Source: a virus. Taken from it: a stretch of DNA of 64,000 bases. The translations under genes were made by a program, and so were the position numbers. The DNA is taken from the IMG/VR virus record IMGVR_UViG_3300027759_003534, positions 64,001 through 128,000 of that record; one strand, 5' to 3'. The notes under the pieces are model-generated. The model did no database searches. It worked only from the letters and a program-made list of their open reading frames with translations, and was not told the DNA's origin. Below, in pieces: positions 1 through 64,000 of the stretch (the stretch's first letter is position 1; every line of letters begins with the position of its first letter).

Positions 1-332
1 CCCATGTCAAATCCCAGCAGGTATATGCGGGTATTCCCGTCTTGTGCTGCCAACCCTGTAGCAATAGGACCACTACTAAATCCAAAGTATGGTTTGGGTA
101 CCCCTTGTGCGCCTAGGCCTGCAATGGGTCTGCGAGTGTGAAATCTATGTTGGGCACTGTATCCAGATTCTTGTATGTGTGTGGCGATGGGTCGGTCAGT
201 AGATATCAACACATCTGGAGTAAATTCTCTGTACAGGGCATTACAGCCGTAGACAGTGCCCAACAGTTGTAGTTGGTGTAAATCAACGCCTTGGCGGCTA
301 ATGCCGTTGCCTAACACAAATGCTCGAGTCAT
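1..332 (-). CDS. Partial (runs off window) Maf/DUF115-like or GT29/42-like glycosyltransferase-fold protein
   Basis: Not in the ORF track; translated by hand from ATG at 332: MTRAFVLGNGISR...YGCNALYREFTPDVLISTD...FSSGPIATGLAAQDGNTRIYLLGFDMG. The GNG-S, GCNALYR, SSG and IYLLGFD motifs are typical of this fold. Confidence 0.6.
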   Translation of the reverse strand, partial: MTRAFVLGNGISRQGVDLHQLQLLGTVYGCNALYREFTPDVLISTDRPIATHIQESGYSAQHRFHTRRPIAGLGAQGVPKPYFGFSSGPIATGLAAQDGNTRIYLLGFDM

Positions 333-334
333 AA

Positions 335-366
335 AAAATCCCCACAGTACTTATTGTGGGGATTTT
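335..366 (-). terminator. Intrinsic terminator hairpin that also carries a TAAGTA late-promoter variant in its loop and the next gene's SD in its 3' arm
   Basis: Minus strand reads AAAATCCCCACA-ATAAGTAC-TGTGGGGATTTT-TT-ATG: a 12-bp stem plus U-tract directly after the stop of 382..1203. Confidence 0.75.
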
Positions 367-381
367 AGGGCTACAACAAAA

Positions 382-1203
382 TTAGCTTGTGTAGTTTTCT
401 ACAATAGCAAGATCTAAAGCGCCTGTTGCCAATTGCTCTGAACCGTTGGTTCCCCATGTGTCAACTTCGGCACCGGATTTGGCTGTTGTGCCTTCGTCAC
501 TGAAGAAGTTGTCAGCGTATACCACATTGTTAACAACCTGATCTGCATTCCAAACATCCCCGGTGTTAGCAACACCGCCAACTTCGCCGCCAGCAAAGTT
601 TTGTAGGAACTTGTTGGTCAACTTACTGATTGCTGTTTCAACAGAGTCGTTACTAAAATAACTAATACTCATGTTTCCAGCAGTTGGTGTTAAATCACTT
701 GTTAATACACAAATACCAACTTCTTGAGCTGTGCCAGTGGTGCCTGCACCAGCGGCTGCTGTTGGTGTGAAAACAGTACCTACACCATAGCCTGCTGGAG
801 CACCCATGGCTGTCCAGTTAGTATCGCCAACTACTCGAATACGTAGTGCCACTGATGGTGATCCACCGATTACTGCGTTTTCTGGATCAATGCCAGCGTT
901 AGTAGATACCAAAAACTTGTGTGAACCTTTTTGACGGATGATTAATCCGGCTGCTTGACCGCTGGAACTATTAGTAATATTTACTTCGCACTTGACTACT
1001 GGATAGTTTGCAGTGGCCACTGTTGGAGGCTGAACACCACCAACTACGCCAAGATATTCTGTGCCAGTCCAAGTATTACTTGGGTACACAGGTGCTGTTA
1101 AACTTGTTAGTGCATTGAAACCAATATCAACACCAGGGTTTGCACCGGTACTGGCGTTATAACTAGCTTCGGTAATTTTTTTGATTTTAAGAGGACGTCC
1201 CAT
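382..1203 (-). CDS. Putative virion structural protein (273 aa, Gly/Thr/Ala-rich)
   Basis: Long ORF, strong SD AAGGAG, late promoter at 1298-1303, lies downstream of the head genes. Function inferred from context only. Confidence 0.55.
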   Translation of the reverse strand: MGRPLKIKKITEASYNASTGANPGVDIGFNALTSLTAPVYPSNTWTGTEYLGVVGGVQPPTVATANYPVVKCEVNITNSSSGQAAGLIIRQKGSHKFLVSTNAGIDPENAVIGGSPSVALRIRVVGDTNWTAMGAPAGYGVGTVFTPTAAAGAGTTGTAQEVGICVLTSDLTPTAGNMSISYFSNDSVETAISKLTNKFLQNFAGGEVGGVANTGDVWNADQVVNNVVYADNFFSDEGTTAKSGAEVDTWGTNGSEQLATGALDLAIVENYTS

Positions 1204-1292
1204 TTTGTTTTCTCCTTAAAGAAGTCCGATCGGAGTTCTAGTCCGTACGCGGTAGGGTTCTAGTCCGCCGCATAAAACGCATGATTGCGTTG
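1204..1292 (-). promoter_or_regulatory. Structured ~89-nt 5' UTR with repeated CGGACTAGAAC stem-loops
   Basis: The 11-mer occurs twice (1235-1245, 1257-1267) and CGGACT a third time (1223-1228). Hairpins: ACGCA/TGCGT, TATGCGG/CCGCGTA, CGGA/TCCG, and CTTCT/AGGAG covering the SD. Confidence 0.55.
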
Positions 1293-1297
1293 ACAAG

Positions 1298-1303
1298 TAT
1301 TTA
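1298..1303 (-). promoter_or_regulatory. T4-type late promoter TAAATA
   Basis: Core of the T4 gp55 consensus TATAAATA, ~95 nt upstream of 382..1203. Confidence 0.65.
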
Positions 1304-1340
1304 TGGCACTGCAAATATTTTGGGTGCGTACCGAGCAAAT

Positions 1341-1346
1341 TAAATA
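1341..1346 (+). promoter_or_regulatory. Late promoter TAAATA, leaderless arrangement
   Basis: TAAATA-CATGC-ATG(1352), no SD. Confidence 0.65.
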
Positions 1347-1351
1347 CATGC

Positions 1352-2500
1352 ATGGATACAGAACACTTGGTAGCACACGGCAATACCTGCCGAGAACAAC
1401 ACAACCCTGAAGGTGCCTTGGCCTACTATGCCCAAGCTCTAACACAGGATCGACATCACGCAGGTGCGTTTAATAATTATGGCAATGTGCTACGTGAATC
1501 AGGTGATCCTGCAGGTGGTATTCCGTTTTTGCAACGGGCTATACAACTGGATCCCACCAATGTCACTGCTCAATTTAATCTAGCTGTGGCTTACTTGCTG
1601 AGTGGTGACTATGCTCGCGGATGGCCGCAGTATGAGTGGCGCTGGCGGTACGAACACCTAAATGGTCAATTACCCACGTATGAGCAACCGCGCTGGACTG
1701 GCCAGGATTTAAAAGACAAAACTATCTTGGTGTTGGGTGAACAAGGGCATGGGGATAATATACAGTTTATCCGCTTTGTGGGTGACTTGTCTGGTCGTGG
1801 TGCTCGAGTACTAGTTGCTGTAAATCCGAGCCTTATTCCCTTATTCCAGAGCATTCCACAAATTACAGAATTATTTGGGCCAGATCAGCCGTTGCCAGCG
1901 TTTGATTATTGGACTCCTATCATGAGTATTCCTGGTGCAATTGGTAATACCTTAGACAATCTAAGTCATGTGCAATACTACCTTCGAGCTGACGAACAGT
2001 TGGCACGAGCTTGGCAAGAAAAATTAGGACCAAAGACTCGACTGCGTGTGGGCTTTTGCTGGTCGGGTCGAAAAGATACCTGGATTAATCAACACAAGGC
2101 CATGCCTTTTGAAACCATGTTGGCCTTGATCCAACGCAATCCCAGCTATGAGTGGGTTAATCTACAGTGCGATTGTAGTTCAGAAGAAGAACAGCAATTG
2201 GTTGCTGCTGGCGTTCGAGCATATCCTGGGGCTATCACCACGTTTGCAGATACAGCGGCCTTGATACATCACATGGATGTTGTGCTGGCTGTGGATACTG
2301 CTGTGGCACACTTGTCAGGTGCATTAGGACGACCTGTTTGGGTCATGTTAAATCAGTTTGGTCTAGACTGGCGCTGGTTGTTGAATCGTGATTCAAGTCC
2401 GTGGTATAGCACTGCCACCTTGTTCCGCCAACCAGTCATGGGCGACTGGGCCAGTGTAACTGACCGGATTGACAAATATCTCAGTTGGTATAAAGTCTAA
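1352..2500 (+). CDS. TPR-repeat protein fused to a GT9-like (GT-B) glycosyltransferase
   Basis: N-terminal TPRs (ALAYYAQAL, AFNNYGNVLRESG, AQFNLAVAYL, GWPQYEWRW), then EQGHGDNIQFIRF, FADTAALIHHMDVVLAVDTAVAHLSGALGRPVWVML and DSSPWYSTATLFRQ. Confidence 0.85.
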   Translation: MDTEHLVAHGNTCREQHNPEGALAYYAQALTQDRHHAGAFNNYGNVLRESGDPAGGIPFLQRAIQLDPTNVTAQFNLAVAYLLSGDYARGWPQYEWRWRYEHLNGQLPTYEQPRWTGQDLKDKTILVLGEQGHGDNIQFIRFVGDLSGRGARVLVAVNPSLIPLFQSIPQITELFGPDQPLPAFDYWTPIMSIPGAIGNTLDNLSHVQYYLRADEQLARAWQEKLGPKTRLRVGFCWSGRKDTWINQHKAMPFETMLALIQRNPSYEWVNLQCDCSSEEEQQLVAAGVRAYPGAITTFADTAALIHHMDVVLAVDTAVAHLSGALGRPVWVMLNQFGLDWRWLLNRDSSPWYSTATLFRQPVMGDWASVTDRIDKYLSWYKV

Positions 2501-2799
2501 GGCTGGTAATAAATGACTTCGCCGGTGACAGGATTGTAGTACATGGCATAAAATCCTGCAGGTACAGTATTGCTGACTCTGGCAGGACCTAGATATAAGT
2601 TGGCGCCTGATCCTGATATGACCAAATTCAAGTTGCCATCCACATTGCCCAGATAGATATTTCCGGTGTTGGGATTCACAGTCATCTCACCTGGTCTAGC
2701 ATTGCCGTTGTAGTTGGTCACAGACTCCTGAGCGTTGTCTTTCATAACTGTTCTAGTGATGCCAGTTATGTCTGCGTATGGTGGAGGTGGATTTGCCAT
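2497..2799 (-). CDS. Small putative virion protein (100 aa)
   Basis: Late promoter 5 nt upstream. RPGEMTVNPNTGNIYLG resembles the N-terminal motif of tropism-determinant/fibre proteins (weak). Confidence 0.5.
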   Translation of the reverse strand: MANPPPPYADITGITRTVMKDNAQESVTNYNGNARPGEMTVNPNTGNIYLGNVDGNLNLVISGSGANLYLGPARVSNTVPAGFYAMYYNPVTGEVIYYQP

Positions 2800-2804
2800 A
2801 CCAG

Positions 2805-2810
2805 TATTTA
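2805..2810 (-). promoter_or_regulatory. Late promoter TAAATA, leaderless arrangement
   Basis: TAAATA-CTGGT-ATG(2799); overlaps the HNH stop codon. Confidence 0.65.
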
Positions 2811-3548
2811 GCGGCTTGGGCAGTGATCGCCGTGCCAGCGGGCGTAACCATTCACAGCTACCAGTTGATCACAGTGCGGGCATAGCCGCTTTTCACGCTT
2901 CTTGCCCATGTTAGCTAGACTTCTTGCCAACTTTTCTTCTTCAGTTTGTTTACGGCCACGCAGTTTGTCTCCAATTTTTTTACGAGTGTTGTCTGATACT
3001 TCTGCTCCATAACGTGGGTTATTTTTTCCTGACTGTGCGGCTGATAATTTTGCTCGATGTTCTTCTGTTATAGGAGGTTTCGTTTTGCCAGTTGTGTTTG
3101 CCACCAATCTTGCATGTTGTTCTGGTGTCAGCGTATTACCTAGATTTTTTTGTCTAATTTTTTCTCTTGCTTCTGGTGTATGTGTTTTGCCCCACATTGG
3201 GTTTTTCTCCCCAAGGATTCTTTCACGTTGTAGTATTGCATATTCTTGTTTAATACTTTCATATACTCGTGCGGTAATTTTTGTAGCATAACGTTGTTGT
3301 CCTGATTTCTCTGCTCGCATCATCCTAAGTGCATTTAGCATTTTATGATGTTCTTGTCCTGTAGTCATTTTGACCAACAACCAATGGCATACAAAGTGTT
3401 CTCTAGCAGTTAGATTTACCAAGTTATCTGGCTCATCTCCACCACCTAAACTACGTGGTACTATGTGATGACTCTCTGTGTAAGTTTCTAGGACACGATT
3501 TTTGGCTCGATTTGTAATGTTTGCGTACCATTGTTTATATTTGTTCAT
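2808..3548 (-). CDS. Free-standing HNH homing endonuclease with NUMOD3 repeats (246 aa; start revised from 3641 to 3548)
   Basis: ESHHIVPRSLGGGDEPDNLVNLTAREHFVCHWLL (HNH), GEKNPMWGKTHTPEAREKI and SGKNNPRYG (NUMOD3), C-terminal CPHC...HC. The track start at 3641 runs through the gp23 terminator; MNKY at 3548 has TAAATA 5 nt upstream. Confidence 0.9.
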   Translation of the reverse strand: MNKYKQWYANITNRAKNRVLETYTESHHIVPRSLGGGDEPDNLVNLTAREHFVCHWLLVKMTTGQEHHKMLNALRMMRAEKSGQQRYATKITARVYESIKQEYAILQRERILGEKNPMWGKTHTPEAREKIRQKNLGNTLTPEQHARLVANTTGKTKPPITEEHRAKLSAAQSGKNNPRYGAEVSDNTRKKIGDKLRGRKQTEEEKLARSLANMGKKREKRLCPHCDQLVAVNGYARWHGDHCPSR

Positions 3549-3553
3549 ATGTT

Positions 3554-3559
3554 TATTTA
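3554..3559 (-). promoter_or_regulatory. Late promoter TAAATA, leaderless arrangement
   Basis: TAAATA-AACAT-ATG(3548). Confidence 0.6.
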
Positions 3560-3603
3560 TGTTAGTAAGCTCCATGATAACATTTATAAACAAAAATGTC
3601 AAC

Positions 3604-3627
3604 AAAAAAGCGCCTTTCGGCGCTTTT
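3604..3627 (-). terminator. Rho-independent terminator of the head operon
   Basis: AAAAGCGCC-GAAA-GGCGCTTTTTT on the minus strand, ~45 nt after the gp23 stop. Confidence 0.9.
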
Positions 3628-3671
3628 CTGCTTCTTCCCATCCCTGAGAAAAATAAACAAACAATCTCTGA

Positions 3672-4868
3672 TTAAGAGAAAGACAAGTTTTGGACGGCAA
3701 TCTCCCCGACGTAGTCGGCAGCATTACCAAACGAACTTGCAGTATTTGTTAATTCTACGAAGCCATATCTCGTCATGAAACTTACGACTGGTTCGAATGT
3801 TGACGGATCCAATACCACGCCACTGCTCATCAACGGAATGTATGGGCAATAGAACGCAGCAGCATCAGCTTCGCTTGTACCCTTGTAGCCAACCAATACA
3901 CTAGCTGTATCACTAGCGTAAGAGTTTACAAACACACGCATTGCACCGTTCAATGTACCAACAAACTTAGTGTTTGTAGGAGCTTCAAATGTGCCTTCTG
4001 TTGTGCGGGCAAAAGCACTAGTTGTTGCACTTTGCAATACTGTCAAGCTAGCTGGGGAAACAACAGCCCAGTTACCAGCGCCACGACGTGTACGCTGAGC
4101 GATCAAGTTAGCAACGCGGTTGATCAACACTGCCAAAGCGGCATGCTCATCACCAACGAATGTTGCTGTACCAGATACAGTTGCTTGGTTGTATGTGTAC
4201 TCTGTAGCAGCCAATGTGCTCAAGGATAACAAGATCTCTTGATCAATCTCAGCTGTGATCTCTTGTGCAAGAGCAGCCATGATTTCAGCTTCTACGTCGA
4301 TACCGTGCATGGCTTGTGCATCTTGAGCAGATTCAAATGTCCAACGAGCTTGTAACTTGCGTGTCTTTGCTTCAACAGCTTGCTTCAAGATTTGTACGGA
4401 GATTTGCTTACCGCCTGTGCCTTCCATAACTGCTGTGTTGTTACCTGTGTAACCAGTAGCTGTTGTAGTAGCTTGTGGCACTGTAGAGTAAGCAGTAGCA
4501 ATTGTGAATGGGCTCAAAGCTTCTTGACCAGCTTGGACGCTAGTAGCGGCTGCTGAATTGTCTGTCAAACTCTGTGCATAGCGAACACGTAATGTGTGGA
4601 TTTGGCCTACTGGACCTGTCATTGGCTGTACGCCTACCAACTCGTTAGCAATAACTGTTGGCATAACACGTCGAATAACTGGCAGAATCACACGGTTTAA
4701 TGTGGCGATGTTACCAGAAACTGTAGAACCTGAACTTGCATTCTCACGCAAGTATTTTTTTGTGTTTTCGAGGATAACTGACATGGAAGTACGCTTAGAG
4801 CCGGACAAGCCTTCTAAGAGTGCATCTTTAGTTTCAGTCCAACGACCTTCTAATAATTCTTGTGACAT
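3672..4868 (-). CDS. gp23: Major capsid protein, T4 gp23-like (398 aa)
   Basis: ILPVIRRVMPTVIANELVGVQPMTGPVGQIHTLR, KTRKLQARWTFESAQDAQAMHGIDVEAE, GYKG...FYCPYIPL...FEPVVSFMTRYG; SD AAGGAG. Confidence 0.97.
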   Translation of the reverse strand: MSQELLEGRWTETKDALLEGLSGSKRTSMSVILENTKKYLRENASSGSTVSGNIATLNRVILPVIRRVMPTVIANELVGVQPMTGPVGQIHTLRVRYAQSLTDNSAAATSVQAGQEALSPFTIATAYSTVPQATTTATGYTGNNTAVMEGTGGKQISVQILKQAVEAKTRKLQARWTFESAQDAQAMHGIDVEAEIMAALAQEITAEIDQEILLSLSTLAATEYTYNQATVSGTATFVGDEHAALAVLINRVANLIAQRTRRGAGNWAVVSPASLTVLQSATTSAFARTTEGTFEAPTNTKFVGTLNGAMRVFVNSYASDTASVLVGYKGTSEADAAAFYCPYIPLMSSGVVLDPSTFEPVVSFMTRYGFVELTNTASSFGNAADYVGEIAVQNLSFS

Positions 4869-4895
4869 TTAAGTCTCCTTATATTATGTCTTGGA

Positions 4896-5996
4896 TTACA
4901 GCCCTGCCAAACGCTTTAGATCGATCACATTGCTGGTATTCTCAGCTTGTTGATCTGCATCTGGACTGCGGGCAGATTTATCGCCAGTGGCTTCAGATAA
5001 TGACTCTGTGATTACCTTGGAGGCTTTCGCAGAACGATCTTCTAAAACTGCTGGTAGATACTTTTCAAATGCGTTGGACAAACGAGTTGTCTGTACGCTT
5101 TCGAGCAAACTACGCATCACTTGTTGCTTTTCTTTGTTTAAAGGAGCTAGCAATTCCTCTAAGGCAGCTTCACGCTGATTAGATTCTTTAAGGATACGCA
5201 TTTCGCGTTCTTTGTTTTCGACCAAAACTTTTGCTTTCTGGGCGAATCGGATGGCCTCTGACAGTTTGGCATCTTTGGCAGCGATTGTGTCATGTAGTTT
5301 ACGAACTTCTTGCTTCTCATTTAAATGAGTTGCACCAAATTCACTTGCATACGCTTCAAAAATACGACGTCCAAAATTGTTCTCACGAGCAACTTTGATG
5401 TCTTCTTGTAACTGACTGAGTTCAGCTTTAAGATGTGTGCTAACAGCGTTAGACATTTTCCGGGCACTTTCTGTAACAAAACGTGCTTTGAGTGTTTCTA
5501 ACTGTTTACGAGCTTCACGCACCAAACGAACTTTAGTTTCAACAACGTCCTGTTTGTCTTGTGCAAATTCTTGAATCTCACGTGCAAGTGCATGTACCAC
5601 AAACTGTTCTAGTTTCTGAACACCTTCTGTGTGCATCTTGCGGTCTCGACGCAATTCGCCAATTTCTTCAGCAAGTTTAGTAACCATAAACGAATTGAAC
5701 TTCGTTGCTGATTCTTTCATCTTGCCTTGGAATTTGACGCGATCTTCTGCAAGTGCTTGCTTTTCAGCTGCAACTGCTTGGATTTCTGCGGTAAGACCAT
5801 CTGTTACCATACGATCTAAGGCTTCCACCATCACTGTTTTATCATGCTCATAGCGTTGTGCAAACTCTTCGCGGAGTTCTGCACGTACCTGTTCACGAGC
5901 TTCGTTCAACTGTGTTTCCCATGCTTCTGAGATCTGTTGTTGAGCTTCTTCGTTAATCAAGTCGCTATCTAGTAACGGTTTAATAGCATCTAGCAT
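4896..5996 (-). CDS. gp22: Prohead core scaffold protein, gp22-like
   Basis: Coiled-coil, Glu/Lys/Ala-rich 366-aa protein between the protease and capsid genes, matching T4 gene order 21-22-23. Confidence 0.75.
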   Translation of the reverse strand: MLDAIKPLLDSDLINEEAQQQISEAWETQLNEAREQVRAELREEFAQRYEHDKTVMVEALDRMVTDGLTAEIQAVAAEKQALAEDRVKFQGKMKESATKFNSFMVTKLAEEIGELRRDRKMHTEGVQKLEQFVVHALAREIQEFAQDKQDVVETKVRLVREARKQLETLKARFVTESARKMSNAVSTHLKAELSQLQEDIKVARENNFGRRIFEAYASEFGATHLNEKQEVRKLHDTIAAKDAKLSEAIRFAQKAKVLVENKEREMRILKESNQREAALEELLAPLNKEKQQVMRSLLESVQTTRLSNAFEKYLPAVLEDRSAKASKVITESLSEATGDKSARSPDADQQAENTSNVIDLKRLAGL

Positions 5997-5997
5997 A

Positions 5998-6648
5998 TTA
6001 TTTTCCTTCGATCTTGAGACTACGGATCAAACGAACTACTTCGTCTTTGACGTATCTCTGTGCTTTGCCGCTCTTGGCCGGGTCTTTGAACATATCCAAC
6101 AATCTTTGACCGCCTTTGTGATTCAAAAGGCCTTCATAAATTGCTGTGGGATATGCATTTGGAGCACTCGGCTGAGCAACTACATCTACAGTGACTATTT
6201 CAAAGTCACTGACATGTCCATTAGCGTCGTTTACATTACCCGATCCACGACTGCTAACACCTAGTTTAACACCCGAAGTCAACATGGTCTTAACCAGTTC
6301 TCCCATGGGTGTAGGTAGTATCTTTAGTGTGCCCATTCCAGCAGGGCCATCCATCCACATTTTTTCAATCATGTGACTGACACGATCCAAATTGATTTTT
6401 AAATCATCTGGGTGATCAACTTCGCCTAAAACTGAATGACCAGTTTTGATTTGTTCGTTGATGGTGTCTACTGCATTGGCTATTTCACTTACAGGATATA
6501 CTCGCTCGTTTGCGTTTCTAACGCCGCCCTCAATGCAGATACCTTTCAACTTCATGGTTTTCTGACCAGAGCCATCCATGGCTTCCTCAAGCAAGACTTC
6601 CGCCTGTGCTTGAGTGAAGCTTAGATGTTCTTGTAGATATCGAGCCAT
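5998..6648 (-). CDS. gp21: Prohead maturation protease, gp21-like
   Basis: RNANERVYP, LGEVDHP, LGVSSRGSG and DVVAQPSAPNA motifs. Confidence 0.95.
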   Translation of the reverse strand: MARYLQEHLSFTQAQAEVLLEEAMDGSGQKTMKLKGICIEGGVRNANERVYPVSEIANAVDTINEQIKTGHSVLGEVDHPDDLKINLDRVSHMIEKMWMDGPAGMGTLKILPTPMGELVKTMLTSGVKLGVSSRGSGNVNDANGHVSDFEIVTVDVVAQPSAPNAYPTAIYEGLLNHKGGQRLLDMFKDPAKSGKAQRYVKDEVVRLIRSLKIEGK

Positions 6649-6656
6649 ATCTGTAA

Positions 6657-7514
6657 TTAAGCCTTAGGAAATGGAGTTTTCGTATTCACACCACTGGCTT
6701 GTGTTGTAACCGGCTTTGGAGCTGCTGACATTTGTTTGTTGCCAGTAGCTGGAGAGTTTTGTACTTTACCAATTAACTCGCCGGTCTTAGGAGCAGGACG
6801 GCCTTGCGCTGTGTCACCGGTCATTTTTACAGGACTAGCTACAGCACCCTTAGCGCCACTGTTGTTGGCGTTTGTGCTTTTGGTGTTGGTACCAGCTGGC
6901 TCTGAAGTTACAGGAGCAGGAGCTTTGGCTAGGTTAATAGCTTCCATCATGCCCATTTCTTCATCACTGAATTCAGCTGTGTCTGTGTCATCCATTTCTA
7001 AAGCGTCGCCGCCGTCAATGTCAGATACACTATCGCCACCTTCACCGCCCATTAGGCTCTCAAATTCAGCCATGAGTTCGTCAAGTTTGTCTTCTAAATC
7101 AACCACGCGGTCTTCAATATCAGCACCGTCGTCATGATCTTTTTCCATGTCATGTGTGAGATCTTCGCCGTCTTCTTCAGCAGCGTCGTCAAATTCAACG
7201 TCAGACTCTTCGTCTTCTTGCATGCCTTGTTCCTCAGCTTCTACGTCGTCAATCAAGTCGTCACTAGCGTCGCCGCCCATGTCTTCGTGCATTTCGTCGT
7301 ATTCAATGTCTTTGGCAACTTTTTTGCCAGCTTTTTCAGCATGGTCGTCGCGGTCAGCGTCAGACTCTTCGTCCAACTCTTCTACTTCTTCGTCCATTAA
7401 ATTTTCATAAATTTCACGGGATTTTTCTACCACGATGTCGTGGAAAAGCTCTTTAGCTTTGGCTTCTTCATCATTGATCACGTATTCGATCAATTGTTCA
7501 AATTTCGATGTCAT
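6657..7514 (-). CDS. Highly acidic prohead core/assembly protein (positional analogue of T4 gp67/68)
   Basis: Extremely Asp/Glu-rich 285 aa, first gene of the head operon, SD AAGGAG, late promoter at 7544-7549. Confidence 0.55.
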   Translation of the reverse strand: MTSKFEQLIEYVINDEEAKAKELFHDIVVEKSREIYENLMDEEVEELDEESDADRDDHAEKAGKKVAKDIEYDEMHEDMGGDASDDLIDDVEAEEQGMQEDEESDVEFDDAAEEDGEDLTHDMEKDHDDGADIEDRVVDLEDKLDELMAEFESLMGGEGGDSVSDIDGGDALEMDDTDTAEFSDEEMGMMEAINLAKAPAPVTSEPAGTNTKSTNANNSGAKGAVASPVKMTGDTAQGRPAPKTGELIGKVQNSPATGNKQMSAAPKPVTTQASGVNTKTPFPKA

Positions 7515-7543
7515 AATTTCTCCTTAAGGTATGGCTCGTGAAG

Positions 7544-7549
7544 TATTTA
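7544..7549 (-). promoter_or_regulatory. Late promoter TAAATA of the head operon
   Basis: TAAATA ~30 nt upstream of ATG 7514, followed by AAGGAG. Confidence 0.7.
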
Positions 7550-7616
7550 CTACAGAGCAGTAATACTAGTGTATTATGTGGAGAAAACTGGGTGTTTTTG
7601 ACTGCAAATGTTACAA

Positions 7617-7838
7617 TTACATTGCAGGTGCGGCTGGCGCAGGTGCATACTGCTTTTTGACTTTTTTAAGTTTTTCTTTGAATTCCCAACTTCTAACATC
7701 TTGCATTTGACGCAGTTTGTTTAGCTGGCGCAGAGTTAGTCGTGTTTTACGTAAATTATTCAGTTGAGGTTGGCTGTTATCTTGACTCAAGTCTTGATAT
7801 GCTTCAGGTTCTCGAGAATAAATTTCGTTTAAGATCAT
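7617..7838 (-). CDS. Hypothetical basic protein (73 aa; start revised to 7838)
   Basis: MILNEIYSRE...RKTRLTLRQLNKLRQM. TAAATA at 7843-7848 lies 4 nt upstream; the longer track ORF overlaps the portal gene. Confidence 0.7.
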   Translation of the reverse strand: MILNEIYSREPEAYQDLSQDNSQPQLNNLRKTRLTLRQLNKLRQMQDVRSWEFKEKLKKVKKQYAPAPAAPAM

Positions 7839-7848
7839 GCTGTATTTA

Positions 7849-9678
7849 TTAAATTGATGGAATTGGGGGGGCGCCTGCTGGGGCAGCAGTTCCAGGAGCG
7901 GTGGTTGGGGCACCGGGCATGCCACCTTCGGGTGCTTCGGCTCCTGCTTCGCCGCCGGCTAGTTCTTCTCCGGTGGCAATGTCACTTTCCAATCCGGCGG
8001 GTGTAATACCGATTGAGCGTAGATCTTGCCCTTGTGTGGTGGTTAATTCTGGTTCGTCGCGCTCTTCAGCCCAAAGTGTTTCGTTTTCCACAATCTCTTC
8101 TTCGGTCAAGCCCAGGTAGCGTTTCATCATAAATCGCTTGCTCATGTAGGGCATTTGCTCCAGCTGTGTAAATGATGCAATACGGCTGGTATCCAGCTCG
8201 CTTTGACGATAGCTGGCAAAATTTTGTGGCTCGCACAGGCTGACTGAGAACAGTCCTGCGTCAATATTAAAGCCTCTCCAGCGCAGGAACATCTTGAATT
8301 CATCATCTAATTTTTGCATGATTAGCCGTTGTAGGCGCATGCAATACTGGTTAAAGCGGTATTCTTGGATTAGTGCTGTGCCTACTTTGCCGTCATTCAT
8401 GGCACGGTCTGAATCGTCTGGACCTGTGGGCAAATAACTGCTTGGAACACGCAGACCGCGGGCCATTTTGTTGTTGAAGTATTTTAAATCGTCAATTTCG
8501 CCTAGGTTTGAGCCGCCCGGTAGGGTAGTAACATCTGACCCACGACCTTCAGCGGTAACTGGAAAAAAGAAGTCTTCGTTGATGCTGAGTGGGTTATAAC
8601 TAGCATCCATCATGTTGGCGCCACCACCGGTATTAGTAGGAATACGCCGCTGATGCATTTCGTTTTTGACACGTTCTACAAACTGCATGGCCATATGACT
8701 GGGCATGTTGCCCACGTCAATTTTGAATATTCTGCGCTCTGGAGCACGTTGTACACGATAGATCAGCACTGAATCTTCTAACAATTCTTTTTGTTTGTAA
8801 ACTTTAAATATATTTTCTAGGATACTTTGTCCAAATGGCCAGAAAAAATCAAGCCCTTCGTTCAGTCCAATATGCACTACGTGACGTGCATCAATACAGG
8901 TTTCATTCATGGCCTGCGTAAATCTGCTGTTGCCAACCCCACCGTTGCCGGTGCCGCCACCTGCACCACCACCGCCTGGTGAAGTATAGTTGTTGGTAGT
9001 GCTACCACCGCCCATGGCACGGCTTACATAATAGTCTGATGTGGTTTTTTGAGCTACACTCATGTTTTGGAAGTTGGGATTGATGTCACGAATAATGTAC
9101 TGCTCAGGACGTTTGCCTTCGCTTTCGTTTACAATAACACGGGCCACTTTGACCATGTCTACCCACATCATTTCAAAGGTTTCTGGGTCACGCACAAACA
9201 CCTGATCACCGTACTTGATGGTGTTGCGGAACAGTTTAAAAATTCGTTGATCCAGCTTGTTTAATTTGGTCCACTGCTGTAGTTGCTTTTTGATAATTTC
9301 CACTTCGTGATCTGTGGGCTTGTCTGTAAAATTGATATCAAACGGTGTTTTGTTGTCGTCGTTGATCTGTGTTGAAAACTCAGCAATGATGTCTAAACAG
9401 GCATTAACTTCACTGTCCATGTCCATGTTTTCGTATTGATTATAGCGTTCAATACGGTTGGGATGTCCAGAATATACTTCGGGTAATCTGCTGGCATAGT
9501 TGCGGAAGGCAAAGTCATTGGGTGTGCCACCGGCGCCGTATCCGTCGCCTGTTTGTCTAGGATAGCCGTCAAGTCCAAATTGATTTTGCCCTGATATTGG
9601 ACTGAGTTGGCCACCAGCACTGGCCACTTTGAAATACTTTTTCCAACCGCGTTTACGGTTATTATCGTTATCTGCCAT
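7849..9678 (-). CDS. gp20: Portal protein, T4 gp20-like (609 aa)
   Basis: YENMDMDSEVNACLDIIAE, KQKELLEDSVLIYRVQRAPERRIFKIDVGNMP, EDFFFP, RGSDVTTLPGGSNLGEIDDLKYFNNKMARGLRVPSS. Confidence 0.96.
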   Translation of the reverse strand: MADNDNNRKRGWKKYFKVASAGGQLSPISGQNQFGLDGYPRQTGDGYGAGGTPNDFAFRNYASRLPEVYSGHPNRIERYNQYENMDMDSEVNACLDIIAEFSTQINDDNKTPFDINFTDKPTDHEVEIIKKQLQQWTKLNKLDQRIFKLFRNTIKYGDQVFVRDPETFEMMWVDMVKVARVIVNESEGKRPEQYIIRDINPNFQNMSVAQKTTSDYYVSRAMGGGSTTNNYTSPGGGGAGGGTGNGGVGNSRFTQAMNETCIDARHVVHIGLNEGLDFFWPFGQSILENIFKVYKQKELLEDSVLIYRVQRAPERRIFKIDVGNMPSHMAMQFVERVKNEMHQRRIPTNTGGGANMMDASYNPLSINEDFFFPVTAEGRGSDVTTLPGGSNLGEIDDLKYFNNKMARGLRVPSSYLPTGPDDSDRAMNDGKVGTALIQEYRFNQYCMRLQRLIMQKLDDEFKMFLRWRGFNIDAGLFSVSLCEPQNFASYRQSELDTSRIASFTQLEQMPYMSKRFMMKRYLGLTEEEIVENETLWAEERDEPELTTTQGQDLRSIGITPAGLESDIATGEELAGGEAGAEAPEGGMPGAPTTAPGTAAPAGAPPIPSI

Positions 9679-9685
9679 AGTGTTA

Positions 9686-9691
9686 TATTTA
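9686..9691 (-). promoter_or_regulatory. Late promoter TAAATA, near-leaderless
   Basis: TAAATA-TAACACT-ATG(9678), no SD. Confidence 0.65.
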
Positions 9692-9698
9692 TCGTGAC

Positions 9699-11918
9699 CT
9701 AGCTGGCGTACTGCATTATTTTTGTACTGACGTCTAATTGATTTTTCATTACCGAAACCATTTCCTCTAGTTTTTCTAGTTGGGCGGCCATAAGACCTGT
9801 GCTCTCGCCACTGCCCAAGCCCATGCTTTGGGCTGCTGGACTGTTTAGCGGAACAATTGCTTCGGTACCGTGCATGGTTAAATTGGGACGATATCCGCCT
9901 GTTGGTCCACTTAATATAGCACCATTGGCTGCAGATACTTCTGCGTGAATATGTCCACCAGTACCGCCAGGACTTAGAGTAGCATATTCATCCTGAGCAT
10001 ATGATGCACCCATTTGCTGTAACATGCTAACAATACTAGCACCTTCTTCTCTAGATGGAGTTTTTCCTAAAGCAAAATCTAATGCCAGTCCCTTAACATG
10101 GTTACTTCCACCTTTTTTATCTTGATGGTATTGATCATTGAAACCAGAAAAATATGCAAACCCTGGAACACTTGCTTGAATTTGTTGGGCTAACTCAATT
10201 AGGTTTGTGCTAATCCCGCTGTCTCCGGCTTGAACATCACCTTTTTTAATTTTAAGGCCCATGCTTGCTAAATCGGCCTGGGTAGTTGGTACTACGGGTG
10301 CGGTTGCGCCGCCAGCTCCGCTAGCACCACGTTTAGGTGGTACTACACCAGGTCGACCTTGTTTTTCTAAATATTCCGATTCGTTATCAACCCGTTGTCC
10401 TTGTAGGAAATTTTTACCAGTGGTACTTACTACCCCCACTGCTTTTTCTAAACCGCGGGCAAGACTACTTTGGAATTTTTCCCCTGTGGTCATTTGTTTC
10501 CAGTTAGCTGCGTCTTGCTCTTCGGTATCTACATCTTGGCGGCCCATTTCTTTGTTAACCCATTTGATCATGTCTAACATAGTGTCAGTCATTTTTTTGG
10601 TAGCATAAGCGGCCTGTGGCATCAGTTTGATTGCCATCTTGCTAAATTCAATATTCATTTTTTCAAGATTTTGCTGGGCCTCAACCGTGGCCTTTGTTAG
10701 ATCGTCTGTTTTCTTAACTTGTGTAGCTTGTGTTGTTGCAGCTTTTTCGTAGGCACCTTCATTTTTGGCATTGATTGCATCCATCACACCGGCGGCTTTT
10801 AAATACACACCCGGAGCATCGCCTACTTGTCCTGCTGTTTCTAACTGTGCTTTACTATGGCGCTCCATAGCACCAACCAATTCATTCTGTGCTTGATCTT
10901 GATCAATCATGCCAGCTTTAAGTCGTGCCATAATGTCGCTTGCAGCACCACCAGTACTGCCCAGCAGTTTAATCGATGCATCTGTATCAGCTACGCCTGA
11001 TGATAGATCTCTGACTCCCTGTCCCATTTCTGCGTCAAACGACGACATGCGAGTTTGCAAGGTCATCATTGCTTTGGCGCCGCGAATTCGATCTTCGTCG
11101 CCACTTCGCATTGCTAATTCATAGTTGGCGCGGAATTTGCTTTCGCTTAAGGCAGCATCTTGTTGTTTTTGAATTGCGTCTCTGCTGAGACCGGTTACTT
11201 TGCTCAACAAGTCTAATTCCATTGCATACTGTTTAGATCCAGCAGTTAGCTGGTCTGTAGACATAGACTGTGCTTTGCCTAGTCTTGTTTGTTGTGTTAC
11301 AAAAGCAGCAGTTGTGGAAGAAATATCTTCGGCACTCATGCCTATCTTACGTAAGTCAGTATCTTGTTTTTGTGTTAGATTGCCAACTATTTGGCTGAAC
11401 TCTTCTGCGCCGTCGCCGGCTGTGCCGCTAAAACGTGCTAATGCTACAGAGTTTTGAGTAACAACTTTTTGAAATTGTTGTAAATTTAAACCAGCGGTAG
11501 TAAACTGACGAGATAAGCCTGTCATGCCGTCGGCAACAAGAGCTCCTGTTGCTGACATGGCGTTGAATGTTTTGGCTGTTGCGTCCAGTTGGTTAACTAC
11601 TAGTTTAGCGCCTTCAGCAACTGCCTTGGTTGCTGCTGACAGGGCTTCGCCAAATACCGGAACTGTTTTTGCCAAACCGCTAACAGCATTTGCAGCTACG
11701 TCAACTACTGTGTTCATGCTGCTAAGGCTAGTGTTTCCCTTAGTAATTTCGTTAACAAACCCACCCATGCCTTTGGCTATGTCAAGCGGTAGTCCTTTAG
11801 CTGTTTTCTTAAATGCATCAAGCCCTACAGTAGCATCTTTAGTAGCCGCAGTGATTCCTTGCATTGCATTGCGGTAGTCTTCTGCCATCTGCTGTAGTTC
11901 TTGATTTTCTAAAGCCAT
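9699..11918 (-). CDS. Tape-measure-like protein with a C-terminal peptidase M15-type (Hedgehog/DD-peptidase) domain
   Basis: Ala/Gln-rich helical body; SNHVKGLALD...GHIHAE matches the SxHxxGxAxD/HxH Zn motif; terminal AANGAILSGP...HGTEAIVPL. Confidence 0.75.
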   Translation of the reverse strand: MALENQELQQMAEDYRNAMQGITAATKDATVGLDAFKKTAKGLPLDIAKGMGGFVNEITKGNTSLSSMNTVVDVAANAVSGLAKTVPVFGEALSAATKAVAEGAKLVVNQLDATAKTFNAMSATGALVADGMTGLSRQFTTAGLNLQQFQKVVTQNSVALARFSGTAGDGAEEFSQIVGNLTQKQDTDLRKIGMSAEDISSTTAAFVTQQTRLGKAQSMSTDQLTAGSKQYAMELDLLSKVTGLSRDAIQKQQDAALSESKFRANYELAMRSGDEDRIRGAKAMMTLQTRMSSFDAEMGQGVRDLSSGVADTDASIKLLGSTGGAASDIMARLKAGMIDQDQAQNELVGAMERHSKAQLETAGQVGDAPGVYLKAAGVMDAINAKNEGAYEKAATTQATQVKKTDDLTKATVEAQQNLEKMNIEFSKMAIKLMPQAAYATKKMTDTMLDMIKWVNKEMGRQDVDTEEQDAANWKQMTTGEKFQSSLARGLEKAVGVVSTTGKNFLQGQRVDNESEYLEKQGRPGVVPPKRGASGAGGATAPVVPTTQADLASMGLKIKKGDVQAGDSGISTNLIELAQQIQASVPGFAYFSGFNDQYHQDKKGGSNHVKGLALDFALGKTPSREEGASIVSMLQQMGASYAQDEYATLSPGGTGGHIHAEVSAANGAILSGPTGGYRPNLTMHGTEAIVPLNSPAAQSMGLGSGESTGLMAAQLEKLEEMVSVMKNQLDVSTKIMQYAS

Positions 11919-11932
11919 ACGTTTTTATCCAA

Positions 11933-11950
11933 TAAGTAATGTTATATTTA
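11933..11950. promoter_or_regulatory. Divergent late promoters: TAAGTA (+, 11933-11938) and TAAATA (-, 11945-11950)
   Basis: Both lie in the 44-nt gap between the divergent tape-measure and gp26-like genes. Confidence 0.55.
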
Positions 11951-11962
11951 TGGTGGACAAAA

Positions 11963-12805
11963 ATGACCCAAACTAACAACCCTTTACGTCGATATTTTCG
12001 ACAACCAGTGATTCATGTGCGTTTGCCCAGTGGCGGAAAATACTACCCCGCAGGCGCACTGGAACTGCCTCCCAACGGCGAAATACCAATTTTGCCAATG
12101 ACTGCTATTGACGAAATTACTAGTAGAACACCCGATGCATTGTTTAACGGGTCAGCTGTTATAGATATCATTGGAAGTTGTGTGCCGGCCGTTCGAGATC
12201 CGTGGCAAATGCCCATGGTTGACTTTAATACCTTGCTGGTGTCTGTACGATTGGCCAGCTACGGGCACGAAATGGAAATCGGTAGTACCTGCCCAAAATG
12301 CGGCCATATTCATGCACTAACTATAGACTTGCGAACTGTGCTTGATAATCTTGGCAGTCCCAATTACGACGAGTCTGTTAGCGCTGGCGATTTGACAGTG
12401 TACTTTACACCGTTAACCTATCGTCAGGTCAATGCCGTTAGCAGGACCAACTTTGAAGATCAAAAACTTGTACAGGCTGTGAATAGTGCTGAATTATCTG
12501 AAGAAGAAAAGTTGATAAAATTGGGCGACGCTTTTAGAAAAATAACCGAACTTACTATTCAATCAATAGCCGAGTCAATTGCAGTAATTAAAACCGCAGA
12601 TGCTATGGTCACCGATAAACCTAGCATATTAGAGTTTTTGCAAAATTGCCCAAAGCATGTATTTGATCAAATACGCGATCATACTGTTAAACTTCGAGAA
12701 GCAACTGATCTAACTCCAGTTAGTGTGACCTGTGAGGAATGTTCCGAACCATACAAACAGTCGTTTACACTAGATATGTCTAATTTTTTCGGGAACGCCT
12801 CCTAG
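11963..12805 (+). CDS. gp26: Baseplate hub/tail assembly chaperone, T4 gp26-like (280 aa; start revised to 11963)
   Basis: NPLRRYFRQP...LPSGGKYYP, MTAIDEIT...PDALFNG, CPKCGH and CEEC Zn knuckles; ends DMSNFFG as gp26 homologues do. Confidence 0.75.
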   Translation: MTQTNNPLRRYFRQPVIHVRLPSGGKYYPAGALELPPNGEIPILPMTAIDEITSRTPDALFNGSAVIDIIGSCVPAVRDPWQMPMVDFNTLLVSVRLASYGHEMEIGSTCPKCGHIHALTIDLRTVLDNLGSPNYDESVSAGDLTVYFTPLTYRQVNAVSRTNFEDQKLVQAVNSAELSEEEKLIKLGDAFRKITELTIQSIAESIAVIKTADAMVTDKPSILEFLQNCPKHVFDQIRDHTVKLREATDLTPVSVTCEECSEPYKQSFTLDMSNFFGNAS

Positions 12806-13020
12806 TACTAGACTCTGATAGCATCTCCAACATGGTTGATGCTATGGAAAAAGAAACACGCGACATTCGGCTTGATGTTTTAAAATTGTGTTGGTATATG
12901 AGAGGCGGTGTAACATATGAAGAAGCCATGCAGATGAGTCAGCAAGAGCGTGGCATTATCAACGATATTGTCAAAGACAATTACGAAACAACTAAGAAAT
13001 CCGGAATGCCGCACTTTTAA
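12784..13020 (+). CDS. gp51-like extension, probably translated by a -1 frameshift from the gp26-like gene
   Basis: T-TTT-TTC at 12784-12790. The -1 frame is open from there (FFRERLLVLDSDSISN) into the track ORF 12832..13020 (KLCWYMRGGVTYEEAMQMSQQER). No SD before ATG 12832. Confidence 0.7.
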   Translation, partial: FFRERLLVLDSDSISNMVDAMEKETRDIRLDVLKLCWYMRGGVTYEEAMQMSQQERGIINDIVKDNYETTKKSGMPHF

Positions 13021-13529
13021 TGTTAAAATTAGACACAGTACAATACGAAATAGAACGCTGGATAGAAACGTTTGTAGAGGTTCCGCACCCAGCCCTAGGA
13101 GGCTGGGCTCCGTGTCCGTATGCTAGAAAAGCCAGACTAGACAGAGACTTCGAGGTTAGACTAGGGTTAGCACCCCTGCACGACTTGATTAAAATTAGTA
13201 AAAACGGATTGGGCGGCAAGAGTGTTGTTGTCATTGTCTACGATCCTAAACATTTTACATATGAGTCTTTTAGTAAGGATTTAGAAACTGCCAATAAAGA
13301 ATTTTTATTACCAAATAATTTATTGGTTTTAGAGGATCACCCGGGTGATCCAGAAATTGTCAACGGTGTTAGTATGAATCAAGGAACCTACGCACTAGCA
13401 TTAGTGCAGAGTCTCAGCGACTTAAATGAAAAAGCCCAACTTGTTGCCAAGAAGGGCTTTTATGACACATGGCCAGAAGAGTACTTAACCGCCTTGTTTA
13501 GACATCGTAAAGATCCGCGACAGATTTAA
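13020..13529 (+). CDS. DUF1415-like protein
   Basis: RWIETFVE...PCPYARKA and LEDHP motifs. Confidence 0.55.
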   Translation: MLKLDTVQYEIERWIETFVEVPHPALGGWAPCPYARKARLDRDFEVRLGLAPLHDLIKISKNGLGGKSVVVIVYDPKHFTYESFSKDLETANKEFLLPNNLLVLEDHPGDPEIVNGVSMNQGTYALALVQSLSDLNEKAQLVAKKGFYDTWPEEYLTALFRHRKDPRQI

Positions 13530-14175
13530 TCTTGCTGTCGCGTCGACATAGTTGGCGATATTGTTCTGCATTAGCTGTCCACTCTACTCCGTCCCACCAC
13601 TCAAATCCTTGTATGTCGGCCTTGTACAAACTGCTGCGCTCGTATCCGGGTCCTAGATAAACAAATTCATACCCGGCTTGTTTAGCCCAGGCAATTTCGT
13701 GTTCTAAACTGCAACTGCCCAATCTGCTAGAAGGTACGCTATAGTCCCATACAAACAATGCTGTTTCGATTGACCTCGGCGTGTAGTGTCTGAGTTTGGC
13801 CCAAGCTACCATTTCGTTGCTATCGTTGTAGTAGGCCATAAACTGATCAAACGGCAAGTGCTCGCCTACTTCAAAATATTTTTTAAACTTTTTGTAGTAG
13901 CAATAGGCAGTATAGATATGATCCATTTCTGCCACGGGCAGGGGTTTGCTCATTATATGTGCTGATTGGATTAATGCATAGTTGGTGTCGGTAGTACGCA
14001 CACGACAGCTACGGCTTTGATACCAGTGTGCCTGGCCTCGATCTACTGTGAGTAGGAATCCCATGGCCAGTGCTGTATCGTATTCCTCTGGAGAAACATC
14101 AACTAGACTGCACCCAAAGTGAAAACATTCGCCTTGTTCCTGGTGACCAAAATTATGACTGAACTGAATTTTCAT
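13498..14175 (-). CDS. ATE1/Bpt-like aminoacyl-tRNA--protein transferase (GNAT fold, 225 aa; start revised to 14175)
   Basis: YDTALAMGF...WYQSRSCRVR, and C-terminal LGSCSLEHEIAWAKQAGYEFVYLGPGY...YKADIQGFEWWDG, matching the ATE_C pattern LG..S.L.EI..A...G..Y.YLG....YK. Confidence 0.7.
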   Translation of the reverse strand: MKIQFSHNFGHQEQGECFHFGCSLVDVSPEEYDTALAMGFLLTVDRGQAHWYQSRSCRVRTTDTNYALIQSAHIMSKPLPVAEMDHIYTAYCYYKKFKKYFEVGEHLPFDQFMAYYNDSNEMVAWAKLRHYTPRSIETALFVWDYSVPSSRLGSCSLEHEIAWAKQAGYEFVYLGPGYERSSLYKADIQGFEWWDGVEWTANAEQYRQLCRRDSKIKSVADLYDV

Positions 14176-14213
14176 ATAATTATGTATGTACTTTACCACT
14201 CAAGGAAAAAATA

Positions 14214-14549
14214 ATGGCAGACTTATACACAATATGGGCAAACAAAGAAGGCGACATTAGCGACATTGATTTTGTAAACAACATGAAGGGTTTTTTGCAA
14301 CATCTTGTAGACGAAGATAAAATGATATCATTTAGAATTACTCGATGCAAGATGGGTTTTCGCAGTGTAGCAGACATGCCCGAATGGTTTATTATTATGG
14401 AATTTAAGGATATGGCACAGATTGATGAAGCATTCCATCGTGTTGCTCCACTAAAGGGCGAACTCGAAGACAAACATCGTAGCTTTAATCAATTTGTTGC
14501 AGGAGACATTCAACATGCACTTTGGCGAGATTATCCTGATACATTCTAA
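14214..14549 (+). CDS. DUF6614-like small alpha/beta-barrel protein (111 aa)
   Basis: DLYTIWAN...DIDFVNNMKGFLQHL...FRITRCKMGF...EWFIIMEFKDMAQIDEAF; SD AAGGA. Confidence 0.55.
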   Translation: MADLYTIWANKEGDISDIDFVNNMKGFLQHLVDEDKMISFRITRCKMGFRSVADMPEWFIIMEFKDMAQIDEAFHRVAPLKGELEDKHRSFNQFVAGDIQHALWRDYPDTF

Positions 14550-14557
14550 GTGGTACT

Positions 14558-14579
14558 AAAAGATTAGCTACGCTAATCT
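14558..14579 (-). terminator. Intrinsic terminator closing the GIY-YIG/ncRNA transcript (possibly bidirectional)
   Basis: AGATTAGC-GTA-GCTAATCT-TTT. Confidence 0.7.
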
Positions 14580-14978
14580 GTGTCTTTCGCTTTAGCTCAG
14601 ACACATTGTTTCTTCTTACGCATTATCCAGATTATGTGGTCACAATTCACCGTATGCACGGTGAATTGACTCTTTTCACATTATCCGAGTGACAGCAGTC
14701 ATTTATTATAAAGAGATTGTATGTACCACCATACACGGAGGCGGTTGACCGGTACCCCCTACTCTAGCTTCACAAATCAACGGAACCCTAGTGACCCGAT
14801 AACAAATCCAAGTCCTACGAGCATGAGTTGTATCTTTTTCTACAGAGCTCAAACCATTTGTTGCCTTAAGTTAGCAATTGCCTTTCGCACACAAGATTAT
14901 CCGGACCGGGTATCTCACCGTTCCTCCTTGCAAGTCTAGCATCCTAGACCAAACATAGCGGATTGTTGCCTATCTGGT
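14558..14978 (-). ncRNA. Candidate large structured non-coding RNA (~420 nt) of unknown family
   Basis: Non-coding gap between convergent genes, almost entirely tiled by helices. Several stems need G-U pairs that exist only on the minus strand. It ends in a terminator hairpin. Confidence 0.7.
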
Positions 14979-15407
14979 TTAAATTTTGTTTTTTATGTGA
15001 CTACCGTGTATTCGGCACACTATCTGCCCATTGTAGTAGTCGTCTGACTCTAATACTCTATGATTGAATTGTTCTCTAGCTTCTATGTAACTACACGCGG
15101 CCTTTGATGTACAATAAAATAATATTTCTCTTGTGAAGTGGTCAGCGCCCAGCGCCTCAATGTCTTTGTTGAGTTGATCGTTGCTGCCATAATACAGTTG
15201 CCAGTCAGAATCTATTTTGCTTTTAATTCGTTTACGTTTCTTGTTGCCGTTCTTTAATTTTACTACTTTGTATGTGGTTTTACTAAATTTTGCTAATTTC
15301 TTTCCAATATATTTTCTACCAGATACGTTATTTGTGATCAAATAAACAAAGCCGACACAATCTTCGGGTAACGTTTCAATTTGAGAGTTTTCGTACAACC
15401 ATACCAT
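14979..15407 (-). CDS. Minimal GIY-YIG endonuclease (T4 EndoII/DenA-like size, 142 aa)
   Basis: GFVYLITNNVSGRKYIGKK, YYGS, FTREIL, IEAREQ, YYN; basic insert KLKNGNKKRKRIKSK; no C-terminal DNA-binding domain. TAACTA at 15415-15420 lies 7 nt upstream. Confidence 0.9.
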   Translation of the reverse strand: MVWLYENSQIETLPEDCVGFVYLITNNVSGRKYIGKKLAKFSKTTYKVVKLKNGNKKRKRIKSKIDSDWQLYYGSNDQLNKDIEALGADHFTREILFYCTSKAACSYIEAREQFNHRVLESDDYYNGQIVCRIHGSHIKNKI

Positions 15408-15425
15408 GGACTAATAGTTATCATT

Positions 15426-16439
15426 TTACCACTCGGTTGCATATTTTTCATCAACCCTGCCTGCTACACACTTAGTTTGGCATTCTTGCCACCCAAACGT
15501 TTTAAATGTTGTCTCCCAAAAATTATCAGTTACTGCGTCGGTAAGTGTGCGCTGATTTAAATCAAATTTAGTAGCAAGATCTTTCCACTGTGAGTTGTGA
15601 CTGTATCGGTTAGCTACCCAACAGCAGGGAAATAATCTACCTTGTGCATCAATGTAAAGCCCTTTGTTGCCAATTTCACACAGGGGTTTTACACCGTTGA
15701 CTTCTTGCACTGAGTTGTATAATTGTATATTCTGCTTGTTTACTTGTGAATTAAGACCACGTGAACTTAATATTGTAACCTTTCTTTCAAATCTATGCGA
15801 TCCGCTGACAAACTTTTTGCTAGGTTCGAGTGGGTCGTTGGTGCCATAATTAGGATACACGCTACCAAACTTAGTAGATTTAGTAAGTTGAAACGCATCC
15901 ATTCCTAATTTTACTGCTAGAGATTGCATATAGTCAACTTGGGCTTCGTTAAACTTAAATGCTATAGCCGCCCATACTAGGCTACATTTGCTTGTAAGCC
16001 TAAGAGTCTCAATGCCTTGAATGATTGATACAAAATCACTGTTTACCCTGTACAAATTATTACTAGCATTATCGTAACCGTCTATACTAAAATGAACAGT
16101 ATCTTTGTCAGTGAGTACACTGCCTAGTTCTTGCCACCACTCTGGTTTCTTGTGTGAGCCGTTGGTAATAATAACAATCTCAACAGGCTTAATGCCTTTA
16201 ATGTATTCAACAACCGTAATGAGATCGTGTGCATATATAGGATCCCCATCATCTCCACAAAATGTAATTTTTTCTAAATTAGATAGAATAAAGTCTGGAG
16301 TAAAGTTACGTTTAAAAAATTCTAAATTTAATTCGGTATTAATTAAACTGTCTGGAACTTCTTGACGAGCACACCGAGGACAACGTAATGTACACTTTGA
16401 ACTTATTTCAATATGAAAGTGCCAAGTAGCTAATGTCAC
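15426..16439 (-). CDS. Radical SAM enzyme with C-terminal SPASM/Twitch domain
   Basis: CTLRCPRC (CxxxCxxC), FCGDDGDP, ITNGS, CEIG...YIDAQGRLFPCC...CQTKC; ATGA-coupled to gp46. Confidence 0.9.
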   Translation of the reverse strand: MTLATWHFHIEISSKCTLRCPRCARQEVPDSLINTELNLEFFKRNFTPDFILSNLEKITFCGDDGDPIYAHDLITVVEYIKGIKPVEIVIITNGSHKKPEWWQELGSVLTDKDTVHFSIDGYDNASNNLYRVNSDFVSIIQGIETLRLTSKCSLVWAAIAFKFNEAQVDYMQSLAVKLGMDAFQLTKSTKFGSVYPNYGTNDPLEPSKKFVSGSHRFERKVTILSSRGLNSQVNKQNIQLYNSVQEVNGVKPLCEIGNKGLYIDAQGRLFPCCWVANRYSHNSQWKDLATKFDLNQRTLTDAVTDNFWETTFKTFGWQECQTKCVAGRVDEKYATEW

Positions 16440-18199
16440 GCTATTTCCACATCCGTATTGTAACTGGTAAAGCCGCCTTCTTTGACAACCTTGAGAATAT
16501 TTTCAACTCGACCAGCTAGTTCATCTCTATGACTTACTAACCAAATACTCTTGTGTCGTTCACGACTCATGTGTTTTAATAAAGCTAACGCATTTTCTAC
16601 ACCTGCTGTATCTAAGCCGTTGTCGATCATTTCGTCTATAAACAATAGATTAATAGGTTGATACAAGGACTCAAACACATCGCGGAATGCCCAGCTCATG
16701 CTTAAAATCAAACGATTGCGTTCACCGCGACTTAAATTATCAAAGTCTAGCTCGCGGCCTAACTCTTCGATACTGACAGTCAAGTCGTTTTGGAATACCA
16801 CGGTATGTGGCAACCCTACACGATCTAAATAGTGTGTGAGCCTGACATTTAGATAGCTAAGATTCTGTTCAATAATCTTTTTACGGATAAAACTGTCTTT
16901 ACTAGTGAGCAACTTGAGCAAGAATTCTTGATGTTCTTGTAAGCGAGTAAGTTCATTAAGTGCGTCATATGTTATCTGTTGTAAGGCTTGTTGTTGCATT
17001 TCCTCAATCTGTTCACCGTAAGGATCTGTTTCAGTTTGTTTAGCAACAATCTGTTGTTCTAAGTTAGCCAATGTAGCTTGATGTTGTATAGCGTCTGACT
17101 CTTTGTCATAAAACATCTTAGGTGGTTTGCCTAACGTGCCCAAGGCTGTGTGGGCAGTCTCCAACTCTGATAATAAGGTGCTAAATTCTTGGCCACTCGC
17201 TCGAGCTGTAGCCAACTCCGTCTTCTTGCTTTCCAAGACTTGTTCGTGCTTACTGTCGTGGAAGGCCTGTCCGCACGTATGACACTCATGATTCTCGAGC
17301 GTTTCAATTTCTTTTGATAGTTTGGCCGCCAGCTTTTCTTCTCGATTAATATCCAATTTGATCCGCGAGATCTGACCAGATAGTTCATTGATATCTTTCC
17401 TGGTTTGATCCCACGCCTTGTGATCTTTGTGCGCCGCAATCTCGTCTTCAATCTGTATATTCTGTAACGCCTTAAGGGCTTTCTTAAGTTCTTTGATATC
17501 TTCGCCATGTTTAGTGACCCATAATGTTTGTCTACGCTTCAATGATTCGATCTGTTCTTCAATACGTTTGTTGGCTTCTTGAACAGCACGGATACGGAAT
17601 TCTTCTTGTGTAATGCCTTCTTTAGTAGCTCTATTATGTTCTTTAATCTTGTCAGCACGCTCACTCAGCATGGTAATACCTAATAATTGTTCAATGATAG
17701 TACGCTGATCGTTTGCTTTGAGACTTAAAAAAGGTTCTGTATAAGTGTTAAGTGCTAGGATATGTTTGAACATATCGTGACTTAGTCCTAAGGTTTGTTC
17801 AATAGCGTCCTGTGTTTCTCTGCTGTCGCCCTGTGCTTCATCGGTGACCGCTTGTTCTTGATTGTTTACAAAGAATCTTAGCAAGTTGGGTTTACGACCA
17901 CGTTCGATACGATAATCTTTGCCACCTACACTAAAATCTAAACTGACCAACATATTCTTGTTGTTGGTTTTGTTTACAAGATTATCCTTACGGATATTGC
18001 TGAGTGCTTGCCCGTATAGACTATAGCTAAGAGCATTGATAATTGTAGTCTTGCCGGTTCCGTTACGTGATCCGTCACCACCCAGGTCTAAATTTTCGCC
18101 TAAGACAAGCGTCAAGTCCTTACGGTCAAAGTCGATTGCCTGAGTAGCGTTACCTACGCTCATAAAGTTTTTAACGGTTAGATTTTTTATATGGATCAT
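16436..18199 (-). CDS. gp46: Recombination endonuclease ATPase subunit, gp46/SbcC/Rad50-like
   Basis: KNFMSVGN, Walker A NGTGKTT, Zn hook CHTCGQ, signature LSRGE, Walker B LLFIDE, H-loop VSH. Confidence 0.96.
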   Translation of the reverse strand: MIHIKNLTVKNFMSVGNATQAIDFDRKDLTLVLGENLDLGGDGSRNGTGKTTIINALSYSLYGQALSNIRKDNLVNKTNNKNMLVSLDFSVGGKDYRIERGRKPNLLRFFVNNQEQAVTDEAQGDSRETQDAIEQTLGLSHDMFKHILALNTYTEPFLSLKANDQRTIIEQLLGITMLSERADKIKEHNRATKEGITQEEFRIRAVQEANKRIEEQIESLKRRQTLWVTKHGEDIKELKKALKALQNIQIEDEIAAHKDHKAWDQTRKDINELSGQISRIKLDINREEKLAAKLSKEIETLENHECHTCGQAFHDSKHEQVLESKKTELATARASGQEFSTLLSELETAHTALGTLGKPPKMFYDKESDAIQHQATLANLEQQIVAKQTETDPYGEQIEEMQQQALQQITYDALNELTRLQEHQEFLLKLLTSKDSFIRKKIIEQNLSYLNVRLTHYLDRVGLPHTVVFQNDLTVSIEELGRELDFDNLSRGERNRLILSMSWAFRDVFESLYQPINLLFIDEMIDNGLDTAGVENALALLKHMSRERHKSIWLVSHRDELAGRVENILKVVKEGGFTSYNTDVEIA

Positions 18200-18207
18200 G
18201 GATTTAT

Positions 18208-18236
18208 ATTATAACAATTTTTTTTAACTTCTGCAA
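18208..18236 (-). promoter_or_regulatory. Sigma70-type promoter for gp46
   Basis: TTGCAG-17 nt-TATAAT-8 nt-ATG(18199), no SD. Confidence 0.65.
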
Positions 18237-18284
18237 TGAAAAAGATAAAGTTTGTGTAGATTATCTTTTATTTGTTATCTGATA

Positions 18285-18932
18285 TCAACGGTACCAATGA
18301 GATAAATCTTTTTTGATAAAATTACCAAAATTAGTAATATATTGATTAATAATTGTTTTCTCCATTGCGGAAAAAACTAAACTGGTACGAGTTGCTTGAG
18401 TGGATGCATTTTTTATTTTATCAAAGTCGGATTTTATTACAATATCTAGATCACAAAAAGTAAAATAATCTGATAAAAATTGTTTTGGAGTTTTTACAAT
18501 GTCATCATAATATAAAACTTTAAATTTAGTCTCTGGTGGTATGTTTGTTAGCCACCGTGTGCATATTGTTTGATAATCTATTAACTGAGTGTTAATTAAA
18601 GAATCTTTCAGAAAGAGATCTTGATTTAAAAAATCGTAGTATCGTTCAATCCACCCATACGGATCCCGCACTAAAAATGATATGTGAGTGGCCGTTTGTC
18701 CAAGTTGCTTAATTAGATCAGTATCTAATAGGTAAAGACCTGGGTTAAAATTAGCAGAAACTGGATACTGACTATAAAAATTATGGTACGAGTTAAAATC
18801 AGCCCCTAACATAATAGGATTTTCTTTTTCGTATTGAGGATTGTTTAGGGCTGGATGCGTTGCTAAATTACTCCATAGCCACGTAGTTGCACATCTTGGA
18901 AGTCCGATATTAATAATATGTTTATTTTTCAT
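18285..18932 (-). CDS. Sulfotransferase-fold (P-loop) protein
   Basis: IGLPRCATTWL (PAPS 5'-PSB loop), FLVRDPYGWIERYY, VLYYDDI; AT-rich. Confidence 0.7.
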   Translation of the reverse strand: MKNKHIINIGLPRCATTWLWSNLATHPALNNPQYEKENPIMLGADFNSYHNFYSQYPVSANFNPGLYLLDTDLIKQLGQTATHISFLVRDPYGWIERYYDFLNQDLFLKDSLINTQLIDYQTICTRWLTNIPPETKFKVLYYDDIVKTPKQFLSDYFTFCDLDIVIKSDFDKIKNASTQATRTSLVFSAMEKTIINQYITNFGNFIKKDLSHWYR

Positions 18933-19359
18933 AAACTATGTTTCTGTAAAATGGCCATTTGAACGTATAAATTAATTTACCAACAAAACTTAAACAATTA
19001 TCATCGACTGTTGACAAATCTAAATAAATGTTTTTTTCTTTAGCATACGTTAGAAATTCTTTGGTAAATTCTCTGCGTGCCGAATGAGTAATACTGGGTA
19101 AAGAATAAAAATTATCTAACTCTATATTTTTTACTACAATAGGTGAACGGACAATATCTAAGTCTACTGTAGAAAAACTTATAGTTAGATTTGTATACTT
19201 GATAGGAGGAAAATCAAAAAGTAATTCAACAATTGTGTGTTTGGTTTGTAAATCTATCTGGGTTTGTTGCAGAATATTATAGTCAGCATCTTGTAAAATA
19301 ATATCTACGGGTAATTTTTTTTTTGAACAAGGATAGTTAATTAAAAATTTTATAATCAT
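18922..19359 (-). CDS. Hypothetical protein (145 aa)
   Basis: AT-rich ORF overlapping both neighbours by a few nt. Confidence 0.6.
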   Translation of the reverse strand: MIIKFLINYPCSKKKLPVDIILQDADYNILQQTQIDLQTKHTIVELLFDFPPIKYTNLTISFSTVDLDIVRSPIVVKNIELDNFYSLPSITHSARREFTKEFLTYAKEKNIYLDLSTVDDNCLSFVGKLIYTFKWPFYRNIVYEK

Positions 19360-20369
19360 AAGTTTTGGTATATTTTTAATAACAACTTGGGATCGTAAAA
19401 TTCACTCTCAATGTTGGTCAGTTGATCTGTTACGATCTGATCTACACTTTCAAACTTGACTTCTCCGGGTGCCATGTCAGCATCTATAGCACTACTTTTA
19501 ACAGGAATCAATGCCATTTCTCTTAGGTTGTAATCCTTAACAAATGTGTCTTTGATAAAATTAGCTTCTTCGTAACTGATGTCAATGTCCAATTCTACAC
19601 GAACATGCATATTGGGCACAAGTATTTTAGGTGCATTATCGATTACTTGACTTAGTTTAAGCACACGATACAAGGGTTGACCAGGCCACGCATGATACAC
19701 CGGTTCACTGCCCCACTCCAACGTCATCATACCTCGATTGCTGTCACCGGCATCAGCATAGTTGTGTGGAAAGCAGTTACCGATATAGTTGATGTTCTTT
19801 TTCTGCTGTCTAAGATGGAAGTGCCCTGAAAACACTCGGTCAAAGCCTCCAAAGCTCTCTACCTTGACTTCACCGTGATCTGGCATTTCTACCATGGCGT
19901 TCATTTTAAAGTGTGGCAATTCAAAATGGCCAAACATGTACTTGGCTGACATTTTTGGTATGCGTTTATGGTCATCGCCAACCAACCAAGGAGCGATTAT
20001 GACATCGCCGTCTTGGAACCAATCGTTAACAATTTGGATATTGGGTATGTGTTTGGCCCACTCTGTTGAATAGATATCACGCTTGTCACGATAGTACAAA
20101 TCGTGATTGCCAGGAATAAAATAAAAACGGTCAAAGGCTTTGGATAATTTTTCCAAACTACGCAAACTATATTGCAAGGTCTGCATGTTAATAGCCGCAC
20201 GTTGATGGCTCCAATCACCGAGAAACATGCCAGTTTCACATCCATTGGATCGGGCTGTATCTATAAACCAATCAATAAAATCAGAGCAATCTTGATTGTG
20301 CTGTTGACTATTTGACTTTAGGCCAAAGTGGATATCGGTGCAGACTGCTACTTTTTTAAATAGACTCAT
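19356..20369 (-). CDS. gp47: Recombination endonuclease nuclease subunit, gp47/SbcD/Mre11-like
   Basis: TDIHFG, FLGDW, PGNHD, GHFE and FSGHFH metallophosphoesterase motifs. Confidence 0.95.
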   Translation of the reverse strand: MSLFKKVAVCTDIHFGLKSNSQQHNQDCSDFIDWFIDTARSNGCETGMFLGDWSHQRAAINMQTLQYSLRSLEKLSKAFDRFYFIPGNHDLYYRDKRDIYSTEWAKHIPNIQIVNDWFQDGDVIIAPWLVGDDHKRIPKMSAKYMFGHFELPHFKMNAMVEMPDHGEVKVESFGGFDRVFSGHFHLRQQKKNINYIGNCFPHNYADAGDSNRGMMTLEWGSEPVYHAWPGQPLYRVLKLSQVIDNAPKILVPNMHVRVELDIDISYEEANFIKDTFVKDYNLREMALIPVKSSAIDADMAPGEVKFESVDQIVTDQLTNIESEFYDPKLLLKIYQNL

Positions 20370-20376
20370 AGATTAT

Positions 20377-20405
20377 AGTATACAGGAGTAAAACAAGTTT
20401 TGCAA
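20377..20405 (-). promoter_or_regulatory. Sigma70-type promoter for gp47
   Basis: TTGCAA-17 nt-TATACT-7 nt-ATG(20369), no SD. Confidence 0.65.
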
Positions 20406-20414
20406 CTGGTCTGG

Positions 20415-21329
20415 TTAAGTTTCGTCGTTGTATTCGGCAATGTCAATGTTTGTGACCACAGCGCCAAAGTTAGGATTCTTTTTTCCAGCATTTTGCCTAG
20501 TCCAACTCGGGTTTAGTCCTGCTTGCTCTAGCATGTCATCACGAATATTTTGATTTTTCTTTTCTAAATTTAATATACGGGTAAATGAGTTAGTGATAGC
20601 CGCTGTGTAGTAGGCAAAGGGATTTTGACTTTTGCTTTCATCAAACTGTAGACCAATTTGACTCAACTGTAACAAGGCCTGCCCCCTCATCTCCTCATTG
20701 TAGGTATAGCCACGCCAGTTACTACGAGTAGCATAACGCTCACATAATTTCATATACATGGTAGCAAGTGTGCGTGTAGCATTGCCGTGATCCTTGCTGA
20801 ATTCACCTGTTTCAAAATCGCCAACCCAGTGACTTTTGCCTACCTGGAACGGTTGTTTGTTTTCATCCAACCGATAATGATAAAATGGTGGAAAGTTTAG
20901 ACGCACATGCTTTTCATCCAACACAGGAATGTCCAGCAATTCTGCCAGGGGATCTTCTTCTGCGTCTAGTTCCAGCTCAAAGATATCCTCAATTTTTTTC
21001 TTTTTTGCCGCAGTCTTGGGTACTTTTTTGGGTGCCATGGGTATGTGATCCCAACAGGTAATGCGGAACACTAGGTCGGTATTTGGTATCTTTTTAGGGT
21101 CTACAATTGTACCTTCACGCTTGAGTCTATCGGCTCGATTGCGTCTGGCTTCGGCAATGGTGCGTTGATTGATCCGGGCCAAGGTGGGCAAAATGATGTC
21201 ATACTGATGATCTGCCACAGGATCTAGGTAGCTACAGTAGGTATTTTTGCTCAGGTGTATTTGTTTTAAGATGTCACGATTATTTAAATAATTCGTTTTT
21301 GCTGGTGTTCTTGTGGGTGTAGTTGACAC
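20415..21329 (-). CDS. gp55: Late-transcription sigma factor, T4 gp55-like (304 aa; GTG start at 21329)
   Basis: NYLNNRDIL, YTYNEEMRGQALLQL...FDESKSQNPFAYYT...SFTRILNLEKKNQNIRD; SD AGGAG before GTG. Confidence 0.88.
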   Translation of the reverse strand: MSTTPTRTPAKTNYLNNRDILKQIHLSKNTYCSYLDPVADHQYDIILPTLARINQRTIAEARRNRADRLKREGTIVDPKKIPNTDLVFRITCWDHIPMAPKKVPKTAAKKKKIEDIFELELDAEEDPLAELLDIPVLDEKHVRLNFPPFYHYRLDENKQPFQVGKSHWVGDFETGEFSKDHGNATRTLATMYMKLCERYATRSNWRGYTYNEEMRGQALLQLSQIGLQFDESKSQNPFAYYTAAITNSFTRILNLEKKNQNIRDDMLEQAGLNPSWTRQNAGKKNPNFGAVVTNIDIAEYNDET

Positions 21330-21349
21330 TCGTTGATCTCCTAATAGTG

Positions 21350-21382
21350 TATTTATTGTAGCACAAAAACCACACTTGTCAA
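21350..21382 (-). promoter_or_regulatory. Overlapping sigma70 promoter (TTGACA-16-TACAAT, extended -10 TG) and late promoter TAAATA for the gp55-like gene
   Basis: Minus strand reads TTGACAAGTGTGGTTTTTGTGCTACAATAAATA. Confidence 0.75.
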
Positions 21383-21418
21383 CCTTTAAATCATTATCTG
21401 GGTGGTTTATTTTTACGA

Positions 21419-21424
21419 TAAATA
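21419..21424 (+). promoter_or_regulatory. Late promoter TAAATA of the baseplate operon
   Basis: TAAATA, then AGGA, then ATG 21443. Confidence 0.7.
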
Positions 21425-21442
21425 TTGTATAGGAAAATAAAC

Positions 21443-22870
21443 ATGCCATCAGCGCCATCAATCGGATTAGACCGTTCACTAAATGCCAAGTTATACAAGG
21501 AAACTGGAAAGGTTGAATTTGTGTCGACTTATTCTGTCTACGACGACAAAACTGGAAAATTAACAAACTTTGACAGCTACCAGGCAGCCGCTGACTACAC
21601 AAACAGCATCGGCGGCAGCGCCATGTCTAACACAGAACTTCAAGCCCAGGTTAAAAATTCAGGCGGCGCTGTAACCGCAGTTTATGAAGATGGCAAACAG
21701 GTAGATTTACAAACCGGCAAGGTCCAGAATGAAGTGCTGTTGGATCAAAACAAAGCTATGGCAACCGGAACGCCGCCGCCTGCAACAGTGAGTCCCGCCA
21801 CAGATCCACAAGCCGGTTCTGGTGAAATTGTGGCCACTCCACCTGCTGATGCACAACAGGACGGCAATACTTCTGGCTACGGTGAACAAAATGAAACTCA
21901 AGTTCCTGCCAGCGAAGTCAAATATTCCGCTAAAGAGTTGGACGCACTAGCCGCAGCCAACGGTGTAGATGCCGGCAACGTTGACACCGAAGTTGGTATT
22001 GTTGAAGCACAATTATATCGAGATGAAGCCACAGCCCGCGGGCAAAGCGAAGTGTCGTCTCAAGTGATCCAGGCACAGAATCAAGAAACCAACATGAGTT
22101 TGTCACAACAGATGCCAGCCAACACTGACTGGCGTGTGACATTGAGATTGGCCCCGGGCGCTACGTATCTATACAATGCTCCAGATGCCGGATTACTACA
22201 ACCACTAAAGGTTACCAACGGCGTAATATTTCCCTACACCCCAACAATTGGCACCGCTTACAAAGCCAATTACGACACTTATGATTTAACACACTCAAAC
22301 TATCGTGGTTATTTTTATAAAAACAGTTATACTGATGCAGTTTCTTTAAAAGCAACATTCACAGCACAAAGCACAGCCGACGCGGCCTATGTGCTGGCAG
22401 TGATACATTTTTTCCGTAGTGTGACAAAAATGTTTTACGGACAGGATGCACAACGTGGAAGCCCACCACCCTTGGTATTCCTTAGCGGACTAGGTGATTA
22501 TCAATTTAATAATCATCCTTGTGTGGTCAGCAGTTTTAGCTACAACTTACCGGCTGAGGTAGATTATATCAGTTCCGGTTCGCCTAACAATCTAGGATTA
22601 AATTTACAACCCTTACAAAATTTATACTCTACTACACTGAATGCTGTGTCGCCAACTGTGACCCGACTGGCCACTGCCTTCCTGCCCCCTGGCGCACAAA
22701 ATGCCATACCTGCACCCTTGCAGGGGTTGTTAAGTAATCCTACCTATGTGCCTAGCAAGATAGATATAGACATTACCTTGTTGCCAGTGCAGACTCGTCA
22801 GCAGGTCAGCAAACAGTTTAGCCTTAAAAACTTTGCCAACGGTAACTTACTCAAAGGAGGATTTTGGTAA
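21443..22870 (+). CDS. Tail-tube initiator/baseplate cap protein (gp48/gp54-like) with a long low-complexity N-terminus
   Basis: DWRVTL...GVIFPYTPTI...THSNY...FTAQ...HFFRSVTKMFYGQ...GSPPPLVFLSG...PCVVSSF...LP.EVDYI, a tube-fold pattern. Confidence 0.6.
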   Translation: MPSAPSIGLDRSLNAKLYKETGKVEFVSTYSVYDDKTGKLTNFDSYQAAADYTNSIGGSAMSNTELQAQVKNSGGAVTAVYEDGKQVDLQTGKVQNEVLLDQNKAMATGTPPPATVSPATDPQAGSGEIVATPPADAQQDGNTSGYGEQNETQVPASEVKYSAKELDALAAANGVDAGNVDTEVGIVEAQLYRDEATARGQSEVSSQVIQAQNQETNMSLSQQMPANTDWRVTLRLAPGATYLYNAPDAGLLQPLKVTNGVIFPYTPTIGTAYKANYDTYDLTHSNYRGYFYKNSYTDAVSLKATFTAQSTADAAYVLAVIHFFRSVTKMFYGQDAQRGSPPPLVFLSGLGDYQFNNHPCVVSSFSYNLPAEVDYISSGSPNNLGLNLQPLQNLYSTTLNAVSPTVTRLATAFLPPGAQNAIPAPLQGLLSNPTYVPSKIDIDITLLPVQTRQQVSKQFSLKNFANGNLLKGGFW

Positions 22871-23172
22871 TGGCTGCAGATTACACCTCTACTAGTCCTT
22901 ACTTCAACACAGGGTATAGTCAATTCTTTTTAGATGTTATGATCAATCGACCCATACCCAAAAGTACCGACGACATCCTGTTTACCATCAATACCACGTT
23001 CCAATACAGACCAGATCTGTTGGCATTTGACTTGTATAGTGACGCTGGCTTGTGGTGGGTGTTTTACCAACGCAACCCCAACACCCTAACTGCTCCACCC
23101 ATGGACTTTGAAGCAGGTACTGTAATTTATCTGCCAAAAATTGACACCTTAAAGACAGTGTTGGGATTCTAA
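22870..23172 (+). CDS. gp53: LysM-like baseplate wedge protein, gp53-like
   Basis: YRPDLLAFDLYSDAGLWWVF..RNP...GTVIYLP; TAATG coupling. Confidence 0.7.
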   Translation: MAADYTSTSPYFNTGYSQFFLDVMINRPIPKSTDDILFTINTTFQYRPDLLAFDLYSDAGLWWVFYQRNPNTLTAPPMDFEAGTVIYLPKIDTLKTVLGF

Positions 23173-23173
23173 C

Positions 23174-26116
23174 ATGGCAAATTATACCGTACCGCCAATA
23201 ATAGGTACCCTTAGATTAAACAACGGACGAGTTGCCACTTTTTATGAATCTCAGCGTGATCAATACGAACGGTCATTGGCCTCAGGAGCAACCCCTGTAG
23301 ATCCGCCGCCAGCAGATACCACAACTGTTGACGGAAAGGAAGTTTCAACTACTGCAAATGTACCGCCGCTTGCTAATACAGTAACAACCAGCGAAAGCCA
23401 AGCTACCCCACAACCCGCAACTCCGCCAACTCAGCCCGGGCCAACTAGTGCCAACGACGATGGCCCTACCCAAGCTCCTACATCAGGCGGAGCTGGATCG
23501 GGCACTAGTTCCAGCTCTGCTGACAGTGTTCGGCCAGACGATAATCCCGGATCATCAGTCAGCACCAAAAACGCCACAGTTACTGCGGTTGATAACTTGT
23601 TTGGCGAAGGCTCAATTGTGCCACAGGCCAACGTGCTTGATCAGTATGCCAGTTACACTTATCAAGCATCAGTATATTTAATGAAGCCCGAAACATTTCA
23701 ACAGATGGTCAAAAGTAGAAAAAAAACACTAAATGGTACTCAGTTGTTATTTCAAAGTGGTGGTGCCCCAGTCGGTGGCCGTAATCCTTATTTTAGTGAC
23801 GATTATTACATTGATAAAATTGAACTCAAATCCACACTGCAAGGCAAAGGAACAAATGCCGCACACAATGTAAGCACTATTAAGATGACCTTGATTGAAC
23901 CAAATGGAATTACTTTGCTTTCTAATCTTGACCGGGCTGTAGAACAGTATTTAGGTGCTGCAAGTAAAAAACAAAACTATGCTTCGCCATTATATTTGTT
24001 GGTTATTAAATTTTTTGGATATGATGCAAACGGGAACTTGGTGCAAGCGGGTCAAGCAAACGGCACCACAAACCCAATTGGCAATGTTCCTGGAATATCT
24101 GGCGCTGTTGTTCCGTCTACTGGTGCAGCATTTGTGGAGAAATACTATCCCATGGCCATTAGTAAACTTACTTTTAAAGTGGCCAATAAATTAGTTGAAT
24201 ACGAAATTCTAGCCACAGCACCTCAATATCAAATTGGTGTAGGGCAAAGTCGCGGCACCATTCCTTATAACGTAGAATTAAGCGGCATGTCAGTAAAAGA
24301 AGCATTGGCAGGCAGTGCCGAAGTTGGCACATCAACAGCAACAGCAACAAGAACAAAACAGTTGACCGAAGAAGAAAGGCAAGAACAAGACGGTAATGGA
24401 AAAAGTCCGCCATCTGCACCACCCACTGCTGCATCTGCACCAAGTCCAAAATTGACCATACGCAAAGGATTGATGGAAGCATTGAATCAGTATCAAAAAG
24501 ATTTAGTTGATCAAAAAATTTACACTGTAGCCGACCAGTACAGCATAGAATTTACCGACTCTGTTCTTGAACAAGCAAAGATTACTGTGCCCGGAACTGA
24601 TTTTAAAAATACAAGTCCACAAATAGCAAAAACTGCCGGGGATCAAATCCTTAAAGAAAAACAAGCAGTAGATCCTAACAGTAGAATTCTTACAATAACA
24701 GCAGGCCAACAAATTGTTCAAGTCATTGACCAGGCCATGCGTAACAGCAGTTATATACGATCCCAACAAACAGCAGAAGTGATAGAAAATACACAAAAAC
24801 AAAAAATCAATGGGAGCCCTGGAAAAAATGTAGCTTGGTTTAAAATTAATTTAGAGTGTGTGCCTATTAAATGGGACCCAAAACGCAATGACTATGCCTA
24901 TAAAGTAAAATATATTATAAGTCCTTATCGAATCTTTACGACCAACAGCAACTACTTTACAACTCCAATCTACAGAGGAGCACAAAAACAATATAACTAC
25001 TGGTTTACAGGACAAAATACCCAGGTACTCAGTTATGAACAAACTTATAACTCCTTGTATAACTATGTGCTGTCTGGCGGAAATACTGATGTAGCAAAGA
25101 CTACAACCGCCAAGCTCACCCATCAACCACGCAGTGGTCAGTCCAGTCAGGGTGCTGATCTTAGAACCAACGAACCTGCGGCAAACTTAGCTGATTCATT
25201 GTATAATCCAGCAGACTTAGGCACAGCCAATTTGACCATTGTAGGCGACCCTGCATGGCTACAACAAGGTGAAGCATCGTTTTCTGCACCTGGTAAAGAT
25301 AGTTTTATTGCTGGCGCATTTTTACCAGATGGCACAATTAATTTTGATAGCCAACAAATACTGTTTGAAATTGTAATCAACACTCCTACTGACTATGATT
25401 TACGCACAGGACTTATGGATGTTAATAACAGAAGTGTTGGTCAAAATAATATTCAGGCAAAACCACTTAACGAAAGTTATGTATACATTGCCAATACATG
25501 TACAAGTGAATTTAACAAAGGCAAATTTACACAGAATCTTAAAGGTACGTTGTTACAACGTACAACACCAAAATCAGCTGCTAGTGATGGTCGCTCGTCT
25601 GCTAATACAAATAGAAATATTGCAGGAACTCTGCCTAGTCGTACCACAAATGCACCAGGTACTGGGTTTGGTGACGAAGAAGAAACGTACACTGCTGATA
25701 GTAAAGGTAATACATTTAAAGATGGAACCTTATACCGTGCAGCCGAAGTTGAGGAGTTCCCAGAAAATCAACCGCCGGCATCTCCACAACCAGCACCACC
25801 GCCGGGAGACCCAACCTCTAGTGGAGATATTGACTTCAATGCTGGACTTGCAGGCAGTGGCGAATCAGTAGCAGCGCCGCCTAATGCCAGTGACGCACCT
25901 GCCAATAATAATAATATTGACGACCAAGCGTCCAAAGCTATTAAAAATCAGGCCGCAGCAGATGCTGCAACTGCGTCTGGAGATTTATATGCAGCTGCCT
26001 ACTATAATAACATAGCAAAAAACAACAGAGAAAATGCAGCCGCAAATGCTCGCAGTGCTGCCAAATATGGAGTAGTAACTACTCCACCACAACAAATAGC
26101 AAGGGATGATGCATAA
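23174..26116 (+). CDS. Baseplate hub protein (gp27/VgrG-N-like), 980 aa with disordered Pro/Ser/Thr-rich ends
   Basis: Lies between the LysM wedge and the spike gene; LTIVGDPAWLQQ...INFD...F.QNL resembles hub C-termini. Confidence 0.55.
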   Translation: MANYTVPPIIGTLRLNNGRVATFYESQRDQYERSLASGATPVDPPPADTTTVDGKEVSTTANVPPLANTVTTSESQATPQPATPPTQPGPTSANDDGPTQAPTSGGAGSGTSSSSADSVRPDDNPGSSVSTKNATVTAVDNLFGEGSIVPQANVLDQYASYTYQASVYLMKPETFQQMVKSRKKTLNGTQLLFQSGGAPVGGRNPYFSDDYYIDKIELKSTLQGKGTNAAHNVSTIKMTLIEPNGITLLSNLDRAVEQYLGAASKKQNYASPLYLLVIKFFGYDANGNLVQAGQANGTTNPIGNVPGISGAVVPSTGAAFVEKYYPMAISKLTFKVANKLVEYEILATAPQYQIGVGQSRGTIPYNVELSGMSVKEALAGSAEVGTSTATATRTKQLTEEERQEQDGNGKSPPSAPPTAASAPSPKLTIRKGLMEALNQYQKDLVDQKIYTVADQYSIEFTDSVLEQAKITVPGTDFKNTSPQIAKTAGDQILKEKQAVDPNSRILTITAGQQIVQVIDQAMRNSSYIRSQQTAEVIENTQKQKINGSPGKNVAWFKINLECVPIKWDPKRNDYAYKVKYIISPYRIFTTNSNYFTTPIYRGAQKQYNYWFTGQNTQVLSYEQTYNSLYNYVLSGGNTDVAKTTTAKLTHQPRSGQSSQGADLRTNEPAANLADSLYNPADLGTANLTIVGDPAWLQQGEASFSAPGKDSFIAGAFLPDGTINFDSQQILFEIVINTPTDYDLRTGLMDVNNRSVGQNNIQAKPLNESYVYIANTCTSEFNKGKFTQNLKGTLLQRTTPKSAASDGRSSANTNRNIAGTLPSRTTNAPGTGFGDEEETYTADSKGNTFKDGTLYRAAEVEEFPENQPPASPQPAPPPGDPTSSGDIDFNAGLAGSGESVAAPPNASDAPANNNNIDDQASKAIKNQAAADAATASGDLYAAAYYNNIAKNNRENAAANARSAAKYGVVTTPPQQIARDDA

Positions 26117-27630
26117 TGGCAGAAAACGTACAACGCAGTAAAGGCCGGCCCGAGGGATATAAATTTGACCGTGGCGGGCAACCAGCGGAAATGGGTCCAT
26201 ATATCGGCATTGTCGTCAACAATGTTGATAACACCCGTAGCGGCCGATTACAAGTTTACATTGAAGAATTTGGAGCAATTACAAAAACTGGCTCACCTAA
26301 CCTCGCTGATAAAAGTTTATGGAGAACCGTAAGTTATTGTCCTCCATACTATGGAGCAACCCCACAGTCTGGTACCAGTGCCGGTTCAGGAAAATATCCA
26401 GGAAACACCAATAGTTATGGTATGTGGTTCACACCACCAGACTTGGGTGTTAGTGTATTGTGTTTCTTTGTAGGCGGCGATCCTAAACAAGGTTATTATG
26501 TTGGTTGTGTGCCAAATCAAGGTGCCAATCAAATGATTCCAGCTATTGGTGCTGTTAAGAATTTTCAAACGAATAATGCTAGTCAAAAAAAATATTTTGC
26601 CGATGCAACACAATTGCCTGTTACGGAGATCAATACTAAAAATGCAGCAATTGAAAGTAATCCTAAATTTTTTGATCAGCCTAAACCTGTACAAAGTTAC
26701 GTAGCAGGTATAATGTTTCAACAAGGATTAATAACTGACAATGTACGAGGGCCAATTGCAAGTTCAAGTCAACGTGAAAGTCCTAGTAATTGTTACGGTA
26801 TTAGTACTCCGGGCCGCGCCATTTATCAAGGCGGTTTAAGTGACAAAACGATCCAACAACAGGTTCAGTCGGGCGGAGTTAAACTAGAAGAGATTAACAT
26901 CATTGGACGTCGTGGGGGTCATACTCTGGTCATGGACGACGGAGACTTATCGGGCAAAGACAACCTAGTTAGAATACGTACAGCTAAAGGTCATCAGATT
27001 ACTATGAGTGACGATGGTGATTGTTTTTATATCTGCCACGCCAATGGACAAGCCTGGATTGAAATGGGGCAAGAAGGCACGTTGGATGTGTACACATCCA
27101 ACAGTGTAAATTTACGCACACAAGGCACTATAAATTTACATGCCGACGAGGACATTAATATGTTTGCAGGCGGTAAGATCAACATGAAAAGCAACAAAGG
27201 TACTACCATGCAAAGTAATACCGATATGAGTATATCAAACAAGGGCCAATTGACCTTGTTTAGTCAGGGCTCTGTTGGTATTAAAAGTGCCGGAACAGTG
27301 GCTATAAGCAGTCAGCTGGGCAGCTGGGCCGCAAGTTCTGAACTGAGTCTTAACGGCAGTAAAATACAACTCAACGGTGGGCCAAAGGCCGAAGTTGAGA
27401 CTCCTGCCGGGCTAACCACATACCTACATCCAAAGGTTGAATTTGATGCTAGTGTTGGCTGGTTAGCCATTCCGTCTGCTGAGGAAAGTATAGTAAGTCG
27501 TGCTCCTACACATGAACCATATCCTTATCATAATAAAGGTGTAAGTGTGTCAGTTAAATTTAGTGGATCCCCAAGTCCTCCGCCCGATGCTCCAGATGTT
27601 CCAGCAGACAACACAATTACAGCAGAATGA
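26116..27630 (+). CDS. gp5: Baseplate central spike, gp5/VgrG-like (OB-fold plus beta-helix, no internal lysozyme)
   Basis: GPYIGIVVNNVDNTRSGRLQVYI, YGMWFTPPDLGVSVLCFF, RRGGHTLVMDD, RIRTAKGHQI and beta-helix repeats. Confidence 0.8.
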   Translation: MAENVQRSKGRPEGYKFDRGGQPAEMGPYIGIVVNNVDNTRSGRLQVYIEEFGAITKTGSPNLADKSLWRTVSYCPPYYGATPQSGTSAGSGKYPGNTNSYGMWFTPPDLGVSVLCFFVGGDPKQGYYVGCVPNQGANQMIPAIGAVKNFQTNNASQKKYFADATQLPVTEINTKNAAIESNPKFFDQPKPVQSYVAGIMFQQGLITDNVRGPIASSSQRESPSNCYGISTPGRAIYQGGLSDKTIQQQVQSGGVKLEEINIIGRRGGHTLVMDDGDLSGKDNLVRIRTAKGHQITMSDDGDCFYICHANGQAWIEMGQEGTLDVYTSNSVNLRTQGTINLHADEDINMFAGGKINMKSNKGTTMQSNTDMSISNKGQLTLFSQGSVGIKSAGTVAISSQLGSWAASSELSLNGSKIQLNGGPKAEVETPAGLTTYLHPKVEFDASVGWLAIPSAEESIVSRAPTHEPYPYHNKGVSVSVKFSGSPSPPPDAPDVPADNTITAE

Positions 27631-29324
27631 GCCAATTTAAATATACACTTCCGTCTGGCGCAACATTTACCTTGGAGGCCCCAGCTGGCACTACCCAGGA
27701 TCAGGCTGACTATACATTTTATAGTCAAGTGGCTGCAGGCGCACTAGTAGGATTCCTTCCAGGGCAAAGCATTAGCGGAACTACCTCGTCTTTGGCCAAG
27801 TTTGAACTCAGTCGCTTAGATCGTGGCACCGCTGGTGTAGACGACACAGTAATCCTTGCTATTATCAATGGATTGCCTACAATTAATACCACAACAGGTG
27901 CAATTCCATCGTTAGTTAACACGCCATTAACTAATCCTGTGACGCAGGCCAATATAGCGGCAATTGCAGGCACTGGATTTACTGCACCAGCAATAGGGTC
28001 GTTGACCTCTACACAAATTCAAACACTCATGGCTCAAGTGGTTAACACAGTAGATCAACCAGCTACAACAATAACTAACACTAGAGGAGCTGGCAAATAC
28101 GGACTTAGTTGTCAACAGTTAGAAAACGCTGGGTATGTGAAACCAGGAACATGGCAACAGTTTATACAAAACGGTCCTAGTACAGAAGTTGAGGTGCTTA
28201 ATGCTCCGGCTATCTGGACAGGATTAAACGGGATTTATTCACTTGACGAGTTTCTTAATAGTCCTGCAACTCAAAATAACGCTCAAGCAAGATTAATGCA
28301 AAACGGGTATGAAAGTTTACAAGCCACTGGCGTGATAACAACCCCGGCGGCCCAATCTGTTTCAGCTGTGGTAGGCACGGTCTATACTGGAAGCAATGTG
28401 GCCTTGACAACAGCAACAACAACAATCACCAACGATGTAAACGGTCAAGTAGCAGCATTAATTACAAATTCTAGCCAATATGGAACTGCGCTCACAGCAC
28501 AATGGGCCAGCGACTTGCCTCCTGTGACTAATCTTACTTCTAATCTGGTTGGCATACAGGGACTGTTGCCAACTGTGGACGGGCTACCCGGATTAGGATC
28601 ACTTACTTCTGGAATAACTCCCAATTTAATGTCAGTAAAAACAGCCATGGATACTTTAGGCAAAGCTTCACAATTTGCTGCTACAGCTTCTAGTACGCTA
28701 ACCAGTGGACTAACATCTTTATCCAATCTTAGCGTTGGCGGATTGAGTGACAAATTATCTAATCTTAGCGTCAGTGGGTTAGCAGACAAATTAGGAGGAT
28801 CAGCTACAGCATTAGCAGGGCAGATACAAGGTCAGATAGTAGGACAGGCCAACGCCTTGGTTGGTCAAGTACAAGGACAGGCTAATGCGTTAATAGGACA
28901 GGCACAGGCACAGGCTAATGCGTTGATTGCACAAGCACAAAGTCAGGTTAACTCGTTGATTGCACAAGGACAAGGTCTCGTTGCAGGTGTAGAAAAAGCT
29001 GCAGGATTTGCTAATACTGTAAATCGTGCTACAGTTGACACAGCATTTACAAAAATACTTGGCAGTTCTAAAATATCTGTTCCTAGTTTTGGAGCGGACT
29101 TGCCTAGCTCAGCTAGCATTGGAGCTGCCCTTGACATCAGTAAAGCTCAAGCTGTATTAACAAATTTGCAAGGACAAGGAACGGCCCTACTTAATCAAGC
29201 ACAAGGCCTGGCTAGCCAAGCTCAGAGACTGGCTAGCCAAGCTCAGGGACTGGCTAACCAAGCCCGAGGACAGGCCAATAACTTGCTAGCCAGCGCCAGA
29301 ACCAGTGTAAATCAGATAGTTTAA
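27627..29324 (+). CDS. Spike-associated protein with a putative lysozyme-like domain and C-terminal Q/A/G helical repeats
   Basis: GAGKYGL..QQLE..GYVKPG...WTG..G..SL..FL.....Q (lysozyme-like, by pattern); tandem repeats listed separately. Confidence 0.5.
   Translation: MSQFKYTLPSGATFTLEAPAGTTQDQADYTFYSQVAAGALVGFLPGQSISGTTSSLAKFELSRLDRGTAGVDDTVILAIINGLPTINTTTGAIPSLVNTPLTNPVTQANIAAIAGTGFTAPAIGSLTSTQIQTLMAQVVNTVDQPATTITNTRGAGKYGLSCQQLENAGYVKPGTWQQFIQNGPSTEVEVLNAPAIWTGLNGIYSLDEFLNSPATQNNAQARLMQNGYESLQATGVITTPAAQSVSAVVGTVYTGSNVALTTATTTITNDVNGQVAALITNSSQYGTALTAQWASDLPPVTNLTSNLVGIQGLLPTVDGLPGLGSLTSGITPNLMSVKTAMDTLGKASQFAATASSTLTSGLTSLSNLSVGGLSDKLSNLSVSGLADKLGGSATALAGQIQGQIVGQANALVGQVQGQANALIGQAQAQANALIAQAQSQVNSLIAQGQGLVAGVEKAAGFANTVNRATVDTAFTKILGSSKISVPSFGADLPSSASIGAALDISKAQAVLTNLQGQGTALLNQAQGLASQAQRLASQAQGLANQARGQANNLLASARTSVNQIV
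28842..28973 (+). repeat. In-frame 33-nt tandem repeat x4 (GQANALxxQxQ)
   Basis: GQANALVGQVQ / GQANALIGQAQ / AQANALIAQAQ / SQVNSLIAQGQ. Confidence 0.9.
29199..29282 (+). repeat. In-frame 21-nt tandem repeat x4 (AQGLASQ)
   Basis: GCACAAGGCCTGGCTAGCCAA / GCTCAGAGACTGGCTAGCCAA / GCTCAGGGACTGGCTAACCAA / GCCCGAGGACAGGCCAATAAC. Confidence 0.9.
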
Positions 29325-29329
29325 TAGAG

Positions 29330-29335
29330 TAAATA
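29330..29335 (+). promoter_or_regulatory. Late promoter TAAATA, leaderless arrangement
   Basis: TAAATA-CAAC-ATG(29340). Confidence 0.65.
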
Positions 29336-29339
29336 CAAC

Positions 29340-29714
29340 ATGCCCACATTTATTGGATTCAACACTATAGGTCAAAACAAAAAGTTCACAGCCGTGGATT
29401 TTGATCTAATCAAAATTGACCTGCTTAATGCCTTTAACATACGCCAAGGCGAGTTAGTGGGACGTCCTGGCTACGGCACTGTAATCTGGAATTACCTGTT
29501 TGAAAATCAAACTCCAGAAACACAGTCAGCAATCTACACAGAAATCCAGCGGGTATGTGCCGGAGATCCTAGAGTGTTTATCAGTGGCATACAAGTATTT
29601 CCTCAACAAAACGGCATCTTAATACAACTAGGCCTAGCTGTAGTACCTAGTACTACAGCACAGCAAGTAAGTCTGTTTTTTGATCAACAACAACGCACGG
29701 CCACCTACGTTTAA
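29340..29714 (+). CDS. gp25: Baseplate wedge/sheath initiator, gp25-like
   Basis: LIKIDLLNAFNIRQGELVGRPGYGTVIWNYLFE...DPRV (GPW/gp25 pattern). Confidence 0.9.
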   Translation: MPTFIGFNTIGQNKKFTAVDFDLIKIDLLNAFNIRQGELVGRPGYGTVIWNYLFENQTPETQSAIYTEIQRVCAGDPRVFISGIQVFPQQNGILIQLGLAVVPSTTAQQVSLFFDQQQRTATYV

Positions 29715-29735
29715 CTACCCAGATTATTAGTTCCA

Positions 29736-29741
29736 TAAATA
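29736..29741 (+). promoter_or_regulatory. Late promoter TAAATA
   Basis: 19 nt upstream of ATG 29761. Confidence 0.65.
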
Positions 29742-29760
29742 CTTTAACATTGGAATAACT

Positions 29761-32700
29761 ATGGCCACAACCTCAAGACAAACTGTGATATTTGGCGTTG
29801 AAGATTGGAAACGAATCTTTCAAACCTACCGCGAAGCTGATTTTCAAAGCTATGATTTTGAAACCCTACGCAAGAGTTTTGTAGATTATTTGCGCCTTTA
29901 CTATCCAGAAACATTTAACGATTACATTGAGTCAAGTGAGTTTATTGCCCTGCTTGATGTCATGGCTTTCATGGGTCAAAGTCTGGCATTTCGCACAGAT
30001 TTAAACACTAGAGAAAACTATCTAGACACAGCAGAACGTAGAGACAGTGTTGTTAAACTTGCAAATTTAGTCAGCTATACACCCAAACGTAACACCGAAG
30101 CAAGCGGATACCTCAAAGTATTTTCTATCTCAACCACAGAAAATCTCACCGACTACAACGGCATTAATCTAGCCAACCTTACAGTCAACTGGGCTGACCC
30201 AACCAACCTTGATTGGCAAGAACAGTTTATTACAATTATCAACGCCAGCCTGACCAATGCACAAAAATTTGGAAATCCTGGCAATCGTCAAACACTTTTA
30301 GGCGTAGACACACAAGAATATACCATTAACTTAGTGCCTGGGTTCTTGCCAGTGATTCCATACACTGCTACAGTAGACACAGTAAATATGCCATTCGAAG
30401 TGGTTAATGCTACATCTATTGGTGCAGATTTTGTGTATGAACCTCCTCCGTTGCCCAATGGACAATTCAATGTATTGTTTCGCAACGATCAACAAGGATT
30501 CCTTAGCAACAACACAGGATTTTTCTTCTTATTCAAGCAAGGCGTACTACAGAATCAAGATTTTAATTTGCCCGAGCGAATTGACAATCGTGCAGTGGCT
30601 ATCAATATTGAAGGCATCAACAACACCGACATTTGGTTGTATCAATTAGACAACTTGGGTAATGTTGCAGGTTTTTGGGAACGAGTGCAAAGTGTGTATG
30701 CGGCTGCAGTAGAACAACTGGCACCCGGCACAAGAGATATCTATAGCGTGAGCAGTAGAACCAATGACCAGATCACTTTAAACTTTGGTGATGGTATATT
30801 TGCTACTATACCAGTTGGCACTTTCCGTACCTATGTTCGCGCCAGCAACGGTCTGACTTACATTATTAACCCTGTGGAAATGCAAAGCGTTAGTGTGCCT
30901 ATCAGCTACGTAAGCCGTACAGGACAAATTGAAACACTGACATTTACCTGTGGTATTACCGAGCCGGTGACAAATGCTCAAGCACGTGAAACTATTCAAG
31001 AGATCAAGCAACGTGCCCCGGCTCAGTACTACACACAAAACCGTATGGTCAACGGCGAAGACTATACAAACTTTCCGTTTACCCAATACAACAGCATTCT
31101 CAAAAGTTCAGCTATTAATCGCGCCAGCATTGGCACCAGCCGCTATCTTGACCTAGTAGACGGCACAGGAAAATATTCCAGCACCAACATATTTGCCAGT
31201 GATGGTGCCTTGTATGAATCTAATAATTTATACGCTTTTCAGTTCAGTTGGTTGACTAGCAATGACATTAGTGATGCTGTAGTTAATCAGATTAATCCCT
31301 TGGCACTAAGAGCAGGCCTACAACAATTTTACTACGCTAATTTTCCACGCCCTAATCTAGCTGTGTTGAATTACACTTGGCATCAAAGTACTTCAATTAC
31401 CAACGAAACCACAGGCTATTTTGAAAATGCACTAGGCAATCCAGTATCTATTGGGGTCTTTGCTAGCAACAGTGGCAAGTACATTACTGAAGGCAGTTTA
31501 GTTGAATTTGCAGCACCCACAGGATATTATTTTAATGCTAGCAATCAATTAGTAGTTGGAGCCCCTACACAGCCAGACGAAAAACTCACAATCTGGGCTA
31601 GCCCTACCGCAGTATATCTAGCAGGAACAGCACAAGGCCTGGGTAATTTACCATCAGGTGTTGGTCCAGTGGTGTTGAATAATTTTGTACCCACAGGAGC
31701 AATTCCTGTGCAAGTGATTCCAGTATTCACCACAGATATTCCTACTAGTGTGCAACAGACCGTGGTTGCACAAATTGCATTAAATCAGAATTTTGGTTTA
31801 GGATATAATAATCTCACTAACACTTGGTATGTGATCACTTCCAGCAATCTTGACGTAGATGCAAACTGGAGCCAATCCAATGCACAAAGCACCGCAGGTA
31901 CCAATAGTGATGCCAGTTGGTTAATACAGGCCACCTACAGTGGGGCAACCTACACTGTGGGTTCAAGAAGCTTGGAATATTATTTTGGCAGCGTGTTGCA
32001 AACTAGATTTTTCTTTTACACCAGCGATCCTATTTACGACAGCAGAACTGGCACAGTAATACGCGATTATATCAATGTACTTAAGGTTAATAGCCAACCA
32101 GATAGTTCGGCTCCAATGGGCGCAGATAATGTGTTGACCATTATTGATCAACCTGTGCTTAGTGATGGACTAGTTGACGACTTCCAAGTTGTAGTTAGTT
32201 TTGATAGATCTGGCGGAGACCTAGCACCGGTCAATCCAGATTTCTTTGACGAAATTGTAGCACCCACAATAGATCCTACCCAGAAATTAGTGTTCTTCCA
32301 AGCCACTGTGGACTTTGATAATTTACAACGCTACTTGTTAATTGAAGCAGGCATAGTCAACAGTGAATATGCAACTCTAGCAGACATTCAAGTAGTTCAA
32401 ACACAGTATGTGACCGGCCAGGTATTTTATGCTTATAATCCCACTAGCGCTGCCACAGTTAATTATAATGCTGGAACATTTTACATCTTAGGAGTAGACA
32501 GTTTAGGTAATCCTACACTAACTGTAACCTATAATTACATTGCTCGTGTAGGCCGTCAAGACTTGTACTTTCAGTATCGTCACAACAGCCCGTTGACCAG
32601 CAGAATTGATCCTGGCTCCACCAACATCATTGATGTATACGTGGTCACTAATGCTTATTACACTGCCTATATCAATTGGTTGCAAGATACTACTGGCACT

Positions 32701-33195
32701 GTTACAGAGCCACAAGCTCCAACTATAGATGAGTTAAATACTGCTTACCAGGGCCTACAAAATTACAAAATGATATCTGACAACATGATTCTCAACACCG
32801 TAGACTTTCAACCGTTGTTCGGTCAAAAGGCAGAGCCAGCGTTAAGAGCCACAATTAAAGTCATCCGAGCATACGGTAGCACTGCTAGTGTTAGTACTAT
32901 TAAAAATTTAGTAGTGTCTAACATGAATGCGTATTTTAATCTTGACACTTGGAACTTTGGTGATACTTTCTATTTTAGTGAACTTGCAGCCTATATTCAT
33001 CAAAACATTGCTGACGTTGTTAGTAGTGTAGTTTTAGTTCCGCTAGACACACAAAAAAGCTTTGGTGACCTATATGAGATTAGGTCAGCACCTAACCAAA
33101 TTTTTGTTAACGGAGCCACAGTGAACGACGTGGAAGTTATCACTGCCTTGACCAGTACTAATCTACAGACTGCTCCAGGCAGTGGAGTAATTTGA
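29761..33195 (+). CDS. gp6: Baseplate wedge protein, gp6-like (1144 aa)
   Basis: DFETLRKSFVDYLR...FNDYIESSE...NYLDTAERRDSVVKLA, FGDG, ETIQEIKQRAP..Y.TQNRMV..EDY. Confidence 0.88.
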   Translation: MATTSRQTVIFGVEDWKRIFQTYREADFQSYDFETLRKSFVDYLRLYYPETFNDYIESSEFIALLDVMAFMGQSLAFRTDLNTRENYLDTAERRDSVVKLANLVSYTPKRNTEASGYLKVFSISTTENLTDYNGINLANLTVNWADPTNLDWQEQFITIINASLTNAQKFGNPGNRQTLLGVDTQEYTINLVPGFLPVIPYTATVDTVNMPFEVVNATSIGADFVYEPPPLPNGQFNVLFRNDQQGFLSNNTGFFFLFKQGVLQNQDFNLPERIDNRAVAINIEGINNTDIWLYQLDNLGNVAGFWERVQSVYAAAVEQLAPGTRDIYSVSSRTNDQITLNFGDGIFATIPVGTFRTYVRASNGLTYIINPVEMQSVSVPISYVSRTGQIETLTFTCGITEPVTNAQARETIQEIKQRAPAQYYTQNRMVNGEDYTNFPFTQYNSILKSSAINRASIGTSRYLDLVDGTGKYSSTNIFASDGALYESNNLYAFQFSWLTSNDISDAVVNQINPLALRAGLQQFYYANFPRPNLAVLNYTWHQSTSITNETTGYFENALGNPVSIGVFASNSGKYITEGSLVEFAAPTGYYFNASNQLVVGAPTQPDEKLTIWASPTAVYLAGTAQGLGNLPSGVGPVVLNNFVPTGAIPVQVIPVFTTDIPTSVQQTVVAQIALNQNFGLGYNNLTNTWYVITSSNLDVDANWSQSNAQSTAGTNSDASWLIQATYSGATYTVGSRSLEYYFGSVLQTRFFFYTSDPIYDSRTGTVIRDYINVLKVNSQPDSSAPMGADNVLTIIDQPVLSDGLVDDFQVVVSFDRSGGDLAPVNPDFFDEIVAPTIDPTQKLVFFQATVDFDNLQRYLLIEAGIVNSEYATLADIQVVQTQYVTGQVFYAYNPTSAATVNYNAGTFYILGVDSLGNPTLTVTYNYIARVGRQDLYFQYRHNSPLTSRIDPGSTNIIDVYVVTNAYYTAYINWLQDTTGTVTEPQAPTIDELNTAYQGLQNYKMISDNMILNTVDFQPLFGQKAEPALRATIKVIRAYGSTASVSTIKNLVVSNMNAYFNLDTWNFGDTFYFSELAAYIHQNIADVVSSVVLVPLDTQKSFGDLYEIRSAPNQIFVNGATVNDVEVITALTSTNLQTAPGSGVI

Positions 33196-36100
33196 TGAAA
33201 CAAGTTCGCAGTGTAGATTTCCTACCAGAAATATTTCAAACACCGGTTAACAAACAATTTTTGTCTGCTACTCTGGATCAGTTGATTCAGAATCCAGAGT
33301 ATACCCAGACACAAGGATTTATTGGCCGTAGAGTTGGTCCTGGAGTTAATGCCAATGACCGGTATGTAGTTGAGCCCACCAAGACTCGCACAGACTATCA
33401 ACTAGAGCCAGGAGTAGTACAGGTTAATCCTGAAGATACTCGCAAAGTTGTGGATGCTATAACTTACCCTGGTATCACGAATGCACTTCAATTACAAGGG
33501 GCATTTACCAACAACGGTGATAGACTTTATACCAGTGACTATTATACCTGGGATCCATTTGTTGACTTTGATAAATTTATAAACTATGCCCAATACTATT
33601 GGGTTCCAGAGGGACCACTAGCAGTAGATGTGTCATCTACAGATATTCCGCTCACCGATAACTTCACAGTCACTAGAGCCAATGGAGTATATACGTTTTC
33701 GGGGATTGCTGGAGATAATCCAGCAATTACTTTGGTACGTGGTGGTAATTATACTTTTAATGTAGCCCAGAATCAAACAGAAACTGTAAACTTTCGTGTG
33801 ACTAACAACAATGCCAGTAGTTGGAACATAGATTTTTTACCAAACCCTACACTGACATTGACTCGTGGCAACACTTATGTGTTTAATCTATCACAATCGT
33901 TTCCTTGGGCATTTTATTTCAAAACAGAACTTAGCTTAGGCACAACCAATGTGTACTCAGATGGAGTATTCAACAACGGTGCCGCTAATGGTCTAATTAC
34001 ATTTACAGTGCCTCAAGATGCTCCGGATGTGTTGTTCTATTGCAATGATGTAGAAATAAACCTGCGTGGTCAACTTAATATTGTAGACGGTACACCCGGT
34101 ACTGGTCCTGGATTTTGGATACAAAGCGATCCTGGCGTTAATGGACGTGTGATTGCAACTCCTAACATTAGCAGTAGAGATGTGCTAGGTGTGAGCAACA
34201 ACGGCGAAGACCTTGGCACCGTTACTTTTGACGTGCCGCTAGCCACAGCTCAGAATTTTTATTACAACATGCCTAGCATTGGCACCGTGGATTTGGTTAC
34301 TAACTTACAATTTGATCAGATTAACAATCAATTCTTAGAACCATTTTTTGCGGCCAATCGCAATGGTATTGATGGCATTACAAATTTAGAAAATCGTACC
34401 ATAGCTTTTATTACACAGGATTCAAACCCCGATACCGGAGGATGGCAACAGACTACATTTTTTGATCCTTTGCTCAATGCAGGTAATGTACAAAGTGGAA
34501 TTGGATCGTTTGACTCTACTACTTTTTCTCAAACTACTGTTATTGCAGATCAGGCCACGCAATATAGCGTATGGCGCATACAGTATCTAACTGCTGAAGG
34601 CGGCGGTGGCATCTACATGTCATTGCAATTTGTAGAAAATGTAGATCTTAATAATAAATTTACAGTTGGGTTTGGTACCGAGTATTCCAGCACTGGTTGG
34701 TATAAAAATGCAGATGGTTTTTTTGAACAAATTCCGTTACTTACCGCTGACAAAAATGTTTTGTTTTATCAGGACGGCACTGATCCTGAAATAGTAGGAC
34801 GAATTAATTTAATTGATCTTGATATGTCAACTACCATTGATGTTGATGCTATCATTGGATCGCCTACTTACACCAGCCCTAATGGAGTAACTTTTACTAA
34901 TGGCATGAAGGTAGTGTTTCGTGGCAATGTTTACCCTACCGGTTATCGAAACAATGAATACTATGTAGAAGGAGTAGGCACAGCAATACAGTTATTATCT
35001 GTACTTGATTATGTTACTCCAGAGACTTATACCAACAGTCAAACAATACCATACGATTCAACACCATACGATTCTAACAATTTTGATGGAAATTTAAATC
35101 AGCCCACAGTGCCAGATTACTTGACCATCAACCGTGCTAGCCTAGATCTCAATGCTTGGACTCGAAGCAATCGTTGGTTCCATATTGACGTGATTACTGC
35201 CAGTGCTGAATATAATAACACAACGCCCGTAGTAAACAATTTATTCCGTGCTCGTAGACCTATCCTAGAATTCCGAGCCGGTACACGGTTGTTTGATTTT
35301 GGTACCGATGGCCTAGCACCAGTAGACATTATTGATACTGTACAAACCGATGCTATAACTAACGTCAACGGCGCTCTTGGTTACAGCACCGACGGCTACA
35401 CGTTAATCAACGGCAGTACAATTATTTTTGCTGCAGATACCGATCCAGAAGTGCGTAGAACAGTGTATGAAGTACAATTTGCTATTACCAACACCAATGC
35501 TGACGATTCTACCATTGTAGATGTGCCTGTGATTGTACTAATGCCTATTGCCACAGCACTAATAGATCAAACAACAGTGATCGTTAGTGGTAACACTGAA
35601 CAAGGATTGTCATATTACTATGATGGTGTGGCCTGGATTGAAGCACAACAAAAAATTAGTGTAAATCAACCTCCATTGTTTGACATCTATGACACTAACG
35701 GCATCAGCTTTGGCAATCGTGCTATCTATCCTAGCTCAAACTTTACAGGTAGCCCTTTATTCAGTTATGCCATAGGCAATGCTGATCCCGATTTGATACT
35801 AGGATTTCCACTGACCTATCTTAGTCTGACCAATATTGGTGACATTGTGTTTGACAATAATTTCTACAAGGATTCATTTAACTACACTATCAACAGCGCG
35901 GGACAAACAGTACCTCTTAGTACTGGCTTTGTGCGTGAATACAGTACTAGAGTTACATTTAACCGAGAAATTGGTTGGCAGACCGCAGTTACTCCTAGCC
36001 TGGTACGCCAGCAGTTTCAATTCACCTATGATGGCAACCCACTCTTGCTGGACGTGGCTGTTAATGCTAATACTATAGTTCCTGCTGTACAAATATATGC

Positions 36101-39100
36101 CAATGGACAATTTCAAGAGGCCTATAATTATCAGTACACAGTAGGCTCCAACACAACTACAATTAATTTGTTGACCATGTATGTACCCGGTGATTTAATT
36201 GAGGTAACAGTGCTAAGTGACCAAGTTAGCGCGGCTGGATTTTATGAAGTTCCTATTAATTTAGAAAACAATCCGCTAAACGGCAACAGTGATCAATTTA
36301 CATTAGGAACCATACGCAATCACTACATTGGACTTACAGAAAATCTCATAGCATTACAAGGTCCTCCTATTGGTGCAAACAACACTAGAGACCTAGGCAA
36401 TATCGTTCCTTACGGTTTACAAATATTACAACAGAGCTCACCGTTAACCTTAACTGGTTATTTCATGCGAGATGCCAACTATAATATATTTGCTTCTCTT
36501 GCCTACAACAGCACAGAATATATTAAATTTAAATCACAGTTGTTGAATGCTGTGACCACATTCAGTATTGCAGACTATGGCAATTGGACCGTGGCTAAAT
36601 TACTAGATCAGTCGATTGCACAAATTACAACAGGCAGAACTAATATAAATCCATTCTATTGGAGCGACATGTTGCCCACAGGCACAGTGTTTACTTCAAA
36701 TAGTTATACTGTTAATCCTATAACTACTAACAGATTTAACACAGAACAGACCTATGACTTTACCACTTCAAACTATAAAGGTCTTTGTGTTTATATTAAC
36801 AATATATTATTGACTCGTGATTACGGATATGTGGTCAGCATCGAAAGTTCTACGTTAACCATCCTATTACCATTAACAGTAGGTGATGTAGTTACCATCA
36901 ATGAATATGCTGATACGGCTGGTAATTTTGTTCCTAACACTCCTACCAAGCTAGGTCTATATCCTAAGTATGAACCTAAGATTTTCTTAGATGAAGATTA
37001 TGTAAATCCTACGCCAGTAATCCAAGGACACGATGGAAGTATTACTGTGGCCTTTGGCGACATTCGCGACCAAGTGCTATTGGAATTTGAACAACGTATT
37101 TTTAATAACCTTAAGAACGACGGTAACCCTCCTCCAGTAGTAGCCGAGGATGTAATTCCTGGATATTTCCGCACTACAGATTATACACAAGCCGAAGTTA
37201 ATCAGATCCTAGGTGAAAATTTCTTAGCCTGGGTAGGTGCCAACAAGTTAAACTATACCTCACAGACATATATAGCCGACAATGAGTTTACCTACAACTA
37301 CAGTCAGGCTGGCAACAGAATTGACCAACAACCGTTGTTAGGTGCCTGGCGCGGAATTTATCGTTGGTTCTACGATACCTTAACTCCAAATATCACGCCA
37401 TGGGAAATGTTGGGTCTGAGCGAACAACCTGACTGGTGGGAAAACACTTATGGTCCAGCGCCATACACCAGTGATAACTTGGTGTTGTGGGAAGATCTAG
37501 CAGCAGGGTTGATTAAGGATCCTGTTGCACCTTACATAAATCCCAAGTATATACGGGCAGGACTAACATCTGTAATTCCAGTTGATAGTCAAGGGCAATT
37601 ATTGCCACCGTTTTACAGTGTTATGGGGGCTTACAATCCCAACGGGTTTGTCAAGAGTTGGCAAGTAGGCGATGGCGGCCCTGTAGAAGCATCGTGGTGG
37701 TCCAGTTCAAGTTATCCATTTGCCATTATGCGCCTGCTGATCCTTACACGCCCAGCAGATTTCTTCAGCTTGTTTGCTGATCGTGATCTGTACAAGTACA
37801 GTGCAGAATTTGATCAATATCTTTATAACGGTCGCTATAGAATACAACCACAAAACATACAAGTCTACGGCAACGGCGTCAGCAAGGCCAGTTATATCAA
37901 CTGGATTATTGACTACAATCAACAGTTAGGTATTGATAGTACCGACGCCTTGACTACCGACCTAGCTAACCTAGATGTGCGCCTGTGCTATCGTGCTGCG
38001 TCATTTATTGCACAACAAAACTTGGCCATGTACCTGGAGAAAGGTAGCCCCAACAGCCAAAACAGCAGTTTATTGATTCCTCCTGAAAGTTACAACTTAT
38101 TGTTGTACAAAAATCAGCCATTCAACAGAATAGACTACAGTGCTGTGATTGTAGAAGTAGTTGATGGTGGGTACAGTGTGTATGGCTACAGTACCGTCAC
38201 TCCATATTTTTCAACTCTAGCTAGCCAAGTCACTGGACTTACACAAACATTAACAGGTGGAAACATATCAGTAACTGTTCCTAAACAATACACTGACCGC
38301 ACAATACAAATACCGTACGGCTATACCTTTACCAACTTGACTAGTGTGGTGGATTTTTTATTGAGCTACGGCCAGTACCTAGGCAGTCAAGGTCTTAGAT
38401 TTATCACTAGAGAAAATGGCTATACATTGGACTGGATTCAGATGGCCCAGGAATTCCTATACTTTGCTAACCAAGGTTGGGCTGACGGGACTATCATTAA
38501 CCTAAATCCATCTGCAACCCAAGTCATATCATTCCGTGCTGGTGCAGTGGTAGATTCCATTGTGACCTACACTCCAGAGAATTTGTTGTTGGATCAAAAT
38601 CGTCAGGCATTTAATGCTAGAAATTTGATTATTCAACGAGAAGGAAATACATTTAGATTAAATCCAGAACCTGGTGGAAGCCAAACTATCAATTATCTAC
38701 AGTTGAAATTCACTGATTATGAAGATATGGTGGTGCTAGACAATCGCACAATCTTTAACGATTTAATCTACAATACTGTCACAGGCGAAAGACAAAATCG
38801 TCTCAAGCTGATTGCGGCCACGAGCACTCAATGGAACGGTACCTTAAATGCCCAGGGATTTATATTAAATCAAAACAACGTAGTGGCATGGAAGGCCAAC
38901 ACCAAGTACACCAAAGGCGACATTGTCATTTACAAAAATAGTTATTGGCAGGCTGCAACAATTATACAGCCCAAACTCAAGTTTGAATATGCGGACTGGT
39001 ACAAGAGCAACTATGATGCTATACAACAAGGACTATTACAGAACTTGGCAACCAAGGCTGATCAGTTGGCCAACAGTTATAACACACAAACAGCCAATCT

Positions 39101-42100
39101 TAATAGAGACAATGACCTATTGGCCTACAACCTAATTGGTTTTACTCCAAGACAGTACATGGTGGATTTGAATTTAAGCGACACTAGTCAAATAAGTTTA
39201 TATCAACAATTTATTAAAACCAAAGGATCCACGCAGGCCACAGATTTGTTTACTCAGGTTGACTTTAATCCGTTAACCGCTCAATACAACATATATGAAA
39301 ATTGGGGTATTCTAGTCGGAACATACGGCGCACAAGCCAATCGAAGTTGGTTTGAAATTGCGCTTAATGAAGCAGTATTAACTGGCAATCCTAGCACAGT
39401 ACAAATTATTCAACCAGGCACTATAAGTCAGGCAGATCAGTCCATCCTGTTAAGCAATCTCTGGGCCGAAAGCTATGCAATACCCAATACCGACATCTTG
39501 CCTACAACCTACAACACCAATTCAGACACTGCTTTGCCAAGTGCAGGCTACGTCAACATCAATGACGTAGACATCACAGTATTCAATCTCAACAATCCTA
39601 GCAATATTGCTGCAAACCTCAGTACAGTTGGCAACGGCACTACAATTTGGGTGGCACAAGACAACAGCTACGACTGGAACATTTATCAATGTGCTCAAGT
39701 TACAGGTCGTGTAACACAGTTAACTGACAATCTCAACGGCACAAGCCGCGCACAGTTTAGCACCACCGTTGATCTTGCAGTAGGTGACTTAATAATTATT
39801 CGCTACTTCAGCGATGCAGTAGACGGTGTGTATCGTGTGTTGAGCCGCCCAACTATTGACAGTGTGGTCATCCAGTACGCATTTACTAACTCTAACCAGA
39901 CCACACTCACCGGAATAGGCATTGTATTTTACCTACAGACCATGCGTGTAAGCCAGGCCAGTGATGTTGGGACTTTACCTTATGTAAATCAACTCATACC
40001 CGGTGCCACAGCCTGGGTCGACAATGATGGGTCAGGCCGTTGGGAAGTAATACAAAAAACCAATCCGTTTGCGCCTATAGATACCCTGTCAGCAACCACC
40101 CCAGAAGCTAATTCATTGTTTGGCGCCAGTGTATCTCAAAGTGCTGATCGTTATGCTTTGTTAGTAGGTGCTCCTGCTGCTGCAAGCGGCTCAGGCGCAG
40201 TGTACACTTATCGTTTGGGTAACGTCAACGACTATGTTGAAAATACAGAACTATTACTGCTGGCCACAGACACTAGTGGATATGGATGCAGTGTAGACTT
40301 TGGTAATCGTACCTGGGCAGTGGCTGGTGCAAACACCAGTAACTCTGGCGCAGGATATGCCACAATACTTTACTTGATTCCTGGCACAAACGATTACGTA
40401 CAAACACAATTGTTAGTGGCACCAGACCAAGACTTTAGTGCCATTGGATTTGGAACCTCAGTCCAAATAAGCGACAACGAGCGTTGGATTTATATCAGTG
40501 CTCCTGGTGCAAATCAAGTGTATGCCTATGGACGAGTTGATGTTCCTAGTCAATCAGTATCTTACATTGCAAACGGAACAACGGCTACATTTGTTTACAA
40601 CAATAATATCATGATTGATTCAACATATCCTGACCAGTTGTTGGTGACTGTTAATAATAACCTGCAGGTGTATGGCACAGATTATACCATTAACGGTGTG
40701 CTGATTCAATTTTTAACTACGCCCGGTGCTAATAATACTGTACGTATCCAGCGCCGCACAGCAGTGCAACTGGATTTTGAAACTTATGTTGGAGTGACCC
40801 AAAGCAGTACTACCGGATCAGGATCTGGCTCTACATTTACTGTGACTAACACTCGCGGAGATTATTCAGTCAGCTTGACAGCACCTGGTATTAATTATGC
40901 AGTTGGTAATCAATTGACCATTAGTTACCTACAGGTTGATCCTGTTGGAAGTGCGGCCAACAATATCACTGTTACTGTGACTGCGGTTACCAGTGGTGGT
41001 ATCACTGGATTTACATGGACTGGTAGCGGTGTCAACAATACCGCAGTATTTTCTCTAACAAATTATTTGTACACAGTGACCACATATGATTCATTCCGTG
41101 TGAATGTCAACGGTGTACTACAACGTCCTTACATTGATTACACGTTCAGCAGTGGTACACTTACATTTGTTACTGTGCCTATACCAGGCGCCATCATTAC
41201 AGTACAGTCGGCTGAAGAGGGCGCATATTGGCAGTATGTAAATACTCTTGATTCCAATTATTATCCTATCACTGTAGATCCCAATGCTCAACTTGGACAT
41301 AGCCTCGCTACCAACATAGTAGGCACACAAATTTTAGTAGGCGCACCGTATGACAGTGCTGTAAATTCTGCCGGGGATACCATTGACAATGCAGGTGCGG
41401 TGTATGCATTTGATCGTAGTATAGTCAAGTACATAATCACCAATACCACACAACTGACCTATGCAATTCCTGGAGAATATACCAATCCTGTGGCAGTGGT
41501 ATTAAACAAACAATATCTAACCAATACAGCTCAATACATCAATGGTGAATTTACTGTGAGTGGAAGTGCTATTGTGCTGTCTAGTTCAGTGCCCTTAACT
41601 GTGGGCGACACGTTAGAAATTGAAACTAACCAATTCCAATTTGTGCAGAGATTCACAACCAATACCGTGATTGATGAATCACAATTTGGTCATAGCATAG
41701 ACATCTGTCCTAACAGTTGTAGTGTATATGTTGGCGCTCCATTGGATTCGTTTGCTAGTGGGGTTCCGCAAGCTGGAATGGTTCAACGTCAAGTAAATCA
41801 GTCAAGGGTATATGGCATAACCACCAGCACTGTGGCCAACCCTACTTTGACTGCTGGCGATACTATTCGTGTTAACCATACAGAAGTAACTGTACCCAAC
41901 AGCCCCAATAATACTGTGGCCGGGTTAGTAACCGCTATTAACTCTGCTGGTATACCCAATATTGTAGCAACCAACGCAACTAATGTTATATTAATCGGCG
42001 ACGGCGCAACAAAAATATTTAACATTGGCAACATTTATTCTGCTGCCAGTGCATATACCACAGTAGTCTACATTAATAATGCGTTACAAGTTGCTGGGAT

Positions 42101-45100
42101 GAACTACACCTACAACAACACTACACAACAAATTGCATTTGTATCAACTCCAGCATTAGGCGCAGAAATTTTAGTAGTAGCTGGCCGTATGACAGTAAGT
42201 GTGATCAATCTTGCAGCCTCTGAAGAATTTAACAAGCTCACTGTGTTACCTGGTGTGGCCGCAAATGATAGTACAATTGGGTCAGCATTTTATGATCTTG
42301 GCTTTGTAACCTATGCCTACACACAAACTATTACAAGCCCAGCACCTACAGACTTTGCACAATTTGGTGCCGCAGTGAATGTAAACACCGGTGCTGTAAA
42401 TTTAGTAGTAGGCGCACCTAATGGCAACGTGTACGAACCAACCACCTTTGATGCTGGCGAAACTTATTTTGATGATCGTAGCACTACGTTCTTTGGATAC
42501 ATTCGTAATTCTGGAGTGGTATTTACATATGATTTCTTGCCTAGCGCCGACGGCAGTATATCTAATCCAGGACAGTTTGTATTTGGACAACAAGTTTATG
42601 TGACTACTTTGGCCACTGGAGATCTATTTGGTACAGCAGTCAACTATCGAAATGGTAGATTACTAGTAGGTGCACCAGGCAGCGACCTGGGCGATAGCAG
42701 TGTAAACTATGGCAGTGTATCAGTATTAAACAATGCCAATGACGCCGCAGTATGGCAGGTACTCTATGCTCAACAACCTGTAGTTGATGTAAATTTAATC
42801 AATTCAGTTTATTCATATGATAAACTACTGAACAGCACACAGACCTACTTTGACTATATTGATCCGTTACAAGGCAAAATCCTGGGTGTGGCTCGTAGAA
42901 ACATTGACTACATTGGTGCAGTTGATCCGGCTAGTTACAACACTGGAACAGTACATAACATAGGCACCAGCTGGGGACCAGCACACGAAGGCGAGATCTG
43001 GTGGGATACCAATTCAGTTAGATTTATTAACGCCAATCAAGACAATATAGATTATGCCAGCCGCAGATGGGGTCAAGTATTTCCAGGCAGTACTATTAAT
43101 ATCTATCAGTGGACTGCTAGCTCAGTGCCGCCTGTAAACTACACAGGCACAGGCATACCACTTAGTACCACTAGTTATACTGTTTACTCGTCCGTTGACA
43201 ATCAAGGCTTGTTAATTACAACTTATTATTTTTGGGTAGTTGGAATCAATACCGTGGCAACCACACACGGCAAAACTCTAAGTGCCACAGCCATTGCTAG
43301 TTATATTTTAAATCCTAGCAGCAGTGGCTTGCCCTACATAGCTGCCTTGTCTGCCAACTCTGTTGCTATTTACAATGCTGACACTCTGCTGTCAGCATTT
43401 GATACTATATTACATATTGAGTATGACCGTCAAGCACCTGGTGGCGACAATGACATACACACAGAATATGCGTTTATTGCTGACGGCCAAGCTGATGCAT
43501 TTTTAAATGCAAATTTATATCGTAAATTCCTAGACAGCTTCTGTGGTGCAACCGTCACAGGTGCTGCTGTACCAGATCCTCTGTTAAGCCCAGGCATACA
43601 GTATGGCGTACAGTTCCGCCCACGCCAGAGCATGTTTGCCAACCGCTTTAAAGCACTTGAAAATTATTTAGGTTATGCTAATACTGTACTGGCACAATAT
43701 CCTATAAGTGAAACTCGCAGTTTCCGTTTGTTAAACAGCAGCGAACCCACTCCAGCAGTCAACTCTGGTGCTTGGAATTATGAAGTGGCTACGCTGGAAA
43801 TATTGGCCTACCAAGATCTTTATGTAGTACCCATTGGATATCTATATTTAGTGTTATCTGACACCAGCCAAGATGGACGTTGGACCATATACGAAGTTGC
43901 TCTTGGCACCTTGCCCGGTGAACGTGTATTAAATCTAGTGCAGGTACAAAACTATGACACTCCACTATATTGGAATTACATCAACTGGTACCTGCCCGGA
44001 TACAATAGCAGTATTCAACCTGTTGCCACTGTGGCCAACACAGCTGGCTTACAAACATTAAGCCTAACACAAGCACCTGTGGGCGGCAGTGTCAAAGTTA
44101 CTGCAAACGGTCAAGGCAAATTTGAAATTTATTTACGTACCACTCTTGGTTTTGACCGTGTGGGACTTGAAGATGGAACCATTAAGTTTAGTTCAGTGCT
44201 GTGGGATTATGCCGCAGGCGGATACGGATTTGATGCTGAAGTATTTGATGCAAATTATTTTGATCAAGAACCTGTACTTGAAACTCGTCAAATTATCAAA
44301 GCCATCAATGAAGAACTGTTCATTGACGATTTACTTATCAATCGCAACCAAGCATTGATCCTGGCATTTAAATTTATCTACAGCGAATTTACTAGCCCCA
44401 ACTGGTTGTTTAAATCCAGCTACATCAACGTAGATCATGTGATCCGTGGCCTGTTGCCATATGAACTTTATCAACCAGACAACCAAACTTTTGTGTTGGA
44501 TTATCTCAACGAGGTCAAGCCATACCACGTACAAAATCTTGCGTTTAATCTAATCTATGATGGCATTGACACTTATCCGGGTGCATTAACTGACTATGAT
44601 GTCCCAGCCTACTGGAATACCACGCTAGCCCTCCCACAGTTTATAAGTCCTGTATTAACTCCATACACTTATAGCGACAGTGTAAACCAATCGTTCACCA
44701 GTGATACTGCTAGTAATGCACAGATATGGTTAGAACGTCCGTGGAGCGACTGGGTCAATAACTATACATTAAACGTAGACAGCATTGATGTAATTGATAC
44801 CACAACTACATATACCATAGTACCGGTTATAACTATTGGTGCTGAATGGACTGCTGATACCGCATACACTGTTGGGGAGCAAATTGCTTATCGTAACAAT
44901 CTCTATACTGTAACTGTGGCTGGAACCACCAGCAACACTGCACCAACAATTACCTTAGGAAGCGTAGTCAACGGCACTGCAACTTTAACTTACACAGGAC
45001 CACGTGCCCAAGCCTCAGCCGTTCTTAGAGCAAACGGCACCATTGCCACGGTTACAATAACCGTACACGGATCTGGTTATTTGACTACTCCATTAATTGC

Positions 45101-47939
45101 TATTGACGGAGACTATCCTAACTTTACTACAGCCGCTATAAAATTAGTGCCTGTAATGAGCAACAATTTAGTCAGAAGCATCAAGACCACTATCAAGTAC
45201 GACCGTTATCAATATGTCACTACCATTTATGAATGGCAGGCCAATGTAGTCTATTCTGAAGGCGAGCAGGTGCGTTGGAACAATCGTGTTTGGTCAGCCA
45301 ATACCACACAATCGTCTTCAACCTTTGTTATTGAAGAGTGGAATTTAGTCGACGCTGATTCATTAAGTGGTGTAGATCGCACCATGGGATTCTATGTGCC
45401 TACGGTTAATATGCCTGGACTTAGCTTGCCACTTTTAATTGATGGAGTTAGCTATCCAGGTGTACAAGTTGATGCTCCGGACTTTAATCAAAACACTGGG
45501 TTTGATGTGGGCAACTACGATATCAACCCATTTGACAATCTTTCGTATGATGCTTCTGGTCGCCCAACTTACGACCCGGCAATCTTGGATGCTCGCTACA
45601 GTAGCGAATATATAGACCCATACCTTGGTACCAGAGCTACAGACATCAACGTGGACGGCGGCAAATATGTTGGGCCTTACAGTAGCCATGCGCCAGAAGA
45701 GCTAGTACCAGGTGCAGAATTTGACACCCTAGATCTACGTGTGTACACACGTCCTGGAGCGGACTGGTTGCAACGCGGTCATGGATTCCCAAGTGCCAAC
45801 ATTAAATACACTGTAAGTTTATCCGAGTTAATTTTAAGTTTTGCTGGACTATTGCCATACACAGCCCTAGTATCAGTGGCCAATCAAACCCAAAGTATAG
45901 ACCTGCACCTAGATGGTGATTACACAGTAGACTATGTAGCCCAAACTGTAACCATGATACCCAGTGGCAATGTCAACACTGACGACATAATTGTAATCAC
46001 TGCCTACGAAATTGGAGGCGGTAATCAACTTTACAAAAATATATACAACGGTGCTGATGTAGGCAATACTATTACAGTTCCTGTGGCCTATTATACTGCT
46101 ACCGGCACTGAACAAATACAAGAATTTGTAATTTTTGTAAATGGCGTAATAACCACTGATTATACCTATGCCGCAGATGGTGCGCAAAATACCACTGTTA
46201 CGTTTGACACAACCTACACAAATACCGATAGCATTGCCTTGTATGTGCTGGCACCTACCGTAGTAAATGATACCACAGTTAATTACAGTTGGAGTGCACC
46301 ACAAACACAGTTAATTGATGGTGTTACTTCTGTGTTGACTTATACCCTTGACAACAATCTTGAGTATGTAAATCCAGACAGTGTAATAGTCACAGTCAAC
46401 GGTGTTCGTGCTAGAACTGCGGCAGGAATCCGTCATGTGGGCGATGGTAGTACAGCTTACACCTTGCCAGACAGACTAGGATTCAGTCAGTCTATAATTG
46501 TAGACAACGAAGTACATGTGTATATTGATGATGAGCCGCAAATATTGTATGTGGATTTTGTATTAGAACCCTACGATGGCACGCTAAGAGAAGTGATCTT
46601 TATTACAGAACCGCCTGTTGGTTCAGAGATACTGATCTATGTAATAACCAATACTCAATGCTATGTCAACGGTAATCAACTGGTATTTAATTCAATCGGC
46701 GGTCTTGTTCCTATTGACGGCGAGGTTATAGCTGTTACCACCTGGAATGACACACGTCAACAACAAATATTAAGTCAGTGTTTTGTAGGCCCTGTTACTA
46801 CCGGAGTCACAGTAGTAGAACCCTACGACAGTACCGACTTTGATGTAGGAACTGTTACTGGTGCCGCAGGTAGCTATGATTATAGCTCTGGTGTTACTGT
46901 GACTATAAACAATCTTGATATGGGCGTTGTAATAACCGACCCAGATCGTTTGTGGGTATCATTAAATGGGCGTAGACTGTTTAACAATATTGGATTCACT
47001 GTGAGCGGCACTGAGGTAATTTTGACGTCTGGTATCTTAGGAGCAGCTGACGTGGTTATGATCACACAGTTTACAAATTTTGTAGTGCCAGAAAGCATGG
47101 CTTTCCGCATATTCCAAGACATGCGTGGAGTGCAGGCTACTTACCGCATCACCCCAGCAACTACCACCACTACTACATCTGCTGTGACTGTCAATACTGA
47201 CATAATCTATGTGGCCAATGCTGGTGCACTAGCTGAACCTAATTTTGATATCAACATTTGGGGAGTTGCAACCATCAACGCCGAACGCATTATGTATCGT
47301 TACAGAGATACAGCAAATAATACTATCAGTGGGTTGATGCGTGGCACGGCTGGCACAGCCATTACAGCACATGCCAATGGATCCATAGTGTACAATATGG
47401 GTCGTAGCAACTTGTTGCCAGAAAATTATCAAGATTACCTTGTGAGTACCAATACCCTGGGTGATGGAACCACTACTGTTTTTACTGCTGATAATATCAA
47501 TTTAACCTCCGAAGATAGTACATTGCGCTTAGATGCACTTGAAGTATACGTGGGTGGAATCAAACAATCAGAACATTTTATTGGTAACGGTAGTACTGTT
47601 AAATTTGCACTAACTGGAATAGTTGCGTTAACAGATTCAATTGTAACTGTTAACGGAGCCGTGCAAACCAGTGTTACAGATTACTCAATAACCAACACAA
47701 CATTGACATTTGTGACCGCTCCAGAATCTGAATCCATAGTTCAAGTTTCTGGCTATACACTTGTTGCTAGCAACCCAGTTGAAATTGTGTTTGAAACAGC
47801 GCCAGCAGCTGGTAGCGAGGTTACACTGTTGGTACGCCGTGGAGTTACATGGTATGCGCAAGGCTCTGGCACCGCCAGCAATGGTAATCCGTTGCAGATT
47901 ACCGAAACAGCGGCCGCAAGGTTTTTACGGGGCTTATAA
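33195..47939 (+). CDS. Giant baseplate/tail protein (~4914 aa; probable gp7-like wedge fused to many receptor-type domains)
   Basis: Uninterrupted 14.7-kb ORF, TGATG-coupled to gp6. Contains FG-GAP propeller repeats, three CBM5/12-like W.A...Y..G..V motifs, cupredoxin-like LxRGxTYxF repeats and GDG.T..F repeats. Confidence 0.8.
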   Translation: MKQVRSVDFLPEIFQTPVNKQFLSATLDQLIQNPEYTQTQGFIGRRVGPGVNANDRYVVEPTKTRTDYQLEPGVVQVNPEDTRKVVDAITYPGITNALQLQGAFTNNGDRLYTSDYYTWDPFVDFDKFINYAQYYWVPEGPLAVDVSSTDIPLTDNFTVTRANGVYTFSGIAGDNPAITLVRGGNYTFNVAQNQTETVNFRVTNNNASSWNIDFLPNPTLTLTRGNTYVFNLSQSFPWAFYFKTELSLGTTNVYSDGVFNNGAANGLITFTVPQDAPDVLFYCNDVEINLRGQLNIVDGTPGTGPGFWIQSDPGVNGRVIATPNISSRDVLGVSNNGEDLGTVTFDVPLATAQNFYYNMPSIGTVDLVTNLQFDQINNQFLEPFFAANRNGIDGITNLENRTIAFITQDSNPDTGGWQQTTFFDPLLNAGNVQSGIGSFDSTTFSQTTVIADQATQYSVWRIQYLTAEGGGGIYMSLQFVENVDLNNKFTVGFGTEYSSTGWYKNADGFFEQIPLLTADKNVLFYQDGTDPEIVGRINLIDLDMSTTIDVDAIIGSPTYTSPNGVTFTNGMKVVFRGNVYPTGYRNNEYYVEGVGTAIQLLSVLDYVTPETYTNSQTIPYDSTPYDSNNFDGNLNQPTVPDYLTINRASLDLNAWTRSNRWFHIDVITASAEYNNTTPVVNNLFRARRPILEFRAGTRLFDFGTDGLAPVDIIDTVQTDAITNVNGALGYSTDGYTLINGSTIIFAADTDPEVRRTVYEVQFAITNTNADDSTIVDVPVIVLMPIATALIDQTTVIVSGNTEQGLSYYYDGVAWIEAQQKISVNQPPLFDIYDTNGISFGNRAIYPSSNFTGSPLFSYAIGNADPDLILGFPLTYLSLTNIGDIVFDNNFYKDSFNYTINSAGQTVPLSTGFVREYSTRVTFNREIGWQTAVTPSLVRQQFQFTYDGNPLLLDVAVNANTIVPAVQIYANGQFQEAYNYQYTVGSNTTTINLLTMYVPGDLIEVTVLSDQVSAAGFYEVPINLENNPLNGNSDQFTLGTIRNHYIGLTENLIALQGPPIGANNTRDLGNIVPYGLQILQQSSPLTLTGYFMRDANYNIFASLAYNSTEYIKFKSQLLNAVTTFSIADYGNWTVAKLLDQSIAQITTGRTNINPFYWSDMLPTGTVFTSNSYTVNPITTNRFNTEQTYDFTTSNYKGLCVYINNILLTRDYGYVVSIESSTLTILLPLTVGDVVTINEYADTAGNFVPNTPTKLGLYPKYEPKIFLDEDYVNPTPVIQGHDGSITVAFGDIRDQVLLEFEQRIFNNLKNDGNPPPVVAEDVIPGYFRTTDYTQAEVNQILGENFLAWVGANKLNYTSQTYIADNEFTYNYSQAGNRIDQQPLLGAWRGIYRWFYDTLTPNITPWEMLGLSEQPDWWENTYGPAPYTSDNLVLWEDLAAGLIKDPVAPYINPKYIRAGLTSVIPVDSQGQLLPPFYSVMGAYNPNGFVKSWQVGDGGPVEASWWSSSSYPFAIMRLLILTRPADFFSLFADRDLYKYSAEFDQYLYNGRYRIQPQNIQVYGNGVSKASYINWIIDYNQQLGIDSTDALTTDLANLDVRLCYRAASFIAQQNLAMYLEKGSPNSQNSSLLIPPESYNLLLYKNQPFNRIDYSAVIVEVVDGGYSVYGYSTVTPYFSTLASQVTGLTQTLTGGNISVTVPKQYTDRTIQIPYGYTFTNLTSVVDFLLSYGQYLGSQGLRFITRENGYTLDWIQMAQEFLYFANQGWADGTIINLNPSATQVISFRAGAVVDSIVTYTPENLLLDQNRQAFNARNLIIQREGNTFRLNPEPGGSQTINYLQLKFTDYEDMVVLDNRTIFNDLIYNTVTGERQNRLKLIAATSTQWNGTLNAQGFILNQNNVVAWKANTKYTKGDIVIYKNSYWQAATIIQPKLKFEYADWYKSNYDAIQQGLLQNLATKADQLANSYNTQTANLNRDNDLLAYNLIGFTPRQYMVDLNLSDTSQISLYQQFIKTKGSTQATDLFTQVDFNPLTAQYNIYENWGILVGTYGAQANRSWFEIALNEAVLTGNPSTVQIIQPGTISQADQSILLSNLWAESYAIPNTDILPTTYNTNSDTALPSAGYVNINDVDITVFNLNNPSNIAANLSTVGNGTTIWVAQDNSYDWNIYQCAQVTGRVTQLTDNLNGTSRAQFSTTVDLAVGDLIIIRYFSDAVDGVYRVLSRPTIDSVVIQYAFTNSNQTTLTGIGIVFYLQTMRVSQASDVGTLPYVNQLIPGATAWVDNDGSGRWEVIQKTNPFAPIDTLSATTPEANSLFGASVSQSADRYALLVGAPAAASGSGAVYTYRLGNVNDYVENTELLLLATDTSGYGCSVDFGNRTWAVAGANTSNSGAGYATILYLIPGTNDYVQTQLLVAPDQDFSAIGFGTSVQISDNERWIYISAPGANQVYAYGRVDVPSQSVSYIANGTTATFVYNNNIMIDSTYPDQLLVTVNNNLQVYGTDYTINGVLIQFLTTPGANNTVRIQRRTAVQLDFETYVGVTQSSTTGSGSGSTFTVTNTRGDYSVSLTAPGINYAVGNQLTISYLQVDPVGSAANNITVTVTAVTSGGITGFTWTGSGVNNTAVFSLTNYLYTVTTYDSFRVNVNGVLQRPYIDYTFSSGTLTFVTVPIPGAIITVQSAEEGAYWQYVNTLDSNYYPITVDPNAQLGHSLATNIVGTQILVGAPYDSAVNSAGDTIDNAGAVYAFDRSIVKYIITNTTQLTYAIPGEYTNPVAVVLNKQYLTNTAQYINGEFTVSGSAIVLSSSVPLTVGDTLEIETNQFQFVQRFTTNTVIDESQFGHSIDICPNSCSVYVGAPLDSFASGVPQAGMVQRQVNQSRVYGITTSTVANPTLTAGDTIRVNHTEVTVPNSPNNTVAGLVTAINSAGIPNIVATNATNVILIGDGATKIFNIGNIYSAASAYTTVVYINNALQVAGMNYTYNNTTQQIAFVSTPALGAEILVVAGRMTVSVINLAASEEFNKLTVLPGVAANDSTIGSAFYDLGFVTYAYTQTITSPAPTDFAQFGAAVNVNTGAVNLVVGAPNGNVYEPTTFDAGETYFDDRSTTFFGYIRNSGVVFTYDFLPSADGSISNPGQFVFGQQVYVTTLATGDLFGTAVNYRNGRLLVGAPGSDLGDSSVNYGSVSVLNNANDAAVWQVLYAQQPVVDVNLINSVYSYDKLLNSTQTYFDYIDPLQGKILGVARRNIDYIGAVDPASYNTGTVHNIGTSWGPAHEGEIWWDTNSVRFINANQDNIDYASRRWGQVFPGSTINIYQWTASSVPPVNYTGTGIPLSTTSYTVYSSVDNQGLLITTYYFWVVGINTVATTHGKTLSATAIASYILNPSSSGLPYIAALSANSVAIYNADTLLSAFDTILHIEYDRQAPGGDNDIHTEYAFIADGQADAFLNANLYRKFLDSFCGATVTGAAVPDPLLSPGIQYGVQFRPRQSMFANRFKALENYLGYANTVLAQYPISETRSFRLLNSSEPTPAVNSGAWNYEVATLEILAYQDLYVVPIGYLYLVLSDTSQDGRWTIYEVALGTLPGERVLNLVQVQNYDTPLYWNYINWYLPGYNSSIQPVATVANTAGLQTLSLTQAPVGGSVKVTANGQGKFEIYLRTTLGFDRVGLEDGTIKFSSVLWDYAAGGYGFDAEVFDANYFDQEPVLETRQIIKAINEELFIDDLLINRNQALILAFKFIYSEFTSPNWLFKSSYINVDHVIRGLLPYELYQPDNQTFVLDYLNEVKPYHVQNLAFNLIYDGIDTYPGALTDYDVPAYWNTTLALPQFISPVLTPYTYSDSVNQSFTSDTASNAQIWLERPWSDWVNNYTLNVDSIDVIDTTTTYTIVPVITIGAEWTADTAYTVGEQIAYRNNLYTVTVAGTTSNTAPTITLGSVVNGTATLTYTGPRAQASAVLRANGTIATVTITVHGSGYLTTPLIAIDGDYPNFTTAAIKLVPVMSNNLVRSIKTTIKYDRYQYVTTIYEWQANVVYSEGEQVRWNNRVWSANTTQSSSTFVIEEWNLVDADSLSGVDRTMGFYVPTVNMPGLSLPLLIDGVSYPGVQVDAPDFNQNTGFDVGNYDINPFDNLSYDASGRPTYDPAILDARYSSEYIDPYLGTRATDINVDGGKYVGPYSSHAPEELVPGAEFDTLDLRVYTRPGADWLQRGHGFPSANIKYTVSLSELILSFAGLLPYTALVSVANQTQSIDLHLDGDYTVDYVAQTVTMIPSGNVNTDDIIVITAYEIGGGNQLYKNIYNGADVGNTITVPVAYYTATGTEQIQEFVIFVNGVITTDYTYAADGAQNTTVTFDTTYTNTDSIALYVLAPTVVNDTTVNYSWSAPQTQLIDGVTSVLTYTLDNNLEYVNPDSVIVTVNGVRARTAAGIRHVGDGSTAYTLPDRLGFSQSIIVDNEVHVYIDDEPQILYVDFVLEPYDGTLREVIFITEPPVGSEILIYVITNTQCYVNGNQLVFNSIGGLVPIDGEVIAVTTWNDTRQQQILSQCFVGPVTTGVTVVEPYDSTDFDVGTVTGAAGSYDYSSGVTVTINNLDMGVVITDPDRLWVSLNGRRLFNNIGFTVSGTEVILTSGILGAADVVMITQFTNFVVPESMAFRIFQDMRGVQATYRITPATTTTTTSAVTVNTDIIYVANAGALAEPNFDINIWGVATINAERIMYRYRDTANNTISGLMRGTAGTAITAHANGSIVYNMGRSNLLPENYQDYLVSTNTLGDGTTTVFTADNINLTSEDSTLRLDALEVYVGGIKQSEHFIGNGSTVKFALTGIVALTDSIVTVNGAVQTSVTDYSITNTTLTFVTAPESESIVQVSGYTLVASNPVEIVFETAPAAGSEVTLLVRRGVTWYAQGSGTASNGNPLQITETAAARFLRGL

Positions 47940-47945
47940 TCCAGG

Positions 47946-47951
47946 TAAATA
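47946..47951 (+). promoter_or_regulatory. Late promoter TAAATA, near-leaderless
   Basis: TAAATA-AATTACA-ATG(47959). Confidence 0.6.
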
Positions 47952-47958
47952 AATTACA

Positions 47959-48090
47959 ATGAGCGATAATACTAAACAACCAACTCCTGCACCAAAACGC
48001 CCCAACGAAACTGGGTCTATCAGTGTTGAAGGATTTATAAAGATTTTTGATCCAAAAACCAAACAAGTATTTGTGGAGAAACGAGCATGA
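47959..48090 (+). CDS. Small protein (43 aa) paralogous to the N-terminus of the next gene
   Basis: Not in the track: MSDNTKQPTPAPKRPNETGSISVEGFIKIFDPKTKQVFVEKRA*, ATGA-coupled to 48087. Confidence 0.75.
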   Translation: MSDNTKQPTPAPKRPNETGSISVEGFIKIFDPKTKQVFVEKRA

Positions 48091-48692
48091 TCCAACCAGG
48101 CCTATGTAAAATTGAAGGGTTTGTTAAGATTACAGATCCCACCACAGGCGCAGTCTTGTTAGACAAAAAGAACGCAATTCACTACGAAAACATCAGTATT
48201 TGTATGGCCAATACTTTAGCTGATAGAAACACTGGATACATTTATAAAATGGCATTTGGCAATGGTGGCAGTGCTGTAGATCCCACAGGCGTTATTACCT
48301 ATTTGCCACCAAACACCACTGGACAAAATGCCAGCCTGTACAACGAAACCTACAGCAAAGTAGTTGACGATAACTCAGCTGCCAATACAGATCCTGCTAA
48401 CAACTACATGACTGTGGTACACACGTCGGGTAATGTGTACACTGATATCATAACCACTTGTTTGTTGGATTACGGCGAGCCTGCTGGACAGCAAGCATTT
48501 GATAATAGCACCAACTTTAATGGTGAATATGTGTTTGACGAGCTAGGGCTACAGTGCTGGAACGGAAGCGCCAGTGATTTATTATTAATCACCCATGTAA
48601 TTTTTCACCCGGTACAAAAGAGTTTAAATCGTCAGATACAGATAGATTATACTTTACGTATTCAAACTTTAACTAACTTGAGTGCGGCATAA
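48087..48692 (+). CDS. Conserved virion protein, possibly a fibre-attachment/collar protein
   Basis: Position between the giant baseplate gene and the fibre; FDELGL...ITHVIFHPVQKSLNRQIQIDYTLRI resembles tail-collar fibre N-domains. Confidence 0.5.
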   Translation: MIQPGLCKIEGFVKITDPTTGAVLLDKKNAIHYENISICMANTLADRNTGYIYKMAFGNGGSAVDPTGVITYLPPNTTGQNASLYNETYSKVVDDNSAANTDPANNYMTVVHTSGNVYTDIITTCLLDYGEPAGQQAFDNSTNFNGEYVFDELGLQCWNGSASDLLLITHVIFHPVQKSLNRQIQIDYTLRIQTLTNLSAA

Positions 48693-48720
48693 ATATGAGT
48701 ATATTATTTTGCGGTAAATA
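48690..48720 (+). promoter_or_regulatory. Two late promoters TAAATA (48690-48695, 48715-48720)
   Basis: Upstream of the fibre gene, followed by SD GGAG. Confidence 0.6.
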
Positions 48721-48739
48721 CATGAATACGGAGCAATAA

Positions 48740-50020
48740 ATGTCATATACAATTAACTTAACAGATGGTGCGTTATTTGCTACCATAGCAGATGGTACAA
48801 TCAATACCTCCAGCTCAATGACTTTGGTAGGTAAAAACTACGCCGGATACGGTCAGTTTTTGGATACTAACTTTATCCATCTGTTGGAAAATGCATCAAA
48901 TACTACAGCCCCGGGTGCACCGCTTACTGGTCAACTTTGGTGGGACTCCGGCAACGGCTTAATGAAGGTGTATACCGGTACTACATGGAAAACCATCAGT
49001 AGTGCTACTTCTAGTTCAACTGCTCCAAGTAATAATGTAACCGGTGACTTGTGGTACGACACAGTAAATCAACAGTTAAATGTATGGACTGGTACAGCAT
49101 GGTTATTGGTTGGTCCACAATTCACAGCCGGTCAAGGCACAACAGGGGCCATTGCAGCTACAATTACAGATAACACAAGTGTTACTCACACTGTTATTGA
49201 ATTATATGTAAACGATAGTATTGTGGGTATTGTAAGCAAGGACGCTACCTTTACTCCAGCTGTAGCAATTCCTGGATACACTACAGTTCGCCCTGGTATT
49301 ACTTTAGCTACAATAGTTGGCAGTCAAGTTCCATTGTTTCAAGGCACCTCTACTGATTCACTATCGTTGGGTGGAGTGCTTGCTACCTCGTTTATGCGCA
49401 CAGATGCCAACACCAGTACAAGTGGTACTTTATCGGTACTTAACAACACTGGCCTAGCAGTTGGCGCAAGCAGTAACTTTAGAGTTTCAGTATCTGGTAA
49501 TGATGTTACCCTAAGAAATCAAACATCAGGTGGCAATCTTTATTTAGGTGTCAACGTGGCAGGAAATGTCTCGCCAACCCTAACCATGTTTGGATCCAAT
49601 GGTGCCATCAGCGGTAATCAAATCAATGCCAACTATGCCGACGTTGCAGAACGCTTTGAAGCTGACGAAGTCATGCTTCCTGGCACTGTGGTTGAGCTTG
49701 GCGGCTCAGCAGAAATCACTCAAGTTTCAGCTGAATTAAGCGAAAAAGTGTTTGGAGTCATAAGTACACGAGCAGCATATTTGATGAACAGTTCAGCAGG
49801 CTCAGACGCTACACATCCCCCAGTTGCAATGACTGGACGAGTACCTGTTAATGTTGTTGGTTCAATTGCCCGAGGCGATAGATTGGTCAGTGCTGGCAAT
49901 GGTCTAGCGAGAGCTGCACAAGCAGGAGAAGCTACTGCGTTCAACGTAATTGGCCGTGCATTAAGAGATAAATTAGACACAGGCCCTGGCACTGTAGAAG
50001 CTATCGTAACAATTAAATAA
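48740..50020 (+). CDS. Tail fibre protein with a C-terminal intramolecular-chaperone (peptidase G2/S74-like) domain
   Basis: GKNYAGYG..L..NFIHLLEN, GQLWWDS / GDLWYDT repeats; ADVAERF...PGTVV...VFGVIST...PVAMTGRVPV...GDRLV. Confidence 0.75.
   Translation: MSYTINLTDGALFATIADGTINTSSSMTLVGKNYAGYGQFLDTNFIHLLENASNTTAPGAPLTGQLWWDSGNGLMKVYTGTTWKTISSATSSSTAPSNNVTGDLWYDTVNQQLNVWTGTAWLLVGPQFTAGQGTTGAIAATITDNTSVTHTVIELYVNDSIVGIVSKDATFTPAVAIPGYTTVRPGITLATIVGSQVPLFQGTSTDSLSLGGVLATSFMRTDANTSTSGTLSVLNNTGLAVGASSNFRVSVSGNDVTLRNQTSGGNLYLGVNVAGNVSPTLTMFGSNGAISGNQINANYADVAERFEADEVMLPGTVVELGGSAEITQVSAELSEKVFGVISTRAAYLMNSSAGSDATHPPVAMTGRVPVNVVGSIARGDRLVSAGNGLARAAQAGEATAFNVIGRALRDKLDTGPGTVEAIVTIK
50014..50019 (+). 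promoter_or_regulatory. Late promoter TAAATA
   Basis: Followed by AAGGA and ATG 50037. Confidence 0.6.
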
Positions 50021-50036
50021 TATCAAGGATTAAACA

Positions 50037-51020
50037 ATGACTTATTCAGCAGGTGGACTAATACAAGCAACAGACTATAATGGGTTTGTTAGCACAACAT
50101 CGGGTGCAAACGTTAATGCAACGTGGAGCACTGGAACTACCAATGCTGGATGGGGTCAAACAGCACTAGGCACAGTAAGTGCTGGTGGCACGGTAACTGC
50201 AACACAATGGGCTAGTTTAGTCAACACCTTGTCAGCCATGGGCAGTCAAACCGGTACCTCAATTACCAGTAGAAGTGCACCAACTGCTGGTCAAACTATC
50301 AGCGTGTTGGCGGCTGTTAACACAGACTTGACAAACTGTTACACCAATCGTGGTAATGCTGCAGGATCTGGAACAGCATATGGCACGTTCTCAGGTACAA
50401 CAAGCAAAACTAGTGCCACAGGATCTGGTCAATCTGCCTGGACTATTACATTTACACACACTATCACATTCCCAAGTGCAGATCAAACCCGTTATTTCTT
50501 TAACGCTGGTGGCATTATAAAACTTCAGTACGGAAAATCAAGTACAGGCACCGACGTTGACCCAGACTGGAACACTCTTGCAGGATGGTGTGGAAGTATC
50601 AATATTACCGGCGGTGCGCAAACCATTGCCGGCCAAGCCTATACAGGAACTACCAGAATTGGCGGCACTGGCGGCACACAAACTACATTGGCCACTGGAA
50701 CAGGGTGGTATGCACTTACAGGCTCGCCCGCTACTATATTCCAACTAAATAATTCAGGTGGGCCTTACACAGGTGAGTATATTCGTACCACAGCCACAGC
50801 AACTTCAAGCACAGTTTTGACCTTGGTTACAACTTGGGTCAGTGACGGATCAACCGGTGCTGGTACTAGTGCTAATATTTCTGGTGGCACAGCCACTGCC
50901 AGCCCAAACACCACAATCACCGGTACAGCACCAACTACTTTGGTCACGTACCTTCCACCAAGCACAACTTATCTAACCGATTCGTGGGGAACCCCAACTA
51001 TTGCGGCTAGTGTAGCCTAA
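50037..51020 (+). CDS. Thr/Gly-rich virion structural (fibre-like) protein
   Basis: Last gene of the tail operon; GGTVTATQWASLVN, RYFFNAGG.I motifs. Confidence 0.6.
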   Translation: MTYSAGGLIQATDYNGFVSTTSGANVNATWSTGTTNAGWGQTALGTVSAGGTVTATQWASLVNTLSAMGSQTGTSITSRSAPTAGQTISVLAAVNTDLTNCYTNRGNAAGSGTAYGTFSGTTSKTSATGSGQSAWTITFTHTITFPSADQTRYFFNAGGIIKLQYGKSSTGTDVDPDWNTLAGWCGSINITGGAQTIAGQAYTGTTRIGGTGGTQTTLATGTGWYALTGSPATIFQLNNSGGPYTGEYIRTTATATSSTVLTLVTTWVSDGSTGAGTSANISGGTATASPNTTITGTAPTTLVTYLPPSTTYLTDSWGTPTIAASVA

Positions 51021-51039
51021 TAGCAGTTTAGCTTTACCA

Positions 51040-51059
51040 AAAGGGTCTTAGGACCCTTT
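51040..51059 (+). terminator. Intrinsic terminator of the tail operon
   Basis: AAAGGGTC-TTAG-GACCCTTT followed by ACTTTTATCTTCTTTT. Confidence 0.8.
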
Positions 51060-51085
51060 ACTTTTATCTTCTTTTGTAGTACAAT
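51057..51085 (+). promoter_or_regulatory. Sigma70-type promoter of the modification cluster
   Basis: TTTACT-17 nt-TACAAT-6 nt-ATG(51092), no SD. Confidence 0.55.
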
Positions 51086-51091
51086 AAATGT

Positions 51092-51397
51092 ATGAATACT
51101 GACGAACTTGTTGCCTACGCTCGTGCCCGTTTTGACCATGCAACCGCGCGACGCACACTTAAAGAAAAATATCAAGCCAAACTAACAGTTGCCCATGCTG
51201 GCGGAATGTGGTTAGCTGGTCCAGAATTATTGGCTGTATTGGCCGCTTGTGCAGGCCCATCAGCAGTTGTCCTTGACTTATATGACACGCCAGTGAAAGT
51301 AGTGCCTAACGAGTTTCAAGATTTAGTGCGTACTCACTGGCAAGAACAAATGAACGCTTGGCTTGTAGAATACGAAGAGCTTAATCAAAATAGATGA
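51092..51397 (+). CDS. Hypothetical protein (101 aa)
   Basis: First ORF of a tightly coupled operon. Confidence 0.7.
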   Translation: MNTDELVAYARARFDHATARRTLKEKYQAKLTVAHAGGMWLAGPELLAVLAACAGPSAVVLDLYDTPVKVVPNEFQDLVRTHWQEQMNAWLVEYEELNQNR

Positions 51398-52149
51398 CAA
51401 CAGGTGCATTAATATTTGCCCGCAATAATGAGCAGATTAACTATGAGGCAATGGCTCACTGGTCGGCTAAGAATATTGAACGACATCTTGGTATCCCAAC
51501 ACACATTGTAACCGATGATTCTGCACCATCTACCAACACAAGACACTTTACAGATGTTGGCCCAGTTACATGGCACAATCTCAATCGCATGGATGCTTAT
51601 CAACTGAGTCCGTGGGATTGCACTCTAGTGCTAGATGCAGACTATGTTGTGGCTAGCGATCAGTTACAATCTGTGCTAGACATAGACCAAGATTTTTTAG
51701 CACATCGCTGGGCGTACGATATTACCGGCAACAACAACTTTGAAGGGCTTAATTACTTTGGAAACAATCGTATGCCCATGTGGTGGGCAACTGTAATGAT
51801 GTTTCGTCGCAGTCGACACGCAGAATTAATTTTTGACTCAATGCAGATGATCCGAGACAACTGGACTCATTATAGGAATTTGTATAAAAATACAAATGCA
51901 ACTTATCGTAACGACCATGCGCTTAGTATTGCCCTAGGCATAGTTAACGGGCATACATTAGATCATGCTGGTATTCCTTGGGCATTGGCCAGTTTAACAC
52001 CTGATCATAAATTAACACAGCTAGATCAAGACAGTTACAGAGTAGATTTTGTAAACACAGAAAATAACCTACGCTGGATAACATTAACACAAGACTTCCA
52101 CGCTATGGGCAAACAACAACTAGGAGAGATCGTTGCCAATCACTGCTGA
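51394..52149 (+). CDS. GT-A (GT8-like) glycosyltransferase
   Basis: SPWDCTLVLDADYVV (DxD), WATVMMF, YRNDHALSIA. Confidence 0.7.
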   Translation: MTTGALIFARNNEQINYEAMAHWSAKNIERHLGIPTHIVTDDSAPSTNTRHFTDVGPVTWHNLNRMDAYQLSPWDCTLVLDADYVVASDQLQSVLDIDQDFLAHRWAYDITGNNNFEGLNYFGNNRMPMWWATVMMFRRSRHAELIFDSMQMIRDNWTHYRNLYKNTNATYRNDHALSIALGIVNGHTLDHAGIPWALASLTPDHKLTQLDQDSYRVDFVNTENNLRWITLTQDFHAMGKQQLGEIVANHC

Positions 52150-52858
52150 ACGCGGTTACTTAATACCTGCAATTGGTGATGTATATGTAGGTTGCGCCAA
52201 CCGGTTAGCAGACAGCATACACCGCTTCCACCCCAACGCCAACGTAACTATTCTTACCAAGGACATGTTGCCCTATGGTGATCAAGGTGGTTACGCCAAC
52301 GACTGGCAAGTGTTTGTTGCTAGTCCCTACAGGCAAACTATTAAACTAGAAGCTGACATGATTTGTGCTAGCCCTATAGATCATTGGTGGCCGCTGTTTG
52401 AACGGCGTGATGTTGTTATTAGCCAAGGTGCTAGAACGTTTTATGATCAACCCGCGGTGTCACGCTACTACAGAAAAATATTTGATGCTAACAAGTTACC
52501 AGACGTTTACAATGCTATTACTTATTGGAGATTAAGTAACACAGCCAAAGAGTTTTTTAATTTAGTTAGACAAATATTTGAACAATGGGATAGCTATAAA
52601 CGAGTATTAAAGTTTCCAGATGATATGCCAACTACTGATGTAGTCTATGCTATTGCGGCAGTTATTATAGGTCCAGAAAACATTACATTGCCTTCTGGTC
52701 TAGGACCAACCATAGTACATATGAAACGCTACATTAACCCTACACAAAGTAACAATTGGACAAGAGAATTAGTCTGGGAAAACAATCCGTTTCGTATTAA
52801 TACAGTAGCACAGTGGGGATTGGTGCATTATCATATCAAGGAGTGGGCAAATGAGTAA
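52133..52858 (+). CDS. GT-A (GT8-like) glycosyltransferase paralogue
   Basis: SPYRQTIKLEADM, PDVYNAITYW, TTDVVYAIA; TTG start with SD AGGAG. Confidence 0.65.
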   Translation: MPITAERGYLIPAIGDVYVGCANRLADSIHRFHPNANVTILTKDMLPYGDQGGYANDWQVFVASPYRQTIKLEADMICASPIDHWWPLFERRDVVISQGARTFYDQPAVSRYYRKIFDANKLPDVYNAITYWRLSNTAKEFFNLVRQIFEQWDSYKRVLKFPDDMPTTDVVYAIAAVIIGPENITLPSGLGPTIVHMKRYINPTQSNNWTRELVWENNPFRINTVAQWGLVHYHIKEWANE

Positions 52859-53114
52859 AGACGAAGATAAATTTAAACACAGTAAAAGGCTACATAAAGA
52901 CCAGGCCACCATTGAGAAACAATTAAAGATTGCTAAAAGCCATGGCATGACTAATAAGGTTGTTGAAGAGCCACACCGTTTGGCCAAACATCATGCAATG
53001 GATTGTGGCGTTCCTCATTGTCCTATGTGTTCGAATCCAAGGCACAATAAAACAGTTAAAGATCATTTGACTATCCAAGAAAAACGCAATCTTCAAAAGG
53101 CCAAAGATGAGTGA
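52851..53114 (+). CDS. Small basic protein with CxxxxCxxC motif
   Basis: HHAMDCGVPHCPMCSNPR. Confidence 0.65.
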   Translation: MSKDEDKFKHSKRLHKDQATIEKQLKIAKSHGMTNKVVEEPHRLAKHHAMDCGVPHCPMCSNPRHNKTVKDHLTIQEKRNLQKAKDE

Positions 53115-53457
53115 TATGACTGAAGAAGAGTTTTGGTTGATCTTACATGCAACACCACAAACTAAGCAAGTATTTTATAGATTATATTACAACAAGGACG
53201 GCTCGCCTATTATCTACAGCATGGAGGACTTGCTAGGTAATTACATAGAAGTTGATCAATCGACATACGTGTTAGCGCCGTTTAATGTTAAGGTAATTGA
53301 CGGTAAACTTGTTTATATTAACCCAACGATTACTGTTAAAAAATTACAACCCACAAACTCAACCGGCACCGCATGCGACCCCCAAGATGTGTGCATAGTA
53401 GTCGATACAGATCAACCACATACAAAATGGAATATAGTAAACAATGAACTCAATTGA
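53107..53457 (+). CDS. Hypothetical protein (116 aa)
   Basis: Coupled ORF within the operon. Confidence 0.65.
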   Translation: MSDMTEEEFWLILHATPQTKQVFYRLYYNKDGSPIIYSMEDLLGNYIEVDQSTYVLAPFNVKVIDGKLVYINPTITVKKLQPTNSTGTACDPQDVCIVVDTDQPHTKWNIVNNELN

Positions 53458-54361
53458 TATAGCAGATTTAGACTGTGTATTTTTAACCTATGATGAACCC
53501 AACAAAGAAGAAACATGGGTTAAAATTAAGAATATGGTTCCTTGGGCCCGCCGTGTAGATGGAGTTAAGGGCAGTGATGCTGCACACAAGGCAGCCGCTG
53601 ATGCTAGTACTACAGATCGATTTGTGTTAATTGACGGAGACAATATTCCCGACGCTAAGTTTTTTAATCTTACCTTAGACACAAACGAGGTTTGTGTGTA
53701 TCGTTGGAGAGCCCGTAATCACATCAATGGGTTGATGTACGGTAATGGAGGCCTAAGCATATGGTCTAAGGAATTTGTATATGCTATGCGTACACACGAA
53801 GCAAGTGATGGCACTACCGAAAACGATGTAGAGTTTTGTTTTTATTCCAACTACTATGCTATGCACGATTGCTATAGTACAACATATCCAAACGGATCGG
53901 CCTTCCAGGCATGGAGGGCTGGCTTCCGCGAAGGTGTTAAGATGTGCTTAAACAAAGGTGCACGTCCTACCTTACAAGAATTTAAACAACGAGTACACCA
54001 ACGCAACTTAGATCATCTTACTATCTGGCACAACGTAGGGCGCGATGCGGATAACGGTATCTGGGCCATAGCCGGAAGTCGCATGGGCACATACATGACT
54101 ATGATTACTCCTCAGTGGGACTATCGTGCTGTACAAGATTTTATAGAGTTAGAAAAGTTATGGGACACAGTAAAGGATGACAATCCTGAAATGTTAGCAG
54201 GCCACGTAGGCGAGCCATTAGTAGAACAGCTAGATTTACCTATCAACATGATTGGCTCAGCCGAAAGCAAATTCTTTAAGCATCACTACCGCAGTAACTG
54301 GCACAACCAAGGAATAATGGTTAAAGAAATTGATGTAATAAGAAATCAGGAAGGCTGGTAA
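53444..54361 (+). CDS. GT-A (GT2-like) glycosyltransferase
   Basis: CVFLTYDEP, RVDGVKGSDAAHKAAA, FVLIDGDN (DxD), YGNGG, FQAWRAGFREGVK. Confidence 0.7.
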   Translation: MNSIDIADLDCVFLTYDEPNKEETWVKIKNMVPWARRVDGVKGSDAAHKAAADASTTDRFVLIDGDNIPDAKFFNLTLDTNEVCVYRWRARNHINGLMYGNGGLSIWSKEFVYAMRTHEASDGTTENDVEFCFYSNYYAMHDCYSTTYPNGSAFQAWRAGFREGVKMCLNKGARPTLQEFKQRVHQRNLDHLTIWHNVGRDADNGIWAIAGSRMGTYMTMITPQWDYRAVQDFIELEKLWDTVKDDNPEMLAGHVGEPLVEQLDLPINMIGSAESKFFKHHYRSNWHNQGIMVKEIDVIRNQEGW

Positions 54362-55062
54362 TGATTATTGCTTTTTATCCTGGCGCTGGCGGAAACAGGT
54401 ATTTACGCATGTTAAAAGAATTAAAATGGACTGACTCAAACACATCATATGATCGATTGGTTAGCGGTCAAGAATTCAAACACAGATATTTAACTGACGA
54501 TGTCAGCAACGGTGCTCAAGATTTTATCTTAACACATTGTTTAAATGAGCCACATATACGTTCAAAATTTCCTAACCACAACATTGTTTTTATACTTGGC
54601 AATTTTAAAAAATGTCTACAACGTGAGTGGATATTAGCTGGACATGAGAGATACATTCAAAAAAACATACAACATACCTATGACTATGATAGGATAGAGC
54701 ACTATAACGCATTTAAAGATAATTCGTGGCCAGCCTGTTTTACTATTAATGATATAGAAAATTTGCCAGTTTCTATTCTTAACGAGATTACTCAAGAGTT
54801 TAAAAAAATACAAAAAAGACAAAATGCCACTAACATGCTAGCTGACCTTGAAAACCGTATAATTGGTAAAGTGAACTCTGCATATGAAATTATATGTTGG
54901 CATAAAAATTATTATGATCAATATCCTTTGTTAATTTCAAATGAGTCTACAGTAATTGATATTAATTGTGATGAGGATATTTTTTCAAAAACAATGCAAA
55001 AAGAATTAGACTTCTACAACAGCGAAATATTTGATGAAGTGTGGAAGGAATTAAATGTCTAA
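54361..55062 (+). CDS. Hypothetical protein, possibly sulfotransferase/P-loop-like
   Basis: N-terminal FYPGAGGNRYL; internal HYNAFKDNSWP; AT-rich. Confidence 0.45.
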   Translation: MIIAFYPGAGGNRYLRMLKELKWTDSNTSYDRLVSGQEFKHRYLTDDVSNGAQDFILTHCLNEPHIRSKFPNHNIVFILGNFKKCLQREWILAGHERYIQKNIQHTYDYDRIEHYNAFKDNSWPACFTINDIENLPVSILNEITQEFKKIQKRQNATNMLADLENRIIGKVNSAYEIICWHKNYYDQYPLLISNESTVIDINCDEDIFSKTMQKELDFYNSEIFDEVWKELNV

Positions 55063-56086
55063 AGTAAACGCATTCAATGGGTTTGATAAGTTAACAGAAG
55101 TATGGTTAGGCGATGTTTATCCAACGGATTTTTATCAAGATTTTGATTCAGAAGTTCGAGATGCCTTTGAACAAATTACCGCGATGACTATTGAAGATCT
55201 TTCCAAGATACAAACAGTTTTAGAATCAAAAAATGTTAAGGTACAACGTCCTCAATTTAGTTCAAATCTTGAAAATTATCTCAACGATTCTGGAACTTTA
55301 ATAAAACCTCCAATAATGCCTAGAGACACTGAATTATCCTTGGGTAATACGTTCTATCATTTAAGATCTGATTACAAAATAGATCCTTGGCAAAAACAAA
55401 TTGATGCTATGCTAGACAATGGAGTAGACATAAAAGTTGGACCATCCGGAAATGATTTATCTTGTATACAGCCACCTAGTATAGTTCGTTGCGGCAATGA
55501 TCTTTATGTTGACATTGATTCGCATAAGCATGTGATGCCTCAAATCGCGTTAACTTTAATAGAATGGTCGAAACAGTATAGGGTTCACTTGATTTCTACA
55601 GGTGGACATAGCGATGGTGTATTCTGTCCAATTCGTGAAGGATTACTTATTACCACTCACTGGATAGACGATTACAAAAAAACATTTCCGGGATGGGAAG
55701 TATTTAAAATACCCCGGGAGCTTACTGGTATTGCTGGATCTTTACAGAATTGGTGGGTTCCGGAGATACAAATTTCGTCAAACAGTTTATTTGCAAAACA
55801 TATAGAAGAAAGAGCAATAGATTGGGTTGGAAATTATCAAGAAACGCAATTTAGTGTCAACATGCTGGTTGTTGATCATAATACAGTGATTGCCGTAAAT
55901 CAAAATCCTGTGTTGACTGAATTTTTAACCAAAAAAGGAATAGAAGTAATTATTGTTGATTTTAGATGTAAAGAATTTTGGGATGGTGGTATGCATTGCC
56001 TAACGTGTGATACTCAACGCAATGGCTTGATTAAAAATTATTTTCCAGAGCGCCCAGTTGCAAACTATTTAGATTGGATAAAATGA
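55055..56086 (+). CDS. Amidinotransferase (glycine/inosamine-phosphate amidinotransferase family)
   Basis: FDKLTEVWLG, MPRD, GHSDG (His/Asp), NMLVVD, FWDGGMHCLTCD (catalytic Cys motif). Confidence 0.85.
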   Translation: MSKVNAFNGFDKLTEVWLGDVYPTDFYQDFDSEVRDAFEQITAMTIEDLSKIQTVLESKNVKVQRPQFSSNLENYLNDSGTLIKPPIMPRDTELSLGNTFYHLRSDYKIDPWQKQIDAMLDNGVDIKVGPSGNDLSCIQPPSIVRCGNDLYVDIDSHKHVMPQIALTLIEWSKQYRVHLISTGGHSDGVFCPIREGLLITTHWIDDYKKTFPGWEVFKIPRELTGIAGSLQNWWVPEIQISSNSLFAKHIEERAIDWVGNYQETQFSVNMLVVDHNTVIAVNQNPVLTEFLTKKGIEVIIVDFRCKEFWDGGMHCLTCDTQRNGLIKNYFPERPVANYLDWIK

Positions 56087-57495
56087 ACAACAAAGGCGAC
56101 GAAAGTGTAAACAATAAAAGCAAGTTTCTCAGCGGTGCCGAGGAAATGCAAAATCTGCTTGGCCCAGCACTTTGTCTGGCCAAATGGAAACAGGTTAGTT
56201 TACATTTACCCACGGGCCTTAACAACAGTTGTTATCATCCTCCACTACACCCTATTCCCGCTGAGTTGTTGACTGATAATCCTGGTGCGCTACACAATAC
56301 TCCACACAAAAAAGAACAGCGCAAGATCATGTTACGGCAAGAACGCCCTAGCGAATGTAGTTATTGCTGGGCTATGGAGGACAATGACAAGTTAAGTGAT
56401 CGTCATTATCGCAGTGGTGAGCCATGGGCTGCCAAATACTTTGATATTATAACCAATTCAAATGGAGATGAAGATGTCATACCTAGTTATGTGGAAGTTA
56501 ACTTTAATCATGCTTGTAATTTGGCATGTAGTTACTGTAGTCCTCAATTTAGTTCAACTTGGCAACAAGAAATGGATCAGCATGGCGCTTACCCTACTAG
56601 CACTAGACACAACGATCCTAGTCATTTTGTTGGTCGCAATCGGCCTATCCCAGTTCGCGAGCATAATCCCTATGTAGAAGCTTTTTGGGCCTGGTGGCCT
56701 ACGCTTTATCCAGAACTAGAGCACTTTCGTATGACCGGTGGTGAGCCCATGTTGGACAAGAACACGTATAGAGTGTTTGATTATGTATTAGCCAACCCTA
56801 AACCCAACTTGCATTTAAACGTAACCAGTAATTTCAGTGTAGATGAAAAGACTTGGCAAAAGTATAAGGGATATGTAAAAGAATTATGCAAAGGTGAGCG
56901 GATTGAACACTTTATGCAGTTTGTTAGTCTGGACAGCTTCGGTGATCAAGCAGAATATATTAGACACGGCTTGGACTTTGATCTGCTGTGGGATCGTGTA
57001 AATCAATTCTTAACAGAGATACCTGGACGTAATTCAATTACCTTTATTGTGACTATGAATAATCTTAGTGTAACAGGATTACCGCACCTGTTTGCTGGCA
57101 TACTAGGCCTGCGTAAGTTATACAGCAAGACATATCAGCGTGTGTGGTTTGACACACCTGTGCTCAGACAACCCACATGGCAAAGCCTACAACTGCTACC
57201 AGAATCGTATGTGGATCAACTTGAACAACTTTGGGCTTGGATGATTCGTCAAATTGAAACAGAAGAAACTCGTTTCCACGGATTTAAAGACTACGAGATT
57301 GCTCGCTTGGACAGAGATATTGCCTGGATGCGTGATGGACAAAAGTTGGATCCTGCTGTGATCAATTGTAATAAAGCAGACTTCTATAGATTCTTTGCAG
57401 AAGCTGATCGCAGACACAGTACAAACTTCTTAAAAACTTTTCCAGAAATGACAGCTTGGTGGAAAGAATGCAAATATTATGCTAAACAATCATAA
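56083..57495 (+). CDS. N-terminal-Twitch radical SAM protein 1
   Basis: LCLAKW...SCYHP...CSYCW; CNLACSYC; TGGEP; ATGA-coupled at 56083. Confidence 0.9.
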   Translation: MNNKGDESVNNKSKFLSGAEEMQNLLGPALCLAKWKQVSLHLPTGLNNSCYHPPLHPIPAELLTDNPGALHNTPHKKEQRKIMLRQERPSECSYCWAMEDNDKLSDRHYRSGEPWAAKYFDIITNSNGDEDVIPSYVEVNFNHACNLACSYCSPQFSSTWQQEMDQHGAYPTSTRHNDPSHFVGRNRPIPVREHNPYVEAFWAWWPTLYPELEHFRMTGGEPMLDKNTYRVFDYVLANPKPNLHLNVTSNFSVDEKTWQKYKGYVKELCKGERIEHFMQFVSLDSFGDQAEYIRHGLDFDLLWDRVNQFLTEIPGRNSITFIVTMNNLSVTGLPHLFAGILGLRKLYSKTYQRVWFDTPVLRQPTWQSLQLLPESYVDQLEQLWAWMIRQIETEETRFHGFKDYEIARLDRDIAWMRDGQKLDPAVINCNKADFYRFFAEADRRHSTNFLKTFPEMTAWWKECKYYAKQS

Positions 57496-58618
57496 AATTG
57501 TATTAAACAATTTTTGTGAAATTGATCGTCTTATCCGCCCATTTGCCGATGACGAGTTTTACGATTTAACCAAGCACACTATAGTACCAGGCGCCATATA
57601 CATAATTGGCCGAGAGCAATTTACAACTAACCGACAGCTTATTAAACAATTAGTTGATAGCGGTACTATACGAGCAGTATTATGTAATCCTGCCGAGGGG
57701 TCTGAGTCAATGTATTGGTTATATCAGACATTAGGAATAGGCAATTTTACCAAACATGCCGCTGTTATCACTGGCGGATATTTGCCCGATGGTATTCCGC
57801 ATATGTACCATGAACATTTTCTACCGTTGATATTAGATTACGATGAAAACATAAAAGCTATAGAAGATTATAAAAACAGAAAAACAACCGACCGCCCTTA
57901 CAAATTTTTATTTTTAAATGGTAGATTGCGTGTACACCGAAAATATCTATTAGAATATTTTAGATTAACTGGGTTGTTAGACCAAAGTCTCTGGACAAAT
58001 CTAGACCATAGAAATAGTCAGCCACCAAAACTAAAATTAGAACATAACGGACAAGATCTTATCAATAGTCCATTTCCTGTACACTATCTACCAGCCCAAT
58101 ATGAGATCGACCGTTATCAACAACAAGCAGTTAAAGTGCCAACAGAGTTATCGGGCGACCTGGCTGCCAAACGATATTTGTTTAACAACGAATGGGGCGA
58201 CATTTATATTGCACCCGCGCCTTACCTAGACACTTATTTTAGTTTAGTAACCGAAACAGTATTTGATTATCCGTATACATTTAGAACAGAAAAAATTTGG
58301 AAACCTATAGCAATTGGACATCCGTGGATTGCCGCTACTAACCGTGGCTATTATAGAGATATGCACAACCTAGGATTTAAAACTTTTGGACACCTAATTG
58401 ACGAAAGTTTTGATCAAATAGAAAATGGTCAAGATAGAATTGAGCGTATAACTCAAGTAGTGGAGGATCTTTGCCGGCAGGACCTTCCAGCTTTCTTAAC
58501 AGCAGCCAAAGATGTGTGTAAATACAATCAACAATTGCTTGCGGAGTTAAGGATTAAAGTCCGCAGTGAGTTTCCTGATCGTTTCCACCAATTTATTAAT
58601 CAACAATTCAATGCATGA
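57479..58618 (+). CDS. Putative GT-B glycosyltransferase-like protein (exostosin/GT10-like)
   Basis: KFLFLNGR.R.HR, YFSLVTET, TEKIWKPIAIGHPWI, GFKTF...IDESFD. Confidence 0.5.
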   Translation: MLNNHKIVLNNFCEIDRLIRPFADDEFYDLTKHTIVPGAIYIIGREQFTTNRQLIKQLVDSGTIRAVLCNPAEGSESMYWLYQTLGIGNFTKHAAVITGGYLPDGIPHMYHEHFLPLILDYDENIKAIEDYKNRKTTDRPYKFLFLNGRLRVHRKYLLEYFRLTGLLDQSLWTNLDHRNSQPPKLKLEHNGQDLINSPFPVHYLPAQYEIDRYQQQAVKVPTELSGDLAAKRYLFNNEWGDIYIAPAPYLDTYFSLVTETVFDYPYTFRTEKIWKPIAIGHPWIAATNRGYYRDMHNLGFKTFGHLIDESFDQIENGQDRIERITQVVEDLCRQDLPAFLTAAKDVCKYNQQLLAELRIKVRSEFPDRFHQFINQQFNA

Positions 58619-59942
58619 TTTAGAATTCAAACAACAAGTGTTAGACACAAAGAGTGCCAGCTTTTGTGCAGCCAAGTGGTATAATGCTACTATATGGTTA
58701 GGTTCAGGACAGACTACAAGTTGTCATCACCCACCCGCACACAAGATTGATCTAGAAGAATTAAAAACAAATCCAAAGGCATTACACAACACGGTAGAAA
58801 AGAAAATAGATCGATTGAACATGCAGTTGGGCAATCGTCCTAAGGGGTGTGAATATTGCTGGAAGATTGAAGACATGGGCCGCGATAGTATTAGCGACCG
58901 TGTATATAAAAGTAAAATTTACCCTATAAAGGCCCTAGATGAAGCATATCAAACTCCGCATCAAGCAGATGTCAATTTACGTACACTGGAAATTGCGTTC
59001 GATCGCACTTGCCAATTTGCTTGTAGCTATTGTAACCCTGCTTTCAGTAGCACATGGGTTAAAGACATACGATCCAACGGTCCCTATGAGTCCTTGGTGT
59101 CTGATGGGCGTAACCACTTTACTCACGATCACCCTAGCAGTCAACTATACCGCGTTGGCGAAACTAATCCCTATGTTGAAGCGTTCTTTGCTTGGTGGGA
59201 AACGGATCTTCACCGGACTCTTCAAGAGCTGAGGATCACTGGTGGTGAACCCTTAATGAGTGGCGAAACCTGGAAGCTGTTGGATTGGTTTAAAACCAAT
59301 AAAGGTAAAAGCTCAACTCGGTTGGCCATCAACAGTAACTTGGGTGCAAAAGTGGATTTAGATCGTTTGCTAGACAGCATAGAAGGATTAGAAGTAGATA
59401 TCTATACTAGTCAAGAAAGCGTATACAATCAAGCTGAATACATTCGAGATGGATTAGATTATGATGCTTGGATATCCAATGTTCAAAAGTTACTAGACAG
59501 CGACTGTGTAAGAGCTGTACATTGCATGGCTACTATCAACGCATTATGCTTAGATAGTTTGACTAGCTTGCTGTATCAATTGCTAGAATTTAAACAAATG
59601 TACGGGCGTGAGCGAGTGAGTTTTACACTGAACATTTTGCGTTTTCCTAGTTTTCAAAGTCCATTGGTATTGCCTGACGACTTGCGCACACACTATAAAG
59701 ATCGATTACAAGACTTCCTGGATCGCAATCGCAACAATAAATTCATACACGAGCACGAGCTCAATCACATACAACGGTTGATTGATTATCTAGATGTGGT
59801 TAAGACCCCGCATTCGGATTCATTTGATATGCCTAAATTGTTAAATGATTTTAAACAGTTTCATACTCAATACGATCAGCGTCGTAACAAAAATTTTACC
59901 GCAACATTTCCTCAATTGGCAGACTGGTATAACACATTATGA
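58611..59942 (+). CDS. N-terminal-Twitch radical SAM protein 2 (start revised to 58611)
   Basis: FCAAKW...SCHHP...CEYCW; CQFACSYC; TGGEP. Confidence 0.9.
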   Translation: MHDLEFKQQVLDTKSASFCAAKWYNATIWLGSGQTTSCHHPPAHKIDLEELKTNPKALHNTVEKKIDRLNMQLGNRPKGCEYCWKIEDMGRDSISDRVYKSKIYPIKALDEAYQTPHQADVNLRTLEIAFDRTCQFACSYCNPAFSSTWVKDIRSNGPYESLVSDGRNHFTHDHPSSQLYRVGETNPYVEAFFAWWETDLHRTLQELRITGGEPLMSGETWKLLDWFKTNKGKSSTRLAINSNLGAKVDLDRLLDSIEGLEVDIYTSQESVYNQAEYIRDGLDYDAWISNVQKLLDSDCVRAVHCMATINALCLDSLTSLLYQLLEFKQMYGRERVSFTLNILRFPSFQSPLVLPDDLRTHYKDRLQDFLDRNRNNKFIHEHELNHIQRLIDYLDVVKTPHSDSFDMPKLLNDFKQFHTQYDQRRNKNFTATFPQLADWYNTL

Positions 59943-61630
59943 ATTTAGATGATAAAATTATTGAACTTAAAACAGCGTACAACGTAATTGACGTGGTAAA
60001 TTTGGACCAGTGGAGTAACAGTATTAATGAAGGCAAAAACTGGCTCGAGCACACCTGTCGCCGTCTGCACAAGGATCCGTACAAAAACAATGAGCGTATT
60101 GTTTTTACACACTCGGCAGATTTTTACACAGAAGATGATTTAACAACAGCTGGGATTATACTTAGAAACTTACAAGTTATTTTAAATTCAGTTGATATAT
60201 CAAACTTTTTTGTTATTGTTGTATCAACCAATAACAATATAGCAGAAGAGTGGAACATTATAAATGAACTAAGCAAAGACCCGGTGCCATTGGCAGTTGA
60301 AATTGTCGATGGAAAATTTACTCAAAACATTATAAAAGATTATTCAAAACGCCAGGAAACTTATAAATATGGGTCAGTCGATCCTGTAAAAATACGATTA
60401 GACGAGCTTACAACTCAAGAAAAATTTTTACTTACAGAAAGTAAAACCTTCTGTATCTACCCCTGGATACATCTACATGCTTATCCAACTGGGGAGGCAT
60501 ATCCTTGTTGTCATGCTGAAATGGCGTATCCGGTAGGCAATACAAAATTTAAAACCCTTGAAGAAATATATCGTGATGCGCCCATGCGTGAGCTAAGAAA
60601 GGACATGCTGGCCGAGCAACCAAACCCTGCATGCGGTCGTTGTTACGAGCAGGAGGAAGCAGGTTTCTTCAGCGGTCGCCGGAGTGCCAACAAGCACCAT
60701 GGACACCATGTCAAACGTATCGATGATGATCAGTTTCAAATGAGCTACTGGGATATTCGTTTCAGTAACTTATGCAACCTAAGTTGCCGTAGTTGTGGGC
60801 ATATATTCAGCTCTAGCTGGTATCAAGATCAGGCCAAGTTGGCTGGTGGTGATTGGAAAGATCGCAACCAAGTGTTAAACTATGCAGGCCGTACAGAGAC
60901 AGACATGTGGGAACAGTTGATTCCGCATCTGGACTATGTAGAGCAAATTTACTTTGCTGGCGGCGAACCCTTAATGATGAAGGAACACTACAACATTTTA
61001 GATGAACTGGAACGTCGTGGGCGGTTTGATGTCAGACTGATATATAATACTAACTTTACACATGTCAAGCTGAAGGATCGCACAGTATTTGATTATTGGA
61101 AACGCTTTAAAAGTGTAGCGGTAGGAGCCAGTTTAGATGCTATGGGCCCACGTGCAGAGTATATACGAAAAGGCACTGAATGGGACCAAGTAGAACGCAA
61201 TCGTGCGCAAATGCTAGAAATATGCCCCAATATAGACTTTTATATAAGCCCTACACTAAGCATAATGAATGCACTACACCTACCAGAGTTTCACCGCAAC
61301 TGGGTTGACAAAGGATTTATTAAACCGCAAGACTTGAATGTGAATATTTTGCAAGACCCAACGCATTTCAGAATAGACATAGCACCTGTTGAATATAAGC
61401 AACGTATACAAGTAGCATACGAAGAACACTTGGAATGGTTGCGCCCATTGGATTCACTACAGCGAGCAACTGTGGGGTTTGAGAGTGCTATCAACTTTTT
61501 GATGTCCACAGACAATTCTGCATTGTTACCTAAATTTTGGTCGGCGTCTGACAAATTAGATCACATTCGATCCGAAAGTTTATTAGACGTAGTTCCGGAA
61601 TTGACATTAATCGAACAATATAGACAATAA
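59939..61630 (+). CDS. N-terminal-Twitch radical SAM protein 3 with an extra ~160-aa N-domain
   Basis: FCIYPW...PCCH...CGRCY; CNLSCRSC; FAGGEP. Confidence 0.9.
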   Translation: MNLDDKIIELKTAYNVIDVVNLDQWSNSINEGKNWLEHTCRRLHKDPYKNNERIVFTHSADFYTEDDLTTAGIILRNLQVILNSVDISNFFVIVVSTNNNIAEEWNIINELSKDPVPLAVEIVDGKFTQNIIKDYSKRQETYKYGSVDPVKIRLDELTTQEKFLLTESKTFCIYPWIHLHAYPTGEAYPCCHAEMAYPVGNTKFKTLEEIYRDAPMRELRKDMLAEQPNPACGRCYEQEEAGFFSGRRSANKHHGHHVKRIDDDQFQMSYWDIRFSNLCNLSCRSCGHIFSSSWYQDQAKLAGGDWKDRNQVLNYAGRTETDMWEQLIPHLDYVEQIYFAGGEPLMMKEHYNILDELERRGRFDVRLIYNTNFTHVKLKDRTVFDYWKRFKSVAVGASLDAMGPRAEYIRKGTEWDQVERNRAQMLEICPNIDFYISPTLSIMNALHLPEFHRNWVDKGFIKPQDLNVNILQDPTHFRIDIAPVEYKQRIQVAYEEHLEWLRPLDSLQRATVGFESAINFLMSTDNSALLPKFWSASDKLDHIRSESLLDVVPELTLIEQYRQ

Positions 61631-61632
61631 TC

Positions 61633-62961
61633 ATGACTGATAAAATTATAGGCAAATACAACTGGCAAGATCGAATTCCCAGTTACATTCCGTTAGAACA
61701 GCTAACCGACATTCAACGGCATAGACTAATGGAAAGTAAAACTTTTTGCATGTTACCTTGGATACACTTACATGCATGGCCCGATGGCCGCGCTTATCCG
61801 TGTTGTTTAGGCAATGCTCGACATCCTGTGGGTAACTTTAAAGAAAAATCCATGAAGGAAATTTGGAACGACGACGCCATGCGGCAAATGCGAGTCAACA
61901 TGCTCAATGATCAGCCTTGCAAGGAATGTAGTGACTGCTACGAGCAAGAAGAGTACGGCTTCGCTAGTATGCGCAACAACAGCAACAAAAACTTTGGACA
62001 GCACGTTGCCGAAGTAGAAGATACATTGCCCGACGGTTCCACGCCAAACTTTCAATTGCACTACTGGGATGTGCGCTTTAGTAATATATGCCAGCTCAAG
62101 TGCCGTAGTTGTGGCAGTATCTTTAGCAGTCGTTGGTATGATGATGATGTCAAGTTATGGGGTAAAGAACTGCGCCCACGTGTGCAGTTTGCTGGTCGTC
62201 ATGAAAATGATGTATGGGAACAGATGCAAGAACATGTTCCGCACCTGGACCAAATATATTTTGCCGGCGGCGAACCCTTGATCATGGAAGAACATGCACG
62301 TATATTAAAGCTGCTGATAGAAAAAGGTAATACCAATGTTCGCTTGATTTACAATACCAATTTGAATGAATTGCGTTATAAACGAGAATCAGTACTGGAT
62401 CTATGGAAACATTTCCCCAATGTGTGCGTGGCTGCCAGTTTGGACGACATGGGAGCTCGTGCTGAAATCATACGGTCAGGCACAAACTGGGCTCAAGTAG
62501 AACAAAACATTAGAGATTTAAAGCGTGAGTGTCCGCATATAGACTTCATGATCAGCCCTACACTCAGCATGATGAACATCTGGAACTTTACTAGATTCCA
62601 CCGTTACATGGTTGATCAAGGATTTATACGAGCCCAAGACTTTAACTTGAACATATTACAAGGTCCCCAAGAATATCGTATAGATATGTTGCCAACTGAT
62701 ATCAAACAACAGTTCAAGCGAGAGTTTGAAGAACACATCCGTTGGTTAGAGCCGATCGACGGAATACAACGTGCCACTGGTGGATTCCGTGGAGCTATTG
62801 AGTTTATGATGGCCACTGACAACAGCCATTTGTTACAGGGATTTTGGGAAACTGTCAATGATCTGGATTGGAGCCGTAGTGAAAGTTTATTGAGTGTGGT
62901 TCCAGAGTTGGCGGCCATTGTCCAATATCGCCCCAAAGATAAAAGGATACCCCTTAAGTGA
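61633..62961 (+). CDS. N-terminal-Twitch radical SAM protein 4
   Basis: FCMLPW...PCCL...CSDCY; CQLKCRSC; FAGGEP. Confidence 0.9.
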   Translation: MTDKIIGKYNWQDRIPSYIPLEQLTDIQRHRLMESKTFCMLPWIHLHAWPDGRAYPCCLGNARHPVGNFKEKSMKEIWNDDAMRQMRVNMLNDQPCKECSDCYEQEEYGFASMRNNSNKNFGQHVAEVEDTLPDGSTPNFQLHYWDVRFSNICQLKCRSCGSIFSSRWYDDDVKLWGKELRPRVQFAGRHENDVWEQMQEHVPHLDQIYFAGGEPLIMEEHARILKLLIEKGNTNVRLIYNTNLNELRYKRESVLDLWKHFPNVCVAASLDDMGARAEIIRSGTNWAQVEQNIRDLKRECPHIDFMISPTLSMMNIWNFTRFHRYMVDQGFIRAQDFNLNILQGPQEYRIDMLPTDIKQQFKREFEEHIRWLEPIDGIQRATGGFRGAIEFMMATDNSHLLQGFWETVNDLDWSRSESLLSVVPELAAIVQYRPKDKRIPLK

Positions 62962-64000
62962 CATTACCACACGATAAATTCTGCGTACTACCTTGGATTA
63001 GTTTAGAAACTAGTCCCGTAGGTACTGTACGTCCTTGTTGTCTAGCTGAAGACGAACTGGTAGACAATGCTGGAGATAAGTTTAATCTAGCCACGGCTGA
63101 GTTTAGTACTATACAAAACAGCCACGGTATGCGTCGGTTGCGTCAAGAGTTCATTGACCGGAAACAGCCACAAACATGCCGCAAGTGCTGGAGAGAAGAA
63201 CGTGCAGGCCGCACTAGTAAACGTATGCATACCTTAGATCGTTTAAAGCACATGTTGGATCACGTAACAGACTGGACCGTAGACGCCAAGCCCTTGATGT
63301 TTTTAGATCTCAAGCTGGGTAACATATGTAACTTAAAATGCCGCATATGCGGATCATGGAGTTCAAGTACATTTGCCGCAGAGGAACTGGCCAATCTAGA
63401 ACCCACGGAAGATCGTAAAACAAATCATCATTATCAAATGCTACGTCAAGGCGCTTGGCCCAGAGAAAATCTCAAGTTTTGGTCGGAGATAGCTCAGGTA
63501 AGCGATCAAATTGAGTATATAGAGTTTACCGGCGGTGAACCCTTTATGATACAAGAACACTTTGACCTGTTGCAGGACCTGGTAGATCGTGACCTAGCCC
63601 AGAACATAGAAATACACTACAACACCAATGGTACACAATACCCTGAGCAAGGCCCTGAGATATGGCGCCACTTTCAGCATGTAGAAATAGCCGTCAGCAT
63701 AGACGATGTGGGTGATAGATTTGAATATCAACGCTCAAATGCTCTTTGGGCAGAAGTAGAAGCCAATATAGCCCGTTTTAAAACTCTACGTAGCCAACAT
63801 TCTAATATGACTCTACAGGTATGTAGCACAGTGAATGTGTTTAACGTGTATTACTTGCCAGAACTGGCCAAATGGAATTATGCACAAGGATTTGACTATG
63901 TGTATTGGAACATGATGCACGAAGCCTACTACTTTAGCGTCAGCACATTGCCCGAAGCCGCAAAAGCAGATATTACTGCAAAACTACGCACCGGCAAGAG
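62958..64000 (+). CDS. N-terminal-Twitch radical SAM protein 5 (partial, runs off window)
   Basis: Not in the track. GTG start overlaps the previous TGA: MTLPHDKFCVLPW...RPCCL...CRKCW...LGNICNLKCRIC...FTGGEP. Confidence 0.88.
   Translation, partial: MTLPHDKFCVLPWISLETSPVGTVRPCCLAEDELVDNAGDKFNLATAEFSTIQNSHGMRRLRQEFIDRKQPQTCRKCWREERAGRTSKRMHTLDRLKHMLDHVTDWTVDAKPLMFLDLKLGNICNLKCRICGSWSSSTFAAEELANLEPTEDRKTNHHYQMLRQGAWPRENLKFWSEIAQVSDQIEYIEFTGGEPFMIQEHFDLLQDLVDRDLAQNIEIHYNTNGTQYPEQGPEIWRHFQHVEIAVSIDDVGDRFEYQRSNALWAEVEANIARFKTLRSQHSNMTLQVCSTVNVFNVYYLPELAKWNYAQGFDYVYWNMMHEAYYFSVSTLPEAAKADITAKLRTGK

What the first reader, a model, noticed from the sequence alone, without database searches (positions are those of the whole stretch)
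14558..15420. A ~420-nt ornate non-coding RNA co-transcribed with a DNA-binding-domain-less GIY-YIG nuclease: candidate new RNP system
Seen: directly after the GIY-YIG stop codon the minus strand folds almost end to end. Helices: ACCAGAUAG/CUAUGUUUGGU; GUCUAG-GAUG-CUAGAC (14949-14934); GGAACGG-UGAGAUAC-CCGGUCC; UGAG..UGUA-GAAAAAGA-UACA..CUCA (14851-14824); GACUUGGAU/AUCGGGUC; GGGGG-UAC-CGG-UCAA-CCG-CCUCC (14759-14737); UGUAUG/CAUACA (14735-14718); UCGGAUAAUGUG/CACAUAAUCUGG enclosing a perfect 11-bp hairpin (14668-14643); UGUGUCU/AGACACA; then a terminator. Several stems depend on G-U pairs that would be A-C on the other strand, which favours selection on a minus-strand RNA. ACGGUGA occurs twice, allowing an alternative long-range pairing. 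The nuclease is only a catalytic domain with a very basic insert. Known: phages encode large ornate ncRNAs (GOLLD, ROOL), and nuclease-adjacent RNAs (HEARO/omegaRNA) proved to be guides. Inference: the RNA is a scaffold or guide for the nuclease, or an independent ncRNA or ribozyme. Caveat: T4 EndoII is a similarly minimal GIY-YIG that needs no RNA, so the adjacency could be incidental.
Basis: partly seen in the sequence, partly recalled or inferred. Interest (0 to 1): 0.87.

Follow-up and report, generated by a model that had tools for sequence, protein, structure and literature searches.

The report
Twin-box structured phage RNA beside nuclease
The gene-free 420 bases behind a small nuclease gene of this uncultured freshwater T4-like phage encode a real, knotted non-coding RNA that is common in such phages; it carries one short word twice that always changes in step, its job is unknown, and the nuclease looks like a neighbour, not a partner.

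Summary
Window 14550-14985 (minus strand) has no conserved reading frame and is conserved in 186 uncultured phage contigs (132 distinct full-length copies), always on the strand of the upstream gene.

I add a strongly covarying pseudoknot.

On an unfitted MAFFT alignment, 84% of cells pair against 73% in shuffles. Double changes number 896 against 325 (0/500 shuffles reach either).

The RNA is a divergent member of a wider family. In the sister clade the 5' third is the orphan Rfam motif Polynucleobacter-1 (RF01718). The window's own copy does not pass that model, and the 3' two-thirds are uncatalogued.

The most unusual feature is a pair of 11-nt boxes (CUNRGAURAW) 58 nt apart. Their three variable positions are identical in 102/102 RNAs of the two main clades, across six states that recur in both clades. 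No partner for them was found.

The RNP or guide reading is not supported:
- The RNA occurs without the nuclease.
- The nuclease family occurs without the RNA.
- Genes are inserted between the two in some contigs.
- No nuclease residue tracks the boxes.

Other agents of this scan had already found this family, its twin boxes and the Polynucleobacter-1 link on other DNA.

The parts
14979..15407 (-). 142-aa GIY-YIG protein, catalytic domain only. It is the upstream neighbour of the RNA.
   Evidence: Pfam PF19835 SegE_GIY-YIG, E 2.3e-32, profile positions 1-123 of 123. Homologues of about this length occur in 234 phage records.
14550..14985 (-). The whole conserved non-coding RNA element. RNA position p corresponds to window coordinate 14986-p.
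   Evidence: nhmmer homologues in 186 contigs, always on the same strand as the upstream gene. No conserved ORF. Covariation statistics.
14824..14932 (-). 5' domain helices, in RNA positions: P3 (54-57/93-96), P4 hairpin (62-68/77-83), P5 hairpin (109-113/121-125), P6 (135-138/159-162 and 142-144/155-157).
   Evidence: Counts within the window's clade: 93-100% paired, with compensatory types such as GC/GU/AU, CG/UA/AU and UA/GC/CG. This domain takes the place of the Polynucleobacter-1 motif of the sister clade but does not pass RF01718.
14789..14817 (-). Hairpin Pa (169-177/188-197). Its loop (179-187, window 14799-14807) is the 5' strand of the pseudoknot.
   Evidence: RNAalifold; helix 1, 93% paired.
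14701..14709 (-). 3' strand of the pseudoknot (277-285). It pairs with the loop of Pa.
   Evidence: Alignment-free test: own partner -6.05 kcal/mol, foreign partners -1.72 kcal/mol, with 52 and 64 distinct sequences. Examples of matched pairs: CUGGCG/CGCCGG, UUAGCG/CGCUAA, ACUAGCA/UGCUAG.
14712..14765 (-). Three-way core: Pb (221-224/271-274) encloses Pc (GGGGG-UAC-CGG-UCAA-CCG-CCUCC, 227-249) and the clade-specific hairpin Pd (252-267).
   Evidence: Pc holds most of the invariant bases, and its outer pairs vary as AU:63, GU:50, UA:15. Pb self -5.04 against non-self -2.28; Pc -7.87 against -4.83. Pd is absent in the sister clade.
14679..14689 (-). Twin box 1 (CUCGGAUAAUG, RNA 297-307).
   Evidence: Positions 300, 304 and 306 are always identical to positions 358, 362 and 364. 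Mutual information is 0.85-0.97 bit over the whole alignment and equals the columns' full entropy within each clade. The identity holds in 44/44 and 58/58 RNAs.
14645..14666 (-). Hairpin Pf between the boxes (320-327/334-341).
   Evidence: 96% of cells paired, with CG/UA/AU, GC/AU and CG/GC alternations. Self -11.9 against non-self -6.8.
14621..14632 (-). AUCU (354-357) pairs with RGAU of box 1. It overlaps twin box 2 (UCUGGAUAAUG, 355-365).
   Evidence: RGAU/AUCU is 93-98% Watson-Crick or G-U. Box identity is shown.
14579..14605 (-). Hairpin Pg (381-387/401-407) with tandem G.A pairs and an inner GC/GC stem.
   Evidence: Self -5.90 against non-self -1.52, with 91 and 67 distinct arm sequences. 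Pair types.
14562..14578 (-). Final hairpin Pt (408-414/418-424), which the convergent gene may share as a terminator.
   Evidence: All pairs covary (helices 16-19). Self -10.6 against non-self -3.2. The scan lists it as terminator-like on the plus strand only.

Best explanation
This is a stand-alone structured non-coding RNA gene of uncultured freshwater T4-like phages, some of them 346-kb jumbo phages. It belongs to a wider family whose sister clade starts with the orphan Polynucleobacter-1 motif.

Shown:
- About 420 nt fold into a 5' multi-hairpin domain, then a pseudoknot that wraps a three-way core with near-invariant bases.
- A 3' module follows: two identical 11-nt boxes flank a clamp hairpin, then come an A-rich linker and two more hairpins.

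Inferred:
- The RNA is made as the tail of the upstream operon, or from its own promoter where that operon is missing. It then acts on its own, in trans.
- The folded body serves as a rigid frame. It presents the two boxes, which must stay identical because both meet the same kind of partner. That partner could be two copies of one partner, a bivalent one, or a complementary copy of the locus itself.
- The GIY-YIG nuclease is a conserved neighbour, not a required partner.
For: Real RNA:
- No conserved ORF.
- 186 homologous loci, always in the one orientation.
- Covariation statistics with 0/500 shuffles reaching the observed values.
- Alignment-free self-versus-non-self tests support the pseudoknot and five helices.
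- Frequent G-U/A-U alternation.

Family link: 18 of 18 sister-clade loci match RF01718 at 71-120 bits, exactly at the 5' third of the element. The 3' part is shared with the window.

Independence from the nuclease:
- RNA-only loci, and a TGnTATAAT promoter-like site upstream of the RNA in L164.
- ORFs inserted between nuclease and RNA.
- RNA-less nuclease homologues.
- No protein column tracks the box state.

Twin boxes:
- Identity in 102 of 102 RNAs of the two main clades, with the same six states in each, so the match was kept through repeated independent changes.
- No other column of the RNA carries comparable information.
- No state-specific complement inside the RNA.
Against:
- No partner of the boxes was found nearby, in four long genomes, or in the nuclease. 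The bivalent-partner mechanism is therefore an inference from the covariation pattern alone.
- The 96% adjacency to the nuclease is stronger than for most other neighbours, so a looser functional tie cannot be excluded.
- The position at the operon end also fits a cis-acting 3' UTR.
Confidence: 0.55

Rival explanations
1. The RNA and the GIY-YIG nuclease form an RNP. The RNA scaffolds, guides or regulates the nuclease.
For: - The nuclease lies directly upstream on the same strand in 152 of 158 loci, including nucleases only 34-56% identical to the window's.
- The structured RNA starts at the stop codon.
- In L103 a different nuclease (PDDEXK_15) sits at the same place.
Against: - Six RNA loci have no GIY-YIG gene.
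- An extra ORF lies between the two in at least 12 of the contigs inspected.
- Homologous nucleases in cultured phages have no such RNA.
- The basic loop is not specific to RNA-linked members.
- No nuclease residue covaries with the boxes: at most 0.3 of about 1 bit.
- There is no long variable guide segment.
Confidence: 0.1
2. The element is a cis-acting 3' UTR. The folded RNA protects or regulates the upstream operon transcript, or controls read-through at the convergent gene boundary.
For: - It always lies at the end of a same-strand gene run: after the nuclease, or after whatever ORF is inserted behind it.
- It ends in two covarying hairpins at a convergent junction.
- The 2010 catalogue marked Polynucleobacter-1 as possibly cis-regulatory (PMC2864571).
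Against: - 420 nt with a pseudoknot, an invariant core and twin boxes is far more than 3'-end protection needs.
- In L164 the element stands behind a divergent promoter region with no upstream same-strand gene.
- The downstream context is variable: the window's neighbours recur in only 46 of 126 loci.
Confidence: 0.15
3. The element acts at the level of DNA, or of RNA paired with its own DNA. Examples are an origin or R-loop primer, or a template-switch device. In such a device the RNA or a copy of one box must anneal to the other box, which would force the two boxes to stay identical.
For: - Identity (not complementarity) between two direct repeats is what one expects if a complementary copy of one repeat must pair with the other.
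- No other partner was found.
- Direct repeats that bound a template for template jumping are what I recall of the DRT2 reverse-transcriptase ncRNA. The preprint I opened (10.64898/2026.09.22.753630) says only that this ncRNA is copied into a concatemeric cDNA; the repeats are from my own knowledge.
- One natural variant, L087, has lost one whole unit between the extended repeats.
Against: - No reverse transcriptase in the window's record or in five long records, two of them complete.
- The box spacing varies from 55 to 59 nt.
- The rich RNA-level covariation, with many G-U pairs, shows selection on a folded RNA, not on duplex DNA.
- No replication data exist.
Confidence: 0.1
4. The element is a decayed coding region or a self-splicing intron remnant linked to a homing endonuclease.
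For: GIY-YIG genes of T4-type phages are often intron-borne or free-standing homing genes (established knowledge of I-TevI and the Seg proteins).
Against: - No frame is conserved.
- No group I or II intron hit, even at E up to 10.
- There is no downstream exon: the next gene is convergent.
- The nuclease is kept in 96% of loci, unlike a sporadic homing gene.
Confidence: 0.02

Closest known systems
Polynucleobacter-1 RNA motif (Rfam RF01718; Weinberg et al. 2010, PMC2864571)
   Same: In the sister clade of this RNA family, the first ~140 nt after the nuclease gene match RF01718 at 71-120 bits in 18 of 18 loci. Those RNAs share the whole 3' two-thirds with the window's RNA. The habitat is the same (fresh water), and the function is likewise unknown.
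   Different: The window's own 5' domain does not match RF01718, even at E up to 10 on a 201-nt search. It has a related but rebuilt set of hairpins. The catalogued motif is 141 nt. The pseudoknot, the invariant core and the twin-box module, about 280 nt in all, are not in the Rfam model.
Large ornate RNAs of unknown function often carried by phages (GOLLD RF01998, ROOL RF03087)
   Same: A large, multi-domain, strongly covarying RNA of unknown function, encoded by phages and known mainly from metagenomes.
   Different: No sequence or structure match in Rfam. It is smaller, at about 420 nt. Self-assembly was not tested. The twin boxes have no described counterpart in those RNAs.
Nuclease-linked guide RNAs (HEARO/omegaRNA of IscB, TnpB)
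   Same: A structured RNA lies next to a small nuclease gene in a mobile-element-rich genome.
   Different: The nuclease fold differs: GIY-YIG, not RuvC/HNH. There is no variable guide segment, co-occurrence is not obligatory in either direction, and RNA and protein do not covary.
Paired identical RNA sites that serve one partner: P4 phage immunity (seqA and seqC both pair with the CI RNA) and lambdoid nutL/nutR boxB. From my own knowledge, not tested here.
   Same: Two direct repeats in one phage stay identical to each other while differing between related phages.
   Different: In those systems the partner is known and lies nearby. Here none was found in the RNA, within 3 kb, or in four long genomes.

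Membership tests
Polynucleobacter-1 RNA (RF01718) | Covariance-model score at or above the gathering score of 37 bits | tested here: not met
   The window has no hit at gathering, none at E<=10 on 1.1 kb, and none at E<=10 on 201 nt. Sister-clade loci score 71-120 bits.
Polynucleobacter-1 RNA (RF01718), wider family by descent | Homology of the rest of the RNA with RNAs that carry the motif, at the same genomic place | tested here: met
   nhmmer finds the window's 3' half in sister-clade loci at E 1e-5 to 1e-13. The element lies in the same position after the nuclease gene and on the same strand.
RNA-guided nuclease systems (OMEGA / HEARO type) | Obligatory co-occurrence of the RNA and its nuclease | tested here: not met
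   RNA without nuclease in six loci. Nuclease without RNA in Melnitz, phiN3 and Variovorax phage.
RNA-guided nuclease systems (OMEGA / HEARO type) | A hypervariable guide segment at one end of a conserved scaffold | tested here: not met
   Variation is spread over helices as compensatory changes. The only free variable sites are three positions in each twin box.
Group I / group II introns with a homing endonuclease ORF | Intron core recognised by Rfam models, and flanking exons of a host gene | tested here: not met
   No intron family at E<=10. The upstream gene ends before the nuclease gene, and the next gene downstream is convergent.
GOLLD / ROOL ornate RNAs | Match to RF01998 or RF03087 | tested here: not met
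   No hit at either threshold.
SegE-like GIY-YIG domain proteins (PF19835) | Full-length match to the domain, with the GIY/YIG, Arg, Glu and Asn motifs | tested here: met
   E 2.3e-32 over profile positions 1-123 of 123. Invariant Y22, Y33-I34-G35, R93-E94, E109 and N126 across seven homologues.
DRT2-like template-jumping ncRNA | A reverse transcriptase encoded with the RNA | tested here: not met
   PF00078 is absent from the window's record and from five long records, two of them 99-100% complete.

The most novel reading that the evidence does not exclude
The twin boxes stay identical because the RNA works through a complementary copy of itself. That copy could be the template DNA strand in an R-loop, a primer, or a copied strand. 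It must re-anneal from one box to the other across the clamp hairpin. This would make the RNA a self-addressed priming or template-switch device of jumbo T4-like phages. Alternatively, the two boxes bind two copies of a still unseen partner that evolves quickly, which would define 'specificity types' among competing phages.
Probability: 0.12. Interest if true: 0.85.

Novelty: new variant of a known kind. Interest (0 to 1): 0.6.

Why it matters
An orphan RNA motif catalogued in 2010 turns out to be only the first third of a much larger, pseudoknotted RNA. That RNA is a near-constant feature of a large group of uncultured freshwater T4-like phages, jumbo phages among them.

Large structured RNAs with invariant cores have usually proved to carry out sophisticated functions.

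The twin boxes give a sharp, testable handle. Two short words stay letter-for-letter identical through repeated independent changes, so something reads both.

The result also removes a tempting but unsupported idea, that of a GIY-YIG RNA-guided nuclease.

Tried and rejected
- **Folding energy as evidence:** both strands give z about -2.8, so it is uninformative.
- **RNAalifold on the whole two-clade alignment:** it failed because the 5' half is misaligned.
- **Naive diagonal helix search:** swamped by 3-bp chance matches.
- **Internal partner for the twin boxes:** no column exceeds about 0.5 bit against 0.85-1.13 bit between the boxes. There is no state-specific complement in the 5' part, the 3' part or the middle of the RNA. 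AUCU pairs with only 4 nt of the box.
- **Nearby complement of the boxes:** none at a conserved place within -3 to +1.5 kb.
- **Genome-wide complement or mimic of the boxes:** four cross-genome coincidences in homologous genes were found, but the motif positions do not line up.
- **Nuclease as reader of the boxes:** no covarying residue.
- **Mini-ORFs ending at the boxes, or T4 gene-60-type ribosome hopping:** the spacing is not kept in frame (15, 16 or 17 nt) and early stops occur. No ORF leads into box 1.
- **Reverse-transcriptase template jumping:** no reverse transcriptase found.
- **Alternative helix 213-217 with 321-325:** only weak, clade-level support.
- **Box 2 or AUCU pairing with the last hairpin:** no support.
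- **Cultured phages:**
  - blastn with three divergent copies found nothing.
- The core pattern, the nuclease protein and my covariance model R1 found nothing in E. coli phage 121Q.
- **Bacterial genomes:** only 1 of 120 pattern matches is a real copy, and it lies in a locus of only 1.7 kb.

Full report
**What is there.** The window is part of a 182.6-kb IMG/VR virus record. On the minus strand lie a gp46-like SMC/AAA protein (16436-18199), a radical-SAM protein (15426-16439) and a 142-aa GIY-YIG protein (14979-15407). Then come about 420 nt without a credible ORF. A convergent DUF6614 gene follows on the plus strand (14214-14549). Rfam finds nothing in this stretch at its gathering scores or at E up to 10. 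ARAGORN finds no tRNA or tmRNA.

**Is it more than chance?** Folding energy alone is not informative: both strands give z about -2.8. Comparative data are.
- A protein-anchored scan of viral contigs gave 80 loci with nucleases 69-94% identical to the window's. nhmmer found the non-coding element in 60 of them, always downstream and on the same strand.
- A scan with a 17-nt core pattern that ignores the nuclease gave 118 more loci, of which 112 hold the element.
- In all, 186 loci and 132 distinct full-length copies were collected.
- None of the six frames is consistently open.

**Structure.** Two main clades exist. The window belongs to clade A.
- On a MAFFT alignment of 131 sequences that was not fitted to any structure, my 63-pair model (nine named helices, one of them the pseudoknot) scores as follows:

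  | Measure | Observed | Shuffled | Shuffles reaching it |
  |---|---|---|---|
  | Cells paired | 84.4% | 72.7% | 0/500 |
  | Double-sided changes | 896 | 325 | 0/500 |
  | Covariation score | 0.298 | 0.142 | 0/500 |

  With the partner columns slid, pairing falls to 36-45% and the covariation score to 0.05-0.08.
- MAFFT misregisters some helices between the clades. I therefore added an alignment-free test: each sequence's own partner strand against the partner strands of other sequences.

  | Helix | Own partner (kcal/mol) | Foreign partners (kcal/mol) |
  |---|---|---|
  | Pseudoknot | -6.05 | -1.72 |
  | Pb | -5.0 | -2.3 |
  | Pc | -7.9 | -4.8 |
  | Pf | -11.9 | -6.8 |
  | Pg | -5.9 | -1.5 |
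  | Pt | -10.6 | -3.2 |

- The pseudoknot joins the loop of hairpin Pa (window 14799-14807) to 14701-14709. It encloses a three-way core whose arm Pc (GGUACCGG.CAACCGCC) holds most of the invariant bases.
- Within clade A the 5' helices P3-P6 are 93-100% paired, with compensatory types.
His second (GUCUAG/CUAGAC) pairs in only 20-58% of cells there, although other sequences show a differently spelled hairpin at that place by eye. Of his long helix around the 11-bp hairpin only 4 bp are conserved.
- Abundant G-U/A-U alternation and the fixed orientation point to the minus strand as the RNA strand.

**Relation to known RNAs.** Notes from other agents of this scan said that this family is linked to the Polynucleobacter-1 motif. 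I tested that.
- All 18 clade-B loci examined hit RF01718 at 71-120 bits (gathering score 37), exactly over the first ~140 nt of the element. The two clade-A loci and the window do not.
- The 2010 paper lists the motif only as a candidate from Burkholderiales and fresh water, with no function (PMC2864571).
- The family is therefore partly catalogued. The window's copy is a divergent variant, and the 3' two-thirds are not in the Rfam model.
- I could not reproduce the note that a related family occurs in E. coli phage 121Q. The core pattern, the nuclease protein and my covariance model R1 all find nothing there.
- blastn against 50,697 phage records finds nothing either.
- Among 120 pattern matches in bacterial and archaeal genomes, only one short locus is a true copy.

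**The twin boxes.** Two 11-nt direct repeats, CUCGGAUAAUG (14679-14689) and UCUGGAUAAUG (14621-14631), flank hairpin Pf.
- Three positions vary among phages: R, R (rarely C) and W (rarely G).
- In every one of 44 clade-A and 58 clade-B RNAs the two boxes carry the same letters. The same six states recur in both clades, and three more states (AGG, ACA, TAT) turn up elsewhere, ACA once in clade A.
- Mutual information between the boxes is 0.85-0.97 bit over the whole alignment and equals the full entropy of the columns within each clade.
- This is identity, not complementarity, and it was kept through repeated independent changes.
- I looked for the third party in the following places and found none:
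  - Within the RNA.
  - In the adjacent AUCU, which pairs with only four box nucleotides.
  - Within 3 kb.
  - In the nuclease protein.
  - Across four long genomes, one of them complete.
- Mini-ORF and ribosome-hopping readings fail on frame and spacing.
- Template jumping by a reverse transcriptase fails for lack of any such enzyme in six records, two of them complete.
- One natural variant (L087) has lost one whole unit between the extended repeats.
- The boxes remain unexplained. They are the best lead to function.

**RNA and nuclease.**
- The nuclease is upstream in 152 of 158 loci. But gp46 is kept in 138 of 158, while the window's downstream neighbours are kept in only 46 of 126. The RNA therefore marks the end of a conserved operon.
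- The RNA also occurs in other settings:
  - behind a PDDEXK nuclease (L103);
  - behind a phosphorylase-like gene (L173);
  - behind a baseplate gene (L090);
  - behind unknown small ORFs (L095);
  - in L164, behind a divergent promoter region with a TGnTATAAT motif.
- At least 12 of the contigs inspected carry an extra ORF of 238-356 aa between nuclease and RNA (ten of these ORFs scanned).
- The nuclease family is widespread in cultured cyanophages, Melnitz, phiM12-like and other phages at the same length. There it has no such RNA.
- Its basic loop is common to RNA-linked and RNA-less members.
- Nothing therefore indicates an RNP, although a loose functional tie cannot be excluded.

**Most likely working.**
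- Shown: it is a folded, pseudoknotted RNA under strong selection.
- Inferred: it is released from, or transcribed at the end of, an early or middle operon and acts in trans. Its rigid body presents two identical boxes either to two copies of one partner or to a complementary copy of its own locus.
- I give 0.55 to this composite. Within it, about 0.9 that it is a real structured RNA and about 0.8 that it does not depend on the nuclease. The bivalent-partner step is only the best available guess.
- Rivals: cis-acting 3' UTR (0.15), nuclease RNP (0.10), DNA- or R-loop-level device (0.10), decayed gene or intron (0.02).

**Verdict.**
- Novelty: a new variant of a known kind, namely an extended and divergent form of an orphan Rfam motif and one more large ornate phage RNA.
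- Interest is 0.6. The guide-RNA idea falls, but the size, the conservation and above all the concerted twin boxes make this a good target for experiment.
- Other agents of this scan reached similar conclusions on other genomes.

Noticed in passing
window 1201-1292 (-): Match to Rfam freshwater-2 RNA (RF02980): 63.6 bits against a gathering score of 49.9. It is the only Rfam family found in the window.
   Followed up: no
window 13498-14199 (-), 14214-14549 (+), 13020-13529 (+): An ATE_C-like (arginyl-tRNA-protein transferase C-terminal) protein is flanked by DUF6614 and weak DUF6875 proteins. This trio lies downstream of the RNA in only 46 of 126 loci, so it is not tied to the RNA.
   Followed up: partly
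L103:3893-4423 (-): In this divergent contig a PDDEXK_15 endonuclease (E 1.3e-26) sits between gp46 and the RNA, where the GIY-YIG gene normally lies.
   Followed up: partly
L087:8226-8700: A natural deletion variant of the RNA. About 70 nt between the two extended repeats (GUGA-ACUG...) are missing, which removes the 3' pseudoknot strand, box 1 and the clamp hairpin.
   Followed up: partly
L164:8430-8460 (-): A TGCTATAAT extended -10-like site lies about 120 nt upstream of the RNA, in a contig without the nuclease gene. The RNA may have its own promoter there.
   Followed up: no
L012, L013, L018, L020, L047, L052, L079, L094, L098, L106, L153, L200: ORFs of 238-356 aa are inserted between the nuclease gene and the RNA. 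Of the ten scanned, most have no Pfam family and one is methyltransferase-like. The site looks like a hot spot for gene insertion.
   Followed up: partly
G001 (record of L148), 346,856 bp with direct terminal repeats: At least some carriers of the RNA are complete jumbo phages of about 346 kb. Each of the four long records examined (G000, G001, G004, G005) holds one copy of the RNA.
   Followed up: partly
window RNA positions 213-217 and 336-340 (window 14769-14773 and 14646-14650): GUGAA occurs twice, and both copies are complementary to UUCAC (321-325). Position 215 covaries by identity with 338 and by pairing with 323. The alignment-free test gives only weak support for an alternative helix.
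   Followed up: partly
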